From contig JBDRKH010000016.1 of the NCBI GenBank assembly GCA_043814195.1, positions 1 through 28,953 on the forward strand: 28,953 nt of DNA, read 5' to 3'. Made by a program: the position numbers and the translations under genes. How positions within the stretch are numbered: position 1 is the first letter of the stretch; each line of letters begins with the position of its first letter. The notes below the pieces were generated by a model. That model made no database searches and was not told the DNA's origin. It saw only the letters and a program-made list of their open reading frames with translations. Positions 1 to 28,953 of the stretch are shown here, one piece after another. The stretch comes from Patescibacteria group bacterium. GTDB lineage: Bacteria; Patescibacteriota; Minisyncoccia; Portnoybacterales; UBA2143.

Positions 1-915
1 GGCGAGGATGGGTTTCGGGCTCGTCAGAAATTAAATCAAATTATTCAGGAATATCAAGCCAAACATCAGACCGGACTTAATCTGGCTCGTTTTGGCGAGA
101 AGAATTTGGAGTTCGACAAATTTAGGGAAAAAATTGAGGCAGTTTCTATGTTTGATGAGAAAAAATTAATTATTTTAGAAAATATTTTTAATCAGAAAGA
201 TTTTTTGGAGCAATTTAGCAAATATCTTAAAAAGAATAAACTAAAAGATAATCAGGAGATTATTATTGTCATTCATCAAGCAGGTAAATTGCCAAAACCA
301 GCTTTTAAGCGCCAGGTAAATATGTTTGAGGAATTCCAGCTATTGCAGGGAGTAAAATTGGTTGATTGGTTGAAAAAGGAAGTTAGTAAAAATAAAGGAG
401 AAATTAGTCCGGGAGCAATTAACAAATTAATTATTTATGTAGGCAATGATTTATGGCAATTATTCAATGAACTTAATAAATTGATTAGTTTTAAGGCTGG
501 CCAGATCATTGAGGAAAAAGACGTTGATTTGCTGGTCAAGGCCAGAATAGATGTTAATATTTTTAAAACTCTGGATGCTTTGGCCCAAAGAGATAAAAAA
601 ACTGCCTTTAAATTGATTCACCAGCACTTGGAACAAGGCGAGAACGAAATCTATTTGCTTTCTATGCTGGCTTATCAGGTTCGCACTTTGATTAAATTAA
701 AAGACTTAGTGGAAAAAGGCACGCCTTATTACAATTTAGCCAGAAAAGCCGGGCTTCATCCTTTTGTGGTAAAAAAAAGCTCCCAGCAATTAAGGAACTT
801 TACTTTGGAGCAGTTAAAAAAGATTTACCGATATTTATTAGAAATTGATTGGAAAATAAAAGTCGGGCGATTGGATGGTCAGACTGCTTTGGATTTATTA
901 GTAGGGGAGATTTAA
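1..915 (+). CDS. holA: DNA polymerase III delta subunit, 5'-truncated by the window edge
   Basis: Frame 1 is open from base 1 (GEDGFRARQKL, typical HolA N-terminus). The C-terminal motifs VGNDLWQLFNELNKL, IFKTLDAL and LHPFVVKK are present. TAA at 913-915. Confidence 0.9.
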   Translation, partial: GEDGFRARQKLNQIIQEYQAKHQTGLNLARFGEKNLEFDKFREKIEAVSMFDEKKLIILENIFNQKDFLEQFSKYLKKNKLKDNQEIIIVIHQAGKLPKPAFKRQVNMFEEFQLLQGVKLVDWLKKEVSKNKGEISPGAINKLIIYVGNDLWQLFNELNKLISFKAGQIIEEKDVDLLVKARIDVNIFKTLDALAQRDKKTAFKLIHQHLEQGENEIYLLSMLAYQVRTLIKLKDLVEKGTPYYNLARKAGLHPFVVKKSSQQLRNFTLEQLKKIYRYLLEIDWKIKVGRLDGQTALDLLVGEI

Positions 916-1018
916 AGGTACGACCTTAAAATGTACGTCCTTTCCAACTAAAATCTATGATAGTTGGAAAGTTTAAGAGTATCGTGAGGCAAGGACGTAT
1001 ATTTTAAGGTCGTACCTT
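913..1018. repeat. 106-bp palindromic element, copy 1 (MITE/REP-like)
   Basis: 30-bp terminal inverted repeat 913-942 / 991-1020 (29/30 match) and an inner perfect 10-bp inverted repeat 941-950 / 961-970. Confidence 0.9.
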
Positions 1019-1357
1019 TACTTTTTCTACAATCTTAGCGAAAACTTCCGGTTGTTTTTCAGCCAGACGAGCCAGGATTTTGCGGTCAATTTCAATTTTG
1101 GCTTTTTTCAATCCATTAATAAACCGGCTGTAAGTTATTCCGTGTTCACGGCTGGCCGCATTAATTTTAATCTGCCAGAGACGGCGAATTACCCGCTTTT
1201 TAGTTCTGCGGTCTCGGTAGGCATAAACAAGGGCGTGTCTGACTGCGTCTTTAGCTAAGCGGTATTTAGATTTGCGTCCCCACTTAAATCCTTTAGCCTG
1301 TTTAATTATTTTTTTTCGGCGCTTATGAGCCATAACGCCGCGTTTAACTCTGGTCAT
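1004..1357 (-). CDS. rplT: 50S ribosomal protein L20
   Basis: MTRVKRGV...[12 protein letters not shown]...[39 protein letters not shown]. Confidence 0.98.
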
Positions 1358-1363
1358 AAGAGA

Positions 1364-1469
1364 TAAAGGTACGACCTTAAAATGTACGTCCTTTCCAACT
1401 AAGATTTATGGTAGTTGGAAATTCTAAAAGCATCGTGAGGCAAGGACGTATATTTTAAGGTCGTACCTT
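1364..1469. repeat. 106-bp palindromic element, copy 2
   Basis: 99/106 identical to 913-1018 in the same orientation; all 7 differences are in unpaired segments. Confidence 0.9.
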
Positions 1470-1665
1470 AGATGTTAGGTAGGATTTTTTTAATTCTTTT
1501 AAAATTAGCTGGCGAGACCATGATTGATTTTCTTTTTTTTCTGGTCTGCTGGCCTGAATCTTTGGCATTAAAGTGCCCCTGATGGACTTTTCTTCTTAGA
1601 ATTTTATGGCGGCCAGTAATCTTTAATCTTTTTAATAAAGCTTTTCTAGTTTTAAGTTTAGTCAT
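1468..1665 (-). CDS. rpmI: 50S ribosomal protein L35
   Basis: MTKLKTRKALLKRLKITGRHKILRRK...HFNAK; 65 aa, basic; lies between infC and rplT. Confidence 0.95.
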   Translation of the reverse strand: MTKLKTRKALLKRLKITGRHKILRRKVHQGHFNAKDSGQQTRKKRKSIMVSPANFKRIKKILPNI

Positions 1666-2198
1666 TATTGTTTACCAATTACCACGCTTAATCCTCGATG
1701 CTGTTTCCTTATTTCCTGTTCAATTTTGGTCTCTAGAGGAATTGTTTCAATAAATTGGTTTAATTTTTCCTTGGCCATATCAATCAGGCTTTTCTCTCGT
1801 CCCTTAAGGATTATTTCAATCCTGACTTTATGGTCTTTGTTGAGAAATTTTTCTGCTTGTTTGGTTCTGGTTTCTAAATCGTGCTGACCGATGCGGAGAC
1901 TTATCCTAATACCCTTAACCTCTGTTCTTTTCTGTTTGCTTCTTTGCTCACTCTCTTTTTTTGATTTCTGATATTGATATTTACCATAGTCCATAATTCG
2001 GCAGACGGGCGGTTGGATATTGGGGGCGATTTCAATTAAATCAAGCCCTTTTTCTCGGGCCATTTGAAGCGCTTTGCTTGTTTCAACCACACCCAGGTTT
2101 TGTCCGTCTTCATCAATTAATCGGATTGGACTGGTTTTAATCCAATAATTAATTCTGGTGCGCGGTTGTCTATTTGTGTTGTATCGTCTTTGGTAAAT
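1665..2198 (-). CDS. infC: Translation initiation factor IF-3, probable ATT start (177 aa)
   Basis: The ORF track starts at 2090, but the frame is open upstream: IYQRRYNTNRQPRTRINYWIKTSPIRLIDEDGQNLGVVET. Core motifs DLIEIAPNIQPPVCRIMDYGKYQY and EVKGIRISLRIGQHDL. In-frame ATT at 2198-2196. Confidence 0.93.
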   Translation of the reverse strand: MYQRRYNTNRQPRTRINYWIKTSPIRLIDEDGQNLGVVETSKALQMAREKGLDLIEIAPNIQPPVCRIMDYGKYQYQKSKKESEQRSKQKRTEVKGIRISLRIGQHDLETRTKQAEKFLNKDHKVRIEIILKGREKSLIDMAKEKLNQFIETIPLETKIEQEIRKQHRGLSVVIGKQ

Positions 2199-2224
2199 AG
2201 TTTTAGATAAATTATTGGTTTATC

Positions 2225-2569
2225 TGGTGGAGACGGGGAGAGTCGAACTCCCGTCTGAAAGTTATTCTTTAATAATTCTACAAGTTTAGCCTGGTTTAAT
2301 TTAGAGAAGAAAGAACTAAAAGCCAGGCAAAACATTCTTAATTCTCGTCTCAAAATTTTTAATAATTAGCCAGAGACAAATCTAATTATCTATCCTAATA
2401 AGATGACACCCGCGCTTTCTATTAGGAATCAAAAGTTTGGATGGCTGCTGACTTTAAGCAACAGCAAAAGCTAAATTTTTGTTAGCAGTTATTTCGTTTG
2501 CAAGATTAACGAGATTGCGCTCGACTTGCTTATTAAAGAAACAAACTTCCATCAATGCCTGTCATCCCC
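2225..2569 (-). ncRNA. ssrA: tmRNA (345 nt), tag peptide ANKNLAFAVA*
   Basis: 5' GGGGAUG pairs with 3' CGUCUCC-ACCA including a G3-U pair; T-arm GGGAG-UUCGACU-CUCCC; TTCTTTAATAA pairs with TTATTAAAGAA; AUAACU-GCU resume context with tag ORF at 2486-2454; adjacent to smpB. Confidence 0.95.
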
Positions 2570-2574
2570 TTTTG

Positions 2575-2606
2575 CCTCGCCGAAGCGCGTAGCGCGAAGG
2601 CGGGTT
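2575..2606. repeat. Short GC-rich palindromic element between smpB and ssrA
   Basis: gcctcgccgaagcgcgtagcgcgaaggcggg, with nested inverted repeats; similar to the leuS-internal copy at 18903-18928. Confidence 0.6.
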
Positions 2607-3055
2607 TATCGCCTGCCTCTTAGGGCCCGGTCAATTCTTCTTTCAGCTTCTCTTTTCTTAATCTTTTCCCGTTTATCAAACTTTTTTCTGCCTTGGCCTA
2701 AACCGAATTCCAGTTTAATTCTATTGTGTTCAGTATAGACTCGGAGAGGCACTAAAGTCAAGCCTTTCTGTTTAGTCTTGCCGATTAGGCTTTTAATTTC
2801 TTTTTTGTTCAAAAGCAATTTTCTGGTTCGGGTTGAGTCGTAATTATCCGGCGTGTTTCTCGGTTGATAAGGCGGAATCAAAGCATTAATCAGCCAGACT
2901 TCCTCGTTTTTAATGGTGACATACGAACCTTTTAAACTCATCCGGCCGTTTTTAACCGATTTGACTTCTTGACCAGCCAAAACTATGCCTGCCTCAAAGG
3001 TTTCCAGGATAGAATAGTCATATCTCGCTCTGGGATTAGTAGTTAAATTTGGCAT
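2606..3055 (-). CDS. smpB: SsrA-binding protein SmpB
   Basis: NPRARYDYSILETFEAGIVLAGQEVKS...RTRKLLLNKKEI...KKFDKREKIK. Confidence 0.98.
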   Translation of the reverse strand: MPNLTTNPRARYDYSILETFEAGIVLAGQEVKSVKNGRMSLKGSYVTIKNEEVWLINALIPPYQPRNTPDNYDSTRTRKLLLNKKEIKSLIGKTKQKGLTLVPLRVYTEHNRIKLEFGLGQGRKKFDKREKIKKREAERRIDRALRGRR

Positions 3056-3061
3056 AGGTAT

Positions 3062-3070
3062 ATTATATCA
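3062..3070 (-). promoter_or_regulatory. Extended -10 (TGaTATAAT) 6 nt before the smpB ATG
   Basis: Minus strand reads TGATATAAT-atacct-ATG. Confidence 0.65.
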
Positions 3071-3086
3071 TATTTTTGGGTTCTAC

Positions 3087-3115
3087 TTGAGCAAATCAGG
3101 CAAATAAGCTATGAT
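3087..3115 (+). promoter_or_regulatory. sigma70-type promoter of argS
   Basis: TTGAGC-17 nt-TATGAT, 6 nt before the ATG at 3122. Confidence 0.6.
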
Positions 3116-3121
3116 AAAAAC

Positions 3122-4687
3122 ATGATTAAGCAGGAAATCAGGCAATTAATTAAGAAAAAATTTAAACAAGAGGCGAAGTTAGAACGACCTCTTAATTCTG
3201 AATTTGGCGATTATTCCACTAATTTAGCCATGCAGGCCAAAATTGACCCAGATGAGATTATCGAGCAATTAAAAGATAATCCTTTATTCGCTAAAATAGA
3301 AAAAGCTGGGCCGGGATTTATTAATTTCTTTTTGTCTGAAAAAGCTCTTCAAGATGAATTAAAAGAGATTTTGAAAAGCGAAGAAAATTACGGCAATCTG
3401 GATATTGGCCAGAAGAAAAAAGTTCAAGTGGAATTTATTTCCGCTAATCCAACTGGTCCCTTGACGGTGGCTAATGCCCGAGGAGGTCCTTTAGGCGATG
3501 TTTTGGCCAATGTTTTAAATAAAGCTGGCTTTAAAACAGAAAAAGCCTATTATGTTAATGATTATGGTCAGCAGATTATTGTTTTGGGCCATTCAGTTTT
3601 AAAAGACGGGCAGGGCAAATATCAGGGAGACTATATTGATTCTTTGGCGGAGGAAATATCCGCCAGAGGCGGACTCGCTAATCGCTCGGATACAGCTAAA
3701 GCCGGACAAATTGCGGCTAAGTATATTATTAAAGATTTAATCCAAAGAACAACTGATAAAATGGGTATCAAATATGATGAGTGGATTTTTGAATCTGATT
3801 TATATCAATCAGGCCGGGTTGATAAAGTCCTTGATTTTCTAAAGGAAAAAGGCTTAATCTATCTTAAAGAAAAAGCTCAATGGTTTAAGTCTTCGCAGTT
3901 TGGCGACCGGAGAGATAGAGTAATGGTTAAGGGCGATGGCAGTAAAACCTATTTGGCGGGTGATATTGCTTTGCATAATTACAAATTTAAAGACAAGAAA
4001 TTTGATAAAGTGATTAATATCTGGGGAGCTGATCACCACGGTGATATAGCTGGATTAATGGCTGGAGTAGAAGCCATAGGCGATAAGGGAAAATTAGAAA
4101 TAATTCTTTTGCAATTCGTGACTATCTTGGAGAAAGGCGAAAAGCGGAAAATGTCCAAACGGGCTGGTATTTATGTAACCATGGATGAATTACTGGAAAA
4201 GGCGGGCAAAGATGCGACCAGATTTTTCTTTTTACAAAAATCTTCAGACACTCATTTGAATTTTGATATTAATTTAGCTCAAGAGCAATCCAGTAAAAAC
4301 CCAGTTTATTATATCCAATATGCTCATGCCCGGATTTGCAGTATTTTACGAAAAGCTGAAAAAGAAGGATTTAAGCCATCAAGGTTTGACATTGAGAGTA
4401 GCAGGTCGAACCTTAAATTAAACCATCCGGCTGAAATAAGTCTAATTAAAGAGTTAATTAAATTGCCGGAGACTATTGAAGATATCGCTCAAGATTATCA
4501 GGTTCAGCGATTACCCTATTATTCCCAGGAAGTGGCTAATAAGTTCCACCAGTTTTACGAGCAGTGTCGGGTGATTGGCATGGGCAGAGAATTAACCCAA
4601 GCCCGGCTCGGATTAATCAAAGCAGTCCAAATTGTTCTTAAGAACACTCTGGAGTTGATGGGTATTTCCGCCCCGGAGAAAATGTAG
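3122..4687 (+). CDS. argS: Arginine--tRNA ligase
   Basis: FGDYSTNLAM, GPGFINFFL, VEFISANPTGPL, IWGADHHG, KMSKRAG, YYIQYAHARICSI. Confidence 0.97.
   Translation: MIKQEIRQLIKKKFKQEAKLERPLNSEFGDYSTNLAMQAKIDPDEIIEQLKDNPLFAKIEKAGPGFINFFLSEKALQDELKEILKSEENYGNLDIGQKKKVQVEFISANPTGPLTVANARGGPLGDVLANVLNKAGFKTEKAYYVNDYGQQIIVLGHSVLKDGQGKYQGDYIDSLAEEISARGGLANRSDTAKAGQIAAKYIIKDLIQRTTDKMGIKYDEWIFESDLYQSGRVDKVLDFLKEKGLIYLKEKAQWFKSSQFGDRRDRVMVKGDGSKTYLAGDIALHNYKFKDKKFDKVINIWGADHHGDIAGLMAGVEAIGDKGKLEIILLQFVTILEKGEKRKMSKRAGIYVTMDELLEKAGKDATRFFFLQKSSDTHLNFDINLAQEQSSKNPVYYIQYAHARICSILRKAEKEGFKPSRFDIESSRSNLKLNHPAEISLIKELIKLPETIEDIAQDYQVQRLPYYSQEVANKFHQFYEQCRVIGMGRELTQARLGLIKAVQIVLKNTLELMGISAPEKM
4381..4414. repeat. 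Hairpin inside argS related to the AAGGT-nnn-ACCTT core
   Basis: aaggtttgac-14 nt-gtcgaacctt: a 10-bp stem with one G-T pair, in frame (RFDIESSRSNL). Confidence 0.55.
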
Positions 4688-4704
4688 AAAATGTTTGTAA
4701 ACAA

Positions 4705-7545
4705 ATGAATCAGATTCCTAAAATAGAAGAGAAAATATTAAAGTTTTGGCAAAAGGAAAATATTTTTGCTAAGTCAGTTAAGCTTAGAAAGAATAAGTCC
4801 TTTTTTAGTTTTTACGATGGTCCGCCTTTTGCTTCGGGCTTGCCCCATTATGGCCATATTTTAGCCAGCACGATTAAAGATACGGTTTTGCGTTATTGGG
4901 CAATGAAAGGCCATCATATTTTCTGGCGGGTGGGCTGGGATTGTCATGGTCTGCCAGTAGAAAATATGATTGAGGAAGAATTAGGACTAAAGAGCAAAAA
5001 AGATATTGAAGAATTAGGGATTGACAAATTTAACCAAGCTTGCCGCAAATCGGTTTTTCGCTGTGTTAATGAATGGTATAAGACATTAAATCGGGTTGGT
5101 CGCTGGTCTGACTACTCTAATCCTTATGCCACTTTGGATAATCAATACATTGAATCAGTCTGGTGGGTTTTTAAACAGCTTTGGGATCAAGGATTGGTTT
5201 ATCAGGATTATCGGATCACTCCTTATTGTCCGCGCTGCGGCACGCCTTTGTCTAATTTTGAACTAAACCAACCCGGCGCTTATCAAGAAGTAGAAGACGA
5301 GTCGGTTTTTATTAAATTTCCCCTTAAAGACGAAAAAAACACCTATTTTCTAGTTTGGACAACTACTCCCTGGACTTTGGCGGCTAATACTGGAATAGCG
5401 GTTCATCCTGATTTTAAATATGTCAAAGTTAAGTTAAACAACGATTATTTAATTTTAGTTAAAGATCGTTTAAATATTTTAGGTAAATCGGGACAATATC
5501 AGATTGTTGAGGAATTTCCAGGCAAAGAATTGACTGGTAAAAGATATCAGCCGCTTTATCCGATGAAATTAGAAGGGGATGGTTACCGGATAGTCGGCGC
5601 TAGTTTTGTTTCAGCCGAAGATGGGACTGGCTTAGTCCATATTGCTCCGACCTTTGGCGAGGAAGATATGGAATTAGGCAAAAGAGCCAATTTACCTGGG
5701 ATTGTCACGGTTGATGAAGAAGGGAAAATAATTAAGGGATTGAACATTCCCGGAGAAGGAAAGTTTGTTAAAACAGCTGACGCCGATGTTAAAGCAGATT
5801 TAAAAAAGCGGGGCTTATTATTCAGAGAAGAAAAAATTACTCACGCTTATCCATTTTGCTGGCGTTGTGATAGTCCTCTTTTATACTACCCAATTAATAG
5901 TTGGTATATCGCCGTGACTAAGTTTAAGAGACAACTAGTTGAGAATAATAAAAAGATTTGCTGGGTGCCTGGACATTTAAAGCAGGGTCGATTTGGCAAA
6001 TGGCTGGAAGGGGCGCGGGACTGGTCTTTTTCTCGAAATCGCTATTGGGGCGCGCCGATCCCTATTTGGCAATGTCAAAAGTGCGACCAAAAGAAATGTA
6101 TCGGCAGCGTCAAAGAATTAAGTATCAAGCTGAAAGATTTGCATAGGCCGACGATTGATCAAGTGGTTTTTAAGTGTTCTTGCGGCGGAAAAATGAAAAG
6201 AATTCCCGAAGTCTTTGATTGTTGGTTTGAATCCGGTTCTATGCCTTATGCTCAATGGCATTATCCTTTTGAGAATAAACAAATGGTGGAAAAAACTTTC
6301 CCGGCGGATTTTATTGCTGAAGGTATGGACCAGACTCGAGGCTGGTTTTATACCTTGCATGTTTTAGCCACTGCTTTAACTTTGAAAAATATCGGTTTAG
6401 GCAAAAGTCAGCCAGCCTTTAAAAATGTGATAGTCAATGGTTTGGTTTTAGGGGAAGACGGGAAAAAGCTTTCCAAACGTTTGAAAAACTATACCCCGCC
6501 TGAAATTATCTTTGATAAATACGGGGCCGATACTTTAAGGTATTTTCTTTTAACCAGCAGTCCGATGGGTGAAGACTATATTTTTTCAGAAAAAAGAGTG
6601 GCCGAAACCTTTCGCAGAACCATTATGACCCTTTGGAATTCCTTTGTCTTTTTGGATACTTATACAGACAAGGAATGTTTGGCCCCAAAGACAATACAAG
6701 CCAAAGGCGCTTTAGATGAATGGATTATTTCTCGGGTTAATTCTCTAAATCAAGAGATAAATAAGTGGATGGGGAAATATGAATTAACCAAAGCCGCCCG
6801 CCTATTGGATGATTTTATAGATGATTTTTCTAATTGGTATATTCGACGTTCCCGGAGAAGATTTCAAAGGCCTGATAATATTCAAGAAAAAAAACAAGCC
6901 GAAAAAGTCTATTCTTTTGTTTTTTCTAGATTAGCCCAATTAGCCGCGCCCTTCCTGCCTTTTATTACTGAAGAAATTTACCAGCATTTAGTTAAAAAGC
7001 AATCAGTTCATTTAACTGATTATCCCCGACCTAATCAGAAACTGATTAATCAGAAATTAGAAGAACAAATGTCTCAAGTCCGACAGATTGCCGCGGTCGC
7101 CTTAGCTCAGCGGGCTCAAGCCGGGATTAAAGTCAGGCAGCCCTTGGCTAAGTTGGTGATTGATAATAAAGTAATTGCTAATGACAAGGAATTAGTGGAA
7201 TTACTTAAAGACGAAATTAATGTCAGAGAAATAGTTTTAGGCAAACAGATTAAATTAGACATTAAATTAAACGCCCAATTAAAAAATGAAGGAATAATTC
7301 GGGATTTAATTCGTTTTGTTCAGGATATGCGCAAACACGGCGGATTAAAGCCCGGTCAGAAGATTTACTTGCGATATTCAACTAAAAGTAAGTTAGGAAA
7401 TTTAATTAATCAGCACCAATCAGAAATTCAACAGGAAGTGACGGCCGGCAAAATAGAGGCTGGGCCAAAAAGAAAAGAAGTATTTTTGGTAGAAAAAGAA
7501 TTAAAATTAGACGGGCAGGAGCTTTGGCTGGGGATTAAGAAATAA
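4705..7545 (+). CDS. ileS: Isoleucine--tRNA ligase, IleRS2 (archaeal/eukaryote-like) type
   Basis: YDGPPFASGLPHYGH, GWDCHGLP, WTTTPWTL, RDWSFSRNRYWGAPIP, EGMDQTRGWFY, KLSKR. Confidence 0.97.
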   Translation: MNQIPKIEEKILKFWQKENIFAKSVKLRKNKSFFSFYDGPPFASGLPHYGHILASTIKDTVLRYWAMKGHHIFWRVGWDCHGLPVENMIEEELGLKSKKDIEELGIDKFNQACRKSVFRCVNEWYKTLNRVGRWSDYSNPYATLDNQYIESVWWVFKQLWDQGLVYQDYRITPYCPRCGTPLSNFELNQPGAYQEVEDESVFIKFPLKDEKNTYFLVWTTTPWTLAANTGIAVHPDFKYVKVKLNNDYLILVKDRLNILGKSGQYQIVEEFPGKELTGKRYQPLYPMKLEGDGYRIVGASFVSAEDGTGLVHIAPTFGEEDMELGKRANLPGIVTVDEEGKIIKGLNIPGEGKFVKTADADVKADLKKRGLLFREEKITHAYPFCWRCDSPLLYYPINSWYIAVTKFKRQLVENNKKICWVPGHLKQGRFGKWLEGARDWSFSRNRYWGAPIPIWQCQKCDQKKCIGSVKELSIKLKDLHRPTIDQVVFKCSCGGKMKRIPEVFDCWFESGSMPYAQWHYPFENKQMVEKTFPADFIAEGMDQTRGWFYTLHVLATALTLKNIGLGKSQPAFKNVIVNGLVLGEDGKKLSKRLKNYTPPEIIFDKYGADTLRYFLLTSSPMGEDYIFSEKRVAETFRRTIMTLWNSFVFLDTYTDKECLAPKTIQAKGALDEWIISRVNSLNQEINKWMGKYELTKAARLLDDFIDDFSNWYIRRSRRRFQRPDNIQEKKQAEKVYSFVFSRLAQLAAPFLPFITEEIYQHLVKKQSVHLTDYPRPNQKLINQKLEEQMSQVRQIAAVALAQRAQAGIKVRQPLAKLVIDNKVIANDKELVELLKDEINVREIVLGKQIKLDIKLNAQLKNEGIIRDLIRFVQDMRKHGGLKPGQKIYLRYSTKSKLGNLINQHQSEIQQEVTAGKIEAGPKRKEVFLVEKELKLDGQELWLGIKK

Positions 7546-7547
7546 AT

Positions 7548-8069
7548 ATGCTTTACAAAACCCAAGGGATTATTATTAAATCAGCTAATCTGGGCGAGAT
7601 TGACCGGCTGATTACGGTTTACACCAAGGATTTCGGCAAATTAGCGGTTAAAGGCAAGTCAATCCGCAAGAATCAGGCCAAGCTCAAGGGTCATCTTGAG
7701 CTTTTTTTACATTCTCATTTAATGATTGCTCCAGCCAGGGGTTTTGATATTATTACCGGCGCGGAAACCATCGAGAGATTTTCTCAACTTCGTCAGGATT
7801 TATCCAGTCTGGCGATTGCCTATTATTTTTCTGAATTAATTGACAAACTAGTTGTTGGCCCGGAAAAAGATGAAGATATCTGGCAATTGCTTTTAACTAG
7901 TTTTCAAAAACTTAATCAGCCAAATCAGAAAACTGGATCAATTATCAAAGAATTTGAGAGTAATCTTTCGGAATTTTTAGGTTATGGTCAGCAAAAAGAT
8001 TTTTTGAACTTTGCCGAATCTTTAGCGGGCGAGAGAATTAATTCTTGCTGTTTGTTGACTAAATTTTAA
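7548..8069 (+). CDS. recO: DNA repair protein RecO (short form)
   Basis: KTQGIIIK...GEIDRLITVYTKDFGKL...KGKSIRK...KLKGHLELF is the RecO N-terminal OB fold; the C-terminal zinc finger is absent. Confidence 0.9.
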   Translation: MLYKTQGIIIKSANLGEIDRLITVYTKDFGKLAVKGKSIRKNQAKLKGHLELFLHSHLMIAPARGFDIITGAETIERFSQLRQDLSSLAIAYYFSELIDKLVVGPEKDEDIWQLLLTSFQKLNQPNQKTGSIIKEFESNLSEFLGYGQQKDFLNFAESLAGERINSCCLLTKF

Positions 8070-8082
8070 TCTTTGCTATAAT
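8055..8082 (+). promoter_or_regulatory. sigma70-type promoter after recO
   Basis: TTGACT-16 nt-TATAAT with extended TG (TGcTATAAT). Confidence 0.7.
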
Positions 8083-8088
8083 TATATT

Positions 8089-8187
8089 AAGCTGGCGCTT
8101 CGTAGAGGGATGTGATTTTGCGCTGGCTTGTAAACGCAAACCCCTTTCCCCCTTAGACCAGGCAATCAATGGTCTAGGGGGCTTTTT
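8089..8187 (+). ncRNA. Candidate ~100-nt small RNA, family unknown
   Basis: Bounded by the promoter at 8055-8082 and the terminator at 8149-8187; internal stems 8104-8109/8142-8147 and 8117-8122/8135-8140; no ORF. Confidence 0.45.
8149..8187 (+). terminator. Intrinsic terminator
   Basis: 12-bp stem 8149-8160 / 8170-8181 (one G-U) followed by cTTTTT. Confidence 0.75.
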
Positions 8188-8219
8188 AATTTTGTTTTTT
8201 TGGGATATAATATAATTCA

Positions 8220-10088
8220 ATGAAACTAGAAGAATTAAAAAAGAAACTCTATAGGCCTGAAGCTGAATTTGAGGAAAGATTAGAAGGGCCAGAAGTCTTT
8301 CGGTCTGGTGAGACCAGAGAGAAAATTAAAATTAAGGAATGGCAGGCAGCAGAAAAGAAAAGAATGTCGCCTGAACAGAAAAAGAAATTGAAAATAATCG
8401 GCATTTCAGCCGGGGTGATTTTTTTAATTGTTATTGGTTTTTTGTTTTGGCGCGGTTTGACTTCTTTTGATACAGAAGAAGTAAGATTAGAAATCAATGG
8501 TCCGGAAAAAGTAGTCAGCGGCGAGGAGATTGAGTATACGGTTAAGTATCAGAATAATACTCGGCTGGCTTTGGAGGGAATAAAATTAATTTTCCATTTT
8601 CCTGAAAATTCTATTCCCAGCCAGGGCGATAATTTAGTCCAGACAATTGATTTGCCTAATTTGGGTTCAGGTCAGAAGCAAGAAACTAAATTACTGGCTA
8701 GAATCATTGGTTTAAAAGGAGAAGAGAAAAAAGCTTGGGTGGAATTAAGCTATCAACTGGCTGATTTAAGTTCTCGCTATAGCAACAAGACTGAATTCTC
8801 CAGCCAGATAATCTCGGTGCCTCTGGTTTTGGATTTTGATTTGCCAGAGCAATTAGTCAATGGCCAATCTTTTGATTTCTCTTTAAGATATTTGAATCAG
8901 GCCCAAGTTTCTTTTGATAATCTTCGGGTAAAAATTGAGTATCCAAGCGGTTTTGTTTTTGAATCAGCCAGTCCCGAAGCCTTAGAAAATGATAAAGTTT
9001 GGTCCTTGGACAATTTAATGGCTGGAGAGCAGGGAAAGATTTTTATCCGGGGCAGGATTGAAGGAGAAGAAGATGAAGCTAAATCATTCAAAGCTCAATT
9101 AGGCCTCTGGCAAGACAGCGGCTTTTCTTTGGTTACCGAGACAGCCAGCGCTTTGCGGATTTCTTCCTCACCCTTATTAGTCAGCCAAAAAGTTAATAAT
9201 TCAACCAGTTATTCGGCCCAGGTAGGGGAGCAGTTAAAATACCAAATTGATTATGAGAACACGACTGATATTGGCATTAACAATGTAATTATTATTTCTC
9301 AATTAGAAAGCCGGGCCTTAGACTTAACTAGTTTGGAATTAGGCCAAGCTTCTTTTGACGGAACTAGTCAAACTCTTACCTGGAATGCCAGCAATCTGAC
9401 AGCTCTAAAATATTTAGGACCTCATCAAAAAGGACAAATAAGTTTTTCCGTAAAGATTAAAAACTCTTTGTCAGTCAATAGCTATAATGACAAAAATTTT
9501 GAAGTTATTAATACAGTTAAAATCGATTCTTCAGAAAAACCACTGGCCTTAGAAGAAATTGAAATTGCCGGAGAAAGCCAGTCAATTACTAAAATAATCA
9601 GTCCTTTATCGCTTCAAGCTAAGGGTTATTACTACGACGACTTAATCAGTAATAGCGGGCCTGTTCCGCCTAAGGTTGGCCAAACCACTACTTATACGAT
9701 TAAATGGCAACTGGTTAATGTTTCTAATGATTTAAGCAATGTTAAAGTTCAGGCTTCTCTGCCGCCTCATGCTAAATGGATGAATAAAGTCAGTCCGGTT
9801 AGCGCTGATTTAAATTATAATTCCCAGACCGGTCAATTAATTTGGCAAATAGGTAATTTGTCAGCTGCCACCGGAGTTCTTTTGCCGGTTAAAGAAGTCG
9901 CTTTTCAGGTGGCGATTACTCCGAGCTTAGCTCATTTGGGAAGCGCTATGGAATTAATTGGTCAGTCTCAAATAACTGGACAGGATGATTTCGTTGGGTT
10001 AGAGTTGTCCAAGACAGATAGTTTAATTGATACCAGATTGCCAGATGACCCTTTGATTGATAGCAATCAAGGGCAAGTAATTGAATAA
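8220..10088 (+). CDS. Hypothetical membrane-anchored protein with beta-rich (Ig-like/DUF11-like) extracytoplasmic repeats
   Basis: Charged N-terminus, one TM segment (IIGISAGVIFLIVIGFLFW), then repeated segments of the GE.I.Y.V.Y.N type. Confidence 0.85.
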   Translation: MKLEELKKKLYRPEAEFEERLEGPEVFRSGETREKIKIKEWQAAEKKRMSPEQKKKLKIIGISAGVIFLIVIGFLFWRGLTSFDTEEVRLEINGPEKVVSGEEIEYTVKYQNNTRLALEGIKLIFHFPENSIPSQGDNLVQTIDLPNLGSGQKQETKLLARIIGLKGEEKKAWVELSYQLADLSSRYSNKTEFSSQIISVPLVLDFDLPEQLVNGQSFDFSLRYLNQAQVSFDNLRVKIEYPSGFVFESASPEALENDKVWSLDNLMAGEQGKIFIRGRIEGEEDEAKSFKAQLGLWQDSGFSLVTETASALRISSSPLLVSQKVNNSTSYSAQVGEQLKYQIDYENTTDIGINNVIIISQLESRALDLTSLELGQASFDGTSQTLTWNASNLTALKYLGPHQKGQISFSVKIKNSLSVNSYNDKNFEVINTVKIDSSEKPLALEEIEIAGESQSITKIISPLSLQAKGYYYDDLISNSGPVPPKVGQTTTYTIKWQLVNVSNDLSNVKVQASLPPHAKWMNKVSPVSADLNYNSQTGQLIWQIGNLSAATGVLLPVKEVAFQVAITPSLAHLGSAMELIGQSQITGQDDFVGLELSKTDSLIDTRLPDDPLIDSNQGQVIE

Positions 10089-10104
10089 TTAATCAATCGA
10101 AAAT

Positions 10105-11412
10105 ATGAGCCAAGATTTAATGGAAAAAATTGTATCGCTTTCAAAAAGGCGGGGTTTTGTTTATCCGGGTTCTGAGATTTATGGTGGATTAGCTAATACC
10201 TATGATTACGGACCTCTAGGAGCAGAACTAAAGAATAATATTAAACAGGCTTGGTGGAAATATTTTGTTCAAGATAGAGATGATATGGTTGGTTTGGATG
10301 GTGGAGTTATCTTAAGGGACAAGGTTTGGGAAGCTAGTGGTCATGTTGAAAATTTTAAAGATCCTTTAGCGGAATGCAAGAAATGTCATAAGAGATTTAG
10401 GCCCGATAAACTAGAAAATTTGTCTAAATGTCCTGAATGCGGAGGAGAGTTAACCGAAGAGAAATTTTTTAGTGGAATGTTCGAAACAACTATTGGTCCA
10501 GTAAAGGAAAAAGGGACTCGTGTTTATCTAAGACCAGAAACAGCCCAAAATATCTTTGTTAATTTTAAAAATGTCTTGGATTCATCTAATGTCGAAATTC
10601 CATTTGGTATTGGGCAAATGGGTAGGTGTTTTCGAAACGAAATTACCACCGGCCAATTTATTTTCAGAACCATAGAATTTGAAATAATGGAATTAGAGTA
10701 TTTTATTGCTCCTGATGCCAAGTGGGAAAAGATTTTTGAGGAATGGATGGACTATATCCATAAATTTACCGAAGTAATCGGTTTGGATAATAAAAAGCTT
10801 CATAATGTAGAGATTCCCGAAGGAGATAGAGCGCATTATTCAAAAAGAACTGTTGATATGTATTACGAGTTTCCTTTTGGCAAAGATGAATTATGGGCAA
10901 TCGCCTATCGGACTGATCATGATTTGTCTGGCCACCAAAAGATGTCTGGGCAGAACCTAGAATATTTTGATGAAAAAAACAATAAAAAGTATCTGCCTCA
11001 TGTTATTGAACCGACTTTCGGTTTTGACAGGACTTTTTTGGCGATTTTATCAGAAGCCTATAAAGAGGAAAAAGTTAATGAAGAGAAAAGAGTTGTTTTA
11101 AAGTTTCATCCTGGTGTAGCTCCGATTAAAGCAGCGGTTTTCCCTTTGTTGCGCAATAAGCCGGAGTTAGTCAAAAAAGCTAGAGAGATTTACGACCAAT
11201 TAAGAAAAGAATTTGTGGTTGCTTTTGATGACAGGGGGAACATCGGCAAACGTTATCGTTCTCAAGATGAAATTGGCACGCCCTTTTGCTTGACTGTGGA
11301 TTTTGACAGTTTAGAAAAAGACGATTTAACCGTGCGGGATCGCGATACCATGAAGCAGGAACGGGTTAAAATTAAAGAACTCAAAGATTATTTAAAAGAA
11401 AAGTTATCATAG
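10105..11412 (+). CDS. glyS: Glycine--tRNA ligase, alpha2 (homodimeric) type
   Basis: KRRGFVYPGSEIYGG, YLRPETAQ, FRNEIT...FRTIEFEIMELE, IEPTFGFDR, C-terminal anticodon-binding domain. Confidence 0.97.
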   Translation: MSQDLMEKIVSLSKRRGFVYPGSEIYGGLANTYDYGPLGAELKNNIKQAWWKYFVQDRDDMVGLDGGVILRDKVWEASGHVENFKDPLAECKKCHKRFRPDKLENLSKCPECGGELTEEKFFSGMFETTIGPVKEKGTRVYLRPETAQNIFVNFKNVLDSSNVEIPFGIGQMGRCFRNEITTGQFIFRTIEFEIMELEYFIAPDAKWEKIFEEWMDYIHKFTEVIGLDNKKLHNVEIPEGDRAHYSKRTVDMYYEFPFGKDELWAIAYRTDHDLSGHQKMSGQNLEYFDEKNNKKYLPHVIEPTFGFDRTFLAILSEAYKEEKVNEEKRVVLKFHPGVAPIKAAVFPLLRNKPELVKKAREIYDQLRKEFVVAFDDRGNIGKRYRSQDEIGTPFCLTVDFDSLEKDDLTVRDRDTMKQERVKIKELKDYLKEKLS

Positions 11413-11426
11413 ATTTGAGAAATTAC

Positions 11427-12698
11427 ATGAATAATTATAAAAAAATAACCCTTAAAAACGGCTTAAGAATTATTACTGTGCCTGACAAGAATACCCAGAC
11501 CGCCGCAGTTTTGGTTTTGGTTGGCACCGGCTCTAAATACGAGACTAAGGAAATCAATGGCGTTTCTCATTTCTTGGAACACATGTTTTTTAAGGGGACT
11601 AAAAAACGGCCTAACTTGGTAAAGCTAATTTTGCCTTTGGATAGAATTGGCGGTCATTACAACGCCTTTACTGGCCAGGAATATACTGGTTATTGGGCTA
11701 AAGTTGACGCAAGTCATTTGGATACTGCTTTGGATTTTGTTTCAGATATTTATTTAAACTCAATTTTTGCCAGAGGAGAGATTAATCGGGAAAGAGGGAC
11801 AATCTTGCAGGAGATTAATATGATTTTTGATACGCCTATGAGATATGTTGAGGAACTTTGGCTTAAGCTTTTGTACGGCAATCAGCCGGCTGGTTGGGAT
11901 ATTGCCGGATCATCTGATGTTATCAAAAGTATCAAGCGAAAACATTTCACCCAATATTTAGAAGACCATTATTCAGCTAAAAATACTATCATTGCCATTG
12001 CTGGCAATATTAATCATCAGTCAACTGTCAAAAAAGTTAAAAAATATTTTCAAGAAATTAGTCGGCAATCAGCTAAAGACAAATTGCCAGTCAGAGAAAA
12101 ACAAAGCCAACCGCGAACCTTGATTCATTACAAAAAAACCGACCAAACCCATCTGATTTTAGGAGTCCGCGCCTATAACTTATTTCACCCGGATAAATAT
12201 GCCTTAGGTTTATTAGGGGCGGTTTTGGGCGCGGGCTTCAGTTCTCGTCTCTGGATTTCCGTTAGAGAGCGAGAAGGCCTAGCTTACTATCTTTATGCTG
12301 GCACAGATATGGATACTGATACTGGTTGTTTAACAGCTCATACCGGAATTGATATTCAAAGAGTAGATAAGGCAATTAAAATAATTCTTAATGAGTATAA
12401 AAAGCTAGCTAATAAAAAAGTTGGTTTCAGCGAATTGAAAAAAGCTAAAGACTATATCAAAGGCTCGACTTTAATTAACATGGAAGCATCTGACGCTCAG
12501 GCCTCCTATTATGCTACTCAGGAACTTTTGACCGGAGAAATTTTGACTCTGGAGGAGAAATTTGCTAAAATTGATAAAGTGACGGCTCATGATATTCAAA
12601 GAGTGGCTCGAGATATTTTTAGACCGGAAAAGCTTAATTTAGCTTTAATCGGGCCATTTAAAGACAAAAGGAGATTTGAGAAAATTCTTAAAATATGA
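11427..12698 (+). CDS. M16 family (pitrilysin-like) zinc peptidase
   Basis: GSKYE...GVSHFLEHMFFKGT (HxxEH), NAFTGQEYTGY. ATG 11427 is preferred over TTG 11415. Confidence 0.93.
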   Translation: MNNYKKITLKNGLRIITVPDKNTQTAAVLVLVGTGSKYETKEINGVSHFLEHMFFKGTKKRPNLVKLILPLDRIGGHYNAFTGQEYTGYWAKVDASHLDTALDFVSDIYLNSIFARGEINRERGTILQEINMIFDTPMRYVEELWLKLLYGNQPAGWDIAGSSDVIKSIKRKHFTQYLEDHYSAKNTIIAIAGNINHQSTVKKVKKYFQEISRQSAKDKLPVREKQSQPRTLIHYKKTDQTHLILGVRAYNLFHPDKYALGLLGAVLGAGFSSRLWISVREREGLAYYLYAGTDMDTDTGCLTAHTGIDIQRVDKAIKIILNEYKKLANKKVGFSELKKAKDYIKGSTLINMEASDAQASYYATQELLTGEILTLEEKFAKIDKVTAHDIQRVARDIFRPEKLNLALIGPFKDKRRFEKILKI

Positions 12699-13699
12699 AT
12701 AATTCTCAAACAATTAATATTTCAACTTCCACGATTTTCCGAGTAATCGCCATTCTTTTAGCTTTGGTTTTTTTGTATCTGATTCGCGATATTTTATTGA
12801 TTGTTTTTGTGGCCGTGGTGATTGCCTCGGCAATTAATGGACCAGTCAGCTGGCTGCAAAAACATAGAGTGCCTCGGCTCTTGGGCGTAATTTTTATCTA
12901 TCTTCTTCTTTTGTTGGTTCTGGCTTTAATTATTACTCTGATTTTCCCTCCCTTAGCCGAACAAGTTAAGCAATTAGCCGCTAACTTCCCTGATTTTATG
13001 GAAAAAATCGGGTTAAGTGTGCAAGAGTGGTGGGGCAAATACAAGATTGAGGGCGATTTGCAAACTTTTTTAAGTAAGATTGGTAATAGTTTGAGTCAGG
13101 CCACTTCCAGTGTTTTTGGGACAATTATCAATCTTTTTGGCGGATTATTTTCCGCCATGATTGTCTTGGTCATTTCATTTTATCTGGCCGTTCAGGAAAA
13201 AGGAGTTAAAAGATTTTTGGTTTCTTTAACTCCCCAGGAACATCAGCATTACCTTTCTGATTTAATTGAGCGGATTCAAAGTAAAATCGGCAGCTGGTTA
13301 AGAGGCCAGTTATTATTAATGCTGATTATCGGCGTTTTGACCTATGTCGGTCTTTATTTTCTGGGCGTTAAATACGCTTTAACCCTGGCTTTGATCGCCT
13401 GTCTTTTGGAAATTATTCCTTATCTTGGTCCGATTCTAGCGGGTATTCCAGCTGTGATTCTGGGTTTTACCCAATCACCCTTTTTAGCTTTATTAGTTAT
13501 TATTCTTTATATTGTTATCCAGCAGCTTGAAAATTACGTGATTGCTCCCCAAGTAATGAAAAGAGCGGTTGGCTTGAGTCCAATTATTATTATCATTGCC
13601 ATGCTAATCGGAGCTAAACTAGCTGGCATTCTTGGGTTGATTCTGTCAGTTCCCGTAACCGCGGCCATAGTTGAATTTTTGAAAGATTTGGAGAAGTAG
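12695..13699 (+). CDS. AI-2E family (PerM-like) transporter
   Basis: Multi-TM protein; WLRGQLLLMLIIG, LEIIPYLGP, QQLENYVIAPQVMKRAVGL. Confidence 0.92.
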   Translation: MNNSQTINISTSTIFRVIAILLALVFLYLIRDILLIVFVAVVIASAINGPVSWLQKHRVPRLLGVIFIYLLLLLVLALIITLIFPPLAEQVKQLAANFPDFMEKIGLSVQEWWGKYKIEGDLQTFLSKIGNSLSQATSSVFGTIINLFGGLFSAMIVLVISFYLAVQEKGVKRFLVSLTPQEHQHYLSDLIERIQSKIGSWLRGQLLLMLIIGVLTYVGLYFLGVKYALTLALIACLLEIIPYLGPILAGIPAVILGFTQSPFLALLVIILYIVIQQLENYVIAPQVMKRAVGLSPIIIIIAMLIGAKLAGILGLILSVPVTAAIVEFLKDLEK

Positions 13700-13710
13700 A
13701 AATTCTAATT

Positions 13711-13755
13711 AAGGTCGTACCTTATCTAAATCGTCCTTGCCAAAAAGGACGATTT
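13711..13755. repeat. Shortened derivative of the 106-bp element
   Basis: AAGGTCGTACCTT core at 13711-13723 plus an 11-bp hairpin aaatcgtcctt-gccaaa-aaggacgattt; shares cgtccttgcc with the reverse complement of the full element. Confidence 0.7.
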
Positions 13756-13766
13756 TTAGCTACAAT
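13737..13766 (+). promoter_or_regulatory. sigma70-type promoter of rsmI
   Basis: TTGCCA-18 nt-TACAAT, 6 nt before the ATG at 13773. Confidence 0.55.
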
Positions 13767-13772
13767 AAGAGC

Positions 13773-14450
13773 ATGTTATACATTGTCGCCACGCCGATCG
13801 GCAACCTTAAGGATTTGTCATTTCGGGCTTTAGAAACTTTAAAAGAGGTTGATTTGATTCTTTGCGAGGATACTCGGATAACCAGAAAATTATTGAGTCA
13901 TTTTCAGATTTCCAAGCCAACTTTAAGTTATCACCAGCACAGCAAATTAACCAAACTCAAGTATATTTTAGAGCAAATCAGGCAAGGCAGAAAACTAGCC
14001 TTGGTTTCTGACGCGGGCACGCCGACCATCAGCGACCCGGGCGCTAAATTAATCAGCTTTCTAAATGAACAACTGCCAGATTTGAAAATTATTTCGATTC
14101 CCGGCCCTAGCGCTTTAACCGCTGCTTTAAGTATTTCCGGATTTCCGGCTGATAAGTTTCTTTTTCTTGGTTTCCCGCCGGTCAAGAAAAAAAGGAAAAA
14201 ATTTTTTGAACAGATAATTAATTCCAAATATCCAGTGGTTTTTTACGAATCATCTCATCGGATTGTTAAATCATTAAAAGAATTAGAAATCCTGTTTCAG
14301 GTTTCAGGTTTCAAGTTCCAGGTGGTGGTTTGCCGCGAATTAACCAAAAAATTTGAAACTATTTACCGGGGCAATATCCGGGAAATTATTGAACAAATTA
14401 ACAAAGACCAAATCAAAGGAGAATTTGTTGTTGTTATAAACCATGCCTAA
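13773..14450 (+). CDS. rsmI: 16S rRNA (C1402-2'-O)-methyltransferase RsmI
   Basis: MLYIVATPIGNLKD...CEDTR...ALVSDAGTPTISDPG...IPGPSA...FYES...RELTKKFE. ATG 13773 gives the canonical N-terminus. Confidence 0.96.
   Translation: MLYIVATPIGNLKDLSFRALETLKEVDLILCEDTRITRKLLSHFQISKPTLSYHQHSKLTKLKYILEQIRQGRKLALVSDAGTPTISDPGAKLISFLNEQLPDLKIISIPGPSALTAALSISGFPADKFLFLGFPPVKKKRKKFFEQIINSKYPVVFYESSHRIVKSLKELEILFQVSGFKFQVVVCRELTKKFETIYRGNIREIIEQINKDQIKGEFVVVINHA
14294..14321 (+). repeat. Four tandem heptamers (GTTTCAG/GTTTCAA/GTTCCAG) inside rsmI
   Basis: gtttcag gtttcag gtttcaa gttccag, read as FQVSGFKFQ. Confidence 0.8.
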
Positions 14451-15867
14451 GAAATTTTATCTCACTACCCCCATTTATTACGTAAACGATAAGCCGCATA
14501 TTGGTCATGCTTATACGACTATTGCAGCTGATGTTTTGGCTCGCTATCATAAATCAAAAGGCGAGCAAGTTTTCTTTTTGACTGGCACGGACGAACATGG
14601 CGACAAAGTGGCTCAGGCCGCAGAAAAAGCAGGTCAGTCATCCCAGGAATTTGTTGACCAAGTTGTTAAAGATTTTTATCAAGCTTGGGAAAAACTAAAT
14701 ATTGAATATAACGATTTTATTCGGACTACTGAAGAGCGTCATAAAAAAGGGGTAACGAAGTTTTTAGACAAGCTAAATCAAAATGGCAAGATTTATCAGG
14801 ATGATTACAAAGCTTTGTACTGTCAGGGCTGCGAGGATTTTATTTTTAAAAAAGACCTAATAAACGGCAAGTGTCCTTATCATGATAAAGAGCCCAAATT
14901 AATTTCAGAGAGAAACTACTTTTTCAAACTTAATGATTTTTTACCTCAAGTTAGAAAACTCATTGAACAGAATAAGTTTATTATTGAGCCAGAAGAGAGA
15001 AAAAGAGAAGTTCTTTCGCTTTTAAAACAAGATTTAGGCAATCTTTCTATTTCTCGAGAAAGAGTTAAGTGGGGCATACCTTTACCATTTGATAAAAAAC
15101 AGACTTGTTATGTGTGGATAGAGGCCTTAGCTAATTATTTAACAGCTATAGGCTATGGGACAGATGAGAAAAAATTTAAAAAATATTGGCCAGCTGATAT
15201 TCATTTTATGGCAAAGGATATCTTGAAATTTCACACTATATTTTGGCCGGCGCTTTTGCTGGCAGTTGATTTGCCTCTTCCTAAAAAGATTTTTATTCAT
15301 GGATTTTTCACGGTTAATGGTCAGAAAATGAGTAAAAGTCTAGGTAATGTAATTGACCCAGCTTGTCTAGCTGACAAATACGGAGCAGATGTGGTCAGGT
15401 ATTTTCTTTTAAGAGAAATCTCTTTTGGCCAAGATGGCGATTTTTCTATCAAAAGATTAGAAGAGCGCTATAATTCCGATTTGGCTAATGGTTTAGGCAA
15501 TTTAGTCAGCCGGGTTTTGACTTTGTCGGAGAAAGTTAAAGCCAAGCCAAGTCAAAAGTCAGCCCTTGATAAGCAAATTAAATCAACACAAAGAAAATAC
15601 CAACAGGCCCTGGAAGAAATTAAATTTAACGAGGCCTTGGATGCAGTCTGGCAGTTAATTAGCGCTTGCGATGAATATGTTGAGAAAAATAAAGTTTGGC
15701 AATTAGTAAAAAACGATATTAATAAAGCTAAAAAGGTTTTATGTGATTTATTGACTGCCATCAAAGAAATCGCTATTTTATTAAAACCATTTGTGCCGGA
15801 AACTTCAGATAAGATTTTAAAGCAAATTGACAAAAATAAAAAAGCGGTCTTATTCCCGCGATTGTAG
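14443..15867 (+). CDS. metG: Methionine--tRNA ligase (short form, no C-terminal tRNA-binding domain)
   Basis: TTPIYYVNDKPHIGHAYT, GTDEHG, CQGC...CPYH, KDILKFH, KMSKSLGN. Confidence 0.97.
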   Translation: MPKKFYLTTPIYYVNDKPHIGHAYTTIAADVLARYHKSKGEQVFFLTGTDEHGDKVAQAAEKAGQSSQEFVDQVVKDFYQAWEKLNIEYNDFIRTTEERHKKGVTKFLDKLNQNGKIYQDDYKALYCQGCEDFIFKKDLINGKCPYHDKEPKLISERNYFFKLNDFLPQVRKLIEQNKFIIEPEERKREVLSLLKQDLGNLSISRERVKWGIPLPFDKKQTCYVWIEALANYLTAIGYGTDEKKFKKYWPADIHFMAKDILKFHTIFWPALLLAVDLPLPKKIFIHGFFTVNGQKMSKSLGNVIDPACLADKYGADVVRYFLLREISFGQDGDFSIKRLEERYNSDLANGLGNLVSRVLTLSEKVKAKPSQKSALDKQIKSTQRKYQQALEEIKFNEALDAVWQLISACDEYVEKNKVWQLVKNDINKAKKVLCDLLTAIKEIAILLKPFVPETSDKILKQIDKNKKAVLFPRL

Positions 15868-15898
15868 ATATTTATAAAATAATTTTAGATGTCTTTAT

Positions 15899-16756
15899 AT
15901 GTCTAAACCGTTATTAATTGACACTCACGCTCATGCTAATTTCAATGTCTACCAGGATGATGGCGACCAAATAATTAAGCGCGCTCTGGATGAAAATATC
16001 TGGCTGATTAATATTGGCGCCCAATACAGCACTAGCCAACGGGCAGTTGAGTACGCAAAAAAATACAAAGAAGGGGTCTATGCAGTGGTTGGTTTGCATC
16101 CGATTCATGTAAATAAAGGCGGGTTTGAAAAAGAATGGGATGGCGCGGTTTCAGAAAGAGAGTTTGAGGAATTTGATTCAGAGAAATATAAGAAATTATT
16201 AGAAAATCCCAAAGTAGTGGCTATGGGCGAAATCGGCTTGGACTATTTTGAGGGAATCACTGAAAAACAAAAAGAAAAGCAAAAACAAGTTTTTATGGAA
16301 CAACTGGATTTAGCCCGACAAATGGATAAGCCGATTGTTTTTCATTGCCGCAAAGCTTACCATGATTTAATTGAACTTTTGAAAATGTTTAATTTGGGCT
16401 GCGCCGGCTGTCCGATGGGCGGGGGGTGCGCCCCAAAATTAAAAGGCGCGCTCCATTGTTTCATGGGGCGTTGGTCTCAAGCGGAAAAGTTTTTGGAAAT
16501 GGATTTTTATTTCGGCTTTAACGGGTTAATCACTTATGCCCGGGATTATGACAAGGTAATAAAAAACCTTCCCCTGGAAAAGATATTACTAGAAACCGAT
16601 TGCCCTTATTTAACTCCTGAACCTCATCGGGATAAAAGAAACGAGCCTTTATACGTCAAATACGTGGCCGAAAAAATCGCGGAAATTAAAGGAATAAAGT
16701 TTGAACAAGTGGTTGAACAAACAACCAAAAACGCTAAAGAATTATTTAATATTTAG
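15899..16756 (+). CDS. tatD: TatD family DNase/hydrolase
   Basis: IDTHAH, GLHP, GEIGLDY, FHCR, LHCF, LLETDCPYLTP...RNEP. Confidence 0.95.
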   Translation: MSKPLLIDTHAHANFNVYQDDGDQIIKRALDENIWLINIGAQYSTSQRAVEYAKKYKEGVYAVVGLHPIHVNKGGFEKEWDGAVSEREFEEFDSEKYKKLLENPKVVAMGEIGLDYFEGITEKQKEKQKQVFMEQLDLARQMDKPIVFHCRKAYHDLIELLKMFNLGCAGCPMGGGCAPKLKGALHCFMGRWSQAEKFLEMDFYFGFNGLITYARDYDKVIKNLPLEKILLETDCPYLTPEPHRDKRNEPLYVKYVAEKIAEIKGIKFEQVVEQTTKNAKELFNI

Positions 16757-16760
16757 ATTT

Positions 16761-19175
16761 ATGCTTAAATACAATCCAAATAAAATTGAACCTAAATGGC
16801 AGAAGAAGTGGGTTGAACAGGATTTATCCCGAGCGATTGATTTTGATAAGCGGCCCAAAAAATATATTATGGTGGAATTCCCCTATCCTTCAGGCGATGG
16901 TTTACATATGGGTCATTTGCGCAGTTATTGCTCTTTAGACGCTCTGGCGCGCAAAAAAAGAATGGAAGGTTTTAATGTTTTGTATCCAATGGGCTGGGAT
17001 GCATTTGGTTTGCCCACGGAAAATTATGCGATTAAAACCGGGATTCACCCAGCTAAAGTGACCGAACAGAATATCAAAGTTTTTAAAAAACAGATGAATT
17101 CTTTGGGTCTTTCTTTTGATTGGTCGCGGGAAATTAATTCTACTGACCCCAAATACTATAAATGGTCCCAGTGGATTTTCCTTCAGTTTTTTAAGAAAGG
17201 TTTGGCTTACCAGTCAGAAATGCCGATTAACTGGTGTCCGAGCTGTAAGATTGGTCTGGCTAATGAAGAGGTAATCGGCGGCAAGTGCGAGCGCTGCGGG
17301 GCCCAGACTGAACAAAAGACCTTAAAACAATGGCTTCTGAAAATTACCGCTTATGCCGACCGGTTGATTGATGATTTGGAAAAAGTTAATTATGTGGAGA
17401 AAATTAAAAAGCAGCAGATTAACTGGATTGGCCGGTCTTATGGTACGGAATTTGACTTGCCGGTGGTTGGCGTAAACGATAAAATAAAGGTTTTTACCAC
17501 CCGGGTTGATACGATTTTCGGCATTACTGCTTTGATTCTGGCGCCAGAGCATCCCTTGGTCAAAAAATTAACTCTCGGCAAATATCAGTCAGAAGTAGAA
17601 AAATACATTAAAGAGTCAAAGAAAAAAAGCGAATTTGAGCGAACTCAATTAGATAAAGAAAAAACCGGCGTTTTCACTGGTTCTTATTGTCTTAATCCGA
17701 TTAATCAGGAAAAAGTGCCCATCTGGGTTTCTGATTATGTGATTGCCACTTATGGAGGCGGAGCCGTCATGATCGTGCCGGCTCATGATAAAAGAGATTG
17801 TCAATTTGCCAAGAAATACGGACTGGAAATTAGAGAAGTAATTGCCGGTGGAGATGTTTCCAAAGAAGCTTTTGTTGATTATGGCAAGCTAGTTAATTCC
17901 GGCGAGTTTAATGGACTAAGTTCAAAAGAGGCGATTGAAAAAATTACTGTTTGGCTGGCTAAAAATGGTTTAGGCAAAAAAACAATTCAATACAAACTGC
18001 GCGACTGGATATTCTCCCGTCAGCACTATTGGGGCGAGCCTATCCCGATTATTCATTGTCCAAAATGCGGAATAGTGGCTGTGCCAGAAAAAGATTTGCC
18101 CGTAGAATTGCCTTATGTGGAAAAATATCAGCCAACTAGTACCGGCGAATCACCCTTGGCCGCAATTAAGGACTGGGTTAATACTAAATGCCCTCAATGT
18201 AATGGTCCGGGGCAAAGAGAAACTGATACGATGCCTAATTGGGCTGGTTCTTCCTGGTATTTTTTAAGATATGTTGACCCGAATAACGATAAAGAGCTGG
18301 CTGATTTCAAAAAATTAAAATACTGGCTGCCAATAGATTTATATAATGGAGGTATGGAGCATACTACTCTCCATCTGCTTTATTCTCGCTTTTGGCATAA
18401 GTTTCTCTATGATTTGGGCAAAGTGCCGACTGAAGAACCATATCAGCGCCGCTATTCTCACGGCGTTGTCCTGGCTGAAGATAATCGGAAAATGAGCAAA
18501 AGTTTTGGCAATGTGATTCGGCCGGATGATGTAGTTAAACAATACGGGGCTGATACTTTAAGATTGTATGAAATGTTTATGGGTCCGTTTGACCAGGCGA
18601 TTTCTTGGAGCGTTAAAGGAGTCCAGGGCTGTTATCGTTTTTTGAATCGGGTTTGGCAGATATTTGGCGATAAAGAAAAAATAAATAAAGAGAGCAGCCA
18701 AGAATTAATTACCAAGCTTCATCAGACAATCAAAAAAGCAGGCGACGATTTGGACAAGATGAAATTTAATACGGCGGTGGCGGCCATGATGGAATTTATT
18801 AATGCTTGGGCAGAGCCAGGCCGAACTTTGACTAAAAAAGACGCAGAAACTTTTTTAAAGATATTAGCACCTTTAGCTCCTCACTTTAGTGAAGAACTTT
18901 GGTCCGCCTCCGTTAAAACTTCGGCGGATAAACAGAGTATTTTTGAACAGAAATGGCCGGAATACAATGAGAAATTAGCTCGGGAAAAAGCTTGGCAATT
19001 GGTTATCCAAATCAACGGAAAGGTTAGAGACAAGATAGAAGTTAAAAAAGGGATTTCTGAAGCAGAAATAAAAAAACTTGCTTTAGAGCAAGAGAAAATT
19101 AAGAAATGGCTGGGAGATAAAAAACCCAAGAAAATTATCTATATTCCCGAAAGATTGATTAATTTGGTGGTCTGA
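16761..19175 (+). CDS. leuS: Leucine--tRNA ligase
   Basis: MLKYNPNKIEPKWQKKW (ATG 16761), FPYPSGDGLHMGH, GWDAFGLP, SRQHYWGEPIP, GGMEHTTLHLLYSRF, KMSKSFGN. Confidence 0.97.
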   Translation: MLKYNPNKIEPKWQKKWVEQDLSRAIDFDKRPKKYIMVEFPYPSGDGLHMGHLRSYCSLDALARKKRMEGFNVLYPMGWDAFGLPTENYAIKTGIHPAKVTEQNIKVFKKQMNSLGLSFDWSREINSTDPKYYKWSQWIFLQFFKKGLAYQSEMPINWCPSCKIGLANEEVIGGKCERCGAQTEQKTLKQWLLKITAYADRLIDDLEKVNYVEKIKKQQINWIGRSYGTEFDLPVVGVNDKIKVFTTRVDTIFGITALILAPEHPLVKKLTLGKYQSEVEKYIKESKKKSEFERTQLDKEKTGVFTGSYCLNPINQEKVPIWVSDYVIATYGGGAVMIVPAHDKRDCQFAKKYGLEIREVIAGGDVSKEAFVDYGKLVNSGEFNGLSSKEAIEKITVWLAKNGLGKKTIQYKLRDWIFSRQHYWGEPIPIIHCPKCGIVAVPEKDLPVELPYVEKYQPTSTGESPLAAIKDWVNTKCPQCNGPGQRETDTMPNWAGSSWYFLRYVDPNNDKELADFKKLKYWLPIDLYNGGMEHTTLHLLYSRFWHKFLYDLGKVPTEEPYQRRYSHGVVLAEDNRKMSKSFGNVIRPDDVVKQYGADTLRLYEMFMGPFDQAISWSVKGVQGCYRFLNRVWQIFGDKEKINKESSQELITKLHQTIKKAGDDLDKMKFNTAVAAMMEFINAWAEPGRTLTKKDAETFLKILAPLAPHFSEELWSASVKTSADKQSIFEQKWPEYNEKLAREKAWQLVIQINGKVRDKIEVKKGISEAEIKKLALEQEKIKKWLGDKKPKKIIYIPERLINLVV

Positions 19176-19182
19176 AATAGAA

Positions 19183-19206
19183 GCGTCTCTGATTTTACAG
19201 AGACGC
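19183..19206 (-). terminator. Hairpin between convergent leuS and the 97-aa gene; probable terminator
   Basis: Perfect 9-bp inverted repeat gcgtctctg-atttta-cagagacgc; the T-rich tail is on the minus strand. Confidence 0.65.
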
Positions 19207-19209
19207 ATG

Positions 19210-19503
19210 TTAAGGGTGGAGTGTATTTGTGAAAAGGACATTGGGAAGAAAGGAGCTGATTTTAAAACAGAATCTTCTGTATTTGCACACAGCTTGGTCG
19301 CAATAATTGTTTTCAGCTTTGCCGAAACAATCAAAATTACCCTCTTTGATTTGTTTTCGCCTAACCAGAGGAACCGCTTTTTGTACAAAACAATCATCGC
19401 ATAAAGAACCAGAAATATCGTTTTCTCCCCAGGAAATTTTTTCTCCTCCATCTTTCTTCCATTCTTTTCCGCATTTTACGCATTTCACCTTTAAATCGCA
19501 CAT
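19210..19503 (-). CDS. Small Cys-rich protein (97 aa, 8 Cys), putative two zinc sites
   Basis: SD TAAGGAGGTG at 19518-19509, promoter TTGCCA-17-GATAAT and a downstream hairpin; CxxC...CxxC plus EGNFDCFGKAENNYCDQAVCKYRRFC. Confidence 0.8.
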   Translation of the reverse strand: MCDLKVKCVKCGKEWKKDGGEKISWGENDISGSLCDDCFVQKAVPLVRRKQIKEGNFDCFGKAENNYCDQAVCKYRRFCFKISSFLPNVLFTNTLHP

Positions 19504-19542
19504 TATCCCACCTCCTTATATTGAAAAAGAACCTTTGTCTTC

Positions 19543-19571
19543 ATTATCCTATCTTAATTTTATTTTGGCAA
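19543..19571 (-). promoter_or_regulatory. Promoter of the 97-aa gene
   Basis: TTGCCA (19571-19566)-17 nt-GATAAT (19548-19543). Confidence 0.55.
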
Positions 19572-19579
19572 TATCTATT

Positions 19580-19588
19580 TGTGGATAA
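19580..19588 (-). promoter_or_regulatory. Single consensus DnaA box
   Basis: TGTGGATAA on + equals TTATCCACA on -. Confidence 0.55.
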
Positions 19589-19597
19589 CAAAAAACT

Positions 19598-20245
19598 ATG
19601 GAAATAATCAAGGTTAATTTATCAGGCGATTGGAAGGAGATTGACCAGAAAATTATTGAACTGGCCGCGGGCGTGATTGAACGAAACGGAGCGATTATTT
19701 TTCCGACTGACACAGTTTATGGCTTGGGGGTCAGGGCTTTAAATGAGTATGCGATTGACAGATTGTTTAAAATAAAAAAGCGACCAGAAACCAAGCCGGT
19801 GCCGGTTATGGTCCGCGATATTAAAATGGCCAGAAAACTGGCTTATTTTGATAGGAAAAAAGAAAAGATTTTAGAGCAGGTCTGGCCCGGCCAGGTGACG
19901 GTGGTTTTGGAAAAAAGAGAGGTTGTTCCGAGTATTTTAACGGCTGGCCAGAGAACCATTGGTTTGAGAATTGCTGACCACCCGTTCGTCAGCGCCTTAA
20001 TGGAAAAATTGAATGAGCCGATTACCGCTACTTCAGCTAATTTTTCCGGCGAGCCGCCTATGATTTCTTCCAGTCTAGTAATCAAAACTTTTGAAAAGGC
20101 CTATCCTCGGCCTGATTTAATTTTAGACGCGGGCGATTTGCCAATTAGCCCGCCTTCTACAGTTTTGGATTTAACCAGTTCAAAACCCAAAATTCTTCGG
20201 ATCGGTCCAGTCACCAAAAAAGATTTAATGAAAATGTTAAAGTAA
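19598..20245 (+). CDS. tsaC: L-threonylcarbamoyladenylate synthase (TsaC/Sua5 family, no Sua5 C-terminal domain)
   Basis: IIFPTDTVYGLG, LFKIKKRP, WPGQVT, IGLRI, TATSANFSG, PSTVLD. Confidence 0.95.
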   Translation: MEIIKVNLSGDWKEIDQKIIELAAGVIERNGAIIFPTDTVYGLGVRALNEYAIDRLFKIKKRPETKPVPVMVRDIKMARKLAYFDRKKEKILEQVWPGQVTVVLEKREVVPSILTAGQRTIGLRIADHPFVSALMEKLNEPITATSANFSGEPPMISSSLVIKTFEKAYPRPDLILDAGDLPISPPSTVLDLTSSKPKILRIGPVTKKDLMKMLK

Positions 20246-20248
20246 AAT

Positions 20249-20334
20249 GGTGCCGAAGGTGGGAGTCGAACCCACAAGGGCGTGAGCCCACAGCATTTTG
20301 AGTGCTGCGTGTTTCCCAATTTCACCACTTCGGC
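20249..20334 (-). tRNA. tRNA-Leu(CAA), 86 nt, CCA encoded
   Basis: GCCGAAG/CTTCGGC-ACCA acceptor stem; anticodon arm CAGCA-CTCAAAA-TGCTG; long variable arm; T-loop TTCGACT. Confidence 0.96.
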
Positions 20335-20364
20335 TCATTGTTATTCTCTCTTAAAAATCCTGGC

Positions 20365-20393
20365 TTGTCAATTAAAAATTATTTGAGTATAAT
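20365..20393 (+). promoter_or_regulatory. sigma70-type promoter of parA
   Basis: TTGTCA-17 nt-TATAAT, 7 nt before the ATG at 20401. Confidence 0.7.
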
Positions 20394-20400
20394 ATAATTA

Positions 20401-21165
20401 ATGGCTCGAATAATTGGATTGGTTAATCAAAAAGGAGGGGTGGCAAAAACTACCTCGGCTCTTAATTTATCAGCCTACTTAGCTGCTTTGGGTAAGTATG
20501 TTCTTTTGGTTGATATTGACCCGCAAGCTAATGCTACTTCTGGTTTGGGGATTAATCCTCAAACCGTGCCTTTGAATTTATACCATTCTTTAATTGGCGG
20601 TTTGCTGCCCGAAGAGATTATCCGACGAACTGGACTTTTTGGTTATGATATTATGCCAGCCGCGCCGGATTTGGCCGGAGCAACTGTCGAATTGGTTAAT
20701 ATGCCCAATCGGGAGTTTAGGCTCTATGAATTATTGCGCCGAATCAGAATCAATTATGACTATATTCTAATTGATTGTCCGCCCAGCTTAGGCTTATTAA
20801 CCATCAATGGTTTAGTGGCCGCCGATGAAGTGATTATTCCGGTTCAGTGCGAATATTATGCCTTGGAAGGATTGGGTCAGCTTTTAAGAACGGTTGAGTT
20901 AGTTCAGGAAAATTTAAATAGTCCGACCAAGATTAAAGGCGCTTTACTAACCATGTACGACCGGCGCAATCGGCTTTCTCGCCAGGTGCGCAAAGAAATG
21001 GAAAGAAATTTTGCCGGCCATGTTTTTGAATCAATTATTCCCCGCTGCGTTAAATTGGCTGAAGCGCCCAGCTTTGGCCAGTCAATTATTCAATACAGCC
21101 CTCATTCTAAGGGGGCCCGGGCTTATCAGCAATTAGCCCAAGAAATAATTAATTTGGATAAATAA
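20401..21165 (+). CDS. parA: ParA/Soj chromosome-partitioning ATPase
   Basis: NQKGGVAKTT (deviant Walker A), VDIDPQANAT, IDCPPSLG, PVQCEYYALEG, LAEAPSFG. Confidence 0.97.
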   Translation: MARIIGLVNQKGGVAKTTSALNLSAYLAALGKYVLLVDIDPQANATSGLGINPQTVPLNLYHSLIGGLLPEEIIRRTGLFGYDIMPAAPDLAGATVELVNMPNREFRLYELLRRIRINYDYILIDCPPSLGLLTINGLVAADEVIIPVQCEYYALEGLGQLLRTVELVQENLNSPTKIKGALLTMYDRRNRLSRQVRKEMERNFAGHVFESIIPRCVKLAEAPSFGQSIIQYSPHSKGARAYQQLAQEIINLDK

Positions 21166-21167
21166 AT

Positions 21168-21240
21168 CATAAAACCTGAAACATAAAACCTGAAACATAT
21201 TTTATTAATGTTTCAAGTTTCAAGTTTCAAGTTTCAAGTT
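21168..21240. repeat. Heptamer-based tandem repeats between parA and parB
   Basis: (cataaaacctgaaa)x2 at 21168-21195 and (gtttcaa)x4 at 21210-21237; inverted repeat tgaaacat/atgtttca. Confidence 0.85.
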
Positions 21241-21242
21241 GT

Positions 21243-22157
21243 ATGACTCAATCACTTGGCAAAGGACTTCAATCCCTAATTCCTAAAAAAGAATCTAAAA
21301 TTACCGGTCTGATTAAGGATTTAGATAAAAGTAATAATTGGCTAAAAACCAAAAAGGAAAAGGAAAGTATTTTTAATGTAGAAACAGATAAGATTGTTCC
21401 TAATCCTAATCAGCCGCGCAAAGAATTATCAGAAGAAAGCTTAAAAGAATTAGCCAGTTCAATCAGGGAGCACGGAATTCTTCAGCCTTTGCTGGTGACT
21501 AAAATAGAAAAAGCAACTGAAAGAGGCCAGCAGGTAGGATATGAATTAGTGGCCGGAGAAAGAAGGTGGCGGGCCGCCCAAATGGTTGGCTTGCCCCATG
21601 TGCCAGTGATTATCCGGGACAGCGCGGCAGATGAAAAATTAGAATTAGCTTTAGTAGAAAATATCCAGCGGGAAAACTTAAATGCCATGGAACTAGCCCG
21701 CGCCTATAAACAGCTTCAGGGGGATTTTGGCTTAAGACATTTAGATATTGGTCAGAAAGTAGGCAAGAGTCGGACAGCGATTACTAATACCATGCGTTTA
21801 TTAACTCTGCCGCCGCAGGTTCAGCAAGCAATGTTTAATGGACAAATTAGCGAAGGCCATGGCCGGGCTTTGTTAATGGCTCGACCTCAAGCCCAAATGC
21901 CGATTTTCCGAACGATTATCAGAAATGGTTTGAATGTTCGTCAAACAGAAGACAGAGCCAGAAAAGAAGCTTTGCCAGATAAACCAAAAGGGGTTGGACC
22001 TAAAAACCCTTTTTTCAAAAAAATTGAAAAAGACCTAAGGGAAAGCTTGGGTCGTCGGGTCAGTATTCTGAAAAGAGGCGATAGCAATTATATTAATATT
22101 GAATTTGCCAATCAGAAAGAATTGGATAAAATAGTCAGCCAATTGATGAAGATTTAA
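21243..22157 (+). CDS. parB: ParB/Spo0J partition protein
   Basis: PNPNQPRK, ELASSIREHGILQPLLV, LVAGERRWRA, ALVENIQRENL, GKSRTAITNTMRLL, ISEGHGRALL. Confidence 0.97.
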   Translation: MTQSLGKGLQSLIPKKESKITGLIKDLDKSNNWLKTKKEKESIFNVETDKIVPNPNQPRKELSEESLKELASSIREHGILQPLLVTKIEKATERGQQVGYELVAGERRWRAAQMVGLPHVPVIIRDSAADEKLELALVENIQRENLNAMELARAYKQLQGDFGLRHLDIGQKVGKSRTAITNTMRLLTLPPQVQQAMFNGQISEGHGRALLMARPQAQMPIFRTIIRNGLNVRQTEDRARKEALPDKPKGVGPKNPFFKKIEKDLRESLGRRVSILKRGDSNYINIEFANQKELDKIVSQLMKI

Positions 22158-23632
22158 TCTTTTTTCCGGTACCAAGCCTTAATTCGGCTTTTAGCCTGGC
22201 TGGTTTTAACGAATTTAAGCCAATCTTGATTTGGCTTTTTATTTTTTCCCATCATAATCTCAACCATCTGGCCGTTTTGCAGAGATTTAGATAAAGGACT
22301 AAGTTTGCCGTCAATTTTAGCGCCAGTACATTTATCGCCAATATCGCTGTGAATCTGATAGGCAAAATCTATTGAGGTGGCTCCTTCAGGTAGATTTATG
22401 ACATCGCCTTTGGGCGTAAAAACAAAAATCCGGTCTTTAAGAAAATCAATTTTCAATGAATCAATAAATTCCTGAGACGAACTAAACCCTTCTTTTTGCC
22501 ATTCTTGGAGCTGTTTAACCCAGGTTAATTCTTTGGTCAGTTGAAGACTTTCTTTTTCGGTTTGTCCTAAGAGCGCTTTTTTAATATATTCTTTAATCCC
22601 TTTTTTCTCGCTGTAATGCCAGTGAGCGGCAATTCCATGTTCAGCTTCCCCGTGCATTTCCTGGGTGCGGATTTGAAACTCAGTAATTTTGCCGCCTTGG
22701 CAGAAAACCGTAGTATGAAGCGAACGATAGCCATTGGGCTTGGGGATAGCAATATAGTCTTTGATTCGTCCAATCAAAGGCTTCCAATATTTATGAATCA
22801 TTCCCAGAACTGCGTAGCAGGCTTCCACATCAGGCACAATAATTCTTAAGGCAACCAGGTCATAAATTTTATGCCAATCCATATCATAGCGGAGAAGTTT
22901 CTTGTAAAGACTATAATAATGTTTGGTCCGGGAATAAATATTGATTACCCTTATTCCTTTTTGGTTTAATATTTTTTTAACCAAAGGAGCAATTTTTTCA
23001 AGATATTTTTGTCCTTCTCTGTATTTGTCTTTCACTTGGCTAGTAATATATTCATATTCTTGAGGATAAGCGTATTTAAAAGCCAGGTCTTCCAATTGTC
23101 CTTTGATTTCACCAATTCCTAATCGGTCAGCTAAAGGCGCATAGATTTCTAAAGTTTCTAAAGCCAGTCTTTTCTGTTTTTCTTCGGAGAAAACTGAAAG
23201 GGTTTTTAAGCCATGGAGCCGATTGACTAATTTAATTAAAACCACCCGGATATCCTGAGCCATGGCCAGGAATAATTTACGAAGATTTTCCGCGCTCCGT
23301 TCAGCTTTTTTATGTTCTATTTTGCCAATATTAGTTACTCCTTCAACCAGAAAAACTATTTCTGAGCCAAAATTCTTTCCCAGTTCTTTTTTGCTGACTC
23401 TGGCTCTTTCCAAAGATTCGTGAAGAACCGCTGTGCTAATGCTAATTTTGTCCAATTCAAGCTTAGCCACATCAAGGGCGATTTCTAAACAGTGGTCAAG
23501 ATAAGTTTCGCCGGAAAGTCGAACCAGGCCTTGATATTTTTCTTGGGCAAAGAGGCAGGCTTTCTCAATAAAATCAAAATCCAGATTAGGATTAATTTTT
23601 TTTAATTTGACTAAAAAATCTGGTATGGTCAT
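22154..23632 (-). CDS. rel: RelA/SpoT homologue (HD-SYNTH-TGS, no ACT domain); hydrolase site degenerate
   Basis: DLVALRII, RIKDYIAIPKPNGYRSLHTTV, EFQIRT...GIAAHWHY, TGS motif IFVFTPKGDVINLPEGATSIDFAY. Confidence 0.93.
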   Translation of the reverse strand: MTIPDFLVKLKKINPNLDFDFIEKACLFAQEKYQGLVRLSGETYLDHCLEIALDVAKLELDKISISTAVLHESLERARVSKKELGKNFGSEIVFLVEGVTNIGKIEHKKAERSAENLRKLFLAMAQDIRVVLIKLVNRLHGLKTLSVFSEEKQKRLALETLEIYAPLADRLGIGEIKGQLEDLAFKYAYPQEYEYITSQVKDKYREGQKYLEKIAPLVKKILNQKGIRVINIYSRTKHYYSLYKKLLRYDMDWHKIYDLVALRIIVPDVEACYAVLGMIHKYWKPLIGRIKDYIAIPKPNGYRSLHTTVFCQGGKITEFQIRTQEMHGEAEHGIAAHWHYSEKKGIKEYIKKALLGQTEKESLQLTKELTWVKQLQEWQKEGFSSSQEFIDSLKIDFLKDRIFVFTPKGDVINLPEGATSIDFAYQIHSDIGDKCTGAKIDGKLSPLSKSLQNGQMVEIMMGKNKKPNQDWLKFVKTSQAKSRIKAWYRKKD

Positions 23633-23638
23633 AAAAAT

Positions 23639-23667
23639 ATTCTAACGGCTTGACTTTGATAAGACAA
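23639..23667 (-). promoter_or_regulatory. Promoter of rel
   Basis: TTGTCT-17 nt-TAGAAT, 6 nt before the ATG at 23632. Confidence 0.6.
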
Positions 23668-23677
23668 GGGGTATAAT
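23650..23677 (+). promoter_or_regulatory. Promoter of the Nudix-like gene
   Basis: TTGACT-16 nt-TATAAT. Confidence 0.65.
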
Positions 23678-23744
23678 GAAAGCAAGAATGTTCTTTTTAT
23701 TAAATATCAGCTAGAAGAAATATTGAATGAAGGGGGTGATTGTT

Positions 23745-24188
23745 TTGAAAAGGGAAACCTTGGTTTCGGCTAAGCTGCTTGTGGCCGGTTTACTTAAGAA
23801 AGGAGGCGAGGTTGTCTTAGTGGATTGGCACGGACAATTGTCTTTGCCTACTGGCAAGATGGATGCCAAAAGAGATACTGATTTGAGGAGAACTCTTGTC
23901 AGAGAAATGGAAGAGGAATTTCCGAAACTGACCCATTTAGAAATAATTGAGTCTCTTGGGGTGGTGGTCAGAAACGGAAATAACACATTGCTTTCTTTTG
24001 AGATTTTGTCTTGTAATATCCAAGGAGAGATAGATGTCTTTATGGAAGGTAAATTCGCTATCCTCATCAGGCCGGTTGAAGCATTGAAACTGCCTTGGTT
24101 GGATATTTTGTCAAGAGAAGCTATAACCAGATATGTAAAGAGATATCCGGGAATTGGCAAAAGAGAGGAGGGGAAAAATGACTTGTAA
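23745..24188 (+). CDS. Nudix-like hydrolase (degenerate Nudix box); start is TTG 23745 or ATG 23727
   Basis: LSLPTGKMDAKRDTDLRRTLVREMEEEF resembles Gx5Ex7REUxEExGU; SD-like AGGGGGTGA at 23731-23739 precedes the TTG. Confidence 0.65.
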   Translation: MKRETLVSAKLLVAGLLKKGGEVVLVDWHGQLSLPTGKMDAKRDTDLRRTLVREMEEEFPKLTHLEIIESLGVVVRNGNNTLLSFEILSCNIQGEIDVFMEGKFAILIRPVEALKLPWLDILSREAITRYVKRYPGIGKREEGKNDL

Positions 24189-24207
24189 ATCTTCTTCTAG
24201 CTGTGAG

Positions 24208-24249
24208 AAGCCCCGGTTTATTGATTAACAATAGAATGAATCGGGGCTT
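24208..24249. terminator. Probable bidirectional terminator between the Nudix-like gene and topA
   Basis: aagccccggtt...aatcggggctt, an 11-bp stem with one G-T, followed by a T-rich run. Confidence 0.7.

Positions 24250-28953: not shown

Follow-up and report, generated by a model that had tools for sequence, protein, structure and literature searches.

A palindromic repeat, probably of REP/REPIN type, supplies the KVRP ends of two unrelated proteins in a Patescibacteria genome

Within the stretch of DNA that was analysed (the window; 28,953 nucleotides of contig JBDRKH010000016.1 from a Patescibacteria group bacterium), the genes for ribosomal protein L20 and for an LCP protein end in the same four residues, which raises the question of how two unrelated proteins came to share a C-terminus. 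Direct reading of the minus strand gave AAG GTA CGA CCT TAA, that is K-V-R-P-stop, at both 1004-1018 and 28384-28398, in agreement with the original prediction, and the identity of the two sites was found to reach the predicted 17 nt (1004-1020 = 28384-28400). A census of ORFs of at least 60 aa over the entire genome (n = 1558) found two ending in KVRP, namely L20 and LCP. This genome (G000) comprises 472 kb in 69 contigs with 39% GC and is 94.6% complete; TAA is the main stop codon of its long ORFs (236 of 375). The genes and their shared ends are as follows.

1004..1357, minus strand: rplT (L20), 117 aa; Pfam Ribosomal_L20, E 1.8e-39, profile spanning residues 3-109
28384..28953, minus strand: 3' part of the LCP gene; LytR_cpsA_psr, E 4.6e-19; ends QEYINLKVRP; the 5' end lies beyond the contig
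1004..1018, minus strand: core copy at the rplT end, K-V-R-P-TAA; outer hairpin, right arm of element copy A
28384..28398, minus strand: solo core at the LCP end, last four LCP codons and stop; pth start codon 8 nt further on

The shared core is a repeat. Six copies of the 15-mer AAGGTACGACCTTAA lie in the window (915+, 1004-, 1366+, 1455-, 13709- and 28384-), against 0.02 expected from shuffles, none of 100 of which reached six, and the 13-mer AAGGTACGACCTT was found in nine copies in the 472-kb genome against approximately 0.013 expected. Four of the six window cores form the outer ends of two larger elements, copies A and B, which bracket rplT, and the other two are solo.

913..1020, no strand assigned: element copy A, a nested palindrome between the convergent holA and rplT genes; 33-nt arms, 94% complementary
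1364..1471, no strand assigned: element copy B, 92% identical to copy A, occupying the rpmI-rplT spacer
915..929, plus strand: core at the left end of copy A, its first base overlapped by the holA stop TAA (913-915)
1366..1380, plus strand: core at the left end of copy B, ending 9 nt before the rplT start codon
1455..1469, minus strand: core at the right end of copy B, its first two bases overlapped by the rpmI stop TAA (1468-1470)
13709..13723, minus strand: solo core, 10 nt past the stop of an AI-2E transporter gene

Copies A and B have predicted folds of -48 to -59 kcal/mol (z approximately -10), the values for copy A being -50 kcal/mol when the minus strand is folded and -58.7 kcal/mol for the plus strand, and the L20 stop sits within the 37-bp stem of the element. 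The inner stem (ACGTCCTT...AAGGACGT) contains CGTC. For a solo core the predicted fold is not more stable than those of shuffled sequences (z -0.67). The solo core at 13709-13723 is followed by a hairpin CGTCCTT...AAGGACG with a T-run (approximately 13728-13756), which looks terminator-like. An Rfam scan of the window gave no family matching the element, only tmRNA and one tRNA being above the thresholds, and a promoter and terminator scan gave nothing specific, with no terminator-like site within the elements at 913-1471. The tmRNA gene (2225-2569, minus strand, 152 bits) lies approximately 135 nt upstream of the infC-rpmI-rplT cluster, which is also on the minus strand, and the tRNA gene is located at 20251-20334 (minus strand).

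In a search of 41 genomes the exact 13-mer was present in this genome alone (0 of 40 relatives), while a search allowing two mismatches found several relatives, with recorded names of Candidatus Portnoybacteria, Parcubacteria group or Patescibacteria group, to be strongly enriched for variants of it. The repeat unit has the general form AAGG-N-ACG-N'-CCTT, a 5-bp stem with an ACG loop (13 nt). The generalised motif AAGGNACGNCCTT was found with the following copy numbers, its reversed-pattern control giving 0-2 copies in the five relatives listed.

G004: 40 copies, main variant AAGGAACGTCCTT
G001: 29 copies, main variant AAGGGACGCCCTT
G011: 24 copies, main variant AAGGAACGTCCTT
This genome: 16 copies, namely AAGGTACGACCTT (9), AAGGTACGGCCTT (6) and AAGGCACGGCCTT (1)
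G017: 5 copies, main variant AAGGCACGGCCTT
G014: 1 copy, AAGGCACGGCCTT

Enriched genomes thus hold 5-40 units each, and the others none or one. The AAGG/CCTT arms and ACG loop are constant and the fifth stem pair differs by genome, being T-A, A-T, G-C or C-G; the exceptions to stem pairing are a T-G variant in this genome and, in G001, a few single copies with a mispair. This compensated change of the closing pair suggests that the hairpin itself is recognised. Most copies form inverted doublets, the two units being 46-49 nt apart and sharing an inner hairpin, with two such doublets found in the window, 18 in G004 and 10 in G011, and the string AAAATATACGTCCTT is common to a G011 doublet and the element here.

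A second subfamily was also detected in this genome, in which AAGGTACGGCCTT, whose copies carry the T-G fifth stem pair, is joined to TCGAATG (C4:9611, C27:2338, C41:131 and C44:3670). In these four cases the unit is followed by a second hairpin (CGCCCTTTGC...). The member at C32:2237 has the unit AAGGCACGGCCTT in place of AAGGTACGGCCTT, and three motif copies are clustered there within approximately 100 nt (C32:2146-2249). Another variant of the unit, AAGGTCGCGCCTTAA, supplies the KVAP end of a 293-aa ORF elsewhere on this contig. Other abundant repeats of the genome are heptamer arrays of GTTTCAAG type, with 12-mers in up to 38 copies, AAAACCTGAAACAT with approximately 24 copies, and CTCGCAATGACA with 18 copies, the last of which resembles CGTC/TGTC-tagged REPs.

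The end of L20 was compared with that of its orthologues. The form found in 16 of the 28 genomes of relatives and among 24 of 25 orthologues on metagenome contigs (40 of 53) is an L20 of 114 aa ending in EK[VI][KR]; here L20 has 117 aa, three residues more. None of the 53 ends in VRP, so that the tail is specific to this lineage, as the original prediction had suggested an alignment might reveal. In several metagenome relatives the L20 stop abuts the complement of the holA stop (TAA|TTA AAT CTC); here the right flank TTA AAT CTC CCC is retained beyond the element, and L20 has lost its native stop. The relatives' junction, together with the same flank without a native stop, suggests that L20 gained V-R-P and borrows the TAA lying past the hairpin, the element site here coinciding with the stop junction elsewhere. 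The proposal that the element captures a gene end and replaces its native stop is thus supported for L20. The further claim, that the whole tail is appended, holds for V-R-P and the stop and probably not for K, the codon of which would be native given that the L20 of relatives ends in K.

Approximately 4 nt, including the L20 stop, were probably lost or replaced at the L20/holA junction, judging from this comparison. Clean cut-and-paste with target duplication was rejected for this site, as excision with duplication of TA, TAA or TAAA leaves neither an L20 nor a holA stop. A search of metagenomes through holA gave no empty site from a near-identical genome, the best holA relative being 73% identical, and insertion, target and mobility are for this reason deduced across genera. 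In G014 (L022) and on metagenome contig L241, where L20 is also 117 aa, its end reads K[ED]VS on AAGGA[CG]GTGTCTTAA, and the stops of L20 and holA overlap in TTAA. This end may represent a decayed, collapsed solo copy at the same site as here, a resemblance which is suggestive only.

At the LCP-pth junction a repeat-coded tail was found in six of 29 LCP orthologues (KVRP twice, KERP, EERP and KDSP twice), two of which still have the complete doublet. A tree of LCP built with the tail columns left out showed the tailed orthologues to be scattered (6 changes, the mean after shuffling being 5.6), and its well-supported branches force at least three tail changes. This scatter suggests that the LCP-pth junction has been occupied repeatedly. 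The G014 orthologue also ends in KVRP, an ending that would speak against the original prediction where orthologues lack the DNA palindrome; a recognisable palindrome remnant is still present there, namely the decayed motif copy AAGGTGCGTCCTTAA, with two synonymous changes. Retention of KVRP through these changes could hint at weak constraint at the protein level (approximately 7% by chance, by our own estimate).

The association of the unit with stop codons was then considered for all 16 motif copies of the genome. A same-strand gene stop was found at offset -2, -1 or +12 in six of them, against 0.8-1.4% for random placement, with a binomial tail of approximately 6e-8 for copies which are not fully independent. 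The enrichment at stop codons on which the original prediction depended is therefore present. Fourteen of the 16 copies are placed at a gene end or between two. The C66 hit is inside an ORF with no ORF stop nearby, and the hit on C57, inside an ORF and within a KsgA-like IVANLPYY region, was set aside as it looks like ordinary coding sequence. Four genes here have no tail, TAA being kept just before the unit (holA, rpmI and two other genes), and the C-terminus of L35 (rpmI) at copy B is native (IKKILPNI). Tails in the K-x-x-P frame were also identified in relatives, namely KERP three times in G011, once on a sigma factor, KGRP in G001, KAVP in G017 and KDVP in G004. G004 also has QGRSLK three times from another frame. 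At approximately 16441-16499 of G004:C7 (L121), two convergent ORFs of 218 aa and 97 aa, the latter possibly spurious, both end in QGRSLK within the arms of one doublet.

A candidate for the mobilising enzyme was found in the relatives. Genes matching Pfam Y1_Tnp over the cut-off were detected in 18 of 31 genomes, with one to four matches per genome; the motif-rich G004, G001, G011, G017 and G000 each have one, and none was found in G014, which has a single motif copy. Palindromes of the AAGG-N-ACG-N'-CCTT design flank the Y1_Tnp genes of G011, G004 and G002, and that of G017 on the upstream side only (short contig), with the flanks in G011 being the dispersed AAGGAACGTCCTT unit itself. Other genome-specific palindromes flank those of G003, G016 and G009. 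The encoded RAYT-like proteins are approximately 190-230 aa long, HUH and the tyrosine (YIHxNP) are invariant in the alignment, and the 3' ends of the transposase genes are themselves repeat-encoded (KDVP in G011, KDCP and RDCP). The closest solved structure is the E. coli TnpA-REP (4ER8) with an E-value of 3e-6, against 1e-3 for ISDra2 TnpA (IS200/IS605); this match needed a profile of 10 sequences, phmmer of one RAYT-like protein against PDB giving no hit. The NCBIfam RAYT model gave 79.4 bits, just below its cut-off of 80, and the IS200 model 18 bits.

The only RAYT-like gene of this genome (C10:16479-17012) has an apparent frameshift in an A-rich run past the catalytic tyrosine, with its WSSY motif continuing in another frame. 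It is bracketed (C10:16342-17054) by a different, 27-nt palindrome, CATGTTAGACATC[C/G]GATGTCTAACATG, which is not dispersed, the genome holding just the two flanking copies. When a lost group-A RAYT was looked for by synteny, through the neighbours rfbA and a sigma factor, no tblastn hit was obtained in this genome. As no gene flanked by AAGGTACGACCTT, and thus no cognate transposase, was seen in it, the copies here may be relics, or may be mobilised in trans.

These features are best compared with the REP, BIME and REPIN sequences and their RAYT transposases in E. coli, Pseudomonas and Stenotrophomonas. In both cases short palindromes are repeated over the genome, mostly at the 3' ends of genes and often as inverted doublets forming a long hairpin, and the elements of the relatives flank a low-copy HUH/Y1 gene whose best solved relative is the E. 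coli TnpA-REP. The family differs in that GTAG, the canonical tag, is absent at unit ends and CGTC occurs only in the inner stem and in the units of relatives, so the end tag may be a different one in this lineage. The unit here is also AT-richer and much shorter (13 nt, with a 5-bp stem and a 3-nt loop), the host has a Patescibacteria genome of approximately 0.5 Mb with copies in tens rather than hundreds, the 3' end of the relatives' transposase gene is repeat-encoded, and this genome is without a visible cognate flanked RAYT. The missing GTAG, the low copy number here (9 + 6 + 1) and the lack of an enzyme tied to AAGGTACGACCTT in this genome count against assignment to REP/REPIN.

RPEs of Rickettsia as a rule encode 30-50 aa inserted in frame in the interior of a protein, and the Correia elements of Neisseria are TA-duplicating MITEs of about 100-150 bp. 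Both resemble the present family as selfish palindromes tolerated in or at the ends of housekeeping genes, where they add residues or stops; they differ from it in the internal position of the RPE inserts and the TA duplication of Correia elements, and the likeness drawn here is one of description. A closer precedent is the survey of Di Nocera et al. (2013; PMC3733652), in which flanking ORFs often take their stop codon from REP termini, REPs between convergent genes are no more than 20 bp from either 3' end, and slightly more than 10% of intragenic REPs are at ORF ends. The same work describes CGTC-tagged repeats without an associated transposase, including RPE-4 and RPE-6 of Rickettsia. The present family shares with these the CGTC of the inner stem and of the G004/G011 13-mer AAGGAACGTCCTT, head-to-head dimers, small genomes and a location partly within coding regions. 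It differs in that its palindromes flank RAYT-like genes in relatives, in stem and loop dimensions (their stems being 8-9 bp), and in that the 13-mer of this genome reads CGAC, not CGTC. No paper linking REP or RAYT to Patescibacteria was found in the literature searched.

It is considered probable that the core is the unit of a REP/REPIN-type palindromic family of Portnoybacteria-like Patescibacteria and that the KVRP tail is a tolerated by-product of it, not a selected signal. Two inverted units with an inner hairpin would make up the doublet, REPIN-like element, and the RAYT-like HUH/Y1 transposase presumably mobilises the elements flanking it as single-stranded hairpins. Copies would then settle at or on TAA stops in the very short intergenic spaces, where the effect on the upstream gene would be set by the reading frame in which the unit is met. 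In one frame the gene would keep its TAA directly before the unit, as for holA, rpmI and the two others. In the other, AAG GNN NNN CCT would be read up to the following TAA or TAG to give a K-x-x-P tail, as for L20 and LCP.

Several other readings were weighed against this one. A chance match between the two gene ends has nothing in its favour except the short length of the match and can be dismissed on the counts, given six exact 15-mers against 0.02 expected, no shuffle with six, and enrichment of the family in several genomes relative to the reversed-pattern controls. It is very improbable that KVRP, or K-x-x-P in general, is a selected C-terminal peptide signal common to the tagged proteins. 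Such a signal would account for the same tail on two proteins here, for the x-x-x-P ends of the six LCP orthologues and for the KVRP kept by the G014 LCP despite the synonymous decay of its palindrome. However, the two middle residues track the repeat variant of each genome (VR, ER, GR, AV, DV and DS), proteins as unrelated as the transposase and a sigma factor carry the tails, a different frame yields QGRSLK, and at other copies the gene stops ahead of the unit and has no tail. L20 is also without the tail in its 53 other orthologues, except that one lineage may retain a K[ED]VS remnant. A tail which follows the hairpin variant, occurs on unrelated proteins and is absent where the frame meets an upstream TAA is explained as a by-product of a repeat at gene ends, and of the two outcomes which the original prediction had left side by side, shared signal or by-product, the latter is accordingly favoured and the former disfavoured.

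The remaining readings concern the element and not the tail. That it is a MITE of a DDE transposon in the style of IS630/Tc1-mariner, whose preference for TA or TAA would account for the landing on stop codons, is unlikely. Its long terminal inverted repeats (33 nt, 94% complementary), the TA directly 5' of AAGG in 10 of the 16 copies and the TA at both flanks of copy A would fit such an origin, but copy B has a clean TA at one side only, copies in G004 and G011 are without a TA flank, no DDE_3, DDE_Tnp_1 or TnpB-type genes were found in this 94.6%-complete genome, and the same architecture in relatives flanks Y1/HUH genes rather than DDE genes. A slightly better, still low, probability is given to the hairpins being RNA elements selected by the host, such as stabilisers of mRNA 3' ends, sites of processing, or control elements for termination or L20 expression, with the overlap of coding sequence being incidental. 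The very stable folds, the stem pair compensated across genera and the bracketing of rplT by two copies are consistent with such a role. REPs at most 15 nt from a stop are also said to lower translation in E. coli, as Liang, Rudd and Deutscher reportedly found in 2015. Unrelated palindromic inserts of 137, 84 and 324 nt are located in the rpmI-rplT spacer of G006, G004 and G009, respectively, which belong to three other genera, and hairpin repeats seem to be tolerated in, or attracted to, this spacer. Against an RNA role, the spacer is 110 nt here and at most 17 nt in 18 of the 26 relatives measured, the sequence of the element is genome-specific, it occurs in both orientations relative to transcription, and the solo core does not fold better than shuffles. 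Neither the Rfam scan, which also gave no match to an autoregulatory RNA of L20-leader type, nor the terminator scan recognised the element.

The REP/REPIN-type by-product reading allows for side effects on the host, and slower termination at Pro-stop and the burial of the stop codon in the 37-bp stem are possible consequences; context for such consequences is given by 2002 work as discussed in PMC7246954. A more far-reaching version, offered as speculation with little probability attached to it, is that RAYT-linked hairpins target TAA-rich junctions such as L20|holA and LCP|pth and that the host exploits K-x-x-Pro-stop and stem-buried stops to tune termination or the tmRNA-dependent turnover of housekeeping proteins such as L20.

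That repeats supply stop codons is already published behaviour, and the new details here are the lineage concerned, a unit of very short length and a transposase terminus encoded by the repeat. The finding means that genomes of approximately 0.5 Mb with almost no intergenic space still carry repeats of REP/RAYT type, and that in such genomes these persist only by sitting on stops and rewriting the last residues of essential proteins. For annotation of this lineage, recurrent K-x-x-P endings should be read as footprints of DNA repeats and not as peptide motifs. The compensated stem pair, the repeat-encoded transposase ends and the reoccupied LCP-pth junction together make this family a tractable case for the study of how such repeats choose their targets.
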